NCBI GenBank assembly: GCA_019056785.1
Contig: DXJV01000084.1
Span: 64,001-128,000 of the forward strand
Length of the DNA: 64,000 nucleotides
From: Candidatus Heimdallarchaeota archaeon
Lineage (GTDB): Archaea > Asgardarchaeota > Heimdallarchaeia > JABLTI01
Reading direction: 5' to 3'
Shown here: piece after piece, positions 1 through 64,000 of the stretch
How the letters are laid out: every line of letters starts with the position of its first letter
Position numbering within the stretch: the stretch's first letter is position 1
Made by a program: the position numbers and the translations under genes
Notes under the pieces: model-generated
What the model was told of the DNA's origin: nothing
What the model saw: the letters and a program-made list of their open reading frames with translations, nothing else
The model's database searches: none

Positions 1-1
1 T

Positions 2-220
2 CTTCGAGAGCTGGGATTTGCTTTTGCATTGGCAATTATTTTAGACACCACAGTTATAAGATTAATTCTAGTGCCGGCCATAATGATGTTGATGGAAAAA
101 CTCAACTGGGTTGGCCCAAAGAGGTTGATGCGCGCACGTCACCACGATGCAGAATTTCTGCAAAAAGTGAAAGAAAAGTCTTCACTAAAACCTGAGGAGA
201 AAAAAGAGAAGGAAAAATGA
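2..220 (+). CDS. MMPL/RND-family membrane transporter, C-terminal part (gene begins before the window)
   Basis: Frame 2 reads LRELGFAFALAIILDTTVIRLILVPAIMMLMEKLNWVGP, the typical last-TM motif of MMPL proteins (G..LA..LD...VR..LVPA.M......NW..P). Confidence 0.75.
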   Translation, partial: LRELGFAFALAIILDTTVIRLILVPAIMMLMEKLNWVGPKRLMRARHHDAEFLQKVKEKSSLKPEEKKEKEK

Positions 221-235
221 TTGCCTTTATGTGAA

Positions 236-1306
236 TCATTTTTTCGATCCGAGTTGTGACAGAGCGATTTTTTCAAATCCACGAGCATTCGCTAACACAG
301 GGTCTTCTGGGACAATAACCTCATCTGGTGATTTAACAATATTCTGCTCAGTCAAAATGGATTTCATGTTCTCTCCAAAGACTTCTGCCCCTCCGCCGGT
401 GAGAATAACTTTTTCAATCCACGCATCTGGTGGAAGGGTTCCCAAGAGGGTTGACAGCTCATCTACAATTATATTGGAAATGGTTTTCACATAATAACTC
501 AATGTCTCTGAAATGTCAAACTGTTCACCAGCAATCATCACGTTTGTTCGGCCCATTTCGATTGACTTTATCAACTCAAATGGCCGCATGATCTTACCCG
601 TTTGTTGATTAAGATTGCTAGCAATTCGTTCTGCTAGGGTAGTTATAGATTCCTGTACACTACCGCTTGCAGTTCGCATTAAGCGCCCTTCATAAACAGT
701 GAGAATATTCGTTGCACCAGCACCTATATCAATCACTACGGCATCAACTGCCCTGTTTTCACCAGAGGTTTTCAAGATTTCGTAATATGAACCATAACAT
801 ACTGGCATAACCAAACATTTGTCGATTTTCAAATGAATTTGTTTTTCTTCGCCGGTAGCGTCATTTGCAACATTGATAGTCATCGCACCTTTGAGTCCCG
901 AACTAAGATTGGTCATTTCTTCTTGAGAGCTTGCAACCGGCACTCCTGTTGCAATAACCAAATTTGCATAATCACTTTCAACAAAATTGGAGAGAGCGGC
1001 CTTTATAGCAATAATTGCATCTTTTAGGCTTTTCATTTTACCTTTTTCAGCAAGTGGGCGTTTAATTTCACTCTGTAATCGCGCCAGTTCTCCCACAAAA
1101 AATTTCCGGCCTTCATCCGTATGAAGAACAAGATTGTTGATCCAACTTTTGTCTGTCCCCAATCCTTTCCAGCCGGGATTTGGATCGCCAATTAAACTTG
1201 GGATTTTCACTATTTTTTGACCATTTTTTCCCACGAGCTTGGTAAGACTCGTCCCGAGATCGATACCAATGGCCAATGTATCAGTTTTTGATGTCTTTTT
1301 AGACAA
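236..1306 (-). CDS. Actin-fold ATPase, ParM/StbA/Ta0583-like
   Basis: Phosphate-1 IGIDLGTSLTK, connect region IATGVPV, phosphate-2 VIDIGAGATN, adenosine motif ILTGGGAE, C-terminal ANARG; 356 aa. Confidence 0.9.
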   Translation of the reverse strand: MSKKTSKTDTLAIGIDLGTSLTKLVGKNGQKIVKIPSLIGDPNPGWKGLGTDKSWINNLVLHTDEGRKFFVGELARLQSEIKRPLAEKGKMKSLKDAIIAIKAALSNFVESDYANLVIATGVPVASSQEEMTNLSSGLKGAMTINVANDATGEEKQIHLKIDKCLVMPVCYGSYYEILKTSGENRAVDAVVIDIGAGATNILTVYEGRLMRTASGSVQESITTLAERIASNLNQQTGKIMRPFELIKSIEMGRTNVMIAGEQFDISETLSYYVKTISNIIVDELSTLLGTLPPDAWIEKVILTGGGAEVFGENMKSILTEQNIVKSPDEVIVPEDPVLANARGFEKIALSQLGSKK

Positions 1307-1395
1307 TGCATTTTACCCCTATTATAGTTGTATATTTTAACCTTAAAAACAATTGATTATAATACTTTAACGATTGGGGATTTTCAGTAAAAAAA

Positions 1396-2766
1396 TTACG
1401 ACGAGCGACTTTTTGATGGCTTCTTTTTCAATTGCAACTGTTTTTCAGTTTTCACAGAGGTGGTGCTAACAGGACGAATGATTAGCCCTTCTTGATAACG
1501 AGCCAAACGTATTGCCAGTCGTTTTTGGATATAATGAACTAACAATCCTACTAATAAGAATAAAAGTGCAAGTGGTATGAGGATAAGCAGAATCATTTCT
1601 GGTTGTTGGGCTTCTATACTGTCAACAATAGAGGCTGGCATATGAAGCACGCGTAAAACCGGCAGGGGATTCAAGGCAAGCCAAGAAAAAATCGCTAAGG
1701 CAGCTAAGCGAAAGATTGTTCCTGTGGTAATAATAAGAATTAATCTGGTAATGGAAGGGGTGTAAGCTGAAGCAGATAAAGATACAGCTATAAAAGGATC
1801 GTTTTTCTCCAGATGCATATAATATGTTTTTAGGCGGTTATTCAATTTGTCCCAATCCTCCCCCGTATTTATCCTAAAGAGTTTTCGACCAACCAAGCCA
1901 CGTATCTTTGAAAAAGCAGCCACTATTGCCGGGCGGGAAGGAGTTTCCTCTTTCCCTTTTACCAAAACGTCTGAATGTTGAATGGAGGAAGTTGGTTCTT
2001 TTAACTTCTGAGGAGTAACGGTAGTCAATTTGAATTCTTTTATGCGTTTAATATTGCTTGAAATTCTTCTGTGACGATGTATATTTGGGCTTATGACGCT
2101 ATAGATATAATTTGCTTGAAAACTTAACTCGAGGAATAAATAAAGGAGAAAAGCAGTGATAACTAATTTCGAAAAAATCATTTGAATGATATTTCCACTG
2201 TTAAAATTGGTGTCAATTAATAATTTACCATTTAATGAAGCCAAACCCAAAACAATGTTCAAGGCAAAAAAGGAAATGGCAGAAAGACCAGGATTGCATT
2301 CACGGATAAAGCCCATACCTGCAATGAAAGCAAAAACAATAGAGGTGATAATACTAAAAGCATAGATTGAGTTAACGATATTTTCTTGTGCAGGAATTTG
2401 CATGGGATTAATGATAAGATCCTCAATATTCAACCCTAAAATAGTCCCATTCCCTCCAAAGATTGCATTGTGAATACTCATCATTAAAGCAACGGCATCT
2501 GGGTCAGAATAACCAAACATCAATGCAATGCCATACCCTGCAAGAAGAAAAATGAGCTCAAATAGAAAGATGATGAATTTTAATCCCCACCAGAAGAGCT
2601 TGAAATTCCAAACACTTGAATCGATTAAACTAATTACTAAACCGAAACCACTGAGGAAAATGAGAATGGCGAAAAGCCTATTGAGATTTAAGAGAAGTTG
2701 CATTCGTTTTACTCTTTGTTCTTCTACTCTTGTGGGATCAATTGCTCTCTTAGACAAGACCAACAC
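1396..2766 (-). CDS. Multi-pass membrane protein, last gene of the MoxR operon
   Basis: About 7-8 hydrophobic segments and a large basic loop; overlaps the DUF58 gene by 17 nt. Confidence 0.7.
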   Translation of the reverse strand: MLVLSKRAIDPTRVEEQRVKRMQLLLNLNRLFAILIFLSGFGLVISLIDSSVWNFKLFWWGLKFIIFLFELIFLLAGYGIALMFGYSDPDAVALMMSIHNAIFGGNGTILGLNIEDLIINPMQIPAQENIVNSIYAFSIITSIVFAFIAGMGFIRECNPGLSAISFFALNIVLGLASLNGKLLIDTNFNSGNIIQMIFSKLVITAFLLYLFLELSFQANYIYSVISPNIHRHRRISSNIKRIKEFKLTTVTPQKLKEPTSSIQHSDVLVKGKEETPSRPAIVAAFSKIRGLVGRKLFRINTGEDWDKLNNRLKTYYMHLEKNDPFIAVSLSASAYTPSITRLILIITTGTIFRLAALAIFSWLALNPLPVLRVLHMPASIVDSIEAQQPEMILLILIPLALLFLLVGLLVHYIQKRLAIRLARYQEGLIIRPVSTTSVKTEKQLQLKKKPSKSRSS

Positions 2767-4147
2767 CTCTTCTTTTGGCTTCTATATATTCATTTATCAC
2801 CGAGACCAGGAAATCATCTGGACCAACGGAGATGATACCCGCACGATATCGTTGAATGTCTTTGCTCAAGCGATTCCTAATCTCAAAATACTCCTCAGCA
2901 ATAGCTTCACCGAGGGCTTTTTCTGTGGGACCCAAAAGCTTGTTTTGAATTTCGAAGAAAGGTCCAAAGGGAGAGATAATGACGACATCAAAACCTGCAG
3001 CTGATGCTTTTCGCACGCCATCTAGGATATCTTTCCGTTTTCCTTCTAAGTCTGAAATGATAAATAGCAACCCGCGATTACGAGTGCGCATAATTAAATC
3101 TTCAACTGCTTTTGAAAGAGAAGAAGGCCCTTGAGGCATAGCATAAGCAAGATCCTCAAGGATTTTGTTGAAATGAGAGGCGCCTTGCCCTGATTTTACA
3201 TAGGTCTTTATCCGGTTGGTATAAGTGGCTAAACCGAGAAGGTCCTTTCTCTCCTGGGCCATATGCGCAAGTAAAACCACCGCACGGATACTGAATTCTA
3301 ATTTAGTGTTTCTAATTAATCCTTGCCCCATGCTTTGGGAAGTGTCCAACAAGATCATTACTCGGACATTTTTCTCCGTTTCAAATTCACGAATTTTCAA
3401 CTTGAGTGTTCTACTATAAGCTTTCCAATCAATATAACGGAAGGCATCTTCGGGGTAATAATCCCGGATGCCCCAAAATTCCATGCCTGTGCCTTTTAAT
3501 TTTGTTTTATGAATACCAAACATGCGGCCCAATTGACGCTTTGCGCCCAACACTTTTAACTTCTTAATGTCTTCATAGGAGGGGTAGATCAAAATTTCAT
3601 CAAAGTTGTGTTTAATCTTCTCTTCTTCATAAAATCCCAGCCGGTCATGGATTATGACCTTGGTTGGACCAATTTTATAGAGACCTCTTACGGGTGTTCG
3701 GAGAATATAAGAAAACTCTGCTTTTCCGCGAGCACTGATTCTCGTATAGAGATAATTCTCACCCAACACTAAGTCCATCGTTTCGGGGTATGCATCATAA
3801 ATCTCGAGATGGTCTATTGCGCTGGGGCCACGATTATGAATAATAATCCGCACGTGGATATACTCTCCGGCAAAACATTTCCGTTTATCAAGAACACGTT
3901 CGATTTGAATACCTTCAGTATTTGCCTGAATACGAAAGATTGGATAACCAAAGGTTGTTCCTATCACCATGAGGATACCGATTAAGAGAAAATAGAGAAC
4001 AATGATGTCAGAAATATTATAGAGCGAGGGCTGTTGGGTGATAAGGTAAACAATATCAAAAATAGGTTTTAACCCTTCTAGGGCTAAGCCTATTGAGAGC
4101 ATAAACAACCCTCCGAAAAGGATAAAGGAACCTCTTTTTGATATCAT
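2750..4147 (-). CDS. DUF58 / von Willebrand factor A domain protein (MoxR partner)
   Basis: Two N-terminal TMs, Ig-like region (RGLYKIGP), DUF58 motif GMEFWGIRDYYPEDAFRYIDWKAYSR, MIDAS-like LLDTSQSM, and IISD. Confidence 0.92.
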   Translation of the reverse strand: MISKRGSFILFGGLFMLSIGLALEGLKPIFDIVYLITQQPSLYNISDIIVLYFLLIGILMVIGTTFGYPIFRIQANTEGIQIERVLDKRKCFAGEYIHVRIIIHNRGPSAIDHLEIYDAYPETMDLVLGENYLYTRISARGKAEFSYILRTPVRGLYKIGPTKVIIHDRLGFYEEEKIKHNFDEILIYPSYEDIKKLKVLGAKRQLGRMFGIHKTKLKGTGMEFWGIRDYYPEDAFRYIDWKAYSRTLKLKIREFETEKNVRVMILLDTSQSMGQGLIRNTKLEFSIRAVVLLAHMAQERKDLLGLATYTNRIKTYVKSGQGASHFNKILEDLAYAMPQGPSSLSKAVEDLIMRTRNRGLLFIISDLEGKRKDILDGVRKASAAGFDVVIISPFGPFFEIQNKLLGPTEKALGEAIAEEYFEIRNRLSKDIQRYRAGIISVGPDDFLVSVINEYIEAKRRGVGLV

Positions 4148-4182
4148 TTCTCTGCCAGCTCATTCGGTAATTTTCGTTTAAT

Positions 4183-5190
4183 TTATCTGGTTTCCCTAAT
4201 GGAAACGTTTTGGATTATTTCTTTCAAGATTGTTTGTGCTGTAATGCCCTCCAAGTCTGCTTCTGGTTTTACTATTAACCGATGATAGACGGCATCAATA
4301 GCAACACGCTTAACATCATCAGGAACAACGTAGTCCCGACCATTAATTGCGGCATGAGCTTTTGAAGCGCTTAACATAGCAATGCTCGCTCGTGGACTGC
4401 CACCCAAGAGTAAGCGGGGGTCAGTTCGAGTGCGAATTGTTATATCACGGATAAATTCAATGATTGCTTGATCAACAAAAACCTCATTGTGAACAAATTG
4501 CTGAAGACGGATGATGGTTTCAGGCGTGGTGATTTCGTTTATCTGGTTATCAATAGGTTTATGCTTCAGTTTTATGATCATTTCTTCTTCCGCGGGATTA
4601 GGCAAACCGACAACTGATTTCATTAAGAAGCGGTCAAGCTGGGCCTCTGGAAGTGGATAGGTTCCTTCTTGTTCAATGGGATTTTGTGTTGCAATAACAA
4701 TAAAGGGTGAACTAAGCGGATAAGTATTGCCTTCAATAGACACCTGCCGCTCTGCCATTGCCTCGAGAAGAGCACTTTGAGTTTTCGGAGGGGCCCGGTT
4801 AATTTCATCAGCAAGCAAAATGTTGGTAAAGATCGGCCCCCGACGAAGTTTAAAGGTCCCTGAACGTTGGTCAAAGACATTTGTCCCGAGAACATCAGAG
4901 GGTAAAAGGTCAGGAGTAAATTGTACCCTTTTATATTTACAACCCAGAGTTGCTGCAAACATTTTCGCCAAGGTCGTTTTCGCAATTCCGGGAACGCCTT
5001 CTAATAAAATATGCCCATCACATAAGAGCGTTATAAGCAAATTTTGGACGATCTTTTTCATCCCGATGATATGCTTTGCAAGCTCATCACTGATGCTCTT
5101 AGCAATGCGTTCAACGTCTGAGACGCTTACGAGAGAGCTTCTTTTCGAGACTTTTTTCTCCGGTGGTGGAGGAGGAATAAATTCTGCCAT
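4183..5190 (-). CDS. moxR: MoxR-family AAA+ ATPase
   Basis: GHILLEGVPGIAKT (Walker A), RVQFTPDLLPSD, LLADEINRAPPKTQSALLEAM, ATQNPIEQEGTYPLPEAQLDRF, GSPRAS. Confidence 0.96.
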   Translation of the reverse strand: MAEFIPPPPPEKKVSKRSSLVSVSDVERIAKSISDELAKHIIGMKKIVQNLLITLLCDGHILLEGVPGIAKTTLAKMFAATLGCKYKRVQFTPDLLPSDVLGTNVFDQRSGTFKLRRGPIFTNILLADEINRAPPKTQSALLEAMAERQVSIEGNTYPLSSPFIVIATQNPIEQEGTYPLPEAQLDRFLMKSVVGLPNPAEEEMIIKLKHKPIDNQINEITTPETIIRLQQFVHNEVFVDQAIIEFIRDITIRTRTDPRLLLGGSPRASIAMLSASKAHAAINGRDYVVPDDVKRVAIDAVYHRLIVKPEADLEGITAQTILKEIIQNVSIRETR

Positions 5191-5270
5191 TTCTTCATAC
5201 CCCGATTATTTTTTTTATTTTCTTTTGTTATTTTTTTTCATCATATTCGATGATCGTGACAATTTAATTT

Positions 5271-6788
5271 TCAAATAGTGGTTTTTGTTGCTGTATCTTC
5301 TATATCTTTTAATTCAATAACCAATTGGGTGAATTCTTCTTCGGAAATCTTCTTAGCTTTCCGAATTATGAGCTCAACTCTGTTGAGCGTTTCTTGAACC
5401 TTTTTAAAGTTAAAGTCGTAGGGAAAGTGTGTTTGCAATAAGCCGATAATTGTCTCGGCATTTAACTCGTCATCCAGGCCAAATTTCTTTTTAAAACGCC
5501 TGTGCAGTCTATTGTAAATGAGATTTAACGCATTGGCAAATTGTTGGTAATTCATATACCAAGCCATCTTTGCTGCAAAAAAGGAGCGCGAGCGTTGTTG
5601 TTTTATTTTTGTCATCAACAACGGGGACGGTCCTTTGGACTTTGGATACCGCCGGCGCAAGAAGAGAAAAGTGATAAGTGGAAACAAAGGTGCGAGAAGT
5701 GGAAACATTGTAAAGGAGTCTACATAGCGTAAATATAAACTAACATAACTAAACGGATCGATAATACTGAGAAACACCCTTCCACCCGAAGAACTGAGAT
5801 GAGACTCATCATAATAGATCCTTCCAGTATTATTCCAATCTAACCACTCAAAAATGCGGTTAGTAAGTTCGGCATTATCATAATTGGGCATTTCCATTAA
5901 TTCATTAATGAAAATACTTGGGTCCGAACAGATAAGAATATTGCCTACCCCAATAGCACTTAATGGTAAAGGAACCATCACAGAGAAAGGAACGCCACGC
6001 CACTCATACTCATCTGGATAATAAACGCCTTTTTTAGCGGAAGCAATATCAGTCTCTAACCAGCTATTACTAGAACTAACGGCAATTCCTGATGGAATGG
6101 GTACCCCCTGATAGGAAAAAGTGGGGACCCACCGTGTTTCACCGGTTTCATTATTAAAGCCAAGAAATGAAATGGAAGAGGGATAGCTGGTAATGACTCG
6201 GCTAACTCCACTAAGAGAAGGCCCGCCGGGAAAGTCTATGAAATTCCTAAGGATAGGCATAACGGGGCTTCGATAATAGGATTGAGCATCCATTAGCAAC
6301 GAGCCGTTTATTTTTATCCCCGCAAGAGGAAGGGTAGAGAGGCCCAATCCAGATGTATTAATACTACTAACGAACGGGCGCAAAATGGTATTGACAATAC
6401 CGAGAATGTCATTCGCACGTCCAAAGTCATCTGCAATAATCACACTGCCACCACGCATAATAAAGTAAGCAAGGGCGGCAGTCTCTGTTGGATCAAAAAA
6501 GATTGTTGGACCAATAATAGTTAAAACGCCCATTTCATCCAAGCGCGTCAAGGCATTTAAGGTAGAAACTACCGGGTGAAATTCAAAACCTTGTTGCTCT
6601 AATTGCACTCGAAGGTCGCTGGTACCATCCCAACCTGTATTATAAATAGAAAATTGTCGAGAACCCTCTTGTCCAATTCGAGTGAATGATAAAAATAATG
6701 GCAAACAAAAAATGATAAAAATTATCGAAAGGAGAAATGCATCTTTATCGATTCGTGAAAAGACAGTCTTTTTTTCCTTTTTTGCCAT
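5271..6788 (-). CDS. DUF4350 (GIFT/GATase-like fold) membrane-anchored protein
   Basis: N-terminal TM, FSIYNTGWDGTS, FIMRGGSVIIADDFG, GNILICSDPSIFIN, IYYDESH, second TM and a helical C-terminus. Typical MoxR-operon member. Confidence 0.85.
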   Translation of the reverse strand: MAKKEKKTVFSRIDKDAFLLSIIFIIFCLPLFLSFTRIGQEGSRQFSIYNTGWDGTSDLRVQLEQQGFEFHPVVSTLNALTRLDEMGVLTIIGPTIFFDPTETAALAYFIMRGGSVIIADDFGRANDILGIVNTILRPFVSSINTSGLGLSTLPLAGIKINGSLLMDAQSYYRSPVMPILRNFIDFPGGPSLSGVSRVITSYPSSISFLGFNNETGETRWVPTFSYQGVPIPSGIAVSSSNSWLETDIASAKKGVYYPDEYEWRGVPFSVMVPLPLSAIGVGNILICSDPSIFINELMEMPNYDNAELTNRIFEWLDWNNTGRIYYDESHLSSSGGRVFLSIIDPFSYVSLYLRYVDSFTMFPLLAPLFPLITFLFLRRRYPKSKGPSPLLMTKIKQQRSRSFFAAKMAWYMNYQQFANALNLIYNRLHRRFKKKFGLDDELNAETIIGLLQTHFPYDFNFKKVQETLNRVELIIRKAKKISEEEFTQLVIELKDIEDTATKTTI

Positions 6789-6822
6789 GATTTTTATCCT
6801 CTAGTTATTATTTCTTCTTAAT

Positions 6823-9300
6823 TTAATTATCCTTCTTTTTCAAAGCTAATTGAACGTTTTCCAAAGCCTGTTTGCACAAGTGAAAATTATTTTTCGTTAT
6901 CTTATGATCACTAAAACGCGCTTCCTCATAACGCATTACTAGCATTGTGATGTCCCGGACAGGAACACGATTTGTAGAATTGACAATTCGAGCTAATTCT
7001 CTCGGAGAGAGCTTAGTAGCCTCAGAGATAAATAAATCCTGTATACAGAGTAATTCGAATGCACGATAGCACAAGATTACGGCACGACGATAGTCCTTAG
7101 CTTTAGCAGCTTCATCAAGCATTTTCATGACTGTCGAAAGATCGAGCCCTTCTCCCAATTCGCCTACAGCAAGAGTCTTTTTCGCTTTCCGGAAGCGCCC
7201 GAAAGCATAGATAACTGAAATTAGCACAATTAATGATACAGTTGATACAAGTATTCCAATTGCAAGTTTATCTGACAAATTCAAACCTCCATTTGGTTGT
7301 GTTGATGACGGTGGGGTTGTGGATGATGGTGGAGTAGCAGCAGGAGCACTAACCTCCATTTGGAAGGTGAAAATGCTGCTGGGGTCATCATTGAATGTGA
7401 TAGTAATAGTGTAGTTATTAGCTGGAAACCTGAGGAATCCAGCTGAGGGCAAAGTGAGATTTCCCGCACTATTTAATGTTTCATTATATGTTATGAATCC
7501 TCCGATTTGGATAACTATTGCACGACCGCCAACTCCCCTACCAAAATTGTCTGTTATAGCAGTGTGGAAAGTAAAATTCGTATAATTGTAAATAATGTTC
7601 CCGGCAAGGGTGCTAACTCTTGAGCCATCAATTATTTCAGTTCGATTAAGCCAAACTCTAATCTGGACAGATGTAAAGACATTAACCAAGAAACTGGTAT
7701 TGGAGGCAGTATAATATCTTGTAGTGCCTGTTGTTAAATAAACAGTGCCATTTTTCAAGGCAGGGTTTACTGTTTCAGGAATTTGTAAAAGTAGATTGTA
7801 ACTCCCAGAACTAGATGTTATTGCACTAACTGGTATCCCAAAGTCCTCCCATTGAGCTGACACTGAAATATTCTCTATGCCAACATTACTAAATGAATCC
7901 CGAATTGTGCCGGTGATTGAGATGTTCTCTCCAGGCATTGCCAAAACAGTGCTTGAAGTTACAAGTGAGCCATTAACAAGGGGTGTTGCGACGGTGGAAT
8001 TCCCGTAAATGGTAATATTATGATATTCCACACTTGCAGTTATGCCTTGACCGGGGGCAACATCTACAGATAATGGATGATCACCAACGGTTAAAGAATT
8101 GTTTAAAATAAAGGTGGTACTAAAATTGCCGTCAGCAGCAGAAGCAAAACTATGAACAGTTGTAGAACTATCGGCTAAAACATTCAGATTGACCGGAAAA
8201 CCAAACGGATTGCCGTTAGTATCGGTAATTTGACCTGAGAGAGAAATGCTAGTAATCCCCCGAAGAACGCTGGGGTAGAGGAAAGGCGCGGGAGGTAAGG
8301 GGTTATCAATGGAAAAAGTAATTCCTGCCCCAGAAAACACTTCAATGCTTTGTGAAGTGTTACACCAGTCGGCCGCAGGAGAAGACAATTGGGAGGCAGA
8401 GGTAATCGTTCCAACAACATACGGAAGACCCAATGTTGTGAGGTTATAAGAAGCAATAAGAATATGAGAACCTAAAGAGGTTGTACCTGGAACAATAAAA
8501 GTTGTATGAGCAATTAACCCACTAATTGAGACTTCAGTCACATTCCCAAGCCAGCTAAAAGTTATGTTTGTACCTTCAGCAGCTGTGATTGGTTGGGGGT
8601 TAGAAAGCGTACTATTATCAAAGAATAAAGCAGCATCAGCAGTAAAGCCATTGTTTCGACGAACAATTGTTTGATTTACTTGCATTAACATTATACCGTA
8701 AGCATAACATTCAATTGTATCAGTCGTAAATTGACGATTATCCTCGATGGGCCCAAGTAGGGGATCGCCAGGAAAAACGGAATAAACTGTTTGCTGCCCT
8801 GCAGATTTGGAATGATCATTATCAACACAAGTAATGGTAAAATCGCCATTACTATTCGTTGTACCTTGGCCAATAAGATAATTATTTTCTAAATTAGTCC
8901 TATCTGTCTCGTATTCTGCCCAAGTAAAATGCTCCCAGAAAATCTTAATTGGTTCTCCGGGAATGCCTTCGCCAGTAGAGTTATCTACAAGCCGGCCCGT
9001 AACAACAAATGCTTCCCCCCGAACAATGGTCGTTGGGTTTAAGGACTCAAGATGATGAGAATTTTGATTCGGAGTCGATTGGGCAGACATTATTGTGTTA
9101 GCAGCATCAGCAGGCAAAATAGTTGCTGTAAGAACAGTCGAAGAAGACGCTTCCCCTGGTGGTAGGTTATTAACTGAAGAGGAAGGAACCGAAGTTGGAG
9201 GAAATAGGATGGAAGAAAAGGCCAGTAGAATGAGGAAAACACAAAAACCCAGTACAATAAAGACCGAGTACTTATAGGGAGAAGTTTTTCTTACCGCCAA
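6823..9300 (-). CDS. Surface protein with Ig-like repeats, a TM helix and a C-terminal DUF4129 domain
   Basis: Signal/TM anchor, Thr/Ser/Asn-rich beta repeats (GRLVD..GEGI, GQITDTNG, GTIRD), PPSST linker, TM, then DUF4129 motifs AVILCY..F, SPRE, YEEARFS. Confidence 0.85.
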   Translation of the reverse strand: MAVRKTSPYKYSVFIVLGFCVFLILLAFSSILFPPTSVPSSSVNNLPPGEASSSTVLTATILPADAANTIMSAQSTPNQNSHHLESLNPTTIVRGEAFVVTGRLVDNSTGEGIPGEPIKIFWEHFTWAEYETDRTNLENNYLIGQGTTNSNGDFTITCVDNDHSKSAGQQTVYSVFPGDPLLGPIEDNRQFTTDTIECYAYGIMLMQVNQTIVRRNNGFTADAALFFDNSTLSNPQPITAAEGTNITFSWLGNVTEVSISGLIAHTTFIVPGTTSLGSHILIASYNLTTLGLPYVVGTITSASQLSSPAADWCNTSQSIEVFSGAGITFSIDNPLPPAPFLYPSVLRGITSISLSGQITDTNGNPFGFPVNLNVLADSSTTVHSFASAADGNFSTTFILNNSLTVGDHPLSVDVAPGQGITASVEYHNITIYGNSTVATPLVNGSLVTSSTVLAMPGENISITGTIRDSFSNVGIENISVSAQWEDFGIPVSAITSSSGSYNLLLQIPETVNPALKNGTVYLTTGTTRYYTASNTSFLVNVFTSVQIRVWLNRTEIIDGSRVSTLAGNIIYNYTNFTFHTAITDNFGRGVGGRAIVIQIGGFITYNETLNSAGNLTLPSAGFLRFPANNYTITITFNDDPSSIFTFQMEVSAPAATPPSSTTPPSSTQPNGGLNLSDKLAIGILVSTVSLIVLISVIYAFGRFRKAKKTLAVGELGEGLDLSTVMKMLDEAAKAKDYRRAVILCYRAFELLCIQDLFISEATKLSPRELARIVNSTNRVPVRDITMLVMRYEEARFSDHKITKNNFHLCKQALENVQLALKKKDN

Positions 9301-9414
9301 CAGGATTCATACCACCAGATCAAATTGTCTTACATGGTTCAATTACTCTTTTATTATTATTATTCTAAAATGTAAACCACTTATTTATAGATTCTTAATT
9401 GTGCACTTTAAAAA

Positions 9415-9755
9415 AAGCGGATCGAAGAAGGTGGAAAGGATAAAGACCTTCAAAAATTTACTAAACCAGGTCGATGGTCGGGCTTAGCACCAGTAAACTG
9501 GGCTTAGGGGCCGACCATCTGTTTGAATAACACTTCAACGGTTTGGCATTCTAGGACTCATCAAATTGTGTTATTCCAATCTGGCTCTTACAATTTCACC
9601 ACTTTTGGAACACCATTCTTCTATCGGGCAGTAAGAAGATTCCCCAAACTCTTGTGGCTCAGAGTCTATTCAATACAAGGAATAGCTCTCCTGTTTGAGG
9701 GCGTCCTATGATGAAATGATAAGCGCGATTACTTTTCCTTAGATCCTCAAACACA
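9415..9755 (-). ncRNA. Candidate structured non-coding RNA (~340 nt), family not recognised
   Basis: At least six stems visible: 9692-9700/9745-9753, 9661-9671/9680-9689, 9604-9610/9642-9648, 9525-9533/9568-9576, 9473-9481/9511-9519, 9427-9432/9446-9451. On the minus strand a TTTTTATT box lies ~25-30 nt upstream and a T7 tract follows the last hairpin. No credible ORF. Confidence 0.55.
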
Positions 9756-9855
9756 TTCTATCTATTATACACTTACCAATAAAAAAGTTACCTTTCAACC
9801 TTTTCCTTTTTTGTTCAACTCTTTCTTCTCACCGGCTAATTGTCTATGTTATTTT

Positions 9856-9941
9856 TTACAGGAGCGCAATTACAGTTTATTGTAATAGAATTACATAGAT
9901 TTAAATACTCATTTATGTAAGTTAAGTATAGGAAAATGTAA
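9856..9941 (+). promoter_or_regulatory. TATA box flanked by TTACA/TGTAA inverted repeats; probable operator of the downstream ArsR-type regulator
   Basis: ATTACA-N6-TGTAAT at 9869-9886; TTACATAGAT/ATTTATGTAA flank TTTAAATA (9900-9907); six half-sites within 86 bp. Confidence 0.55.
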
Positions 9942-9956
9942 TTAAGGAGAAGAAAA

Positions 9957-10055
9957 ATGATGCGTTGGAAAAAACGAAAAGTCAAAGAACAAATCAGGAA
10001 AGAATTAGAAAAAATAAGACTAAAAATGGGATTAGTTGTAGAGATGAGAAACTAA
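9957..10055 (+). CDS. Small basic protein (32 aa), not in the ORF track
   Basis: MMRWKKRKVKEQIRKELEKIRLKMGLVVEMRN*, preceded by AAGGAGAAGAAAA, the same RBS-like context that precedes the next gene. Confidence 0.5.
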   Translation: MMRWKKRKVKEQIRKELEKIRLKMGLVVEMRN

Positions 10056-10071
10056 AAGGAGAAGAAAAAAG

Positions 10072-11124
10072 ATGTCAAATAAAAGAGAAAAAAAGAGAAT
10101 AGAACTTGAAAGAGAAATTCAAGAATTACAACGAAAATTACAAAGACTCTATGCTAAGGAAGGAGAAGAAGACGAGGAAGTGGATTTTGTCCGTCCATTA
10201 CCACCATTACCACCAACACCACCGAGGGCAGGAAAAAGAAAAACAATCTATAGTACAACTTTAAAGGAAGGCGAACCAAGCGAAAAAGCCAGGAAAATCG
10301 AGAAAGAACGAATGCGACTGCAACGAGAGAAACGCCGGGAAGAATTAAATAAATTACGGCAAGAATTAAATGTACGCGAAAAAGAGTATCAGAAACGCAA
10401 ACGAGAATTTGAGCGACTTCGGCGGGAGATTCGTGAAAAGGAGCGACTCGTTCGTGAAAAAGAGCGAGAACTGAGAAAAAGGAGTTATGGAAGTTACTCT
10501 TTTGATATGGACCTTGATGAGGATATTGAAGGCATGACTTCAGAACTCGAAACACGCCTTGGTGAGTATACTCGGTCCATCCTGGCATCAGTCGCTGAAA
10601 GCTTGAAATCCTCAATGGGGATTGTTATAGGCTCTACCAGCGAAGTCGGCAAGGATCTGAAGACTGTTGGGAATGAGCTTGGTAAGATTGGAAAAGAGAT
10701 CACTCAAAAAATCACCAAAGATTTGTATGGCACTGTTGGGCCGAGAATTCCCACTGATAAATTAGAAGAATTCTATGAGATTGGCGCAAGTATAGTTTCA
10801 GCAATTGGCGATCCAAATAGACTCCGAATTTTGAAGGAATTGGAAAAAGGCCCCATGTATCAAAAGGAATTGAGTGAAATTACCAATCTCCGGGGCGGGA
10901 CATTTAAACACCATATGGACAAACTCCTTGATGAGAAGGTGAAGTTTGTCACCCAAGAAGTCGTGCGTGGGCGCTATATCTTAACTACACGCGGCCGTGA
11001 AGCTTTGAAATTAGCTGAAATACAATATATACGCTATCTCGAGGAGAAGGAGAAAACAAAACGCCGGGAAAAAGCATCGGCATCAAAGGATTCCGATGAG
11101 GAATTTGATGTGAAAATTCAATAA
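10072..11124 (+). CDS. ArsR-type winged-helix regulator with a long N-terminal charged coiled coil
   Basis: C-terminal SAIGDPNRLRILKEL..GP....EL......GGTFKHHMDKL...GRYILTTRG; N-terminal E/R/K-rich helices. Confidence 0.8.
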   Translation: MSNKREKKRIELEREIQELQRKLQRLYAKEGEEDEEVDFVRPLPPLPPTPPRAGKRKTIYSTTLKEGEPSEKARKIEKERMRLQREKRREELNKLRQELNVREKEYQKRKREFERLRREIREKERLVREKERELRKRSYGSYSFDMDLDEDIEGMTSELETRLGEYTRSILASVAESLKSSMGIVIGSTSEVGKDLKTVGNELGKIGKEITQKITKDLYGTVGPRIPTDKLEEFYEIGASIVSAIGDPNRLRILKELEKGPMYQKELSEITNLRGGTFKHHMDKLLDEKVKFVTQEVVRGRYILTTRGREALKLAEIQYIRYLEEKEKTKRREKASASKDSDEEFDVKIQ

Positions 11125-11142
11125 CACAGGAGTTGGTTATAA

Positions 11143-11844
11143 GTGCAACTAGAATTAATAAATGAACCCCTAAAGGTCACTCAGCCAACCATAATTGCTG
11201 ACTTGGAAGATACAATGGTCACAATTGGCAAGCGTTCTCGAATGTTTCCGGTAAAGGACTTTAAAACAAACGAAATAAAAGGCTACTATATTGTTGGAGA
11301 CATCTATCTCGGAGCAGATACAATTGTGATTACTGAACAAGGCGCAGTTGGTGACCCCATTGAGAAACTTGCAAGAGAAGCTTTTGTTAGTAATCAAAAC
11401 ATAGATTTATCGAATGCTAAACCGGATAATGTCTCCGAGAAGGACTTTCGGAAAATCGAACTTGATGCCTACCGAAATTTCCAAAAAATGGAGAAATTCG
11501 GATTGGAGCACAAAAAAATCGTCATCGAGGGCATCAAATTTCATCTATCTAAAAAAATTGCCGGGAAATACTTTTTTGTCTATCTCTTTAACCCCAAGGA
11601 GTTCATTCTTGTAAAAGAGCGTGAATTACTTATTGCCCTCTCGGATGAAGACCGTGCAATTATCATCTGTAATAAGGCGAAGAACTCTTATGTTGAGGTG
11701 TCTAAAAGTCAAGGGGTAAAGATTTCTAATCAAAAAGGTGAAACGATTAATGCAAATTCAACGAATGGTTTGGTCATTAATGGTCGCGGATTAGATGAAA
11801 TTATCTTTACTGTGTTTGACAACTTGAAAAATGTTTTCCAATGA
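11143..11844 (+). CDS. Hypothetical beta-rich protein
   Basis: 233-aa ORF with an upstream GGAG, in the same direction as the regulator. Confidence 0.65.
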   Translation: MQLELINEPLKVTQPTIIADLEDTMVTIGKRSRMFPVKDFKTNEIKGYYIVGDIYLGADTIVITEQGAVGDPIEKLAREAFVSNQNIDLSNAKPDNVSEKDFRKIELDAYRNFQKMEKFGLEHKKIVIEGIKFHLSKKIAGKYFFVYLFNPKEFILVKERELLIALSDEDRAIIICNKAKNSYVEVSKSQGVKISNQKGETINANSTNGLVINGRGLDEIIFTVFDNLKNVFQ

Positions 11845-11863
11845 AATATTGAAAAAATGAGAA

Positions 11864-11898
11864 GAAAGGAGGCTATTTTAGCCCTTTTTCCTTTTTTT
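11864..11898 (+). terminator. Hairpin plus T-tract terminator
   Basis: GGCTA-TTT-TAGCC followed by CTTTTTCCTTTTTTT, between convergent genes. Confidence 0.5.
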
Positions 11899-11944
11899 AA
11901 GGCACAAACGGAACGTTTTTATCCAACAACACTAAGTAATTTCC

Positions 11945-12643
11945 CTATTCTTGAGCGGGTGGTTTTTTCAGAGCTTTTATTTCTTTTTTGAGTGTTTTTA
12001 CCTGCCGTTTTAAGCTTTTGATTTCTTTTGCGTTTTTGTTTAGTAATTCCTGCATTGATTGAATGTCATTTGTTAATGTAGTAAATTTTTCTTCAATTTG
12101 CTGATAGGTGCTTGGTGTTGGTTTCAATACTGGCGCGGCTTCACTAGTACCTATATCCTCACTAGCTTGTCTTTGTGGCAACGGTCTCGGCTCACGAAGA
12201 TGTATTTTTCCAATATCATCTGCGCTCGCATCGACCTTTGGTTTGCTTGCCGGTGTGTATTCGCTCATTGTCACCTTCTCTGCGCGAGTATTTGCTTGTT
12301 TGATTATTTCTTGTACACTTACTTCACTGTTGATATATTTTTTGGGTATCGTTTCTTTTACAAATACTTGCCCCTCTTTTGGAATTTGATCAATGATTTC
12401 ATTTACCACTCGGTCTACAACGACAGGCGACAAGTAAATTTCTTCTGTATCTAACAACCACTTTAAGCTCTTTTCGATCTCTTCCGGTAGGTCTCGTAAA
12501 GTCGTTCCCTTTAGAATGTTCATTGGTTTTGATTTAAATGGGGTCGACCCACGGCAAAGAAATAGTGCATAATATTTCCCTTCTAAACCAAATTTAATTG
12601 AAAAAGTCGTTCCGGGGATTCGAGTTAAAGATTCCTCACTCAC
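11945..12643 (-). CDS. Hypothetical protein: globular N-domain, disordered linker, C-terminal coiled coil
   Basis: 232 aa; C-terminal heptads IEEKFTTLTNDIQSMQELL...LKRQVKTLKKEIKAL. Confidence 0.7.
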   Translation of the reverse strand: MSEESLTRIPGTTFSIKFGLEGKYYALFLCRGSTPFKSKPMNILKGTTLRDLPEEIEKSLKWLLDTEEIYLSPVVVDRVVNEIIDQIPKEGQVFVKETIPKKYINSEVSVQEIIKQANTRAEKVTMSEYTPASKPKVDASADDIGKIHLREPRPLPQRQASEDIGTSEAAPVLKPTPSTYQQIEEKFTTLTNDIQSMQELLNKNAKEIKSLKRQVKTLKKEIKALKKPPAQE

Positions 12644-12789
12644 AGTAATCCTTCCTGATTATTTGATTATAACCACAATAGAAAGAACTGATATAAATTA
12701 ATTGTCTTTACGGAGAAAAGCCGAGAAGAAGGTTTTAAATGGGGCAAACAATTAGGTTAAATGATAGAAGTACAGTTGTTGAGAGCAAA

Positions 12790-13575
12790 ATGACCAATGA
12801 AAATCTTTTCCATATTATAAATAACCGTCGTTCGATTAGGAAATTTTTGGACAAAGAGATCCCTAAGGAACTTATTGAGAAAATCTTAGCCGCAGGGTTC
12901 CGAGCGCCATTCGCTTACCAAAGTTGCAGTATTGTTTATACGCAAGATAAAGAAAAAATTAGCAAACTGAAAAAGATGGGTATTTATCCATCCACAAAAC
13001 TATTCATGGTATTCTTTATTGATTTTCACAGATTAGAAAAGCTGCTTCACAAACGGGGGTATAAATATGATTTTGATGACAGCTTATTCCTTTGGCTAGC
13101 TATACAGGATGCAACACTCGTTTGTGAAAATGTTATATTGGCAGCCGAAGCAGTCGGTCTTGGGTCCGTTTTACTTGGAGGAGCACCATTTTTGTATAAC
13201 GAAATCAAAACAGTCTTTAATACCCCACCAAAAGTTTTCCCGGTTGTTGGTTTATGTCTTGGCTGGCCAGATCCCGAACACATAATGACAGTTCGGCCCC
13301 GGTTCCCTTTAAAATATTCAGCCTTCGAAGACACTTACAAACCATTTACAGATGAGATGATTCAAGAATGCATGAAAGCAATGGATGAAGGGTATTTAAC
13401 TCAAGGATATTACATTAAACTTGGGGCAAAAATACCTTTGAAAAACAAAGAAGACAAAATAGGGGTTGATAAATATTCTTGGTCAGAACACATCAGTCGG
13501 AAGATTAGCCAGGGGAGTTGGTATAAGGAAACGCTGCCAACCATTTTACGGAAGGAAGGGTTTAATCTAGAGTAG
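12790..13575 (+). CDS. Nitroreductase / NAD(P)H-flavin oxidoreductase (NfsA-like)
   Basis: RRSIRKF, RAPFA, DATLVCENVILAAEAVGLGSVLLG, FPVVGLCLGWP, RPRFP. Start placed at the MTNEN ATG; the ORF is open from 12739. Confidence 0.9.
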   Translation: MTNENLFHIINNRRSIRKFLDKEIPKELIEKILAAGFRAPFAYQSCSIVYTQDKEKISKLKKMGIYPSTKLFMVFFIDFHRLEKLLHKRGYKYDFDDSLFLWLAIQDATLVCENVILAAEAVGLGSVLLGGAPFLYNEIKTVFNTPPKVFPVVGLCLGWPDPEHIMTVRPRFPLKYSAFEDTYKPFTDEMIQECMKAMDEGYLTQGYYIKLGAKIPLKNKEDKIGVDKYSWSEHISRKISQGSWYKETLPTILRKEGFNLE

Positions 13576-13581
13576 CGATGT

Positions 13582-14217
13582 TTAACCCTTTTTGCTTTTT
13601 CCAAAAGTACAATCATCTTGTAAAAAACAGTCAGAACAGCGTGGGTTGTTCTTAAAGCAAAAGGTTTTGGCATGCTGAACAAGAAGAGCATGGAATTCAT
13701 TAAATAGTCTGGGATCGGGTTCAAGGGCGTTTTCATAGTACTGTTTCCAAAACCGTTTGGCTTTTGCTTCACCAAAACCCAAACGATTGCTTATCCGCAC
13801 AGTATAGGCATCTACCACAAATTCCGGTTGATTGAAGAGATATAATAATATAGAATCAGCTGTTTCCTCACCTATTCCTTTTACTGAAAGAAGTTCCTCG
13901 CGAGTTGGTTGTGGATTACACTGAAAGAATTTGGAGAGATTTCTTAGGTAAAGCGCTTTTTGATTAAAGAAGCCTGCTGGGGCGATCAATTTTTTCAAGT
14001 TGTCAAGCTTACAATCCAGGATTTTTTGGGGCGAGAGGAGATCATTTTCTCGCAGATTTTCCAGTGCTAATTCCACATTCTGCCAAGAAGTGTTTTGGGT
14101 TAATACTGCCCCCACTGCTATTTCAAAGCCTTCGCCCGGCCACCAATTTTGTGGCCCATAATAAGCTAGGAGCTTTTCAAAAAGAACCTTAGGCGTTAAT
14201 TTCATGGAGGCATCCAC
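13582..14217 (-). CDS. Endonuclease III-like HhH-GPD DNA glycosylase
   Basis: WWP, VGAVLTQNTSWQNV, LLSVKGIGEETADSILLY, VVDAYTVR, FHALLVQHAKTFC....P.C..C.L...C (Fe-S cluster). Confidence 0.92.
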   Translation of the reverse strand: MDASMKLTPKVLFEKLLAYYGPQNWWPGEGFEIAVGAVLTQNTSWQNVELALENLRENDLLSPQKILDCKLDNLKKLIAPAGFFNQKALYLRNLSKFFQCNPQPTREELLSVKGIGEETADSILLYLFNQPEFVVDAYTVRISNRLGFGEAKAKRFWKQYYENALEPDPRLFNEFHALLVQHAKTFCFKNNPRCSDCFLQDDCTFGKSKKG

Positions 14218-14350
14218 GTCATCATTAAATGCTTCCCTTATTTTTAGAGTTTTCTTTTTTGAAAGTGATTAATTCTAAAGAACATTAATTAGGGAATAAT
14301 GGGCAAATAATATTGAAGAACACCTTACAAGTCAGTAAGGAGGAATTGCC

Positions 14351-14758
14351 GTGGAATTATCTGAAATTGTGAGAATTAGTGAAAAAGGAGAACTTGTTAT
14401 CCCCCAGCATATTATGGATAGCGTAGGGATAGTTGAAAAGATGCATGTGATTATTCGAGCAGATGTTAATAATAGAGAAATCAAAATTATCCCGTTTACT
14501 ACCTCTGAGGGAAATCTCGTGGAATTTAAAATTACACTAGCGGATATGCCCGGTGCATTGGCAAAATGTGCGGCTTTTTTGAGTGAGCATGGACTTAACC
14601 TTGTTGCAAGTGAATCACGCACAATTCAACATGGAGAAATTGCTCACTGGTATGTCATTGCGGACATTTCAAATTGTAAAGAAAACATTCGAGACTTATG
14701 CAAGAAACTTAAAAACAAGGGGTTGGCTACCGAGGTGGTTTGTAGTAGCATCCATTAA
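14351..14758 (+). CDS. AbrB-like plus ACT domain protein (amino-acid-sensing regulator)
   Basis: N-terminal VRISEKGELVIP (AbrB/SpoVT); ACT motif LADMPGALAKCAAFLSEHGLNL. Confidence 0.8.
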   Translation: MELSEIVRISEKGELVIPQHIMDSVGIVEKMHVIIRADVNNREIKIIPFTTSEGNLVEFKITLADMPGALAKCAAFLSEHGLNLVASESRTIQHGEIAHWYVIADISNCKENIRDLCKKLKNKGLATEVVCSSIH

Positions 14759-15162
14759 AACTCTGTTTCCTCATTTACCAGAACATCTGAAACGTCATCA
14801 ATAGGCTCGAGAACATAAGCAGGTTCTCCACGAAGGGTTCGTCTGGCCTGAACTATTAGAAGCGCACCGGTTACAGATGCCAAAATGAATAGGGCAAAGC
14901 CAATTATTTGTTCAATAAGAAGAAGGGTTTTATCAGGTTGACCTGGATGAACAAAAAAGGAGATTATTACCAAAATTAGAACGGTGATGCTTAGGGCCAG
15001 AATAACAATGCCTAATAATTGATTAAGAGAGCTGGACAATTGCTTTGATTTAGTCTGATAATCATTTTCTTCTTGTAAAGAATCATCCTCGAGATTATTA
15101 TCCTCCGGAGGAAATGGGTCAGTTTTTTTTGGCTGAGGAGCAGCAGGCGCCATTTCAATCAA
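14755..15162 (-). CDS. Two-TM membrane protein
   Basis: Acidic N-terminus followed by two hydrophobic helices. Confidence 0.6.
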   Translation of the reverse strand: MIEMAPAAPQPKKTDPFPPEDNNLEDDSLQEENDYQTKSKQLSSSLNQLLGIVILALSITVLILVIISFFVHPGQPDKTLLLIEQIIGFALFILASVTGALLIVQARRTLRGEPAYVLEPIDDVSDVLVNEETEF

Positions 15163-15283
15163 TCCAATCTTTGAAAAGTAACAGTTAGTTTATACTTTAT
15201 AATGTTATCAGTATTTTGAAGATGCTTGAGAAAATTTTATTGCTCAAATCACACAATGTTATGTACTATTCAAGGTAATTAAA

Positions 15284-16738
15284 ATGACAGAAAAAATTCT
15301 AACGCATCTACAGCCGGAGCGGGTCTGGTCAATTTTCGAAGAGATAACAAAGATCCCACGCCCGTCAAAAAAAGAGCAAAAGATTCGCCAATGGATTAAG
15401 GAATGGGCGAAACAACACAAGATTCCCATTGTGAAAGAGGATGATGTGGGGAATCTGTTACTCGCAGCTGATGCGCACGTTGGTTGTGAAGATTTTGCCA
15501 CCATTGTATTACAAGCACATATGGACATGGTTTGCCAAAAAAGTCCAGGTGTAGAAATTGACTTCGAAAATGATCCTTTAAAGATAAGAATTGATGGCGA
15601 CAAAGTTCGAGCTATTGGCACCTCATTAGGCGCAGACAATGGCATTGGCTTAGCATATTGTTTAGCCGCCTTAAGCGACCATGACTTAAAAAGAGGACCT
15701 CTAGAAGTCTTATTAACAGTCGATGAAGAAACTGGCTTAACGGGAGCGTTTAATATCAAGAAGGGCTTTTTCACAGGGAAATACCTCTTAAATGTAGATA
15801 GTGAAGAAACTGGAAAAATAACCATTAGCAGTGCGGGTGGCGGGGGGACAGAGATCATCTTCCCCATTTCACTTGAAGAACAGAAAGGCACATCGGCACT
15901 TTCCGTGAAAATTTCTGGACTGCTCGGAGGGCATTCCGGTGTAGATATTGATAAACCTCGTTTAAATGCCATTAAAGTTGGAATTGATTCTTTACAAGAG
16001 CTTGAAGATAAGATTCGTCTCGTGAAATTGGAAGGAGGATCGGCTCATAATGCCATTCCTCGCGACTTTGAATTTGAGATTGTTTTCGCCAAAACAGATG
16101 AGACCACAGTGATAAAGCACATTGAACAATGGCGGAAAAATACTTTGAAAGTGGCAACGAAAAATGAGCCAACTATGAAGATAGAGCTAACAAAAAGTAA
16201 AGCAACAAGAGCTTTTTCAAAAGAGCAAACGATGGCAATTCTTGCTACCTTGCAGGAGATAAAGCATGGACCAATAGCATTCAGCAAAGAGATTAGAGGA
16301 TTGGTACAAACCTCGAGCAATCTTGCATTGGTAAAAACGTCAGAAAAAGAGGTAAGTATTTTCGTTAGTACAAGAAGCTCAGATAATAAGGAACTTGAGG
16401 AAGTACGAGAAGAAATAAAAAAGATCGGTGAAAGGCATCATGCCCAAGTACGGTTTGATAAAGCCTATCCAGGATGGAAGCCCGAGCCCGACGCAGCGTT
16501 TGTGCAAATGGTTAAAAAAGCATATGAATCAGTCATTAAGAAGCCTGTAACTTTGGAAGCAATACACGCAGGATTAGAGTGTGGATTGTTTGCCACTTTA
16601 GACCCAGAAATACAAATAGCCTCAATTGGTCCGAATATCGCAAATGCTCATAGTCCGGATGAATACGTGGAAATTGAAAGCGTAGAAATCCTATGGAATG
16701 TAATAAAAGAAATTCTTGCAAGAATGAATATCGTATAA
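15284..16738 (+). CDS. pepD: Aminoacyl-histidine dipeptidase (M20C)
   Basis: IPRPSKKE, LQAHMDMV, LGADNGIG, TVDEETGL, LNVDSEE, GGHSG, IHAGLECG, HSPDE. Confidence 0.95.
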   Translation: MTEKILTHLQPERVWSIFEEITKIPRPSKKEQKIRQWIKEWAKQHKIPIVKEDDVGNLLLAADAHVGCEDFATIVLQAHMDMVCQKSPGVEIDFENDPLKIRIDGDKVRAIGTSLGADNGIGLAYCLAALSDHDLKRGPLEVLLTVDEETGLTGAFNIKKGFFTGKYLLNVDSEETGKITISSAGGGGTEIIFPISLEEQKGTSALSVKISGLLGGHSGVDIDKPRLNAIKVGIDSLQELEDKIRLVKLEGGSAHNAIPRDFEFEIVFAKTDETTVIKHIEQWRKNTLKVATKNEPTMKIELTKSKATRAFSKEQTMAILATLQEIKHGPIAFSKEIRGLVQTSSNLALVKTSEKEVSIFVSTRSSDNKELEEVREEIKKIGERHHAQVRFDKAYPGWKPEPDAAFVQMVKKAYESVIKKPVTLEAIHAGLECGLFATLDPEIQIASIGPNIANAHSPDEYVEIESVEILWNVIKEILARMNIV

Positions 16739-16820
16739 GAAAAGAAACCCTCAGTGGAGCTTTTCATCTTTTTTCTCTTTTTTCTCCTAAAAAGATATAA
16801 TTGAGAAGGAGATTATAGAG

Positions 16821-17786
16821 ATGACTGCAAAGAATTTACCAAAAAAACACCCTTCGTTAAAGGTGGAGGTGTTAATCATTCGAAAATTCGCGGGGATTTT
16901 TGTTTCCATTCTTACCCCTTTTAATGAAAAAAATGAAATCGATTATGAAACAATTAAATCACAAATCGAGTTTCTGATAGGTAAAGGAGTACATGGAATT
17001 GTCACTTGTGGTGTGAACGGCGAATTTTCCAGTCTAACATTAAACGAACGAAAGAAAGTCATAAAAACGACCGTCAATGCTGTTAAAGGGCGAGTGCCTG
17101 TAATAGCAGGAGCCTATTCTAACAGCTATAAAGAAGCAATTGATTTAGTGAATTATGCTGAACAATGTGGTGCAACGGCAGCTTTAATAATGCGACCCTT
17201 TTTCTTTCGGAAACCAACAGATGAAGGTGTATTTAATTATTTCTACAACATTTTAGAGCAAGTAAACAAATTCCCGATTTTCCTTTGTAATCTGCCCATC
17301 TATAAGCCATTAGAATTAAAACCAGAAATAATTGAGAACTTGCTACAGAAATACAACAATATTGTGGGGATTAAAGATCTAAGCAACCAAACAGAGATCA
17401 TACTAAAATATGCAGGAATGTTTGAAGAATTAAGCGTTTTTGTCGGAAGTGACAGGGCAATTTACAATGGACTAAACGCCGGTACGGATGGAGCGATAAG
17501 TGCACTTGGGAACATTCTTCCAGAATTTCCTTTACGCATCTATAACACATACCAAGCTGGTAACACCGACAAAGCATGGATTGAACAAGAATCATTAATT
17601 GGCATACGAGCTGTTCTACAAAAATTCCCACTTCGAGCAGCACAGAAATTCCTTCTCTCGAAGATAACAGGACGAGAATCATTTGTTCGCCCACCGCTTA
17701 GAAACTTGACGACAGAAGAACGGGAAAACCTTTTAATTATATTAAATGAATTTGGATTGCAATTTCAAGAAGAAATAACCGTTTGA
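16821..17786 (+). CDS. DapA/NAL-family class I aldolase
   Basis: LTPF, GxxGEFSSLT..ER, GRVPVIAG, IVGIKD (Schiff-base Lys), G.DGAIS..GN, RPPL. True start uncertain. Confidence 0.88.
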   Translation: MTAKNLPKKHPSLKVEVLIIRKFAGIFVSILTPFNEKNEIDYETIKSQIEFLIGKGVHGIVTCGVNGEFSSLTLNERKKVIKTTVNAVKGRVPVIAGAYSNSYKEAIDLVNYAEQCGATAALIMRPFFFRKPTDEGVFNYFYNILEQVNKFPIFLCNLPIYKPLELKPEIIENLLQKYNNIVGIKDLSNQTEIILKYAGMFEELSVFVGSDRAIYNGLNAGTDGAISALGNILPEFPLRIYNTYQAGNTDKAWIEQESLIGIRAVLQKFPLRAAQKFLLSKITGRESFVRPPLRNLTTEERENLLIILNEFGLQFQEEITV

Positions 17787-17830
17787 TATGATAAAAACAA
17801 GCCTAGAAACAACTATCCAAGTTGATTATA

Positions 17831-18697
17831 ATGAAACGAAATAACGATCTCTGTTCTGATTTTGAGAAGCTTGCCTCGGAACACTATTTCGAAATGTCTG
17901 ATGGTGTTAAAGTACGAATATTGAAATTTGACTTAGCAGAAAAGCCGAATGAAACGATACTATTCTTCATCCCAGGATTTGTAACAGTCTTTCAAAGTTG
18001 GGAAAAAGTGTTGAAACCACTCTCTAAAGAATTTCAAATCCTTTATTTCGAATCGCGAGAAAAAACCTCAAGTATTATGCCAAACCGAAAGACAGAGCGA
18101 CAATTAACTCTGCAGAAAATGGCTCATGATATTAAGGAGGTTATTGAACAACTTGAGTTAGATAAAAAGAGCTACGTTACGGTTTGCTCTTCCACTGGAG
18201 GGACAATCGAAGTTGAAGCTCTCAGTAAAAAATGGCTGAACCCGAAAGGAGCCGTAATGGTTGGACCAACGATGGAATACAATATGAAATTTATTGCAAC
18301 ATTTATGGTTAGTGTTGTCCCAGAGTTTGTCAAACGGCTCTTCTTCCCCTTTTTCAAATGGTTTATGGGAGCTGTCTATGTCAATAAAAAAGAGCACCCA
18401 GAACAATATGCGAAATATATTCGTGCTGGAAAGGAAGCAAAAATGCGCAAAATTAGACGTGTTTTGTGGCAAATGCGGCATTACCAATGTTGGGAAATGG
18501 TTCCAAAAATAGACACCTATTGTTTATTAGTTGGGGCTTCTGAGGATAAAATGCATCGAACCGAGGCAACAAAAAGGGTGTATGAGCTTCTGCCAAATGC
18601 AAAATTTATTGATCTCGGAACAAATGAAGCGGCACATGACATGCCATTAGTGGAGGAAATCAAGAAATTTGTCCAGGAAATAAATAAAAAAAGTTAG
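17831..18697 (+). CDS. Alpha/beta hydrolase
   Basis: FFIPGF, nucleophile elbow CSSTGG, ASED, C-terminal AAH. Confidence 0.75.
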   Translation: MKRNNDLCSDFEKLASEHYFEMSDGVKVRILKFDLAEKPNETILFFIPGFVTVFQSWEKVLKPLSKEFQILYFESREKTSSIMPNRKTERQLTLQKMAHDIKEVIEQLELDKKSYVTVCSSTGGTIEVEALSKKWLNPKGAVMVGPTMEYNMKFIATFMVSVVPEFVKRLFFPFFKWFMGAVYVNKKEHPEQYAKYIRAGKEAKMRKIRRVLWQMRHYQCWEMVPKIDTYCLLVGASEDKMHRTEATKRVYELLPNAKFIDLGTNEAAHDMPLVEEIKKFVQEINKKS

Positions 18698-18730
18698 TTG
18701 TTTTTTATCCAACTAACTTTTAAGTCAAAG

Positions 18731-19240
18731 CTAGAAATCGTCTTCAATTGAAGCGGGTTTTTTACAGCCTGTTGCAAGGGATGAAAATTCAGTTATTTTC
18801 CATTGGCCACTCTTATTTTTGGCTAAACTAACTGGCGATGGATAATCTTTCCCGCCACTGCGAACGATTACTTTCAAGTGTTTGTCGTCTTCCGGCACAA
18901 TGCCTTCAGAATGCATTATCAATTTCTTTTCATCGAACTTGTAATCGTCCTGATAATTTGCCCCAAGATAGGATCTTGCGATATTTGGGTCCTCACGCAT
19001 GTGCTCGAAGAGGTATTTATTCGTCTTTCCGAATTTCAAACCAGAGGGAGAATCAACGGCTTTTACATTATGTTTTTTCGAAAGAATAAGGGTTGCCATT
19101 GCTTCTCCAAGATCCTTATCTACTGAAGAATAGACATGCGCGGCCATTAAAAAGTAAAACAAAGAATCAATTGGATCACTTGCGTGCTTTTCCCTAGTCA
19201 CTTTAAATTTCTTAAAATCGGTGATTAGTTCTCCTTTCAC
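18731..19240 (-). CDS. Conserved hypothetical protein (DUF6935-like)
   Basis: NIARSYLGA, SGG.D.P.PV.L.....G.W...EFSSL..G...P. Confidence 0.6.
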   Translation of the reverse strand: MKGELITDFKKFKVTREKHASDPIDSLFYFLMAAHVYSSVDKDLGEAMATLILSKKHNVKAVDSPSGLKFGKTNKYLFEHMREDPNIARSYLGANYQDDYKFDEKKLIMHSEGIVPEDDKHLKVIVRSGGKDYPSPVSLAKNKSGQWKITEFSSLATGCKKPASIEDDF

Positions 19241-19425
19241 TTTTTTTTATCTTTCTTGATTTGCCCTTGAAAACTATGATCGATGCCTTGGTCGATGTCG
19301 CTCTGAATTTCGCTTCGGGCCTTACTGATTTGTCTTTTAGCTTGCCGTTCGGCTTCATCTTCAACAGCATCACCAACAGCTCTTTTCACTGCTCGGGACG
19401 CTTTTCTGCGTATTTTGTCAAACAT
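19237..19425 (-). CDS. Small helical hypothetical protein
   Basis: 62 aa, upstream GGAG, 4-nt GTGA overlap with the next gene (translational coupling). Confidence 0.6.
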   Translation of the reverse strand: MFDKIRRKASRAVKRAVGDAVEDEAERQAKRQISKARSEIQSDIDQGIDHSFQGQIKKDKKK

Positions 19426-19529
19426 TCATAAAAACTCCAAGGCATAAGCCAAAGTCAGCTTATGCAAACTGATAATTAACTAATTTGGGAAACTGTATTA
19501 ATACTTTTTTACTCAGCAATTTAACACGA

Positions 19530-21089
19530 TTACTTTAAAGTTGCAAGTTTATCATAGAGCTGTTTACTGTATAAAGCTTGATAGAGTTCTTTATAGACAG
19601 TGAAATATTTCTCATATTGCTCATTATTTTCTTTCACCGGCAGTCTCTTATCAGCAATTTGTACCATATGCTCTATTGCCTCAGGGATGCCTTTAAAAAC
19701 GCCCGCACCCACACCAGCCAAAATTGCTGCGCCTAAAGCAGTTGCTTCTTCAACACGCCCTTTAATGACGGGAAGGTTACAAACGTCAGCTTCAATCTGA
19801 TTCCAGAGAGCATTTCTTGAGGCCCCGCCAGTGATGCGCAACTCTTGTAGGTCAACCCCCAACTCTTGCATGACTAATAAATTGGTTTTAATCTCATAGC
19901 AGGTTGCTTCCATGATTGCCCGGATCAAGTGTTGTCTGGTGTGCCCTAACCCCAAACCAAAAATCACTCCTCGAGCATTTGGGTTCCAATATGGCGCTCC
20001 TGCACCAACAAAATGAGGGAGGATTATAATGCCTTCAGAACCCGCAGGAACTTGCTCGGCTTGCATACAAATGAGCTCATAGCTATCAAGGTTGATATTT
20101 TGGGCCAAACTCTTTTCTGCAAACGAAAAGTTATCTCGAAACCAACGCAAAATCGACCCAGTTGTAAAAATGCTTGCTTCATAAACATATTTCCCAGGAA
20201 TAGCATGACAGCTACAAAGCAACCGGCGCTTTGGGTCGCGTGCGCTTTTTTCGAGGAAAGCCAAGAGGAAAGTACCAGTTCCGGTTGTTGCCTTTATTCT
20301 ACCTAGTTGTGACACTCCAACACCAAGTGCAGCACATTGTTGATCTCCACCTCCTGCAACAACAGGCAGCCCTTCTGCTAAGCCTAAATCTTGAGCAGCA
20401 TTTTTGGAAAGGCTGGCAATTTTAGTGCCGGGGGGCAAAGGTTGTGGTAACTTTTCAATTGGTATTCCCAATTTCTTTAAAATGAAATCGGACCAAGTTA
20501 ATTTATTAATATCAAACAGCATTGTTCGTGAGGCATTACTAAAATCAGTTACAAATTCCCCTGTTAACTTCATTTGGATGTAATCATGAACTAATAGGAA
20601 CTTATGTGTCTGTTCAAATACCGTTGGCAAATTCTTCTTAATCCAAATAATTTTCGGCGCAGAGAAATAGGGGTCAATTGTCAGGCCGGTTATTGCATAA
20701 ATTTTTTCGGCACCAATTTTCTCTCGTATCTCCTGGCACTCTTGTGTCGTTCGTCGGTCTTGCCAAACAATTGCTCGAGACAAGGGTTCACCCGAGAGGT
20801 TTACTGGGACTATTGTTTCTCTTTGATTAGTTACACTCATCCCTGCTATGTTTGAAGGATTAATGCCAGCTTCTTTTATAGCAAGGGGAACTGTCTTTTT
20901 TGTTGCATCCCACCACGTAAAGGCATCTTGTTCCACAGTCGTAGGCGTGGGATAAAAGCAAGGATACTCCTCATAGGCACTCCCCACAATAGCTCCTTTA
21001 GTGTTAAAAATAATCGCCCGCCCACCGGTTGTTCCAATATCAACACTTAAGAGAAATTGATCCTTCTTAGTAGCAGTCATTTTTAACAT
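19530..21089 (-). CDS. FGGY carbohydrate kinase (xylulokinase/glycerol kinase-like)
   Basis: SVDIGTTG, TNQRET, IVWQDRRT, TDFSNASRTMLF, GGGDQQ, TTGT, GAPYWNP, ITGG, ATALGAA. Confidence 0.95.
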   Translation of the reverse strand: MLKMTATKKDQFLLSVDIGTTGGRAIIFNTKGAIVGSAYEEYPCFYPTPTTVEQDAFTWWDATKKTVPLAIKEAGINPSNIAGMSVTNQRETIVPVNLSGEPLSRAIVWQDRRTTQECQEIREKIGAEKIYAITGLTIDPYFSAPKIIWIKKNLPTVFEQTHKFLLVHDYIQMKLTGEFVTDFSNASRTMLFDINKLTWSDFILKKLGIPIEKLPQPLPPGTKIASLSKNAAQDLGLAEGLPVVAGGGDQQCAALGVGVSQLGRIKATTGTGTFLLAFLEKSARDPKRRLLCSCHAIPGKYVYEASIFTTGSILRWFRDNFSFAEKSLAQNINLDSYELICMQAEQVPAGSEGIIILPHFVGAGAPYWNPNARGVIFGLGLGHTRQHLIRAIMEATCYEIKTNLLVMQELGVDLQELRITGGASRNALWNQIEADVCNLPVIKGRVEEATALGAAILAGVGAGVFKGIPEAIEHMVQIADKRLPVKENNEQYEKYFTVYKELYQALYSKQLYDKLATLK

Positions 21090-21390
21090 TCCATAATTAG
21101 TGACTTGTCAATTAGTCTGCTATTTTTTTTATTAATAAGAGTTATTACTATTGTATGAGCCGAATTACTAACCCTTAAATCAAACCGTCTAATTAAAAGA
21201 ACCCATATGGTTTTTTAGGCAAAAATTTTCGAAGGTTTACTCTTGCCTTGAAGGTCAAATGGCAGATTTACACTGATCAAGAGGATTTAAAATTGATAGT
21301 TCAAACTACTTAACAATGGATAGCCAATGGCGTATCCGTAATATTCAAAAAAAGGAAGCATACCTTATTAAACTGAGAATAAAAAACTTT

Positions 21391-22440
21391 GTGGATGGAC
21401 AATTTAAATTGAAAATTTTCTTCGATGAAACACAAAAAGAACGCGGGAAAATCAACACAAATTATTCCATGCTTCGTGATTCCTTACGAAGTGAGGGATT
21501 TGAAGTTGAAGCTTATAATGACTATCCCATCACTGAGAAGGCATTACGTTGTGATGTTTTCGTTCTCGCCTGTCCTGATGGCTCCAAACTTGCTAAGACG
21601 GAAATCGATGCCATTATTAATTTCGTTGAACGTGGTGGGGGTTTATTAGCAATTAGTAACGCCGGTGGCGACCGAGGGCTGAGAACTAATTTAAGTGAAG
21701 TCCTAAATAAGATGGGCATAGATATTCTTTCAGATCAGGTAAAGGATGACTCCAACAATGAATTCAACATGCCAACGCATCCTGTCATCAAAGACATGAA
21801 AGAGCACCCCATCACACGTGGCGTCTCTGAAATTGTGATTGTTGCAGGGTGTTCTGTTCGAGGGTCAATAAACATGAAAGGGATTGCTTACACTTCGCCG
21901 GTGGCAGACCCGCCAAATGCACCTGTGGTTGTTGCAGGAGAATATAAGAAAGGACGTGTCGTTGCAATTGGCTCTTACCGGTTGTTTTCAAACTATGGAG
22001 CGGGGCTTAATTTAAGAAATAATAAAACCTTTGCTTTGAATATCTTCAAATGGCTGTCACGCCAAGACACAACAAAAGCAAGTGCACAAGCAGCTCCGGC
22101 CAGAACGGTGAGCAGTAGCACTCCTGCGAGTAGAGTTAGCTCCTACGTCCCACCGAAATCCTCTCCAACTCCAGCTCAAAAAGAAACGAAGACAGTCATC
22201 CTACCGACACCACAACCCATTGCTCAAAAAACAGTTGCAAAAGCTACAGGCCAAACATCTGCAAAGGCGGGAGCAATTACAGACCAAGCGGTTCTGCAGG
22301 AAGTTGAGAGATTAAGAGCAGATATTGCAGAGATGCGAGAAATAATTGCAAGATTATACTCCGACACGCTTGGTTATCTCCAAGAAATGAAAGAAGAAGT
22401 AAGAATGATGTTAGATTACATTCGAACAAAAGAGGGCTAA
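21391..22440 (+). CDS. Cytoplasmic GIFT-domain (IFT52-like) protein with an S/T/P linker and C-terminal coiled coil
   Basis: KIFFDE...E, FVLACP, EIDAIINFVERGGGLL, TNL...L...GI....D.V, HPITRGV, GRVVAIGS..LFSN, N..FALNIFKWL; no signal peptide. Start placed at GTG 21391; the ORF is open from 21316. Confidence 0.75.
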   Translation: MDGQFKLKIFFDETQKERGKINTNYSMLRDSLRSEGFEVEAYNDYPITEKALRCDVFVLACPDGSKLAKTEIDAIINFVERGGGLLAISNAGGDRGLRTNLSEVLNKMGIDILSDQVKDDSNNEFNMPTHPVIKDMKEHPITRGVSEIVIVAGCSVRGSINMKGIAYTSPVADPPNAPVVVAGEYKKGRVVAIGSYRLFSNYGAGLNLRNNKTFALNIFKWLSRQDTTKASAQAAPARTVSSSTPASRVSSYVPPKSSPTPAQKETKTVILPTPQPIAQKTVAKATGQTSAKAGAITDQAVLQEVERLRADIAEMREIIARLYSDTLGYLQEMKEEVRMMLDYIRTKEG

Positions 22441-22550
22441 AACCTCTTATTTATCTCTTTTTTCACTAAGACAGAATATTAATTATTTTTACGTTCAATA
22501 GAATTTTATAGCATCAAATGCCAAGATACCATGCAGAAGGTGATTGACCT

Positions 22551-24347
22551 TTGAGATATGCTATATTAGCTGAAATATACCGGAAACTGGATGCCACACA
22601 AAAGAGACTTGAGATGATCGACATCCTCATTGAGCTTTTCGATAAAACCGAGCTTGAGAACATTCGTATTGTAATTTATCTCACCTCCGGTAAGATTGGC
22701 GCGGATTTTGAAGATCTGGACATTGGCATTGCTGAAAAGATGGTCATAAAGGCAATCGCCAAAGCTGTTGGGAAAAGCGAAGAGATTGTGACAGCCCTCT
22801 TTGCAAAGAAAGGCGATCTTGGTGAAGTTGTTGAAGCCTTTAAAGCAAAATCGACACAACAAGGTTTAGAAGCCTTTTTGACAGACGGAAAGACAGCAGC
22901 CGAAGAAAGCCTTACGGTTCGAGAGGTTTGGGAGACTTTGAATAAAATCGCAAACCTAGAAGGAAAGGGTTCTGCCGCGAAAAAGATAAACACCCTTGTC
23001 GGGCTTTATGCAAAGGCAACACCCTTAGAAGCAAAATACATCACTCGGACAGTCCTGAGCCAGCTCCGCTTAGGTGTTAGAGACCTTACCATTATTGAAG
23101 CGCTTGCACGAAAGTATTGTACTGAAAAGGATGCACGAAAAGTGATTGAACATGCTTACAACGTGACGAGTGACATTGGTTTTGTAGGGGAAATATTAGC
23201 TAGAAAAGGCTTGGAGGCTGTTAGACAGATTAAAATTCAAGTGGGACGCCCCATTCGGATGATGGCTGCACAACGACTTCCATCCACCGAAGAAATTCTG
23301 GAGAAATTGGGAGGGAAGTGTGCATTGGAATTCAAATATGATGGGGAACGGGTTCAAGCACATAAGAATGGAGACAAAATAACTCTTTTTTCGAGAAATT
23401 TAAATGACATCTCGACTATGTATCCCGATGTCAGAGATGCCTTAAAGGCCAGCATTACGGCTTCTAAGGCAATCGTTGAAGGAGAGATTGTTGCTTGGGA
23501 CCCTCAAGCAGAACGATTGCGACCATTCCAAATTTTGATGTCCCGTAAGAGAAAATATGATATTAGTGAGATGAAAGAGAAAATCCCTGTGAAAGTCTTT
23601 CTCTTCGACCTTCTTTTTGTTGATGGCGATAATTATCTGTTAAAAGCATATCCTCAAAGACGAACCAAATTGGAAGAGATAATTAAGGAAGAAGAGATCA
23701 TTACCCTTGCTTCTCAAGAAATTGTTACAAACGCAAGTGAATTTGAGGCATTCTTTGAGACTGCAATTGAAAGCGGGTGTGAAGGGGTTATGGCAAAAGA
23801 TATTCGGGAAACTGCCATCTATCAAGCAGGCAATCGAGGGTTCCTCTGGATAAAACACAAATTCGATTATAGTTCGGCCTTTGCTGACAGTTATGATTTC
23901 GTCGTTGTGGGAGGTTTCTATGGAAAAGGGCGGCGCAAAGGAATGTTAGGTACTTTATTGATGGCAGCCTATAATCCAGAAAAGGAAATCTTTGAAACGG
24001 TATGTAAACTTGGAAGCGGTTTTTCCGATGAAGATTTAGCGAAGATAACAAAAGAACTGATGGCATTACGAACACCAGAGAAACCAAAAGAAGTGGCTTC
24101 CAAACTCGAGGCGGATGTTTGGTTCTACCCCACAAAAGTCTTTGAAATCAGGGGGGCAGACCTCTCTACAAGCCCCGTGCATACATGTGCTCTTAACGAA
24201 ATTAAAGAAGATATGGGGATTGCCATTCGCTTCCCCCGTTTTATTAGATTTCGAGAGGATAAAAAACCCGAATTTGCCACTACAACAAAGGAAATTATTG
24301 ACGCATATAAAGAGCAAAGGCTCTTGAAAAAGGAGAAAAAGAATTAA
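22551..24347 (+). CDS. lig: ATP-dependent DNA ligase
   Basis: Motif I EFKYDGERVQAH, FSRN, EGEIV, FDLL, EGVMAK, WIKHK, G.FYGKGRRKG, IRFPRF; PIP-like QQGLEAFL. Confidence 0.97.
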   Translation: MRYAILAEIYRKLDATQKRLEMIDILIELFDKTELENIRIVIYLTSGKIGADFEDLDIGIAEKMVIKAIAKAVGKSEEIVTALFAKKGDLGEVVEAFKAKSTQQGLEAFLTDGKTAAEESLTVREVWETLNKIANLEGKGSAAKKINTLVGLYAKATPLEAKYITRTVLSQLRLGVRDLTIIEALARKYCTEKDARKVIEHAYNVTSDIGFVGEILARKGLEAVRQIKIQVGRPIRMMAAQRLPSTEEILEKLGGKCALEFKYDGERVQAHKNGDKITLFSRNLNDISTMYPDVRDALKASITASKAIVEGEIVAWDPQAERLRPFQILMSRKRKYDISEMKEKIPVKVFLFDLLFVDGDNYLLKAYPQRRTKLEEIIKEEEIITLASQEIVTNASEFEAFFETAIESGCEGVMAKDIRETAIYQAGNRGFLWIKHKFDYSSAFADSYDFVVVGGFYGKGRRKGMLGTLLMAAYNPEKEIFETVCKLGSGFSDEDLAKITKELMALRTPEKPKEVASKLEADVWFYPTKVFEIRGADLSTSPVHTCALNEIKEDMGIAIRFPRFIRFREDKKPEFATTTKEIIDAYKEQRLLKKEKKN

Positions 24348-24426
24348 TTTTCGCTAAACGAAACTAATAATAAAGAGCAGAAATAATCTAATATAGTAAA
24401 TTGTAATTTGATATGAGGAAAACATC

Positions 24427-25044
24427 ATGGCAAATGCTGAACATGAAGATGCAGTAGAGGAAGCAGAAGAAAAAGAAACAGTACAGCCACGAATCGAAGT
24501 TGGAGGAGAAATTAAGACTTTTGAAGAAGTAACACCAAAGAAAGCTCTGAAAGTCCTCCGAGAAACAATAGCAGATTATGAAGATTATCAATCCGTCCCT
24601 AGTCGAAGGAAAACTGACGAGGCCTTTCGAAAGTATGTCAAGGAAACATTAACTCAAGCAAATGATCATATAAAAGAAATTCATGCGGCATTAATCGAAG
24701 CACAACAGATGTCAACCTGGGCAATAGCTGACCAGGTTATTAATGAATTAGGGGCTTTTATCAAAGATGTGAATAAAAGCGATTACGGTTTTACAACCTT
24801 TTTTGAGAACCCGAGACTCCTTGAAATGGATATTTCCCAACTTTACATTATTGATTATGACTTCATTAAAAGCATTCGTGTATTAAATGAACGCATCTCT
24901 GCTTTCATGGAGATTGTTCAACAACATTACTTCGAAGATACCGACCTATGGTTCGAAACTTTGAACCGGATTCTTGGAAGATTGATCAGTTTAAATGATG
25001 ACCGCGTAAAACTGATTGGTTCTTATGAACGGATTTCTTATTAA
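24427..25044 (+). CDS. Conserved helical hypothetical protein
   Basis: 205 aa; Y.DY.....RR..D...R and YGFTTFF motifs of an uncharacterised four-helix family. Confidence 0.7.
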   Translation: MANAEHEDAVEEAEEKETVQPRIEVGGEIKTFEEVTPKKALKVLRETIADYEDYQSVPSRRKTDEAFRKYVKETLTQANDHIKEIHAALIEAQQMSTWAIADQVINELGAFIKDVNKSDYGFTTFFENPRLLEMDISQLYIIDYDFIKSIRVLNERISAFMEIVQQHYFEDTDLWFETLNRILGRLISLNDDRVKLIGSYERISY

Positions 25045-25072
25045 ATCCTTAACACTTTTTCCCTCAGGAGTA

Positions 25073-25387
25073 CTAGTTAGCTTGTTGATATGGTAAGAAC
25101 CTTTCTAATATCTGTTCTTTAGAGAGGCTTGTTACTAAAAAGATCTTGTTTCGAGAAGTGTGCCCACTCCGAAGTGTTATTGCACCAGTAGTTATATCAA
25201 GTGTTTTGGCGAGAAGTTTAAGCACCTCTTTATTTGCTTTTCCCTTGTTCGGGGGAGCTCGGATATGGATAGTTAGAAAGGCGTCAGTAGAAGAAAAAAA
25301 GAGTGTTTGTTTCTTTTGATTGGGTTTGACAAAAACTTTGATTAGAACGCCAGAGTCTGTTTGTTCTAAAAAATTAAAGAGAGACAT
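25073..25387 (-). CDS. DUF167 / YggU (UPF0235) protein
   Basis: V.VKP, IRAPP.KGKAN.E..K.LA..L, G.TSR.K. Confidence 0.92.
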   Translation of the reverse strand: MSLFNFLEQTDSGVLIKVFVKPNQKKQTLFFSSTDAFLTIHIRAPPNKGKANKEVLKLLAKTLDITTGAITLRSGHTSRNKIFLVTSLSKEQILERFLPYQQAN

Positions 25388-25417
25388 GGTGTAATCATCC
25401 GGGTTATTCCAAATAGG

Positions 25418-26431
25418 TCAAGCAAAATCCTGCATCATTTTATATGCTCTTTTAAAGATTTTTACCGCGTCCCGTGGAGATGTATGATTCGGGTTTTCAA
25501 CCTTTGGTGATTTTGAAAGGACAAATAAATGCAAGTTTTCTTCTTCAAGCATGTGTTGAATTTTCACAATCCGATCAGCATAGGCTATGTCCTTCTTCAA
25601 AGGCTTCCAATCATTTGGTTTTCTTATACGCAGAAAACAAACAAAAGAGGGGAATTTATTGCCCATGTATTCATTTAGAATGATTTGTATAGATAAAGAA
25701 TCGAAGGAGTCTGGTGGATTGTAAAAGTCAATCATGAAACGAACATTTAGAGGGAGCATGATTTCTTCTTCCTTCTTCGGGGTTTTCACCCGTTGTAATT
25801 GTACTGCGGGTGTTGCTAAGAATTCCAGCTCATCCAAGTCTTCTTGCTGCGTAAATTGATAATAGAAGAGAATTTTCCGTAAAATTTCTGGCTCCCAATA
25901 GTCAATACGGATAATAAACCACAGCGGGAGGAAGAAGAGGTAGAGATCAATTAAGAACAATCCTGTAGAGAAAAAGAGTTTCTTTGTCAAACCCAAAATA
26001 AGAATGTAAAGGAAAGCCACTCCAAAGAGCACGGTAACAAATATCCATCTTCCCTTCGGCTTTGAAAGGTCGAAATAAGCCGTGCGTTTTTTCTGCCTTT
26101 TTTCACGATTGTTAATGTGGTTAAAAAGTTCTGAAAGCTGCTTCATAGTATATTCTGTCCAAATGGGTTTTTCATCAGCCAAGAGAGGTTCTTCTGAAAT
26201 CTTTAATCGCTCCGGGAAGAGCAAGAAAAGAGCGATTACAAGAAATACCAAACCAATAATAAAAGAATAAGAAGGCGTTTTTGTTTCCTCGTATGGAAAA
26301 ATGCCATTTATTGGTAAGAAGATCTGAATGAATACTCCAAAGAGAGCAAAAGCTATTCCAATAATCATTCTCGGAAGAGCAGGGAACTTCTTTAGGAATT
26401 TAAAATCGTCATTTGTTATTGTAAGAGCCAT
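25418..26431 (-). CDS. Membrane protein (4 TM) with a soluble C-terminal domain
   Basis: Two TM pairs followed by a ~160-aa alpha/beta domain. Confidence 0.7.
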   Translation of the reverse strand: MALTITNDDFKFLKKFPALPRMIIGIAFALFGVFIQIFLPINGIFPYEETKTPSYSFIIGLVFLVIALFLLFPERLKISEEPLLADEKPIWTEYTMKQLSELFNHINNREKRQKKRTAYFDLSKPKGRWIFVTVLFGVAFLYILILGLTKKLFFSTGLFLIDLYLFFLPLWFIIRIDYWEPEILRKILFYYQFTQQEDLDELEFLATPAVQLQRVKTPKKEEEIMLPLNVRFMIDFYNPPDSFDSLSIQIILNEYMGNKFPSFVCFLRIRKPNDWKPLKKDIAYADRIVKIQHMLEEENLHLFVLSKSPKVENPNHTSPRDAVKIFKRAYKMMQDFA

Positions 26432-26489
26432 CAGCTTTCACACCACATTTGCTGAAAGTAAGCTAGAATTTCAGTTAATATTTATTAGG

Positions 26490-26906
26490 TTAAGTTTTAT
26501 TTAACGGTTTTAAATCCTGTTCTGAGGATTTTTTAGGGAAGAGAAAAATTCTCGAGATAAAGCTAATTATCCAAATTAAGAGTGACAACCCCCCGACCGG
26601 CAAACCAAACCAAATTGGTATCCCTTCAAAGTAATAGAGCAAAAGAGCCAGAAGAGAAGCTGAAAGAACGACGGTTAATATCTCCAAAGTCCGAGTTTTG
26701 ATAATAAATGTGCTCCCCCAACCAAAGATGAACCAGATGAAAAAAATGCCGAAAAATGCATAGAAATGGATCAAAGTTAGCAAATAAGCGATCAAACCAC
26801 TAAGAGCACCCTCGAGAAGGCCAATGGCTAGACTCCGTAAAAAAAGTCGGAACTTTTCGAACGATTTTTTTTGTTTCGAGCTAGTCGTGGAATCGTCATC
26901 ATTCAT
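26490..26906 (-). CDS. Small membrane protein (4 TM)
   Basis: 138 aa, largely hydrophobic. Confidence 0.65.
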   Translation of the reverse strand: MNDDDSTTSSKQKKSFEKFRLFLRSLAIGLLEGALSGLIAYLLTLIHFYAFFGIFFIWFIFGWGSTFIIKTRTLEILTVVLSASLLALLLYYFEGIPIWFGLPVGGLSLLIWIISFISRIFLFPKKSSEQDLKPLNKT

Positions 26907-27103
26907 GATTAAAATGATATCTTCCCGGCTTTTAAAAAGTTAGTGAGGGTTTTATGCTAAACACGACACAGGTAGTTTCTTCTTTTGATAGCGGATTTTT
27001 TGTAAAGCAAAAAACTAAAAGGAATGACCGTAACTATTAGAAATAAGATAACAAAACAACCTTTAAGAGACCGATTAATGCAAATAAAACATGGTGGGCC
27101 TTT

Positions 27104-28984
27104 ATGCTACCGATTTTAAAATCCCTGGAATTCGCTAAAATATTACCTTTGAGTGAAAACTCTATTGAAAAGATAGCTTTTAGAGACGGGATTAATAAAT
27201 TCTTGGCGGAAAATGGATCTGGAAAGACAACACTTACAGATTTGATTGAGCATTCTCTGGTAAGAGATGCGCATGCTTTTGCCTGGAACATTTTTTCCAA
27301 AAAACGTGTCGATAAAAATGCGTATGTTAAAGCTGAATGGCTTTTCGGAAACAAGTCAACTATCATCACCCATGAATTTACGGACGCAGGTGCGAGAACG
27401 AGAGTAACTGCAGCCACTTTTTCAAATAAAGCCCATACAAGAGACATGTATTCAGATTTTCTTTTCACTCACACAAATTTGACTCTGGAGCAAATGCAAA
27501 AACTCTTCGAAGGGGTTTTTTATAAAAGAGAGAATGATTTGAACCTTCTTGGAACACCCGGTGAAGAAAGTCTAATGGATTTTTTTGAATTACTTAACAA
27601 GACTATTCGAATGGAAAGTCCCACAACGATTAAACTACGAAATCAGATTGGCGAGATAAAACGACAGATTGAATTACGAAAAAACAGTAAAAGGAAAATA
27701 GAGGCTCAATTAGAGAAGATGGAGATCATTTTTGCCAGTGCTGAAACATCGGCTGATGCATTAGAATCAATCGGGAACCGGAAGGGGGAATTGGAACGTA
27801 GCAATAGAAAATTGCGGGAGGAAATTGAGCAACAGAGAAAGCTTTTACAACAGTTAGAGAAAGAGAACGAACAAACCCTTAATGAACTCGATAATTATCA
27901 AGGGAAATTATTACAAAATCGCCTAAAGCAAGATGAAATTAAAACAAAACAATACACTGTAAAGACCCAACTTGATAAGTTGGAACGAGAACTCGAGGGC
28001 TTTACCAAGCTGGCAAAAGTGAATTATTCTGAAATTAAAGCCCAATGGGAAAAGAAACAAACTTGTGAATTATGTGGAAGTGCCATATTTGATAACTGGT
28101 CTGAAAGAATCAGCAAAGGCTGCCCGGTTTGTGGGACAGAATGGAAACAAATCCCAGCAAGTGTAAAAGAAACTATTAGTAAAAATGAGATTGAAAGTGA
28201 AACCAGGGACATCCAAAAAGAAATTGATTCATTGAAGCTTAAATCGCAGGCCCTAGATGAGGACCTGGCAAAGTTCAAACGTGAAGAAGAGAGATATATC
28301 ACTACTCTGAAGAATCTCCGAGAGAAATTAACTACAAATGGTTCACGGCAACGAGAACTGCAAAAAAGAAACGAAGAAATTAACCTTAAGATTCAGAAGA
28401 TCGGCATGGAACTTGGCAGTCTTTCAGCACAAGAAAAAATGGTCAACCAAGATGAGAGCATTGCTTTATTGCATGTTAATCTTGACAAAATAAATGCTGA
28501 ATTGGAGGACTATTATCTCCGGCTTGAACGTTTAGAAAAGGAATTACCCGAGCAAAAAGAGCTGCAACATATTTTGAATAACTTTGCCAGAATAACAAAA
28601 GAGATCTTTGGCTATAGTATGCTTGCTGATACAGAGACCCGGATAATTACTATTACAAAGGATGACTCGAGTCGTGATTTCGCAGCCCTATCCTGGTCTG
28701 AAAGGTACTTTATTGATGTTGTTTTCAGAATTGCTATATTTAATTTCCTTATTGAAAACAACATCATGAGCCGAGGACTATTAATTTTAGACTCCCCTGA
28801 AGCAGCTCTTGACCCCACTCGCTTAGACTTGCTAGCTGATATTATCAACAAGCACAAAGACAACGCCACATTCATTATAGCAACGCGAGTTAAAAAATTC
28901 TATGACAAACTGGAAGGACATCCCCTCGAGATTCACAAGCAAACCCAAATGAGCCTTTTTGACTTTATTGGATTCACAGCCTGA
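27104..28984 (+). CDS. SMC/Rad50-like ABC ATPase with short coiled-coil arms and a central double CxxC
   Basis: Walker A AENGSGKTT, coiled coils, CELC...CPVC, signature-like LSWSER, Walker B LILDSPEAALD, C-terminal QMSLFDFI. Confidence 0.85.
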   Translation: MLPILKSLEFAKILPLSENSIEKIAFRDGINKFLAENGSGKTTLTDLIEHSLVRDAHAFAWNIFSKKRVDKNAYVKAEWLFGNKSTIITHEFTDAGARTRVTAATFSNKAHTRDMYSDFLFTHTNLTLEQMQKLFEGVFYKRENDLNLLGTPGEESLMDFFELLNKTIRMESPTTIKLRNQIGEIKRQIELRKNSKRKIEAQLEKMEIIFASAETSADALESIGNRKGELERSNRKLREEIEQQRKLLQQLEKENEQTLNELDNYQGKLLQNRLKQDEIKTKQYTVKTQLDKLERELEGFTKLAKVNYSEIKAQWEKKQTCELCGSAIFDNWSERISKGCPVCGTEWKQIPASVKETISKNEIESETRDIQKEIDSLKLKSQALDEDLAKFKREEERYITTLKNLREKLTTNGSRQRELQKRNEEINLKIQKIGMELGSLSAQEKMVNQDESIALLHVNLDKINAELEDYYLRLERLEKELPEQKELQHILNNFARITKEIFGYSMLADTETRIITITKDDSSRDFAALSWSERYFIDVVFRIAIFNFLIENNIMSRGLLILDSPEAALDPTRLDLLADIINKHKDNATFIIATRVKKFYDKLEGHPLEIHKQTQMSLFDFIGFTA

Positions 28985-29018
28985 AAATGAAAACAAAAAA
29001 ATAGGAAGAGTGTTATAA

Positions 29019-37801: not shown

Positions 37802-38632
37802 TTATTTAGCAGTTCTTTTTTTCTGATTTTCAATGGCCTCTTCCAAAGTTAATACCCCCTTTGCCACTTTGATGGCCTGATCTTTTGAAATAGTTACTTT
37901 ACCTCGCGAATATTGTCTTGATAAAACCTGAATTTCTTTCAATTCACCTTCCGAAGGCTCCCATTGTTCCTGTGACTTGATGCTTTCTCCCAAACGAAAA
38001 GCAATTTCCATTGCAGCAGAAGCGTCTTTTCCAGCGATTAACTTTTGTCCTTCTCGACTACTATTCAGTATGCCTTCACGAGCATCCTGACAACTGGTGG
38101 GTGTTGTTTGAAGCTCATCAACGACTTCGATGGAAACGTGAGAAGGCTTATTGTTTAAGAGTTCATTTAAAAGTAGAATACGACGGTAGCCACCTGTTGA
38201 ACCAATCCTGATAATGACCATTTTCGCCGGGTTGTTTTTAATTGTTAAAAAAATATAATCAATTGCTTCATTTATTTCTCGAGTCTCTAATACACCCCGT
38301 AAACAACCATCGGTAATAATCGCTACTCCAATGGTTCGCCCAGGGTCAACGCCAATTATTAAGGACTCCCAAATTCTTTTGCCTTCTAACCCTAATAATA
38401 CCTTTGTGATAGCCTTTGAGATGTTCATAACTTCAGATCGAGACAAAACAACCAATTTTTCATAAGTCAGTGTGTTATTTTTGAATTCTTCTTCTGTAGT
38501 AACGACGAGTACAGAATTTCGAGCAGCAGGTTTTCCGGGAACAATCTGTTCAGTTGCAATCCCCCTTAAAGCTAATTTTTCTTGAAGGAGGAAACTCAAA
38601 CGAAAATCCATGGTTGCAAGGGAAACAAGCAT
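37802..38632 (-). CDS. RNase H-fold (YqgF/RuvX-like) domain protein
   Basis: IIGVDPG..IGVA, IRIG, EVVDE..TT, D..AA..IA, GE...IQ..SR..S.G..TIS...A..V..G.LTL.EA. Confidence 0.75.
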   Translation of the reverse strand: MLVSLATMDFRLSFLLQEKLALRGIATEQIVPGKPAARNSVLVVTTEEEFKNNTLTYEKLVVLSRSEVMNISKAITKVLLGLEGKRIWESLIIGVDPGRTIGVAIITDGCLRGVLETREINEAIDYIFLTIKNNPAKMVIIRIGSTGGYRRILLLNELLNNKPSHVSIEVVDELQTTPTSCQDAREGILNSSREGQKLIAGKDASAAMEIAFRLGESIKSQEQWEPSEGELKEIQVLSRQYSRGKVTISKDQAIKVAKGVLTLEEAIENQKKRTAK

Positions 38633-38798
38633 TATTATCGTTCCTAACTGCTTGGGACTATTATTTTAAAAAATCACTTTCCTATTAATGAACCTTATGT
38701 TTTTAAAGGTAAAAAAGAATAGCATGAAAGAATAATAAGAACAAGCCAAAAATTAGAAAAAGTGAAGGGGTGCTTATATAAGCAGTAGAGTGATTCTT

Positions 38799-39497
38799 AT
38801 GAAATCAATTCATTACCCATTAATAATTGTTAATTTTAAAACCTATACACGAGGGACAGGGCAAAAGGGTTTACAATTGGCTAAAATATGTGATGAGGTT
38901 GCAAGAGAATTTAATGTCTCAATTGTGGTTGCTGTTCAGATGGCCGATATTCGGTGGATCGCTTCTGAAATAGAGATCCCCGTTTTTGCACAGCATGTAG
39001 ATGCCATTTATCCAGGGAGCAACACGGGCCATATTTTACTCGAAACTGTGAAAGAAGCGGGAGCCACAGGAACACTCGTAAATCATAGCGAGCGAAAGAT
39101 TACCCTAAAAGAAATTGCTCTAATCATCCAAAGGGCTAGAGAGAATCACCTGTACACATGTGTTTGTGCAAGCACACCAAAAATTGCAGGAGCAATCGCC
39201 GCTCTGAGTCCGGACAGCTGTGCAACAGAACCGCCAGAATTAATAGGCTCAGGCATCTCAGTAAGCATGGCTCAGCCGGAAGTTATTACTAAAAGTGTTA
39301 AAATAATTGAAAAGTTTAACCCCGCTGTCGCTCCACTCTGTGGTGCGGGAATCACAAACAGCCAAGATGTTGAAAAAGCGCTTGAATTGGGAACGAAAGG
39401 TATCTTAATTGCCTCTGGCGTGGTAAAAGCCACCGATCCTAAAAAAATCCTGGAAAAAATGGCTCAAGTACTGCTTAAATTTCAAGAGAAAAAATGA
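38799..39497 (+). CDS. tpiA: Triosephosphate isomerase, archaeal type
   Basis: NFKTY, AQHVD, G..TG, NHSER, EPPELIGSG, LCGAGI, ASGVVKA. Confidence 0.97.
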   Translation: MKSIHYPLIIVNFKTYTRGTGQKGLQLAKICDEVAREFNVSIVVAVQMADIRWIASEIEIPVFAQHVDAIYPGSNTGHILLETVKEAGATGTLVNHSERKITLKEIALIIQRARENHLYTCVCASTPKIAGAIAALSPDSCATEPPELIGSGISVSMAQPEVITKSVKIIEKFNPAVAPLCGAGITNSQDVEKALELGTKGILIASGVVKATDPKKILEKMAQVLLKFQEKK

Positions 39498-39535
39498 ACA
39501 ATCGAAAGTTCTTTAAATTTAATTGTGAAAGAAAT

Positions 39536-39568
39536 GTTTTGTGTAAGGGAGTGCACCCTTCACAAAAC
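39536..39568 (+). promoter_or_regulatory. Inverted repeat just downstream of a TATA box; probable operator or 5' hairpin of the RHH gene
   Basis: GTTTTGTG-T-AAGGG-N6-CCCTT-CACAAAAC, about 20 nt after TTTAAAT (39512-39518). Confidence 0.5.
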
Positions 39569-39630
39569 TAAAGAATAGAAGAAGTCGATTATTTATTGTC
39601 TTTAATAAATGAAAAAGGACGAGTAGTCAA

Positions 39631-40158
39631 TTGCCAGAAGAAATGCATATTAGTATTCCGAAAAAACTTGCGGACTTTATTGATAAACTAACAAAAGAAG
39701 GCTACTTCAAGTCACGTGAAGACTTTGCTCGCTGTTCTCTCGAGATAATGGCAGAACTCTATGGACTTTCAACCACAGCAAAAGGAGGAAAGTCCCTTCT
39801 TGACATCTTACGAGACAACGAGCATGTTCCAATTAAAACAGCAACGGCAACAACAACACGCTCTGGACAAGCTAAAACTCTAAGGGAACCCTCACAAACT
39901 TCAAGCAAAAAACCGGTGGTAGCTGGGGGGGAATTGTCACCTGTAGAATATGATATTTTAGACTTGTTCTCTGGAGCAACATTTGAATTTGAAGATGCAC
40001 TCCATGCAAGATACACAATGGAGTTAATGAAACAAGCAAAACCACCGTTACCAAAAGAAGAATTTATCAAGGCGTTAGAAAAACTCGCATCCAAGAAGAA
40101 AATTGAACGTACAGAACACAAAGGAAAGACTATTTGGAAAGTTATTGATCCCTACTAG
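39631..40158 (+). CDS. Ribbon-helix-helix protein with a C-terminal winged-helix-like domain
   Basis: MHISIPKKL..FID.L...G.FKSREDF.R (CopG/RHH); C-terminal EFIKALEKL...KKIER......IWK. Confidence 0.75.
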   Translation: MPEEMHISIPKKLADFIDKLTKEGYFKSREDFARCSLEIMAELYGLSTTAKGGKSLLDILRDNEHVPIKTATATTTRSGQAKTLREPSQTSSKKPVVAGGELSPVEYDILDLFSGATFEFEDALHARYTMELMKQAKPPLPKEEFIKALEKLASKKKIERTEHKGKTIWKVIDPY

Positions 40159-40165
40159 AAATTTC

Positions 40166-40615
40166 TCAGCAAACTTCCAATACAGTTATTGTAATGCCTG
40201 AGACGCCTTCGATTGAAGAAAGTTCTTTCTTTAAATCTTCGATGTTGATTTTTTTGAATTCTGTGGCTTCGATATAACCATCGAAAACACATTTTTCTTC
40301 AACAAAACAAATACCTGTGGAATAAAGCGCTTTTAATCCGAGCTTCAAAAAGAGATTCCCAATTTGCCTTAAGAAATCACTTGATAATTGCCCGATATCG
40401 ACTGCTAATTTGTATACTTTATTGGATGAAGTTGGAATTATTCGAATGATTTTATTATTTGTTGTCAAAATAACAACAGCATACTCTTCCACAACGGCCT
40501 GTAATGCTTCTTGAAAAGAACTCGGAAGCTCGACTGATTTTTCATGGTCAAGTTTTAATACTTCAGCAATAGTTATTTGAGGGATGTTAGTCTTTTTTTC
40601 TGCCATATTCTCCAC
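40166..40615 (-). CDS. ACT-like domain protein, paralog of 34375-34788
   Basis: YSTGICFVEEKCVFDGY and LSSIEGVSGI.I. Confidence 0.7.
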   Translation of the reverse strand: MENMAEKKTNIPQITIAEVLKLDHEKSVELPSSFQEALQAVVEEYAVVILTTNNKIIRIIPTSSNKVYKLAVDIGQLSSDFLRQIGNLFLKLGLKALYSTGICFVEEKCVFDGYIEATEFKKINIEDLKKELSSIEGVSGITITVLEVC

Positions 40616-40724
40616 TTCTATCTACTCTACTAATATAATAAAAGAATTATTTACATTAAATAACTATAAAGAAATCTCATAATTAAATAATTCCGTCAAT
40701 AAAAGGTTAAAAATATGCGAAAAA

Positions 40725-41708
40725 TCACACGGTAGTCACGGAATTTGCCAAGATCTTTGGTGGCCCAGCCACTTTATAAGGATGAAAAGACCAACCTTTT
40801 GTCTGCAATTCTTTTGCAACCTGCCCAGCAAACTCAACCGTGGTTGCTACAGTAATAAGATTGCCCCCACCGATGAGATAATAAGCCATAATTCCTCTCT
40901 CTCGCATAACTTCTAACTGATGACAAAGACGCATCATTTCACGTTTTCGGACGAAAAGATTTACTCCCTCGAGTAACTCATGAGCATTTCTGATGTTTTC
41001 TTCAGCAAGAGTGAGCATTGTAATAAAGTCTCTTTTTCGTGCAGCAGAGACAATTTTAGACACCCAATCAGGGATTCTTTTAACTCTCTTCGGAAAGTTT
41101 GGATTGGTTACAATGCCCGCATGAATCTCATCAGCTGATAAGCGAGAAGGGTAATGGAAAGGAACAGAAAATAACTTTATGGCTTCCAGCTCCTCAGCAG
41201 AAGCTATTTGTTCAACTGTTAAAGGGCGAGAGTGAACTTTGGTCAAGGTTAAGCCCCCAAACAAACTCCTCCCGGCACTTTCAGAACCTTTCATAGCGTG
41301 AAGTAAGAGCTTTTCTTTTGGGTAATGTAAATCGAGAGCAGCATTTAAGCCAGTATAAAGTGCTGCTAAGCCAGAATCGGAGCTGCCACTGAAAATGTCA
41401 ATGTTTTTTGACTGAATGATAAGATCGCCAGTGTGCTGACTTTTTGCGACAAACTTCTTAATGGAATCGACAATTTGCCTCCCTCGAAGGCCCGTGATTT
41501 CGGTTCCGTTTAAAAAGAATTTTACAGTCGTACCCTTTGATGTGGGTGTGAAATGGATTGTGGTCTCAGTTCTGGTAGTTTCATTGGGCGTTGTCACAGC
41601 CAGGCCCATTGTATCATATAAAGGTGTTCGATCAGAATTAATGCCTCCGAGAAATACAATTGGGATTGTAGGATAAGCAACAGTTGTTACTACACTGGTT
41701 TTCGTCAC
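40725..41708 (-). CDS. Mevalonate 3-kinase (GHMP, MVD-like; Thermoplasma Ta1305 type)
   Basis: AYPTI..V.LGGI...RTPL, F.NGTE, SGSSDSG, SESAGRSLFGGLT, D.IH..IV, and AYYLIGGGN in place of the decarboxylase DAGPN. Confidence 0.82.
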   Translation of the reverse strand: MTKTSVVTTVAYPTIPIVFLGGINSDRTPLYDTMGLAVTTPNETTRTETTIHFTPTSKGTTVKFFLNGTEITGLRGRQIVDSIKKFVAKSQHTGDLIIQSKNIDIFSGSSDSGLAALYTGLNAALDLHYPKEKLLLHAMKGSESAGRSLFGGLTLTKVHSRPLTVEQIASAEELEAIKLFSVPFHYPSRLSADEIHAGIVTNPNFPKRVKRIPDWVSKIVSAARKRDFITMLTLAEENIRNAHELLEGVNLFVRKREMMRLCHQLEVMRERGIMAYYLIGGGNLITVATTVEFAGQVAKELQTKGWSFHPYKVAGPPKILANSVTTV

Positions 41709-41710
41709 TA

Positions 41711-42589
41711 CTAGTCACCTCGTTCTTTCTTAATTGCTTCAAGCAAATTGATCTTTGTGTTGATATTTTTACGGGTATTTAATTCACTGATTCTCTGAAT
41801 AATAATAGAAAGAATATCATCAAAAGCAGCCTCGAGATTGTCAACATTTATAACAGGGAGATTAAAACGGCGAGCATCTTTCTCTATATATTCCTGAATG
41901 ATCAAATACTGCTCTTGTTGAGCCAATAAGCGATCACCGGCACTTCGTAAGTGAGAAAAATATTCACGTTTAATAATTCTTTCATTGTATTTAGTTAAAT
42001 CAGTTATAACGAGCAGCAAGGGAATAATGCTTGGGTGAGTTAAAATATTTTTATCAAATTGCGAAGGATGAAAATGCAAATACTCTACGATCATACTTTC
42101 GCCATCTCGCAAGCCACGGTCCGTTATAACGCGTTGAACAGCTTTGTTCATGATCAATGATTGGGCCTGATATCCTTTGATGATCGTCACTTTTCTTTTT
42201 TCGCCGAAAATTTTCCAGGTGTTATATACGCTGGTGAAAAAGGCCTCATTTCCTTCCCGGGGGAGGATAGTACGAAGGGAAGATCTAAGAGCATCACCGC
42301 CCAAGACAATGCCAATATTAAGAGCTGCGGATAATTCCTTGGCAATTGTGGTTTTACCTACGCCTGGAATACCAGAGATAATAATAATAATTGGGAGTTT
42401 CTGTTGCCCACTTTTTACAAGAGAGTAATAGTCGGCAATAGTTCGATAGCGGAAAAAGTATTTCTCTCCATGCTGTAATAGCTTTTCCTCGAGTTCTTCT
42501 TCTGACCGAGAACCGTCGATGATGGAACTTATTGTACGTAAAGATAACCCTGTAGCAAGTAATGATGACAATTTATCCCAGAAGATCAT
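41711..42589 (-). CDS. 2-phosphoglycerate-kinase-family P-loop kinase, probable mevalonate-3-phosphate 5-kinase
   Basis: PIIIIISGIPGVGKTTIA.EL, GD.LR..LR, SVY..WK, G...Q, GES.I.E..H..P, Y..IQ.Y; 2-nt gap to the M3K gene. Confidence 0.78.
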   Translation of the reverse strand: MIFWDKLSSLLATGLSLRTISSIIDGSRSEEELEEKLLQHGEKYFFRYRTIADYYSLVKSGQQKLPIIIIISGIPGVGKTTIAKELSAALNIGIVLGGDALRSSLRTILPREGNEAFFTSVYNTWKIFGEKRKVTIIKGYQAQSLIMNKAVQRVITDRGLRDGESMIVEYLHFHPSQFDKNILTHPSIIPLLLVITDLTKYNERIIKREYFSHLRSAGDRLLAQQEQYLIIQEYIEKDARRFNLPVINVDNLEAAFDDILSIIIQRISELNTRKNINTKINLLEAIKKERGD

Positions 42590-42767
42590 GCTAGGTCCTC
42601 AACCAATAATTCATTGCTCTGTTGTCATTTGTACCTTTCAAGATATTAATCTTAACCTTATTTTTCATTAAAAGAGGAAGATTTTTAATTGGGAAACTTT
42701 GGAAAAGAAGCTAGAAAATACAAATCATTTATGAAATTGTTGGTTTAATTAAGAGGAATGATTGAAG

Positions 42768-43214
42768 ATGTCTTTGCAACAAGAAGTAACACAAGCAGAA
42801 TTACGAAAATTTAAATTCATGGGTCTTACCTTTAATGAACTCCAGGAATTGTCAATGGATGAATTTATCAAAATGCTCCCTGCACGAAAGAGAAGGAGCA
42901 TCACCCGCCCATCCTATTGGACAGATCGACGGAAAAAACTGCTTGAGGACATTCGAAAACAAGTGAAAATGATTAAGGCGGGAAATAAAAAAGTTAAGCC
43001 AATCCGCACACATCTAAGAGATATGGTTATTTTACCAGAAATGGTTCATGCAAAAGTTGCTGTTCATAATGGAAAAGACTTTATTGAATTTATTATTCAC
43101 CCAGAACAAATTGGGCACATTTTTGGCGAGTTTGCTTTAACGACCAAACTTGTTCGACACGGAAGCCCCGGAATGGGTGCAACAAAATCAAGCCTTTACA
43201 TCCCATTGAAGTGA
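42768..43214 (+). CDS. rps19p: 30S ribosomal protein uS19
   Basis: F.F.G....EL, LPARKRRS, IRTHLRDMVILPEM, VHNGK.F, GH..GEF..T...V.HG.PG.GAT.SS..IPLK. Confidence 0.97.
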   Translation: MSLQQEVTQAELRKFKFMGLTFNELQELSMDEFIKMLPARKRRSITRPSYWTDRRKKLLEDIRKQVKMIKAGNKKVKPIRTHLRDMVILPEMVHAKVAVHNGKDFIEFIIHPEQIGHIFGEFALTTKLVRHGSPGMGATKSSLYIPLK

Positions 43215-43357
43215 GCAAATCCTTCATGGGGTATTCCTACCATTTCTTTTTTTTCTAAAAGACCTCTTGTCTAATCCATTAACCTTTTATCTGTTTTCTC
43301 CTTATAAAATTAATAGTAATTTAGACAGACTTTGTTGGCATCTATCGAGGTTAGAAA

Positions 43358-43759
43358 TTGTCACGATTTAAACTACCGATAATAAAAGACAAGCGCGCTC
43401 AAAAAGGGCTCAGAAAACAGATCATAAATATTTTTAGTATTGATGTTACAGAATTAGGGCCTGAAGTGGAGATTATTGCCTCACCCTATACAAGCGATTG
43501 CATTTTTAATGAACGAGAGATTTCCATTCTTTTTACGATAGTAACTATGCTTGAAGTCAAGGAAATGATTCTTGGCGAATTAAAATTGTTATTCGAAATT
43601 TACGACAGCGTTATGAAAGATGGCAGGCCAGCAAAAAAAGTCATCGTAACAGTGTGTGGAGAGGAAGCAAATAGCGGTTCTGTTAGAGCATTTGTTCGAA
43701 ATATCATTCATAGCTCAGAAATTGCCTTAAAAAACCTGGAAAATCTTGCAGAAAGATGA
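43358..43759 (+). CDS. Stand-alone longin/uDENN-like domain protein
   Basis: IFSID..ELGPEV....SP and D....GR..K..IVTV, as in uDENN/NPRL2-type longin domains; ends in a helix. Confidence 0.55.
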   Translation: MSRFKLPIIKDKRAQKGLRKQIINIFSIDVTELGPEVEIIASPYTSDCIFNEREISILFTIVTMLEVKEMILGELKLLFEIYDSVMKDGRPAKKVIVTVCGEEANSGSVRAFVRNIIHSSEIALKNLENLAER

Positions 43760-43913
43760 GAAAAAAGAGTGTACCAAAAAATTAAAAATTCAATGAAAAA
43801 GTCTGTTGAGAAAGAAAAAACTCAACAAAAGAGTTTTAAACAAATCAAAAGCGATTTCCAATAAAGAATCACTTATTGATTGTAAAATATTTGAAAATTA
43901 GAGGTATAGAACA

Positions 43914-44594
43914 TTGTCAATAGATGTTGAACAAATAACTGAAGAGCTCTTAATTGGTCTAGATGAATATTTAGCTGCAGGTGTCCATATAGGCACCAGA
44001 ATAGGCACAAAATCAATGAAAGACTTCATCTACCTTGTTCGAAGTGATGGGTTGTATGTGTTGGATGTACGAGCAACAGATGAGCGAATTCGAATTGTAG
44101 CCAAATTTCTAGCAAGGTATGAACCAAACCAGATAGCTGTTTTCTCTTCAAGACAATATGGCCAGGTACCGGCAAGCAAACTGGCTAAAACATGTGGGTT
44201 CCTGAGTGTCCCAGGGAGATTTATCCCGGGAACTTTGACAAACCCTGAATTCACAGGCTTTATTGAGCCCGAAGTAATTCTTGTAACCGATCCCCGAGCA
44301 GACAAACAAGCCATTAAAGAAGCAAATAAAGTTGGTATCACTGTAGTCGCCATGTGTGACACAGATAATGAACTAAAAGGGGTAGATTTAAGCATACCAA
44401 CAAACAATAAAGGACGAAAAGCCTTAGCGCTTGTTTATTGGTTGCTAGCACGTGAAATAAAACGAGCTCGAGGAGAAATTCCCCCAGGTGGCACTATTCC
44501 AGAGACGGTGGAAGAATTTACCTTCAAAGTGCTTCCAAGCAGCATGCAAATTGCTGCTGAAGAAGAGCTCCCAGAACCAACAGAAGAAGGCTAA
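43914..44594 (+). CDS. rps2p: 30S ribosomal protein uS2
   Basis: [31 protein letters not shown]....[32 protein letters not shown]. Confidence 0.98.
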
Positions 44595-44668
44595 TTCTAA
44601 TTCATTTTCCTGGCTCTACTGCGAAACTGTACCTCTATTTTCTTCTCTTCTGTACTTTTAACAATTTT

Positions 44669-45784
44669 TTAGCCATACCAATTTGGGTTTATCCAGCCCC
44701 AACCAGTATAACCACTTAACGCAAGAACCCCCCAAACTCCAAAAGCAAGAAGAAGACCTAAACCAATTGAAAGCGGTAAACCGGGCATTAATTTTACTCT
44801 ATCAAGAAGCTTTATTGTAAAAATTGCGCCGATAATAACACCAATAAAAGCCGCGATGGCAGAGAACACCCCTAATTTGATAAGAGCAAAACTGAATAAC
44901 ATGCCAAAAAATGCAAGGTCACCTAAACCCAATTCTACAAATTCCGCATAGTAATATTCTTCTTGTTCGACGCTCCGAGCAGTTGTAGCTGTTGGTTCTT
45001 GAATAGAATTAGTTGTCGCGTTAACTTCTTCAGTAGTTTCTTCACTTACAATAGGTTCTACAGGAGCAGCACCTTCTTCTATTGTTGAATTTTTTGAGGG
45101 AGGAGCAGTATTATTGCTAAGACGCCTTTCCTCGCTGATTTCGGCCATCTTTTTAATTGGACCCTTAAAAACGGAAATTATATCATAAATACTAAGGCCA
45201 ATCATTACAAGCACAGCACCTAATGTCGGCAAGAAGGTTGCAAGAAATGTTCCAGAAAGAACTGCAAATAACATAGCTGTAATTTGTGGGAAAGGTTGAG
45301 GAGTTAATTTGAAAACCATCGAAATGACTGTAAAAATCGAGAACACAAGACCGGCAAGAAGTGCTAAAACTAAGATGATAATTTCAGTTCGCGGTTGAAA
45401 GTAGGTATAAATTGTATATTCTTCAAGAATGTAATAGGGAATGGTGTAAATAAAGAGAAAGACAAAGAAGAAGGTAGTTACCAGTATTGAAAAGGCAAAA
45501 ATAATTTTCAAAATAATAATTTTATTGTATTTAAAAATAAGAAAAATAAGAAAAGCGCCCACAAAAGCAATACTAATGAAAAAGGCAGCTGTTGCAAAGG
45601 GATTCTTCCAAGGAGTCGCTAAAGGAGGACCTTCACCCCCACCCGCACTGGTGAAAAAATATCCATAAAGAAAGAAACTACAAATGCCACTAAGAAGGGA
45701 TCCTGTAAGAATTGTCAACGCCAGCGAAAAGAATTTTTTACGCACCGTGATACTAAAAGTTCCTAGCTGTTCAGCAAAGCTCAT
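44669..45784 (-). CDS. Presenilin-family intramembrane aspartyl protease (A22A-like)
   Basis: About nine TMs, SIYDIISVF-KGP, large acidic loop, LGLGDLAF, MPGLPLSI. Confidence 0.92.
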   Translation of the reverse strand: MSFAEQLGTFSITVRKKFFSLALTILTGSLLSGICSFFLYGYFFTSAGGGEGPPLATPWKNPFATAAFFISIAFVGAFLIFLIFKYNKIIILKIIFAFSILVTTFFFVFLFIYTIPYYILEEYTIYTYFQPRTEIIILVLALLAGLVFSIFTVISMVFKLTPQPFPQITAMLFAVLSGTFLATFLPTLGAVLVMIGLSIYDIISVFKGPIKKMAEISEERRLSNNTAPPSKNSTIEEGAAPVEPIVSEETTEEVNATTNSIQEPTATTARSVEQEEYYYAEFVELGLGDLAFFGMLFSFALIKLGVFSAIAAFIGVIIGAIFTIKLLDRVKLMPGLPLSIGLGLLLAFGVWGVLALSGYTGWGWINPNWYG

Positions 45785-45894
45785 GGTCTCGTCAACTCAT
45801 TCCAAACAAATTGTTTACCTTTCAAAATGTACGCTTGCTTCTTTTGAAAAACCTTTTGACACAGAACAGAAAAAGGGAAGGAAAAAGAACCAAG

Positions 45895-46122
45895 CTATTG
45901 AGAAGCAGAATCTGGCTTTTCAGAAGTCGCCTCTTCTTTGGCGCCCGGTTTTTTAATGAAAGCAACAACCATTACGATTAGGCCAATGCCAAAAATGATA
46001 ATGCCAAACCATAAAAGCCAGTCAGACCATGCGAGTGGGACATAAAAGATAGAACCCACAATAACCATTGTTATTCCAATTACAAACATAATACCAGCAG
46101 CAATCAAAGGACCTTTTCTCAT
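45895..46122 (-). CDS. Small two-TM membrane protein
   Basis: 75-aa helical hairpin. Confidence 0.6.
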   Translation of the reverse strand: MRKGPLIAAGIMFVIGITMVIVGSIFYVPLAWSDWLLWFGIIIFGIGLIVMVVAFIKKPGAKEEATSEKPDSASQ

Positions 46123-46252
46123 AGAGACACTTCCTATTATTCGTGACTACCATTTAAACTTAAATTAAATATTTTATGATTGTTTTTCACCAACATGGAA
46201 ATTAAAAGATTGTGCTAAATGCCTTAAAATAAGTAAGGGAGAAAAAGTGACT

Positions 46253-48493
46253 TTAAATGCTTGGTTTGAGGAGTTTTGCTTTCTCAGGGGCTTTTTGCTT
46301 CAAAAGATCCACAGCAAAGTCAATAAAAGCAGGGTCAAAGTCTTTGAGAAGGTCTTTAATTTCTTGTTTAGATGGCATAGAATCAGGCGGAAATTGAAGC
46401 CGCTTTTCTAACCTCGCAATTTCGGCGAACATCTCATTTATTTTCTCGCGAATGAATTTCGGACGGTCCTTTGAACGCCGGCGCCACATTTGCCGTAAAA
46501 ACGTATGGATGTATTCAGAACGTTTCCCAACAGCATTCATAGCCCGAAGATTCACTTTAATTGCTCCTTTAAATAGCCTATCGGTGCCTTCTTGAGCGCC
46601 TATCATATCGAACTGCTCAAGTGCAATGTTTGCATAATTTGTTGTCCAAATCTGGGCTCGAACGGCTTTATGGGGGGCAAAAATAGCAAGTGCCTCAATA
46701 ATATGGAAAACGTTAAGAGGGTCATCCCCCATCACAACAATTGGCTCGCCAACTAACAGTGCACGAACCGCCACGTCCAATCCTTTTCGAATGTAGAAAC
46801 CTGCAATATACGCACAGTCTTTGTGAAGTCGGATTAAACGTTCGGAGAGACTCAAACCAGAATCAAGAGCAGCAAATCCAAAGGCTTTTTTTACTTCTGT
46901 AAGATAGAGCTCAGGTGAACGCCCTTCAATTTTCAAGGTATTAATATCGCGAGCAATTTTCAGAAGCATAGAAGCAAAGGTCGTTATTTCTTTGAGATAT
47001 TCTTTTGCGTTGGAAATTTTCCGGGTTTTTTTGACGAGGTTTTTCGCAAATTCCGAAGCAGAACCACCGATCACTTTGTTTTGATCCAGATCAAGGATTG
47101 TTGCCCATGAATAAAATTTCGTCAATTCTTTTGGAATGGCAATGATATCGATGTCCTTAGGATGAATAAAAGTAGAACTTTTCGTATAAAGGAGGTCTCT
47201 ATGAGGTGAGAGAAGATTCAACGTTTCAAATAAAACGTCCACTATAGGGTTTTCAAATATGGAAGGTTGACTGCTAGTGATGACAATTAAATCGCCCATA
47301 AGAAGAGCTTCGAAAATATTTTCCAGGTCTCTTTTAAAGAGCTTTTGTAAGAGAAAGGGGTCCTTATTTTTATCATTTGGTATGCGAATTTTTCCGGTAA
47401 CAAACCCTTTTTCTCGTCGCAAAGAGTTTGATGGTAAAAAGCCATTTTTTGGGATTATTATTGTCATCTGGTGATTTTTATCGATTTCAATAGCAATGGG
47501 GTCAACTTTCAATTTAATGCCTTTTGCCTCTTTCAACTGCCCTTTACTCCCTTCTACAACCACTTGTTCCGGTGCAACTGCTTTTTTATCCGGTTTTGTC
47601 GTAAGAGGTTGCCCCAGTAAAGAATCAGTTGGAGGCAACTCTTCCTCCCAGGTAGGGGGCGGCATCATTGCTAAGCGTGATTTTGTTTCAGGTTCTTTTT
47701 TCTCCGAGGGAGCAATAGAAGGACTGGTAACAACAGGTGGTGAAGTGGCAACTGGTTCCTGAGAAGGAGAAGAAACTTCAGCTGGACGTTTCTGAAAGGT
47801 AATGCGTTGTTTTTCGACAGAAGGTTTATGAGTTGCAAATGATTTTGGCGCCCCTTCTTCTCCAAAAGGTTTGACAGAATAGTAAACTCTATTGGAAATA
47901 GTAGTTTTGTAAAGATAACCATAGCGGTAGATATCATTTAGCTGGCTTGCAACTTCCTCTGGGGTTAAACCTGTTACTTGTGAAATCATATCCGGCGTAA
48001 CAACTTGCATTTTTACGAGGACCAAAGCAACCATTTGCAATTCGGATGGAAGATTCAAAACCTCAAAAGCATCTAGTTCCTTTCTTGAGCTCGTCGGACC
48101 GATTTTTCGCTGCTCAAAAGCTTTAACCACATCAATTATGGACTTGTCGATCACCCGAAATTTTTGGATGTCTTTTTGCTCAAAAGTTTGGATCGATTGC
48201 AAATCAAACATAGAGAAAAAGACATTTTCTAGCTCCGGAAACAAAATAGAGGGAATACTGATTTCTTCTAAATCCGCCCCGACAACAAACAAGACATTAT
48301 TATTATAATGATAATAATATTTGATTCCTTCAAAAATAATATCATGAACTTTTTCGGCATAGTTTGTAAGAGGGCTTGTTAACCATCCATAAAACTTTTC
48401 AAGACGCAAGCGCTCTTCTTCGTTGGTCATTTTTATAAAACGAATGCCTGCAACAGGGATGTCATTAATTATTATCCATACGAATTGAATCAT
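46253..48493 (-). CDS. Longin + winged helix + Pro-rich linker + tandem cDENN-like domain protein
   Basis: N-terminal MIQFVWII....P and LFVVGAD (longin); central T...IS..TG.....V...L..I...GYL (wHTH); two repeats FEALLMGDLIVI / VRALLVGEPIVV. Confidence 0.7.
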   Translation of the reverse strand: MIQFVWIIINDIPVAGIRFIKMTNEEERLRLEKFYGWLTSPLTNYAEKVHDIIFEGIKYYYHYNNNVLFVVGADLEEISIPSILFPELENVFFSMFDLQSIQTFEQKDIQKFRVIDKSIIDVVKAFEQRKIGPTSSRKELDAFEVLNLPSELQMVALVLVKMQVVTPDMISQVTGLTPEEVASQLNDIYRYGYLYKTTISNRVYYSVKPFGEEGAPKSFATHKPSVEKQRITFQKRPAEVSSPSQEPVATSPPVVTSPSIAPSEKKEPETKSRLAMMPPPTWEEELPPTDSLLGQPLTTKPDKKAVAPEQVVVEGSKGQLKEAKGIKLKVDPIAIEIDKNHQMTIIIPKNGFLPSNSLRREKGFVTGKIRIPNDKNKDPFLLQKLFKRDLENIFEALLMGDLIVITSSQPSIFENPIVDVLFETLNLLSPHRDLLYTKSSTFIHPKDIDIIAIPKELTKFYSWATILDLDQNKVIGGSASEFAKNLVKKTRKISNAKEYLKEITTFASMLLKIARDINTLKIEGRSPELYLTEVKKAFGFAALDSGLSLSERLIRLHKDCAYIAGFYIRKGLDVAVRALLVGEPIVVMGDDPLNVFHIIEALAIFAPHKAVRAQIWTTNYANIALEQFDMIGAQEGTDRLFKGAIKVNLRAMNAVGKRSEYIHTFLRQMWRRRSKDRPKFIREKINEMFAEIARLEKRLQFPPDSMPSKQEIKDLLKDFDPAFIDFAVDLLKQKAPEKAKLLKPSI

Positions 48494-48714
48494 CTAAATC
48501 GTTCCTTTGAGACCCGTTTATTCTCTCTTTTAGTAGCGTTTACCATTAATATATTTAGCATTCACCACTACTTATTTGTTCTTCTCTAACTTATTCTTAG
48601 TGTTGTTCTTTTTTTAGCTTTGTGAAATAGTACTAAAATGATTTGCAGGGAGTGAAAAAAGTTTTAAGAGGTTTTTTAGAGGGAGGTTTGGCTCCGGGTG
48701 GAAGCTATCAGTAG

Positions 48715-50562
48715 TTAATAACCCCAATATTTGTTATCCTCACTTAAACTTCGCTTGAGTTGTATCAAGGCTTCTAAAGCTTCTTGCTCATCAGTTGTTA
48801 ACTCATCGTAAAATTTTTCTTTGATACGTCGAACCAAGCTCTCTGGAAGATCGACAAATAATTCCATATCCTCAGTTATTTGCCGCCCAACTGTAGGGCC
48901 ACGAATGGAAATGGCAACTTGCTTTCCCTTCCGAGCTTCTTGGATACTTTGATTGTTCTCCTGGATTTGCTGAATGTACCCACACTTTTTACCATCAGTC
49001 CCTCGAATAATAGGGGCACGAGGGGTGATCCGCCCTGCCAACACTTCCACACCAACAATGGCTGGTTTGCTCTGTCTGAAAACCATGCCAGGGAGAATTT
49101 TGAATTTTCCAGGAAAAATGAGGTCCTTCAAGCTTTCGGCTTTTAATCGATTCTCAGTTTCAATTTTCCAATGCTCATATTCATCAAGTAAAGTATAAAT
49201 AATATCACTTTGGAAAAAGGGGATGGCATTAACTTCCAATTCTTCCTGCGCATCCGGCAAAATCCCGACATTAAAAGCCACAATTGCCGCTAGAGCGGGG
49301 GTGCTTTCTTTAACAATAATTGCATCCATTACATTTCCTTTATTGACATCCCCAATATCAGCAATCTTAATGGGGATATTTCGTTCTTTGAATTCTTTAA
49401 CCAAAGCTTCAAGAGCACCCAAAGTATCTGCTTTTAAGATAATACCTTCTTTATCAGTTTCAATTTTAATCCCACTAATTTCTTGTTCAATTAAGGAACG
49501 AGCATTGCTAATTTCTTCCGGGGTATTGGCGACCATTACAGGAGCACCAGCCAAAGCATCATTTAAACCTGAACCTACAATCTTAATGCCTGCAGCAGCA
49601 TGCACCATTTCAACAGAATTGAACTTCTCACGAGGGTCTCGAATTTCATCCAGAGGTTTGGGAGAGAGAAGGGCGCGAATTTTTGCCTCGGCAGCACCAT
49701 TTTTTGCCCCGAAAACAATATGATCATTTTTTGAGAAAGTACCTTTGTGAACGATGACATTTAAAGTCGTTCCCATACCAGCTTCTTCTGTAACCTCGAG
49801 GATAGTTCCTACTCCAGGCCCCTCACTGTAAACGAGCTTCTTCATTAAGAATTGTTGAGCTAAACCTGAAAGTACAAGGAATAAATCTTGAATACCCTCC
49901 CGTGTTTTTGCACTGGTCGGAACAATAGCCACATTTTCAGTATAATTTCTAATACGATCGTATCGATCAGAAGGATACTTCAATTTGGAAAGTTCACCCA
50001 TTAATTCATAGATATACTTATCAAGGGCAGTTTGAGTATCCACAGTTTGCAATTTTATCGATTCCATAAACGGTTTGCCTTCTTGCTTCTTCCAACCAGG
50101 AACACGGTCGATTTTATTAGCGGCAATAAGGAAGGGGATTTTCCGTTGCTTCAAGAGTCTTAGAGACTCAAAAGTTTGCGGTTGAAAACCTGAAAGAACA
50201 TCTACAACAACAATTGCAATATCTGCAACTGATGCGCCACGGGTACGGAGGTTAAGAAAGGCAGCATGACCGGGTGTATCGACAATTAAAATGCCGGGTA
50301 TTTTTAATTTAATTGATCCTTTGCCCATCAGTGGCCCACAAATCTCATTGATAGTTTCAATGGGAAAATAAGAAGCACCAATTTGTTGCGTGATTCCCCC
50401 GGCTTCTCGAGCTTGGACAGCTGTCCCACGGACGGCATCAAGAATGGAGGTTTTCCCATGGTCTATATGCCCTAAAATTACCGCAATTGGTGCTTTGACG
50501 CGCTTTGTTTCCGCAACAACCGTCTTTTCGCTTTTTTGTGAATCTTGTTTTTTTTCTGCCAT
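48715..50562 (-). CDS. infB: Translation initiation factor aIF5B (IF-2)
   Basis: ILGHIDHGKTS, EAGGITQ.IGA, DTPGH..F..LR.RG, NKID, KADTLG.LEA, FR.S.PAIVGV.V..G. Confidence 0.98.
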   Translation of the reverse strand: MAEKKQDSQKSEKTVVAETKRVKAPIAVILGHIDHGKTSILDAVRGTAVQAREAGGITQQIGASYFPIETINEICGPLMGKGSIKLKIPGILIVDTPGHAAFLNLRTRGASVADIAIVVVDVLSGFQPQTFESLRLLKQRKIPFLIAANKIDRVPGWKKQEGKPFMESIKLQTVDTQTALDKYIYELMGELSKLKYPSDRYDRIRNYTENVAIVPTSAKTREGIQDLFLVLSGLAQQFLMKKLVYSEGPGVGTILEVTEEAGMGTTLNVIVHKGTFSKNDHIVFGAKNGAAEAKIRALLSPKPLDEIRDPREKFNSVEMVHAAAGIKIVGSGLNDALAGAPVMVANTPEEISNARSLIEQEISGIKIETDKEGIILKADTLGALEALVKEFKERNIPIKIADIGDVNKGNVMDAIIVKESTPALAAIVAFNVGILPDAQEELEVNAIPFFQSDIIYTLLDEYEHWKIETENRLKAESLKDLIFPGKFKILPGMVFRQSKPAIVGVEVLAGRITPRAPIIRGTDGKKCGYIQQIQENNQSIQEARKGKQVAISIRGPTVGRQITEDMELFVDLPESLVRRIKEKFYDELTTDEQEALEALIQLKRSLSEDNKYWGY

Positions 50563-50604
50563 TTTAAAAAACCTCCAAGAGTGCAAGCCACTTTTTACTG
50601 TAGC

Positions 50605-51063
50605 TCATTCATAGATCCATTCTTCATCGATCATTTTATGCTTGACGAGTTCAGTTTCTTTGAAATAAATGGAATATTCGATTTTTGCATTTTCAGGTGA
50701 ATCTGCCGCATGAACAATGTTTCGCCCGATTACCATCCCGAAGTCGCCGCGAATGGTTCCCACCTCAGCATCCATTGGATTTGTCGCGCCAGCGATCTTT
50801 CGCATACGTTTCACAGCATTTTCGCCTTCGACCACCATTGCTACAACGGGACCACTCGAGATAAATTTGATTAAGCCATCATAAAAAGGCTTCCCCTTAT
50901 GCACAGCGTAGTGTTTTTCTGCCATTGCGCGGGTTAATTGAAGCATTTTCATTGCAACAATACGCAAACCGGCTTTCTCTATACGGGAAATCACTTCACC
51001 TATTAGCCGTCGTTTCACACCATCTGGTTTAACCATGACAAACGTTCGTTCATTTATAATCAT
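50605..51063 (-). CDS. ndk: Nucleoside diphosphate kinase
   Basis: ERTFVMVKPDGV.R, HY..H.GKPF, SGPVVAMV, GATNP, GTIRGDF, RNIVHAADS, WIYE. Start at MIINE. Confidence 0.98.
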   Translation of the reverse strand: MIINERTFVMVKPDGVKRRLIGEVISRIEKAGLRIVAMKMLQLTRAMAEKHYAVHKGKPFYDGLIKFISSGPVVAMVVEGENAVKRMRKIAGATNPMDAEVGTIRGDFGMVIGRNIVHAADSPENAKIEYSIYFKETELVKHKMIDEEWIYE

Positions 51064-51335
51064 TTTTTTAAACTCCAAGGATAGTCTATTGACTAATTCA
51101 AACATTCCCAGCAGCAGTGAATGGGTGATAACCACATCATTACACATGGGTTTAAACTGTCAACCCTGAAATTTGCCGGGCAATTTAAAGCCAGCCGACT
51201 TTTTGGGTGTTTGAAAAAAGAGTTCATTAGCTTTTATATTTATCCTTTCTTTATAATAATTAATAAAAAACAACAAAGAAAAAGAAAAGAAAAAGAAGAG
51301 GGATTTACGATAATGCTTAAGAAACGGTTTTCTAT

Positions 51336-52538
51336 CTAAACCCAGTCACCCGTCTCTATTTTTGTAGGAAGATATTCCTCTGTGAAGAATTTGATACCAC
51401 GACTGGCAAGTGCTTGAATCTCTGCTTTTTGTTTGGTATCAATCATAATTTTCAATTCTTTAACCCATTCTGGGCGTATCTTTACAAACCGTTCTTCTAA
51501 CATCATTTTTGCACGAGCAATATCACCCTTACTCATGTGCAACCGCACATTCGCTGGTAGATTATATTTATCGAGGTCCGAGGGACGTACACCCAACCAT
51601 TGAATATTGGGGGTTGCTAATTCATAGGACTCGTAAGACAAAGCTTTACTTCCCAAACCATAAACCCGCAGAATGTCCAACCCAAAAGGATCGCTGTCCA
51701 TAACCGCCAAGACAGGTAGTTGCAGCTCTTGATTCATACGTCTAAGGAAAATTCTAGTGGCAACATTTGGTTGCCCGCTTCCAGTGAGGATAATGCAAGG
51801 ATAGCGTTCATAAAACTTGTCTTCCGCCAACCGGAGGAAGGCAGCTTGTTTTTCTACTACAAGAATAAATTCAGCATCTGACTGTAAATCAGTGATGTGG
51901 TCTTGCATTGGGTTTACATTTTTCCCGCTCGAGCCCTGCTTTGTGCAGTCTATAAAATCACCATTATCCACGTATGTGAGCCGTCCAACAACCAACCCAC
52001 GATCGTTAGCAGTGATGTGCAAATTTTTCCGGTAAGTACCCAACATAACTGCACTGTCTTCAATTAAGGGGTCACTCCCCCGATTCTGATCTTCAAATAA
52101 CGCAACGTCAGTATAAAACACTTCACGCTTGCTGCCATGAATATTTTGCTCGAGTAACTCATGGATAATTTGGAGAACTCGTAATTGGGCTGTGAATTTT
52201 TTAACAGTACTAATGTCATCCCACTTTCTATCAAGAAAGTTCTCGCCTAAGAGCAAGAGATCTGTTTCTTCATCATAAATAACATTGCTTGCACTACGAG
52301 ACGGTACTTTTAGAATAGGAGCACCTGAATTGATGGTCTGAACAAAGACATTTCTAAAAATTTCTTCGATGCGTCGTATTCCCTCTTCTCTAGAGATATC
52401 TCTAATCTCATGAATGCCCTCAGGTAAATGCTCGAGCTTCCGTTTTCGAGTGTTTCTCACTTTCTCGCGCTCATGAAGAATATATTTTAATTTATCACGA
52501 GAGACTTCACGAGGGTGTTTCTTTTTACTGGTAGACAT
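51336..52538 (-). CDS. top6A: DNA topoisomerase VI subunit A
   Basis: KREVFY (catalytic Tyr), F..Q..SD..IED, TOPRIM VVEK, G.GQP..ATR, DSDPFG, KAEIQAL. Confidence 0.97.
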   Translation of the reverse strand: MSTSKKKHPREVSRDKLKYILHEREKVRNTRKRKLEHLPEGIHEIRDISREEGIRRIEEIFRNVFVQTINSGAPILKVPSRSASNVIYDEETDLLLLGENFLDRKWDDISTVKKFTAQLRVLQIIHELLEQNIHGSKREVFYTDVALFEDQNRGSDPLIEDSAVMLGTYRKNLHITANDRGLVVGRLTYVDNGDFIDCTKQGSSGKNVNPMQDHITDLQSDAEFILVVEKQAAFLRLAEDKFYERYPCIILTGSGQPNVATRIFLRRMNQELQLPVLAVMDSDPFGLDILRVYGLGSKALSYESYELATPNIQWLGVRPSDLDKYNLPANVRLHMSKGDIARAKMMLEERFVKIRPEWVKELKIMIDTKQKAEIQALASRGIKFFTEEYLPTKIETGDWV

Positions 52539-52575
52539 TTTACATCACTCTTTCAATTTTTTTCCACATAATCAG

Positions 52576-55500
52576 TTATAAATTTTCCAGCTCAGCAGAA
52601 GTTTTGAACGCATGAATAATGTTTTTCCGAATAGTTTTCACAGTCTTTACGCCCAAACCCTTCACTGCAGAGGTTTTTGCTATTTTCGCATTTTGAAATT
52701 GTTTCACCGTAAATATACCAACAGCATTTAACTCCTTTTTAATGGCAGAAGTTATGTGTGGCAGAACTTCAACAGAGAGCATTTTCCGGATTTCAATGAT
52801 TTTCTGCTCATCTAATCCTTTTATATTAGCCAGTTTTCTGATATCTTTCTTGTAAATATCCCCAACTGTTTTCACGCCGATTTTAAGTAAACGCTCCTCA
52901 GTAATTTTCCCTAAACCAGGAACTTTGCTAATTCTTAAAGAGGGGGCAAGAAGTCCTTTTGGGGGAGTGGAAACACGTTTTTGCTCCGCGGCCGGTACTT
53001 TTGCCTTCTTTGTTCCTAAAAATTCAGCAATAGACTGGTCCCGTTTTGCAGCAGGTTTTTTAGCAGAAGTTTTTAGCGCGGCTTTCTTTTTAGCCGTCGG
53101 ATGTGGTCTTGTGGCAACGGCATTGGTGCGTGTTTTTGATTTTGTACTTTTCCGTTTGGGAACAACCCGTGAACCAGGAGTCATCAATAATTTTTCTTCT
53201 ATTGCAAGTTTTAGCTTGTTAATTGTGGGTGAACGCAAACCACGAACATTAATTAAACTATCATCATCAGCCTCGAGGAATTGTTTTACCGTAAAGATTC
53301 CCATCATATTAAGATCCCTTTTGCCTTCAAAATTAATGCGGGGCAGGACAATAACATCAGTATTTCCACGATTTGTGGCAATTGTTTTTGCACCCAAGCC
53401 TTTTATTTTTAACAAACGGCTATTTGCGGCCATGTAAAATTTAGCAACGGTATCAATATTCTTCGCGATTAATTTTTCAGCCATTGCTTTCCCTACACCC
53501 TCCATTTTATTAACAGGAGCATCAGCTTCCAAGAAGTTTGGAGGAGGGGCCGGCAATTGAACTTTCTTGGGGGCGACAATTATTTCTTCTTCGTCACTTT
53601 CTAGTTCTTCGGGTTTAGCGGGAGAACGCAATTCCTCAATATCCAAATCTAAGTTCTGACGAATGAGTGAAATTAAAGCATTCACTCGTTCTTCGGTAAG
53701 ACCATAAATTTGCACTAAAACTTTCTTATCGGCTTCTAAAAAGTCCAAAACACTATAGATCTTCTTGTTGTTTAATTCTTCAAAAGTTTTAGAACTAAGA
53801 TTGGGAAGGACATCAACATAGCACTTTGCCTTTAAATCAGTAATCATACTTTTACTCAAATTACTTGAAATTAAATCATTATTATCTGTGAGGAAGAAAT
53901 CCTTTACTGTACGAATCCCATGAGTGCGCATTGCTTTTGCTGTCGCAGGACCAATGCCCGGCAGAGCAGTCACGGGGTCAATACCATGATAAAGTTCCAA
54001 GCCTGAAAGAATGCCACGTTCTTTTGCAAATTCATCTAAAGCAACTGCACTTACCGACTCGACGAGTTCATCTTTTGCAATTTCAGGAAGCTCAAGAATG
54101 GCAGTTAAAATTTGTTGTGCTTGATCAATTGCTTCTTCTGACAAACCTAAAGAGATCAATTCTTGCAGCTGCTCTTCATCCAAAAGTATGAGATCTTGTA
54201 AGGTTTGGATGTCATAACGTTCGAGGTCTACTGACTCGATTGATTCGAGAGGCAAAGCTTCAATAGGAATGGGATTTTTTGGGAGGAAAATAGACCCCTC
54301 TCGTAATTTCAAACATTTATTAAATTGAGTTGAACTGAATAAGAATTGAAATTCATCTTCGTCCATTTTCCCAAGCATTTGCCCTACAATCGATGTCACA
54401 ACAGGAGCATATTTTTCAAAAATCCGCATGCGTCGCGCTTGCTGTTCTCGACGTTTCAAAGCATGCTGAAACTTCATCAATTTTCGGCCGGCTTTTTGTA
54501 AACACAAACGAAGTTCCTTACGGATTTCATCTACTTCTGCGATATATTCTTTACTCGTTTCTGGGAAGGGGATTTTAGTGCTAACAAGCGAGACCGCAAA
54601 AATCAGTGGGTCATTATTAAGGTTGGTTTTATAGTTGCTCCAATTAATGCTTTCAATCGTTTTTTTGATGAGATCATTACCCTCACCAAAGAGCAAGGGG
54701 ATTCTGTTCGCAAAACGGACAAGTTTGTAAGGAGGCGAAAGATTTTCCCCACCATAGCCAATTGCCACTTCCACTTGGAAAGCATGACCGCTATAACTTG
54801 AGGGGGGGCGACTTTCAGAACAGGTAAACTCTGGCTTATATACGTCTCGAAGACCAGCCTCAAGATTTTCATGACCTAGAGGAGACAAGCATTTACCGTC
54901 CGGCGGGTAAAATTTAACCTTCGTAAAACCCTCATGGATCAACCGGCGAAGCTCCATTTCATCCAATTTAATAGGATTTTTTGAGGGGGAGATTTTTGAT
55001 ATTCTTAAAACTTCTAAAGCCGTTTTATCACCAATGCGTTGAAAATGGGTTTTTAAGAACTCCTTCATGGTTTTTGCTTTTGTTCGAGAGATCTCGCTTT
55101 TTAATTGATTGATATCTGTACCAATGGGGTGAAGTGGCATTTCAATCGGAGGTGGGGGGATAACCTCTACAGTTCGATTGTGGATTATAGGGGTTTCAGG
55201 ATCATCAGGAGTATAAATTGTAAAAGAGGCGTAGGGAGTAATTACGGCCATTTCCTCAAAATATTCATAGATATATCGTTTGGAACGGCTCCAGGTGCCG
55301 GCAAAGCAAACTGAGACTTCTGTACCATGAGTCTTCAATTGATGTTTTGACTTACCGGTATAGCGTTTTTCTTCTACAATTTCAGGAGCATTTTTTACAA
55401 TATCAATGAATAACTTATAGTGGCTTGTATAATCATTTACTTTTTTCTTTGAAAGCGCCAATCGAGACTTTATTTCAAAGGGAACACGAATGGTAGATTG

Positions 55501-55932
55501 AGAATAAATGAGAACCATCTTCGCCCCTAAACCAAAGCGACCGCGTGACTGTCGCTCACCATAATTTGAACCGGTTAAAACACGACCAAACAACTTTGGA
55601 ATGTCAGAGTGGCGAATTCCAATGCCATTATCACGAACCGTTAAACGAATAAATTCGCTCGAAGCATCTTCAGCAATTTGATAATCAGCAATCCCCATTA
55701 ACTCACCAATCTCTTCAGCGGACATTAATTCAATTTTAACCTCAATGTCAGGTAAAAATCCGCCTTTCTCAGCAGCATCTAAAGCATTTTCTACAAGCTC
55801 TCTTACACTGGTATAGGTTGATCTCGTTGGGTTATCAAAACCCGCAATTGCTTTGTTAGCCTCAAAAAACTCTGCTGCTGAACGTTCAATAATTTTCTCA
55901 CGCGCTATCATTTTTTCTAACCTGCTAGCCAC
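52576..55932 (-). CDS. top6B: DNA topoisomerase VI subunit B with a C-terminal multi-HhH extension
   Basis: GHKL motifs ELVENALDA, DNGIG, FG..L.GS.Y..RQSRG..GLG, HGT; H2TH; RFANRIPLL; PF..TSKE; then ~560 aa of HhH repeats. Confidence 0.96.
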   Translation of the reverse strand: MASRLEKMIAREKIIERSAAEFFEANKAIAGFDNPTRSTYTSVRELVENALDAAEKGGFLPDIEVKIELMSAEEIGELMGIADYQIAEDASSEFIRLTVRDNGIGIRHSDIPKLFGRVLTGSNYGERQSRGRFGLGAKMVLIYSQSTIRVPFEIKSRLALSKKKVNDYTSHYKLFIDIVKNAPEIVEEKRYTGKSKHQLKTHGTEVSVCFAGTWSRSKRYIYEYFEEMAVITPYASFTIYTPDDPETPIIHNRTVEVIPPPPIEMPLHPIGTDINQLKSEISRTKAKTMKEFLKTHFQRIGDKTALEVLRISKISPSKNPIKLDEMELRRLIHEGFTKVKFYPPDGKCLSPLGHENLEAGLRDVYKPEFTCSESRPPSSYSGHAFQVEVAIGYGGENLSPPYKLVRFANRIPLLFGEGNDLIKKTIESINWSNYKTNLNNDPLIFAVSLVSTKIPFPETSKEYIAEVDEIRKELRLCLQKAGRKLMKFQHALKRREQQARRMRIFEKYAPVVTSIVGQMLGKMDEDEFQFLFSSTQFNKCLKLREGSIFLPKNPIPIEALPLESIESVDLERYDIQTLQDLILLDEEQLQELISLGLSEEAIDQAQQILTAILELPEIAKDELVESVSAVALDEFAKERGILSGLELYHGIDPVTALPGIGPATAKAMRTHGIRTVKDFFLTDNNDLISSNLSKSMITDLKAKCYVDVLPNLSSKTFEELNNKKIYSVLDFLEADKKVLVQIYGLTEERVNALISLIRQNLDLDIEELRSPAKPEELESDEEEIIVAPKKVQLPAPPPNFLEADAPVNKMEGVGKAMAEKLIAKNIDTVAKFYMAANSRLLKIKGLGAKTIATNRGNTDVIVLPRINFEGKRDLNMMGIFTVKQFLEADDDSLINVRGLRSPTINKLKLAIEEKLLMTPGSRVVPKRKSTKSKTRTNAVATRPHPTAKKKAALKTSAKKPAAKRDQSIAEFLGTKKAKVPAAEQKRVSTPPKGLLAPSLRISKVPGLGKITEERLLKIGVKTVGDIYKKDIRKLANIKGLDEQKIIEIRKMLSVEVLPHITSAIKKELNAVGIFTVKQFQNAKIAKTSAVKGLGVKTVKTIRKNIIHAFKTSAELENL
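52600..54270 (-). repeat. Protein-level tandem (HhH)2 repeat array within top6B
   Basis: About seven units of the form hxxhPGhGxxxxxxLxxxGIxTVxDh...LxxhxGL, e.g. VTALPGIGPATAKAMRTHGIRTVKDF, VNKMEGVGKAMAEKLIAKNIDTVAKF, ISKVPGLGKITEERLLKIGVKTVGDI. Confidence 0.85.
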
Positions 55933-56214
55933 CTAATGAAATCAAGAGGAGAATCGTTCATGATATTCCTCTTCACTACATCCTCACTTTTTTCATTCAC
56001 CTGCAATCCTGAATGTTCTTTCTGAGAAGACTTGAGGGATTCAAGGAACTAATATAGTTATAGTTGCTATTTTCTCCTTAAATTTTTTAAGTTCTGTTAT
56101 CCATTTTACAACGCTTCTTTAATACTTTATCCTACAAGCAAATTTAAAGTTGTGTCATATGGCATTGTTTTTTTGCCCCCAAAGGGGGATAAAAAGACTG
56201 AAAAAAAGATGAAA

Positions 56215-64000: not shown

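What the first reader, a model, noticed from the sequence alone, without database searches (positions are those of the whole stretch)
9415..9755. Free-standing ~340-nt structured RNA candidate of unrecognised family
Seen: the intergenic gap is packed with helices. On the minus strand: UGUUUGAGG/CCUCAAACA, AGAG-CUAUUC/GAAUAG-A-CUCU, UUUGGGG/UUCCAAA capped by CUUCU/AGAAG, GAAUAACAC/GUGUUAUUC, GAUGGUCGG/CCGACCAUC capped by CCAG/CUGG, GAAGGU(G)/ACCUUC, then U7. CAGG (9693-9690) could close a multibranch domain with CCUG (9470-9467). UAGGAC (9708-9703) is complementary to loop GUCCUA (9557-9552), a possible pseudoknot or switch. CUAAGC lies on both sides of one internal loop and GAGCC flanks another helix, giving four RAGCC copies. 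A TTTTTATT box sits ~25-30 nt upstream, and the MoxR operon has its own TATAAATA near 9382-9389. Inference: an independent ncRNA. I could not match it to SRP, RNase P or a riboswitch I know.
Basis: partly seen in the sequence, partly recalled or inferred. Interest (0 to 1): 0.72.

Follow-up and report, generated by a model that had tools for sequence, protein, structure and literature searches.

The report
New two-domain structured RNA in Heimdallarchaeia
The gap holds a real, roughly 300-base folded non-coding RNA that matches no catalogued RNA family, occurs once per genome in one family of Heimdall-group Asgard archaea, and always lies beside the same lineage-specific envelope-gene cluster; its function is unknown.

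Summary
Confirmed as a real structured RNA on the minus strand (core about 9755-9452, possibly to 9410).

- **Conservation:** I collected 21 distinct homologues. Ten came through the neighbouring protein alone, with no use of the RNA sequence. All are from Heimdallarchaeota MAGs or metagenomes.
- **Structure:** Nine helices in two domains hold. About 89-90% of cells are paired against 32-53% in slid controls, and 47 of 82 pairs show compensatory changes.
- **Invariant loop:** A 22-nt apical loop, GAUGAGUCCUAGAAUGCCAAAC, is identical in all 21.
- **Strand:** G-U outnumbers A-C 87 to 23, which fixes the minus strand.
- **Not a known family:** No Rfam family matches. The genome's own RNase P RNA and SRP RNA lie elsewhere.
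- **Distribution:** Single copy, found only in one family of the class. It always sits between a divergent ArsR-like HTH operon and an equally lineage-restricted 825-aa DUF4129 protein / DUF4350 / MoxR operon.

The RNA has a conserved TATA-like box. The downstream operon has conserved promoter-like boxes of its own, but only 13 of 21 loci have a T5+ run in between. I favour a free-standing RNA (about 0.55) over a cis-acting leader (about 0.3).

The scan had noted this same stretch once before, in an overlapping window. It was not found on other DNA.

The parts
9776..9787 (-). TATA-like box of the RNA gene (CTTTTTTATTGG), preceded by an A-rich stretch
   Evidence: A (C/T)TTTTWAWW box with an A-rich 5' flank lies at the same distance upstream of the first conserved bases in the 13 loci read, and appears in the flanks printed for the 21 loci. 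Its promoter function is inferred.
9452..9755 (-). Conserved RNA core, about 300 nt, comprising a 5' leader, a 5' domain and a 3' domain
   Evidence: Both covariance models hit here: R2 at 9581-9733 with 93.5 bits and R1 at 9457-9596 with 112.7 bits. The 5' end is estimated from the TATA box and the 3' end from the first T5 run.
9710..9723 (-). H1 5' strand: CUU at 9721-9723 and AUUUCAUC at 9710-9717
   Evidence: This long-range helix closes the 5' domain. Ten of its 12 pairs have changes on both sides across 21 sequences.
9587..9600 (-). H1 3' strand: GGUGAAAU at 9593-9600 and AAG at 9587-9589. The last G is shared with the first pair of helix Pc.
9701..9706 (-). H2 5' arm, GGACGC (GAGCAC in most homologues).
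   Evidence: It pairs with 9608-9613 (GUGUUC). 94.4% of cells are paired and 3 of 6 pairs are compensatory.
9608..9613 (-). H2 3' arm, GUGUUC
9693..9699 (-). H2b 5' arm, CUCAAAC
   Evidence: It pairs with GUUUGGG at 9643-9649. Homologues have CUCAAG/CUUGAG, CUCAAC/GUUGAG or CUCU/AGAG.
9643..9649 (-). H2b 3' arm, GUUUGGG
9661..9689 (-). H3 hairpin: AGAGCUAUUC at 9680-9689 with GAAUAGACUCU at 9661-9671. It is shorter than in most homologues and lacks their CGGGU loop.
   Evidence: H3 inner helix: 6 of 9 pairs are compensatory. The alignment is shown.
9654..9660 (-). Conserved unpaired motif GAGCCAC, 3' of H3
   Evidence: A(G/A)A(G/A)CCAC is present in 20 of 21 sequences.
9617..9639 (-). H4 hairpin: UCUUCU at 9634-9639 with AGAAGA at 9617-9622. 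The loop at 9623-9633 carries the conserved GCCCGA.
   Evidence: 96.8% of cells are paired. Two pairs have UA to CG double changes: L037 in both pairs and L127 in one, reading UCUCC/GGAGA.
9581..9587 (-). Pc 5' arm, GAGCCAG. This helix closes the 3' domain.
   Evidence: It pairs with CUGGUUU at 9463-9469. Four of 7 pairs are compensatory.
9463..9469 (-). Pc 3' arm, CUGGUUU
9525..9576 (-). H5 hairpin: GAAUAACAC at 9568-9576 with GUGUUAUUC at 9525-9533, enclosing a 34-nt loop
   Evidence: 6 of 11 pairs are compensatory and 91.8% of cells are paired.
9540..9562 (-). Invariant loop segment GAUGAGUCCUAGAAUGCCAAAC(C)
   Evidence: There are no mismatches in any of the 10 genomes that carry it, and one copy per genome. 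The 22-mer is identical in all 21 sequences, including 10 loci fetched through the neighbouring protein only.
9473..9519 (-). H6 long hairpin: 9511-9519 with 9473-9481, 9502-9507 with 9483-9488, and 9498-9501 with 9490-9493, plus a bulged U
   Evidence: Lower helix: 6 of 11 pairs compensatory. Upper helix: 4 of 8.
9410..9456 (-). Candidate 3' end signals: T5 at 9452-9456, a GAAGGU/ACCUUC hairpin at 9427-9451, and T7 at 9410-9416
   Evidence: Seen directly in the sequence. A T5+ run between the RNA and the next promoter-like box occurs in 13 of 21 loci. The hairpin sequence is not conserved.
9348..9390 (-). Promoter-like boxes of the downstream operon: CTATAAATAA at 9381-9390 and an A/T box at 9348-9370
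   Evidence: An AWTAAATA box lies 44-106 nt after the RNA in 20 of 21 loci, and a second AGATATA-like box follows it. Function is inferred.
6823..9300 (-). Downstream 825-aa gene with a CarboxypepD_reg domain (DUF4129 in homologues); first gene of the DUF4350 / MoxR operon
   Evidence: Pfam hits and operon content. Found in 11 of 11 genomes of the RNA's family, with no full-length homologue in the other families of the class. Only 22 cluster representatives exist among 5.8 billion proteins.
10072..11124 (+). Divergent ArsR/SmtB-type HTH gene with a coiled-coil N-terminal part
   Evidence: Pfam and NCBIfam hits. It is divergent from the RNA in all loci where that flank was read. It has homologues across the class.

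Best explanation
Window 9755-9452 (minus strand) is a gene for a roughly 300-nt structured non-coding RNA of a family not yet described. It has two domains.

- The 5' domain is closed by a long-range helix, H1. Inside, H2 opens onto a junction that carries H2b-H3 and H4.
- The 3' domain is closed by helix Pc, which abuts H1. It carries H5 and a long hairpin, H6.
- H5 is capped by a loop of 31-34 nt whose 22-nt core never varies.

Shown: the RNA-level fold, the strand, single copy, restriction to one Heimdallarchaeial family, and fixed position between an ArsR-like HTH operon and the 825-aa DUF4129 / DUF4350 / MoxR operon.

Inferred: it is transcribed from its own TATA-like box, usually ends at an oligo-T run, and acts as a folded RNA in its own right. 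On this view the helices build a rigid scaffold that presents the invariant loop, and other conserved unpaired bases (AGAGCCAC, GCCCGA, GAGAAA), as a docking surface for a conserved partner. That partner is most likely a protein. By genetic linkage it may be a product of the co-inherited neighbouring operon, in the way OLE RNA works with the adjacent oapA product.
For: - **Fold:** z = -3.45 on the minus strand.
- **Homologues:** blastn at 70-75% identity finds copies, while the flanking proteins are only 44-64% identical in BLASTP alignments.
- **Covariation in 21 distinct sequences:** 3' domain 89.1% paired against 32-48% slid, with 20 of 37 pairs compensatory. 5' domain 89.8% against 40-53%, with 27 of 45 compensatory; H1 has 10 of 12.
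- **Strand:** G-U 87 cells against A-C 23.
- **Invariant 22-mer:**
- **Independent sampling:** all 10 loci fetched only through the 825-aa protein carry both RNA domains.
- **Copy number and range:** one copy per genome, only in family f1. Phylum-level hits are chance matches inside ORFs.
- **Not a known RNA:** no Rfam hit. RNase P RNA and SRP RNA lie elsewhere.
- **Transcription signals:** its own TATA-like box, and separate conserved promoter-like boxes for the next gene.
- **Composition:** G+C 42.9% against 28-30% in the flanks.
Against: - No transcript data, so the ends and the independence of the RNA are inferred.
- Eight of 21 loci have no T5+ run before the downstream promoter-like box, so read-through is possible.
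- Complete linkage to, and the same orientation as, the downstream operon is also what a cis-regulatory leader would show.
- No partner was identified.
- No recognised protein-binding motif such as a K-turn is evident by eye.
- The loop has no convincing complementary target in rRNA, in the genome, or in the neighbouring mRNA start. This argues against a pairing target but does not identify a protein.
Confidence: 0.55

Rival explanations
1. The same structured RNA is a cis-acting 5' leader of the 825-aa / DUF4350 / MoxR operon. It would be a riboswitch-like or protein-sensing element. Its fold would decide whether polymerase stops at the T-run or reads on, or whether a second downstream promoter is needed.
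For: - It has the same strand as the operon, lies only 100-180 nt upstream of it in most loci, and is linked to it in 21 of 21 loci.
- The RNA and the 825-aa protein share the same narrow phyletic range.
- It has a multi-junction fold with invariant unpaired bases.
- The T-run is missing in 8 of 21 loci.
Against: - Conserved promoter-like boxes (AWTAAATA, then an AGATATA-like box) lie between the RNA and the start codon in 20 of 21 loci. A simple leader would not need them.
- No conserved alternative pairing of the expression-platform type was found. Pairing of the 5' leader with the H1 5' strand is no better with a sequence's own leader than with foreign ones (-10.4 against -10.0 kcal/mol).
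- Loop pairing with the mRNA start is no better than for shuffled loops.
- No Rfam riboswitch matches.
Confidence: 0.3
2. The 5' domain is a very distant relative of IMES-1 (Rfam RF02034), a marine-metagenome RNA. If so, the RNA would be a divergent member of a known orphan family.
For: One homologue (L010, the G005 genome) aligns to the full IMES-1 model at 24.1 bits, with E 0.004 within 451 nt. It shares CCACCAA, AAGAGAAA, CUCGA and AAGAG in the same order.
Against: - The gathering score is 81 bits.
- The other nine family members, searched as roughly 385-nt pieces, give no IMES-1 hit at E<=10, nor does the window.
- Equally good hits of 24 bits occur at unrelated places in other Heimdall genomes.
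- The helix topology differs: here H2b encloses H3.
Confidence: 0.05
3. It is not an RNA. It would be a DNA-level element, a short protein-coding gene, or chance hairpins in an A/T-rich spacer.
For: An antisense ORF of 62 aa (9523-9711, plus strand) exists, and A/T-rich spacers do fold by chance.
Against: - Conserved pairing shows 47 compensatory pairs, and the strand-specific excess of G-U over A-C means the opposite strand would pair less well (82.3% against 88.4%).
- Indels between homologues are of 1, 2, 4 and 5 nt.
- ORFs across the region differ in strand and frame between homologues.
Confidence: 0.02

Closest known systems
OLE RNA with its neighbour oapA (Firmicutes); more broadly the orphan large structured ncRNAs raiA, ROOL, GOLLD and HEARO (own knowledge; GOLLD/ROOL cryo-EM in bioRxiv 10.1101/2024.12.08.627333)
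   Same: It is a lineage-restricted, multi-helix non-coding RNA with invariant unpaired bases and many compensatory changes, and no function can be read from its sequence. Like OLE, it sits in fixed linkage to a gene for a membrane or envelope protein.
   Different: There is no sequence or model similarity (Rfam holds all of these). It is archaeal rather than bacterial, and shorter (about 300 nt against 600 nt for OLE). Binding to a neighbouring gene product is pure analogy and was not tested.
Archaeal RNase P RNA (RF00373) and SRP RNA (RF01857)
   Same: It has a similar size (about 300 nt), is archaeal, has two domains and long-range closing helices, and has higher G+C than its surroundings. 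GGUGAAAUUGUAAGAGCC in the window recalls a conserved stretch of RNase P RNA (recalled from memory).
   Different: Neither model matches. The true RNase P RNA (140.9 bits) and SRP RNA (124.1 bits) lie on other contigs. The RNase P-like stretch is simply the 3' strand of H1 and varies among homologues.
IMES-1 RNA motif (RF02034)
   Same: It is an orphan structured RNA known only from environmental sequence. One homologue shares several short motifs with it, in the same order.
   Different: The score is far below threshold and is not reproduced in the other family members. The junction topology differs.
Large riboswitch or leader RNAs
   Same: It lies upstream of, and on the same strand as, an operon, with invariant junction bases.
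   Different: No riboswitch family matches. There is no detectable switching helix, and promoter-like boxes lie between it and the operon.

Membership tests
Archaeal RNase P RNA (RF00373) | Score at or above the family's gathering threshold (84 bits); P4 pseudoknot formed by the CR-I and CR-V sequences | tested here: not met
   There is no hit in the region even at E<=10. The genome's real copy is at C6:5822-6156 with 140.9 bits.
Archaeal SRP RNA (RF01857) | Score at or above 96.5 bits; helix 8 and helix 6 motifs | tested here: not met
   There is no hit in the region. The real copy is at C14:10244-10550 with 124.1 bits.
IMES-1 (RF02034) | Score at or above 81 bits, reproduced across family members | tested here: not met
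   The best score is 24.1 bits, in 1 of 10 members. The others give no hit at E<=10. Hits of similar strength occur elsewhere in unrelated loci.
Any other Rfam 15 family (riboswitches, ribozymes, snoRNA-like sRNAs, OLE, raiA, ROOL, GOLLD, HEARO) | A match at the gathering score, or a consistent sub-threshold match across homologues | tested here: not met
   Zero matches at gathering score in the whole window. Only scattered chance hits appear at E<=10 in the window and in 10 homologues.
Hammerhead ribozyme | Catalytic core CUGAUGA ... GAAA, with G12 present | tested here: not met
   The loop reads GAUGAG...CCAAAC, with C where G12 should be (direct reading). No stem II is possible, and no Rfam hammerhead model hits.
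H/ACA or C/D guide sRNA (including snR30/U3-like) | ACA (or C and D) boxes at fixed positions, and guide complementarity to rRNA | tested here: not met
   No conserved ANA follows H5 (alignment). The best loop-rRNA duplex, -19.3 kcal/mol, is no better than shuffled loops (mean -20.9).
tRNA / tmRNA | Cloverleaf or tmRNA detected by ARAGORN | tested here: not met
   Zero genes in 8800-10400.
Free-standing ncRNA gene (as opposed to a leader) | Own promoter, own terminator, and a discrete transcript | tested here: inconclusive
   A TATA-like box is conserved. A T5+ run is present in 13 of 21 loci. The transcript cannot be tested with these tools.

The most novel reading that the evidence does not exclude
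The RNA is the dedicated RNA component, or the ligand- or protein-sensing control element, of the lineage-specific 825-aa DUF4129 / DUF4350 / MoxR envelope module. That would make it either an archaeal counterpart of the OLE-OapA type of membrane ribonucleoprotein, or a new class of large archaeal riboswitch. In either case the invariant 22-nt loop would be the contact site.
Probability: 0.3. Interest if true: 0.8.

Novelty: categorically new. Interest (0 to 1): 0.68.

Why it matters
Large non-coding RNAs with a complex, covariation-proven fold are rare. Those whose function became known have mostly turned out to be ribozymes, riboswitches or cores of ribonucleoproteins.

In archaea, and especially in Asgard archaea (the closest known relatives of eukaryotes), I know of almost none beyond RNase P RNA, SRP RNA and the guide sRNAs. 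My three literature searches found none for this group.

This one comes with a well-supported structure, two working covariance models, a strictly invariant 22-nt loop that asks for a partner, and a fixed genetic neighbour that is itself uncharacterised. Together these make the function directly testable.

It also shows that gene callers leave a gap of roughly 630-1000 nt unannotated at this locus in every public assembly examined, apart from a called ORF of about 30 aa next to the HTH gene in three of them.

Tried and rejected
1. **RNase P or SRP identity.** Rejected.
2. **IMES-1 membership.** One 24-bit hit, not reproduced. Literature look-ups for IMES-1 found nothing held.
UAGGAC is part of helix H2 and is not conserved.
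4. **Hammerhead-like reading of GAUGAG...AAAC.** G12 is absent.
5. **snR30-like or U3-like reading.** Based on UCCUA, AAACCAU, AGAGCCAC and GAUGAGUCC recalled from memory. No Rfam hit, no ACA box and no rRNA complementarity.
6. **Group II domain V likeness of GAGCCGG/CUGGUUU.** Not conserved in one clade (AAUACCGG), and no Rfam hit.
7. **Antisense target of the invariant loop.** Genome-wide, the best duplexes form a continuous background, -30.7 and weaker, with none in rRNA. Against the downstream mRNA start, a 7-bp AAUGCCA/UGGCGUU match recurs in 6 of 13 loci but is no better than shuffled loops.
8. **Conformational switch between the purine-rich 5' leader and the H1 5' strand.** Mean z is only -1.1, and a sequence's own leader is no better than foreign ones.
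9. **Kissing contact between the H3 loop CGGGU and the H4 loop (G/A)CCCG.** Compatible in 93% of cells, but no double change in the alignment as it stands. L037 has UGGGU with ACCCA only after manual re-reading, and the window and L124 lack the H3 loop. Kept as an untested idea.
10. **Homologues outside the family.** Models R1 and R2 on 83 genomes of the class, R1 on 151 of the phylum, and R1 without filters on the regions upstream of HTH homologues in eight genomes of other families. Nothing found.
11. **K-turn, GNRA-receptor and T-loop motifs, looked for by eye.** None convincing.
12. **Sm-site reading of AAUUUUUGA after the core.** Not conserved.

Full report
**What is in the sequence.** Window 9307-10047 has no ORF of 100 aa or more. 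The minus strand of 9405-9765 folds at -103.8 kcal/mol against -84.9 +/- 5.5 for dinucleotide shuffles (z -3.45, none of 100 as good). The plus strand gives z -2.16. The core, 9455-9755, is 42.9% G+C and the spacers on either side are 28-30%. ARAGORN finds no tRNA or tmRNA.

**It is no catalogued RNA.** Rfam 15 gives nothing at gathering thresholds in the whole window and nothing relevant at E<=10 in 9250-10050. The genome has a normal RNase P RNA (C6, 140.9 bits) and SRP RNA (C14, 124.1 bits) elsewhere, so the candidate is neither. The genome holds no second copy.

**Homologues.**
- blastn finds one copy in 8 of 10 other genomes of the genus and in the one other genus of the family, at 70-75% identity. 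The flanking proteins are only 44-64% identical in BLASTP alignments.
- A 23-mer in one loop is present without a single mismatch, once per genome, in all 10 of these genomes including the window's own. It appears in no other family of the class, even with 3 mismatches allowed.
- Scanning public collections for a 20-mer from that loop gave 9 genome records, nearly all titled Heimdallarchaeota or Promethearchaeati MAGs, and 5 metagenome contigs.
- To avoid selecting on the RNA itself, I then took homologues of the downstream 825-aa protein and fetched ten of their contigs. That protein has only 22 cluster representatives among 5.8 billion proteins, all at least 41% identical. All ten contigs carry both RNA domains upstream on the same strand.
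- This gives 21 distinct sequences. Pairwise identity among the first 13 full-length ones is 52-93%.
- The two genomes of the family without a hit have contigs that break at this locus. One holds the HTH gene at base 17 of its contig; both hold only truncated copies of the 825-aa gene at contig ends.

**Structure.** I built one covariance model per domain: R1 with 145 positions and R2 with 169. I then counted pairs on model-guided alignments of all 21 sequences.
- 3' domain: 37 pairs, 89.1% of cells paired against 32-48% when partners are slid by 1-3 columns, and 20 pairs changed on both sides.
- 5' domain: 45 pairs, 89.8% against 40-53%, and 27 pairs changed on both sides.
- No shuffle of 500 reached the observed covariation score in either domain.
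- These alignments are fitted to the models. However, the plain MAFFT alignments gave the same picture before any model existed: RNAalifold found 52 pairs, 24 of them compensatory, and my counts on the MAFFT alignment A4 gave 88.8% paired with 23 compensatory pairs.
- G-U cells outnumber A-C cells 87 to 23, so the minus strand is the RNA.

**Helices in window coordinates.**
- H1: 9721-9723 and 9710-9717 with 9593-9600 and 9587-9589. It is long-range, and 10 of its 12 pairs are compensatory.
- H2: 9701-9706 with 9608-9613.
- H2b: 9693-9699 with 9643-9649.
- H3: 9680-9689 with 9661-9671, followed by the conserved unpaired GAGCCAC.
- H4: 9634-9639 with 9617-9622. Its loop carries GCCCGA.
- Pc: 9581-9587 with 9463-9469. 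It abuts H1 and shares one G with it.
- H5: 9568-9576 with 9525-9533.
- H6: 9511-9519 with 9473-9481, plus two upper segments and a bulged U.

The H5 loop holds GAUGAGUCCUAGAAUGCCAAAC, which is identical in all 21 sequences. That includes L127, whose H5 and H6 stems are almost entirely rewritten.

H3, H4, H5, H6 and the T-rich upstream box are right.
- The 5' hairpin UGUUUGAGG/CCUCAAACA uses bases that pair elsewhere by covariation (H2b).
- UUUGGGG/UUCCAAA and CAGG/CCUG are likewise replaced by H2b, H2 and Pc.
- UAGGAC is the 5' arm of H2. Most homologues have AAGAGC there, so the proposed pseudoknot with the loop is a coincidence of this one sequence.
- Of the four RAGCC copies, only two are conserved.

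**Distribution.** R1 and R2 find the RNA in every genome of family f1 whose contigs cover the locus. They find it in none of the other 71 genomes of the class. R1 on 151 genomes of the phylum gave two 25-bit hits, and both lie inside protein-coding ORFs, one of them a proteasome-subunit-like protein. These searches use filters and incomplete MAGs, so the correct wording is 'not found in those searched'.

**Context.** In all 21 loci the order is the same:
- an ArsR/SmtB-type HTH gene followed by a 233-aa gene, both divergent from the RNA;
- the RNA;
- then, on the RNA's strand, the 825-aa gene (CarboxypepD_reg, DUF4129), DUF4350 and MoxR.

The HTH gene has one homologue per genome across the class. 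In eight loci from other families there is no trace of the RNA upstream of it, even with filters off. The 825-aa protein, by contrast, has the same narrow range as the RNA. The RNA and that operon therefore appear to have arisen, or been retained, together.

**Transcription signals (inferred).**
- A (C/T)TTTTWAWW box with an A-rich 5' flank lies about 25-30 nt before the first conserved bases (window 9776-9787) in the loci read.
- The stronger TATA at about 9899-9907, next to a perfect palindrome TGTAATTCTATTACA (9881-9895), faces the HTH operon. On the plus strand it is followed by AAGGAGA and a short ORF.
- After the RNA, 20 of 21 loci have a conserved AWTAAATA box 44-106 nt downstream. A second AGATATA-like box then lies 10-40 nt before the start region. 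These look like the operon's own promoter.
- A T5+ run lies between the RNA and that box in 13 of 21 loci. In the window these are T5 at 9452-9456 and T7 at 9410-9416. One clade of six sequences and two others have none.
- These signals favour a separate gene but do not prove it.

**How it may work.** The helices vary freely while staying paired. The 22-nt loop and a few unpaired stretches (AGAGCCAC, GCCCGA, GAGAAA, GAAUGG) do not vary. That pattern fits a scaffold presenting a fixed recognition surface.

I looked for a nucleic-acid partner of the loop and found none above background:
- in the genome;
- in the 16S and 23S rRNA genes, where the best duplex is -19.3 kcal/mol against a mean of -20.9 for shuffled loops;
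- at the start of the neighbouring mRNA.

A protein partner is therefore the more likely reading, and the co-inherited operon is the obvious place to look. This is inference by analogy with OLE RNA and OapA.

The main rival is a cis-acting leader of that operon. Position and linkage favour it. The intervening promoter-like boxes, and the lack of any detectable switching helix, speak against it. A loop-loop contact between H3 (CGGGU) and H4 ((G/A)CCCG) is compatible with 93% of cells but lacks a clean double change.

**The IMES-1 lead.** One homologue aligns to Rfam IMES-1 over the full model at 24.1 bits and shares several motifs in order. The other nine members and the window give no hit at E<=10. 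Equally good hits occur at unrelated sites in other genomes. I do not file the RNA there, and a model-to-model comparison would settle the question.

**Verdict.** This is a real RNA of a new family, with a well-determined secondary structure and unknown function. I am about 95% confident it is a conserved structured RNA, and about 55% confident it is a free-standing gene rather than a leader. Literature searches found no description of such an RNA in Asgard archaea. An earlier first-stage note of this scan flagged the same stretch from an overlapping window. Nothing like it was noted on other DNA.

Noticed in passing
window 9881-9907: A TATA-like box (TATTTAAAT) sits next to a perfect palindrome, TGTAATTCTATTACA, and a further CTGTAAT half-site. 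Together they face the HTH operon. TGTAA...TTACA palindromes recur at the same place in all homologous loci, and upstream of HTH homologues in other families (for example CTTACATAAAAATGTAAG). This is probably the autoregulatory operator of the ArsR-like protein.
   Followed up: partly
window 6823-9300 (minus strand): The 825-aa protein (CarboxypepD_reg domain; DUF4129 in homologues) belongs to a very small family: 22 cluster representatives among 5.8 billion proteins, all Heimdallarchaeota. It is present in 11 of 11 genomes of this family, with no full-length homologue in the other families of the class.
   Followed up: partly
G049:C157:2751-2836 (L064) and G061:C60:11037-11208 (L080): Two genomes of another genus (g7) each give a weak IMES-1-like hit (24.5 and 16.7 bits). 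In both, the hit lies about 6.3 kb upstream of the HTH homologue on the same strand. This may be a conserved element of that genus.
   Followed up: no
own genome, C99:38470-42544: The 23S rRNA gene spans 4075 nt against a 2987-position model. That implies large expansion segments, as reported for Asgard archaea (PMC7594248, abstract). The 16S gene is split over two contig ends (C18:5-838 and C1:28-744).
   Followed up: no
L096-L100 (other Heimdall families): In family f2 the HTH gene is preceded by a gap of 700-1250 nt. The gap appears to hold small same-strand ORFs (for example 115-117 aa) where family f1 has only about 170 nt. The 233-aa gene after the HTH gene is conserved class-wide.
   Followed up: partly
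window 31049-31506 and 45797-46255: Two further gaps of about 460 nt have no ORF of 100 aa or more (G+C 0.30 and 0.35). I did not examine them.
   Followed up: no
window 9965-10102 (plus strand): A short ORF (45 aa, TTG start) is preceded by AAGGAGA and overlaps the start of the HTH gene. It may be a small leader gene of the HTH operon. Gene callers list ORFs of 29-35 aa at the same place in three homologous loci.
   Followed up: no

Follow-up and report, generated by a model that had tools for sequence, protein, structure and literature searches.

The genome of a Candidatus Heimdallarchaeota archaeon (completeness 82.5%) contains, within the 64,000-nucleotide stretch analyzed here, which we call the window, two adjoining open reading frames on the minus strand. 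The upstream one (41711-42589, 292 aa, ATG start) codes for a P-loop kinase of the 2-phosphoglycerate kinase (2PGK)/mevalonate-3-phosphate 5-kinase (M3P5K) family, of the M3P5K type. The downstream one (40725-41708, 327 aa, GTG start) codes for a GHMP/MVD-like protein of the mevalonate 3-kinase (M3K) type. As read from the sequence, their junction (41709-41721, minus strand) is compact: the TAG stop codon of the kinase gene (41713-41711) is followed by a 2-nt spacer, 'TA', and then by the GTG start codon (41708-41706), and a Shine-Dalgarno-like GAGGTGA (41721-41715) lies 6 nt ahead of the GTG, still within the 3' end of the kinase gene. This layout, from which we infer coupling, is as expected for co-transcribed and translationally coupled genes, and the two genes probably constitute a two-gene operon. 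The only site available for a putative promoter of the pair is an A+T-rich intergenic region of 172 bp (42590-42761), which is common to the kinase gene and a divergent gene for ribosomal protein uS19. A promoter and terminator scan was uninformative: it returned six sigma-70 sites where 7.5 were expected, with counts no higher than in shuffled sequence, and the sigma-70 model is inapplicable to archaea. The two genes, their coordinates and their 2-nt spacing had been described in an earlier sequence-only reading of this DNA and are confirmed, as is its attribution to a probable Asgard archaeon: the closest proteins, including one with 97% identity, are encoded in Candidatus Heimdallarchaeota MAGs.

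The downstream product is probably an ortholog of mevalonate 3-kinase (predicted EC 2.7.1.185). Its best solved relative is Ta1305 (4rkp), with an E-value of 3e-32 over aligned residues 6-294, followed by an MVD with an E-value of 2e-9, a resemblance that chance does not explain. Pfam detects the domains MVD-like_N (PF22700, 59.1 bits) and M3K_C (PF21433, 51 bits), both above the cut-off of 27, and the top NCBIfam model is mevalonate-3-kinase (NF040848) with 160.3 bits, which is below the equivalog cut-off of 440. No genome among the 83 of the class reaches this cut-off; Thermoplasmatales sequences seem to underlie the model. The GHMP motifs quoted in the sequence-only reading (VAYPTIPIVFLGGINSDRTPL, FSGSSDSGLAAL and GSESAGRSLFGGLT) are all present in the translation, and LIGGGN replaces the D-x-G-x-N of the decarboxylases. 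Depending on the alignment, the position of the decarboxylase Asp, where Ta1305 has Thr, is occupied by Gly or Ile and that of its paired Lys by Phe or Val; both catalytic Arg residues, Arg147 and Arg189, are present. Arg189 is the counterpart of Arg185, the essential Arg of the Thermoplasma acidophilum enzyme (residue roles from PMC9254496). In our site table, all 82 proteins of the M3K class, including that of the window, lack the Asp/Lys pair and retain the two Arg residues. In a quick tree built from 75 sequences, which carries a long-branch warning, the class and the Thermoplasmata sequences form a single clade (SH-aLRT 99) from which DMD, PMD and MBD are excluded. All trees in this work are quick searches under LG+G4 with SH-aLRT support only, and their Thermoplasmata sequences were gathered via an alignment-based genome scan.

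The upstream product is probably an ortholog of M3P5K (predicted EC 2.7.1.186). It scores best with the NCBIfam model for this enzyme (NF008996, 133.7 bits, equivalog cut-off 250), closely followed by the 2PGK model (PRK04220, 123.2 bits), so that its membership in the 2PGK/M3P5K family is clear from these scores and its equivalog status is not. It is the only member of this family in the genome. In a tree without methanogen 2PGK, it clusters with five M3P5K orthologs from Thermoplasmata (two of them above the cut-off of NF008996) and with other M3K-adjacent kinases (SH-aLRT 100), and 12 2PGK-like paralogs from other Heimdall families of the class fall outside this clade. With the cDPG-forming 2PGK of methanogens (PRK04220), the kinase shares the P-loop family and a similar length, including an N-terminal extension. 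This extension, of about 65 aa, is absent from the Thermoplasmata enzymes of about 200 aa. In contrast to 2PGK, kinases of the window type are always linked to M3K, and their clade is separate from the pairs of 2PGK-like paralogs in other Heimdall families. Homology, phylogeny, active-site pattern and recurrent neighborhood thus agree with the assignments that the sequence-only reading had made for the linked genes, an M3K type and a 2PGK-family protein of the M3P5K type.

The linkage of the two genes extends well beyond the window. The pair is syntenic and adjacent in nine related Heimdall MAG loci, and with reversed gene order it is linked in some 33 other archaeal loci, the records of which are named Aenigmat-, Micr-, Iain- or Marsarchaeota, or are unclassified. 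Because the pairing recurs in the opposite order in these loci with DPANN-type names, the coupling of M3K and M3P5K is probably functional. In Thermoplasmata, by contrast, no M3P5K gene was found near any of 18 M3K loci within the flanks retrieved. An M3K with all catalytic residues, always adjoining the P-loop kinase, is kept in every genome of the Heimdall genus as well as in DPANN genomes streamlined to about 1 Mb.

Among the 83 genomes of the class, however, the M3K/M3P5K trait is limited to a single genus-level clade, and in a larger but quick tree the Heimdall M3K sequences nest among DPANN sequences, which suggests that the module was exchanged horizontally with DPANN. Both enzymes have been reported before in the Heimdallarchaeia order JABLTI01 (PMC11052028, Microorganisms 2024, 12:707). 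For five JABLTI01 MAGs, Table S3 of that report lists one M3K, M3P5K, PMK and DMD each, and none of MVK, IPK, MBD, AcnX or AMPD; its text speaks of a 'mixed combination' in which Thermoplasma-type genes occur alongside eukaryote-type ones. We are dealing with the same lineage and the same genes, and two of its MAGs are among our syntenic loci (L007, L009 and L010). The origin of the trait is judged differently: PMC11052028 infers a Heimdall origin, whereas our tree places the Heimdall sequences within DPANN. Homologs of Thermoplasma-route enzymes were moreover reported from Micrarchaeota in 2018 (PMC6107057). The route is therefore not characteristic of Thermoplasmatales, as the sequence-only reading had it.

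In T. acidophilum, the route proceeds via the M3K Ta1305, the M3P5K Ta0762, the bisphosphomevalonate decarboxylase (MBD) Ta0893 and the isopentenyl phosphate kinase (IPK) Ta0103 (PMC5177888, PMC9254496). The Heimdall genome encodes HMG-CoA reductase, but the last two of these enzymes were not found in it. HMM and tblastn searches retrieved no MBD; the genome contains only two MVD homologs, the M3K of the window and one decarboxylase, which scores 49.5 bits with the MBD model (cut-off 560). Neither was an IPK detected: the AA-kinase family is represented by PyrH, carbamate kinase and an MfnE-like protein only, and a tblastn search with DPANN IPKs from the surveyed loci yielded nothing but a weak match on the PyrH gene. 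The same holds for the family as a whole (f1, this genome and 11 relatives, 64-92% complete), in which IPK was found in none of the 12 genomes, compared with 69 of the 71 remaining genomes of the class. A canonical MVK adjoining IPK is absent here, and searches of the genome for AcnX and UbiD were also negative. With neither MBD nor IPK found, the classical Thermoplasma route cannot be completed. The claim that this organism uses it consequently holds for the first two kinases and for the existence of a decarboxylase, but this decarboxylase is of the DMD and not of the MBD type, and no IPK was found in the genome or its 11 relatives. Of the three enzymes for which the sequence-only reading had recommended a genome search, bisphosphomevalonate decarboxylase and isopentenyl phosphate kinase were not found, and for mevalonate 5-kinase the genome offers an MVK-derived kinase that passes the MVK model TIGR00549 and belongs to a separate, DMD-linked clade.

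Three other kinases of the genome were considered as substitutes and rejected. The MfnE-like AA-kinase (C88) adjoins an MfnF-like gene and reaches 35 bits on the IPK model. Two GalK/MVK-like kinases of 363 and 366 aa (C18 and C32) are unlikely to be the missing MVK; they occur in 69 of the 83 genomes of the class, including ones with the canonical MVK-IPK arrangement. The gene neighborhoods of the latter two gave no functional clue. As a separate observation, GGGP synthase (PF01884) was found neither in this genome nor in its family; since only two of 47 genomes in the families f2-f5 have it, this absence is not lineage-specific.

The single decarboxylase is encoded outside the window, on contig C74, in a gene pair with the MVK-derived GHMP kinase; the two genes occupy positions 16942-17925 and 20983-21939 of that contig. 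The decarboxylase scores 296.7 bits with the DMD model TIGR01240 (cut-off 171), its ATP-binding motif GLASSAS is intact, and the catalytic Asp, Lys and Arg are present. Like the other decarboxylases of this form, it features a DMD-type Lys and has a Met at the site of the PMD His (6n0x vs 6n0z), a distinction drawn in the text of PMC11052028. The Lys, the Met, the ATP motif and the Asp would all fit a diphosphate substrate. The kinase, which is the 'PMK' of PMC11052028, scores 204 bits with TIGR00549 (cut-off 163) and retains every catalytic residue of MVK. It is the only MVK/PMK-type kinase of the genome, in which no match to PMK models reaches the cut-off. It adjoins DMD in all eight other genomes of the genus, and the DMD-paired kinases form a clade of their own (SH-aLRT 99), apart from the canonical IPK-adjacent MVKs, with eight clade-invariant substitutions, among them a gained Lys; a Lys at position 185 is specific to this clade.

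The four genes that are split between two loci in the Heimdall genome come together in DPANN. M3K, M3P5K, DMD and the MVK-like kinase form one operon in nine distinct DPANN loci, and in two more the contig ends after DMD; two of the genomes with the four-gene operon are devoid of any other GHMP kinase. In other genomes, closely related M3K/M3P5K pairs adjoin MBD and IPK instead, and the two forms are complementary in their gene content. All nine MBD-form genomes have IPK and none has an MVK over the cut-off, whereas six of the seven DMD-form genomes have an MVK-like kinase over the cut-off, plus one truncated copy, and none of the seven has an IPK over the cut-off, with one near miss (G103). 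At a further locus (L054), M3K and M3P5K are linked to a PMD-like decarboxylase, which has the His and an intact ATP motif, and to IPK. In the trees, M3K and M3P5K of the two forms are intermixed, several being near neighbors or sisters, with only about 0.07 substitutions per site between the closest M3K pair. Given this intermixing, the two kinases would have the same function in both forms, with only the back end swapped. This suggests that the back end, either MBD with IPK or the MVK-like kinase with DMD, is an exchangeable two-gene module.

We propose that the Heimdall organism combines a Thermoplasma-type front end with a eukaryote-type back end to convert mevalonate to isopentenyl diphosphate (IPP), a prediction to which we give an even chance of being right. 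In this scheme, the M3K of the window would phosphorylate (R)-mevalonate to mevalonate 3-phosphate, and the P-loop kinase would convert this to mevalonate 3,5-bisphosphate, at a cost of two ATP for both steps. The MVK-derived kinase would then phosphorylate the 5-phosphate of the bisphosphate to give mevalonate 3-phosphate 5-diphosphate, from which the DMD-type decarboxylase would remove the 3-phosphate and CO2, yielding IPP directly. Gene identities, orthology, catalytic pattern, gene linkage and the complementarity in gene content provide the observed framework, to which we add, from sequence, the predicted substrates, the order of the steps and a decarboxylase that would not need ATP for its chemistry. 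A precedent for this chemistry is the decarboxylation of mevalonate 3,5-bisphosphate by a classical PMD with ADP bound (PMC5177888). Several observations count against the proposal. The full ATP site gives the decarboxylase the look of a fully ATP-dependent DMD, which would make a separate 3-kinase needless, and the kinase paired with it, with its MVK score and residues, could simply be an MVK. In addition, the kinases of the window score far below the NCBIfam equivalog cut-offs, the IPK of G103 comes close to its cut-off, and the genome is incomplete.

The same four enzymes could also be arranged differently, with M3K and M3P5K making the bisphosphate, the DMD-type protein acting as an MBD to release isopentenyl phosphate, and the MVK-derived kinase serving as a non-homologous IPK. 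Such an arrangement would account equally well for the complementarity of IPK and MVK-like kinases; it draws on the same PMD precedent (PMC5177888), and L054, with its PMD-like decarboxylase and IPK, shows that intermediate combinations exist. We nevertheless consider it unlikely: the DMD-form decarboxylases have lost the His of the PMD/MBD type and carry the DMD-type Lys instead, which points to a diphosphate rather than a monophosphate substrate. Furthermore, phosphorylation of isopentenyl phosphate by a GHMP kinase is not known to us.

P-loop PMKs occur in animals, and the genome might accordingly encode a eukaryote-type pathway, with the kinase on C74 as a true MVK, the P-loop kinase of the window as the PMK, a fully ATP-dependent DMD, and an M3K-like protein that is auxiliary, regulatory or active on another substrate. 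The scores of the C74 kinase and of the DMD, the latter far over its cut-off, would agree with this, as would the complete set of MVK catalytic residues and the retained ATP motif. This explanation is distinctly unlikely, however, in view of the catalytically complete M3K-like gene that all genomes of the genus, and even DPANN genomes of about 1 Mb, keep beside the P-loop kinase. Moreover, the M3P5Ks of the MBD form, whose nine genomes all lack an MVK over the cut-off, must be 5-OH kinases, and they are neighbors, in some cases sisters, of the DMD-form ones in the tree.

Given a completeness of only 82.5% and the sound assignments of M3K and M3P5K, it could also be argued that the classical Thermoplasma route is in place and that MBD and IPK were missed. 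This is very improbable, as IPK was found in 0 of 12 genomes of the family but in 69 of the 71 others of the class, no MBD-type protein emerges from the HMM and tblastn searches, and Table S3 of PMC11052028 likewise gives zero MBD and zero IPK for its five JABLTI01 MAGs. Least probable of all is a role of the pair outside mevalonate metabolism, such as a true 2-phosphoglycerate kinase or another hydroxy-acid pathway: the 2PGK and M3P5K models score almost equally (123 and 134 bits), equivalog cut-offs are not reached and JGI annotations of the kinase homologs are divided between the two names, but in the tree (without methanogen 2PGK) the kinase shares a clade with the M3P5Ks of Thermoplasmata that leaves out the 2PGK-like paralogs, in several groups of archaea its relatives are repeatedly linked to M3K, to mevalonate decarboxylases and to either IPK or MVK-like genes, and the genome, having HMG-CoA reductase, makes mevalonate and has no other complete route leading from it.

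The proposed combination of front and back ends resembles two known pathways in part. With the Thermoplasma-type pathway, it shares orthologous first two enzymes, including the loss of Asp/Lys and the retention of Arg in M3K; it differs in the lack of detected MBD and IPK, in the placement of the kinase genes in one probable operon and in the N-terminal extension of the second kinase. With the eukaryote-type pathway (MVK, GHMP-type PMK and DMD, also in Sulfolobales), it shares a decarboxylase that passes the DMD model and has the DMD-type Lys, its pairing with an MVK-derived kinase, and the predicted formation of IPP without IPK. Unlike that pathway, it has a single MVK/PMK-type kinase for two C5 phosphorylations and, in addition, a 3-kinase and a P-loop 5-kinase. 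PMC11052028, in the portion considered here, describes neither the pair coupled at 2 nt nor the DPANN operon of four genes, and neither the swap between MBD with IPK and DMD with kinase nor a sequence of reactions.

Four mevalonate routes are known. We tentatively put forward a fifth, as yet undescribed variant, shared by Heimdallarchaeia of the JABLTI01 genus with several lineages of DPANN type, for which the balance leans slightly against us: it would be characterized by free mevalonate 3-phosphate 5-diphosphate, three separate kinases, a DMD that has lost the need for ATP in its chemistry and a swappable two-gene back end. To our knowledge, mevalonate 3-phosphate 5-diphosphate has so far been encountered only as an enzyme-bound transient of DMD.

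The synthesis of isoprenoid precursors is of key importance for archaeal membranes and for the debate on the archaeal-to-eukaryotic lipid transition. The relevance to the root of the eukaryotes that the sequence-only reading had seen in this locus is nevertheless weak, since the trait occurs in a single clade of genus rank only and, with its sequences nested in DPANN, looks horizontally exchanged; it thus has little direct bearing on the eukaryotic ancestor. What the locus does show is that 3-phosphorylation of the Thermoplasma type cannot be seen as an adaptation to acid restricted to Thermoplasmatales; the Heimdall host is apparently no acidophile (PMC11052028). This front end can be joined to a eukaryote-type back end, which suggests that mevalonate routes evolved via swaps of two-gene modules. 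If the hybrid pathway proves true, it would introduce a novel enzyme activity, that of a kinase for mevalonate 3,5-bisphosphate, and provide a natural example of a DMD that works as a pure decarboxylase; both would be of use in pathway engineering and in retracing the divergence of PMD, DMD, MBD and M3K.

Both open reading frames of the pair were recovered from the minus strand where the sequence-only reading had placed them, one encoding a P-loop protein of 292 aa (41711-42589) and the other a GHMP/mevalonate decarboxylase (MVD)-like protein of 327 aa (40725-41708), and all the motifs it had listed were found in the translations. At the junction, 'TA' alone separates the TAG stop of the upstream gene (41713-41711) from the GTG start of the downstream gene, and a GAGGTGA ribosome-binding motif lies within the upstream gene, 6 nt before this GTG, a layout that would be expected for a translationally coupled pair. 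The source genome comprises 2.87 Mb in 102 contigs and is 82.5% complete; the nearest proteins come from Candidatus Heimdallarchaeota MAGs, one at 97% identity, and include the record of isolate HMA_bin2.83 (JABLTI01...). A 149-aa ORF on the same strand (40166-40615), 109 nt downstream of the MVD-like gene, is kept in all Heimdall relatives, matches only the 'hypothetical' model PRK08577, and weakly, and might be part of the same transcript. A MAG labelled Bathyarchaeia (locus L006, DATKZI010000039.1) shows full synteny with the Heimdall locus, and a protein labelled Zixibacteria bacterium (P0068) is a 55% identical kinase; these labels are probably taxonomic mislabels or reflect misbinned contigs.

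The assignment of the downstream protein as a mevalonate 3-kinase (M3K) is supported. It combines the Pfam MVD-like_N domain with the M3K-specific C-terminal domain, both above cut-off, and its best solved relative is Ta1305 of T. acidophilum (E 3e-32, compared with 2e-9 for any decarboxylase); among NCBIfam models it matches mevalonate-3-kinase best (160 bits), under the equivalog cut-off of 440. Our alignment of 110 ORFs of the MVD superfamily, taken from 80 related loci, included 82 of the M3K class, drawn from records named Heimdall, Aenigmat-, Micr-, Iain-, Mars- and Altiarchaeota and Thermoplasmata. In this alignment, none of the 82 M3K-class proteins has the catalytic Asp or the Lys that partners it, and all retain the triad Arg (SESAGR) and the equivalent of TaM3K Arg185, a residue whose mutation almost inactivates the enzyme (PMC9254496). 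Removal of the Asp from a diphosphomevalonate decarboxylase (DMD) yields a pure 3-kinase (PMC9254496). In a quick maximum-likelihood tree, the M3K class forms a single clade (SH-aLRT 99) with the Thermoplasmata and window proteins inside it. One Iainarchaeum locus (L041:5959-8761) carries two M3K-class paralogs, one on either side of a P-loop kinase, the second having a long branch and GSSAS in place of GSSDS.

The upstream protein, read as a mevalonate-3-phosphate 5-kinase (M3P5K), is the sole member of the 2-phosphoglycerate kinase (2PGK)/M3P5K family in the genome, and M3P5K is its top model (134 bits, cut-off 250; 123 bits on the 2PGK model). Two of five Thermoplasmata orthologs pass this cut-off. 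With these five and all M3K-adjacent kinases, the window kinase forms a clade (support 100) separate from the paralogs of other Heimdallarchaeia families, a placement relative to these paralogs, the 2PGK-like sequences that the tree covered; within this scope, the assignment is supported. The families in question (f2-f5) mostly have two 2PGK-like paralogs with lower scores (46-98 bits) and lack M3K; these proteins (L109-L115, e.g. G011:C1:1453662-1455514) are of ~300 aa and mostly encoded close together on opposite strands.

Tight linkage had been taken to support both assignments. Among Heimdall relatives, the entire neighbourhood is syntenic, and conservation of the pair there, taken alone, therefore proves little; the argument gains its force from distant loci. 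M3K is linked to the kinase in a further ~33 loci, from archaea labelled as DPANN-type or left unclassified, in reversed order (M3K first). In Thermoplasmata, M3K stands by itself at 18/18 loci, with no M3P5K in the flanks retrieved, and in two genomes M3P5K directly adjoins a bisphosphomevalonate decarboxylase (MBD)-type gene (L106:421-2085, L107:1453-3193), with M3K elsewhere. Repeated linkage, in two gene orders and several archaeal groups, supports functional coupling of the two enzymes.

The sequence-only reading had further proposed that this organism uses the Thermoplasma route, and here it needs correction. HMG-CoA reductase and polyprenyl synthase are present, and AcnX and UbiD of the archaeal-type route were not found in this genome. 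It encodes only two MVD homologs, the window M3K and, on contig C74, a decarboxylase. The latter scores 297 bits on the DMD model (cut-off 171) and 49 on the MBD model, and its GHMP ATP motif is intact, as is the Asp/Lys/Arg triad. By the criterion of PMC11052028, it appears to be of DMD rather than MBD type, having the second Lys of DMDs and a Met at the site of the His of MBDs and monophosphomevalonate decarboxylases (PMDs); these are also the two positions separating 6n0z, apparently an engineered form, from the PMD 6n0x. Isopentenyl phosphate kinase (IPK) was detected in none of the 12 genomes of this family (f1) and in 69 of the other 71 genomes of the class, and tblastn with DPANN IPK queries from surveyed loci returned only a weak match to the PyrH gene here. 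With a DMD-type enzyme as sole decarboxylase and no IPK found, the Thermoplasma route cannot be completed. A GHMP kinase passes the mevalonate kinase (MVK) model (204 bits vs 163). Among the 83 genomes of the class, M3K itself was found in all 11 of the genus and in no other; in the sister genus, the kinase gene lies near a contig end, and M3K may lie beyond the assembled sequence.

The AA-kinase family is represented by a UMP kinase, a carbamate kinase and an MfnE-like protein, whose gene adjoins one for an MfnF-like/H4MPT-linked C1-transfer protein (G000:C88:27630-31211, L014); contig C60 (L023) encodes a beta-RFAP synthase. Genes of this cofactor type would not be expected outside methanogens. 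GGGP synthase (family PF01884) was not found in this genome or in any of the 12 of its family, and was found in only two of the 47 in f2-f5 and in 21/24 genomes of f6-f7.

The GHMP kinase (319 aa) is encoded ~3 kb from the C74 decarboxylase. Two genes intervene (G000:C74:17962-20756, L101:5962-8756), one for a membrane protein of 501 aa that carries a MarR-type HTH at its C terminus, the other for a protein of 379 aa that matched no family; in 8/8 other genomes of the genus, kinase and DMD are directly adjacent. The kinase is at most 37% identical to canonical Heimdall MVKs, which neighbour IPK, and 43% identical to a DPANN-operon kinase.

Operons in distant archaea come in two forms, in which M3K and M3P5K are joined either by MBD, in some cases a Nudix gene, and IPK (form A) or by DMD and a kinase resembling MVK (form B). 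The form A decarboxylase has a degenerate ATP motif, retains the His and lacks the second Lys; that of form B shows the DMD-type pattern of the C74 enzyme. Above cut-off, IPK is found in 9/9 form A and 0/7 form B genomes (one at 118.8 vs 120 bits), an MVK-type kinase in 0/9 and 6/7, respectively, plus one truncated form B copy, and two form B genomes have no GHMP members besides the operon's three. The M3Ks and M3P5Ks of both forms are interleaved in trees, several A/B pairs being sisters or near neighbours (the closest M3K pair at ~0.07 substitutions per site), which argues for one front-end enzyme pair with an exchangeable back-end module. The Heimdall genus has the form B content as two separate pairs, M3P5K-M3K and DMD-kinase. 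Form B and Heimdall kinases fall into a clade of their own (99), separate from canonical MVKs, with eight clade-invariant substitutions, one of which introduces a Lys, and no loss of any MVK catalytic residue. Other combinations occur: in a Micrarchaeota locus (L054:5956-9571), M3K and M3P5K are followed by a decarboxylase of PMD-like character, with the His present and the ATP motif intact, and then by IPK, an arrangement intermediate between the MBD and DMD forms. In Altiarchaeota and unclassified loci (L062, L063, L066, L067, L073, L075-L078), M3K-class genes without the Asp/Lys pair adjoin an MVK of canonical type; their flanks contain no P-loop kinase but in some cases an IPK, in what looks like one more combination.

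In form A, M3P5K would necessarily be the 5-OH kinase, and the same is expected of its close form B orthologs. With the 5-OH position thus served, a further kinase would be needed for the diphosphate, and the MVK-derived enzyme is the sole candidate; it would phosphorylate mevalonate 3,5-bisphosphate ahead of decarboxylation. It could instead act on isopentenyl phosphate after decarboxylation, but this is improbable, the bisphosphate-first order being preferred given a diphosphate-type decarboxylase and no detectable IPK. The main difficulty for this hybrid route is that the DMD has an intact ATP site, which may reflect a requirement for bound ADP, as a PMD acting on the bisphosphate needs it (PMC5177888); that the DMD is instead fully ATP-dependent, in an essentially eukaryote-type pathway, is likewise improbable.

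M3K and MBD homologs were found in Micrarchaeota in 2018 (PMC6107057), and three Thermoplasma-type genes of Ca. Micrarchaeum were discussed in 2022 (PMC8975820). In 2024, five JABLTI01 MAGs were described as having M3K, M3P5K, phosphomevalonate kinase and DMD, with MVK, IPK and MBD all absent (PMC11052028); the presence of the M3K and M3P5K genes in this lineage is thus already published. That paper remarks on a 'mixed combination' and proposes no reactions for it, and our literature search, of incomplete coverage, found no biochemical description of the hybrid route. The same paper inferred a Heimdallarchaeia origin of the route, which the broader sampling here does not obviously support: in a quick, outgroup-rooted tree with a long-branch warning, Heimdall M3Ks are nested among DPANN sequences, Thermoplasmata branching first. 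Overall, the analysis confirms the observed gene pair, supports both gene assignments and requires the pathway inference to be amended. What would be added to the published gene presence is a concrete, testable hybrid pathway, which, given the operons and the module swap, we consider to have an even chance of being correct.
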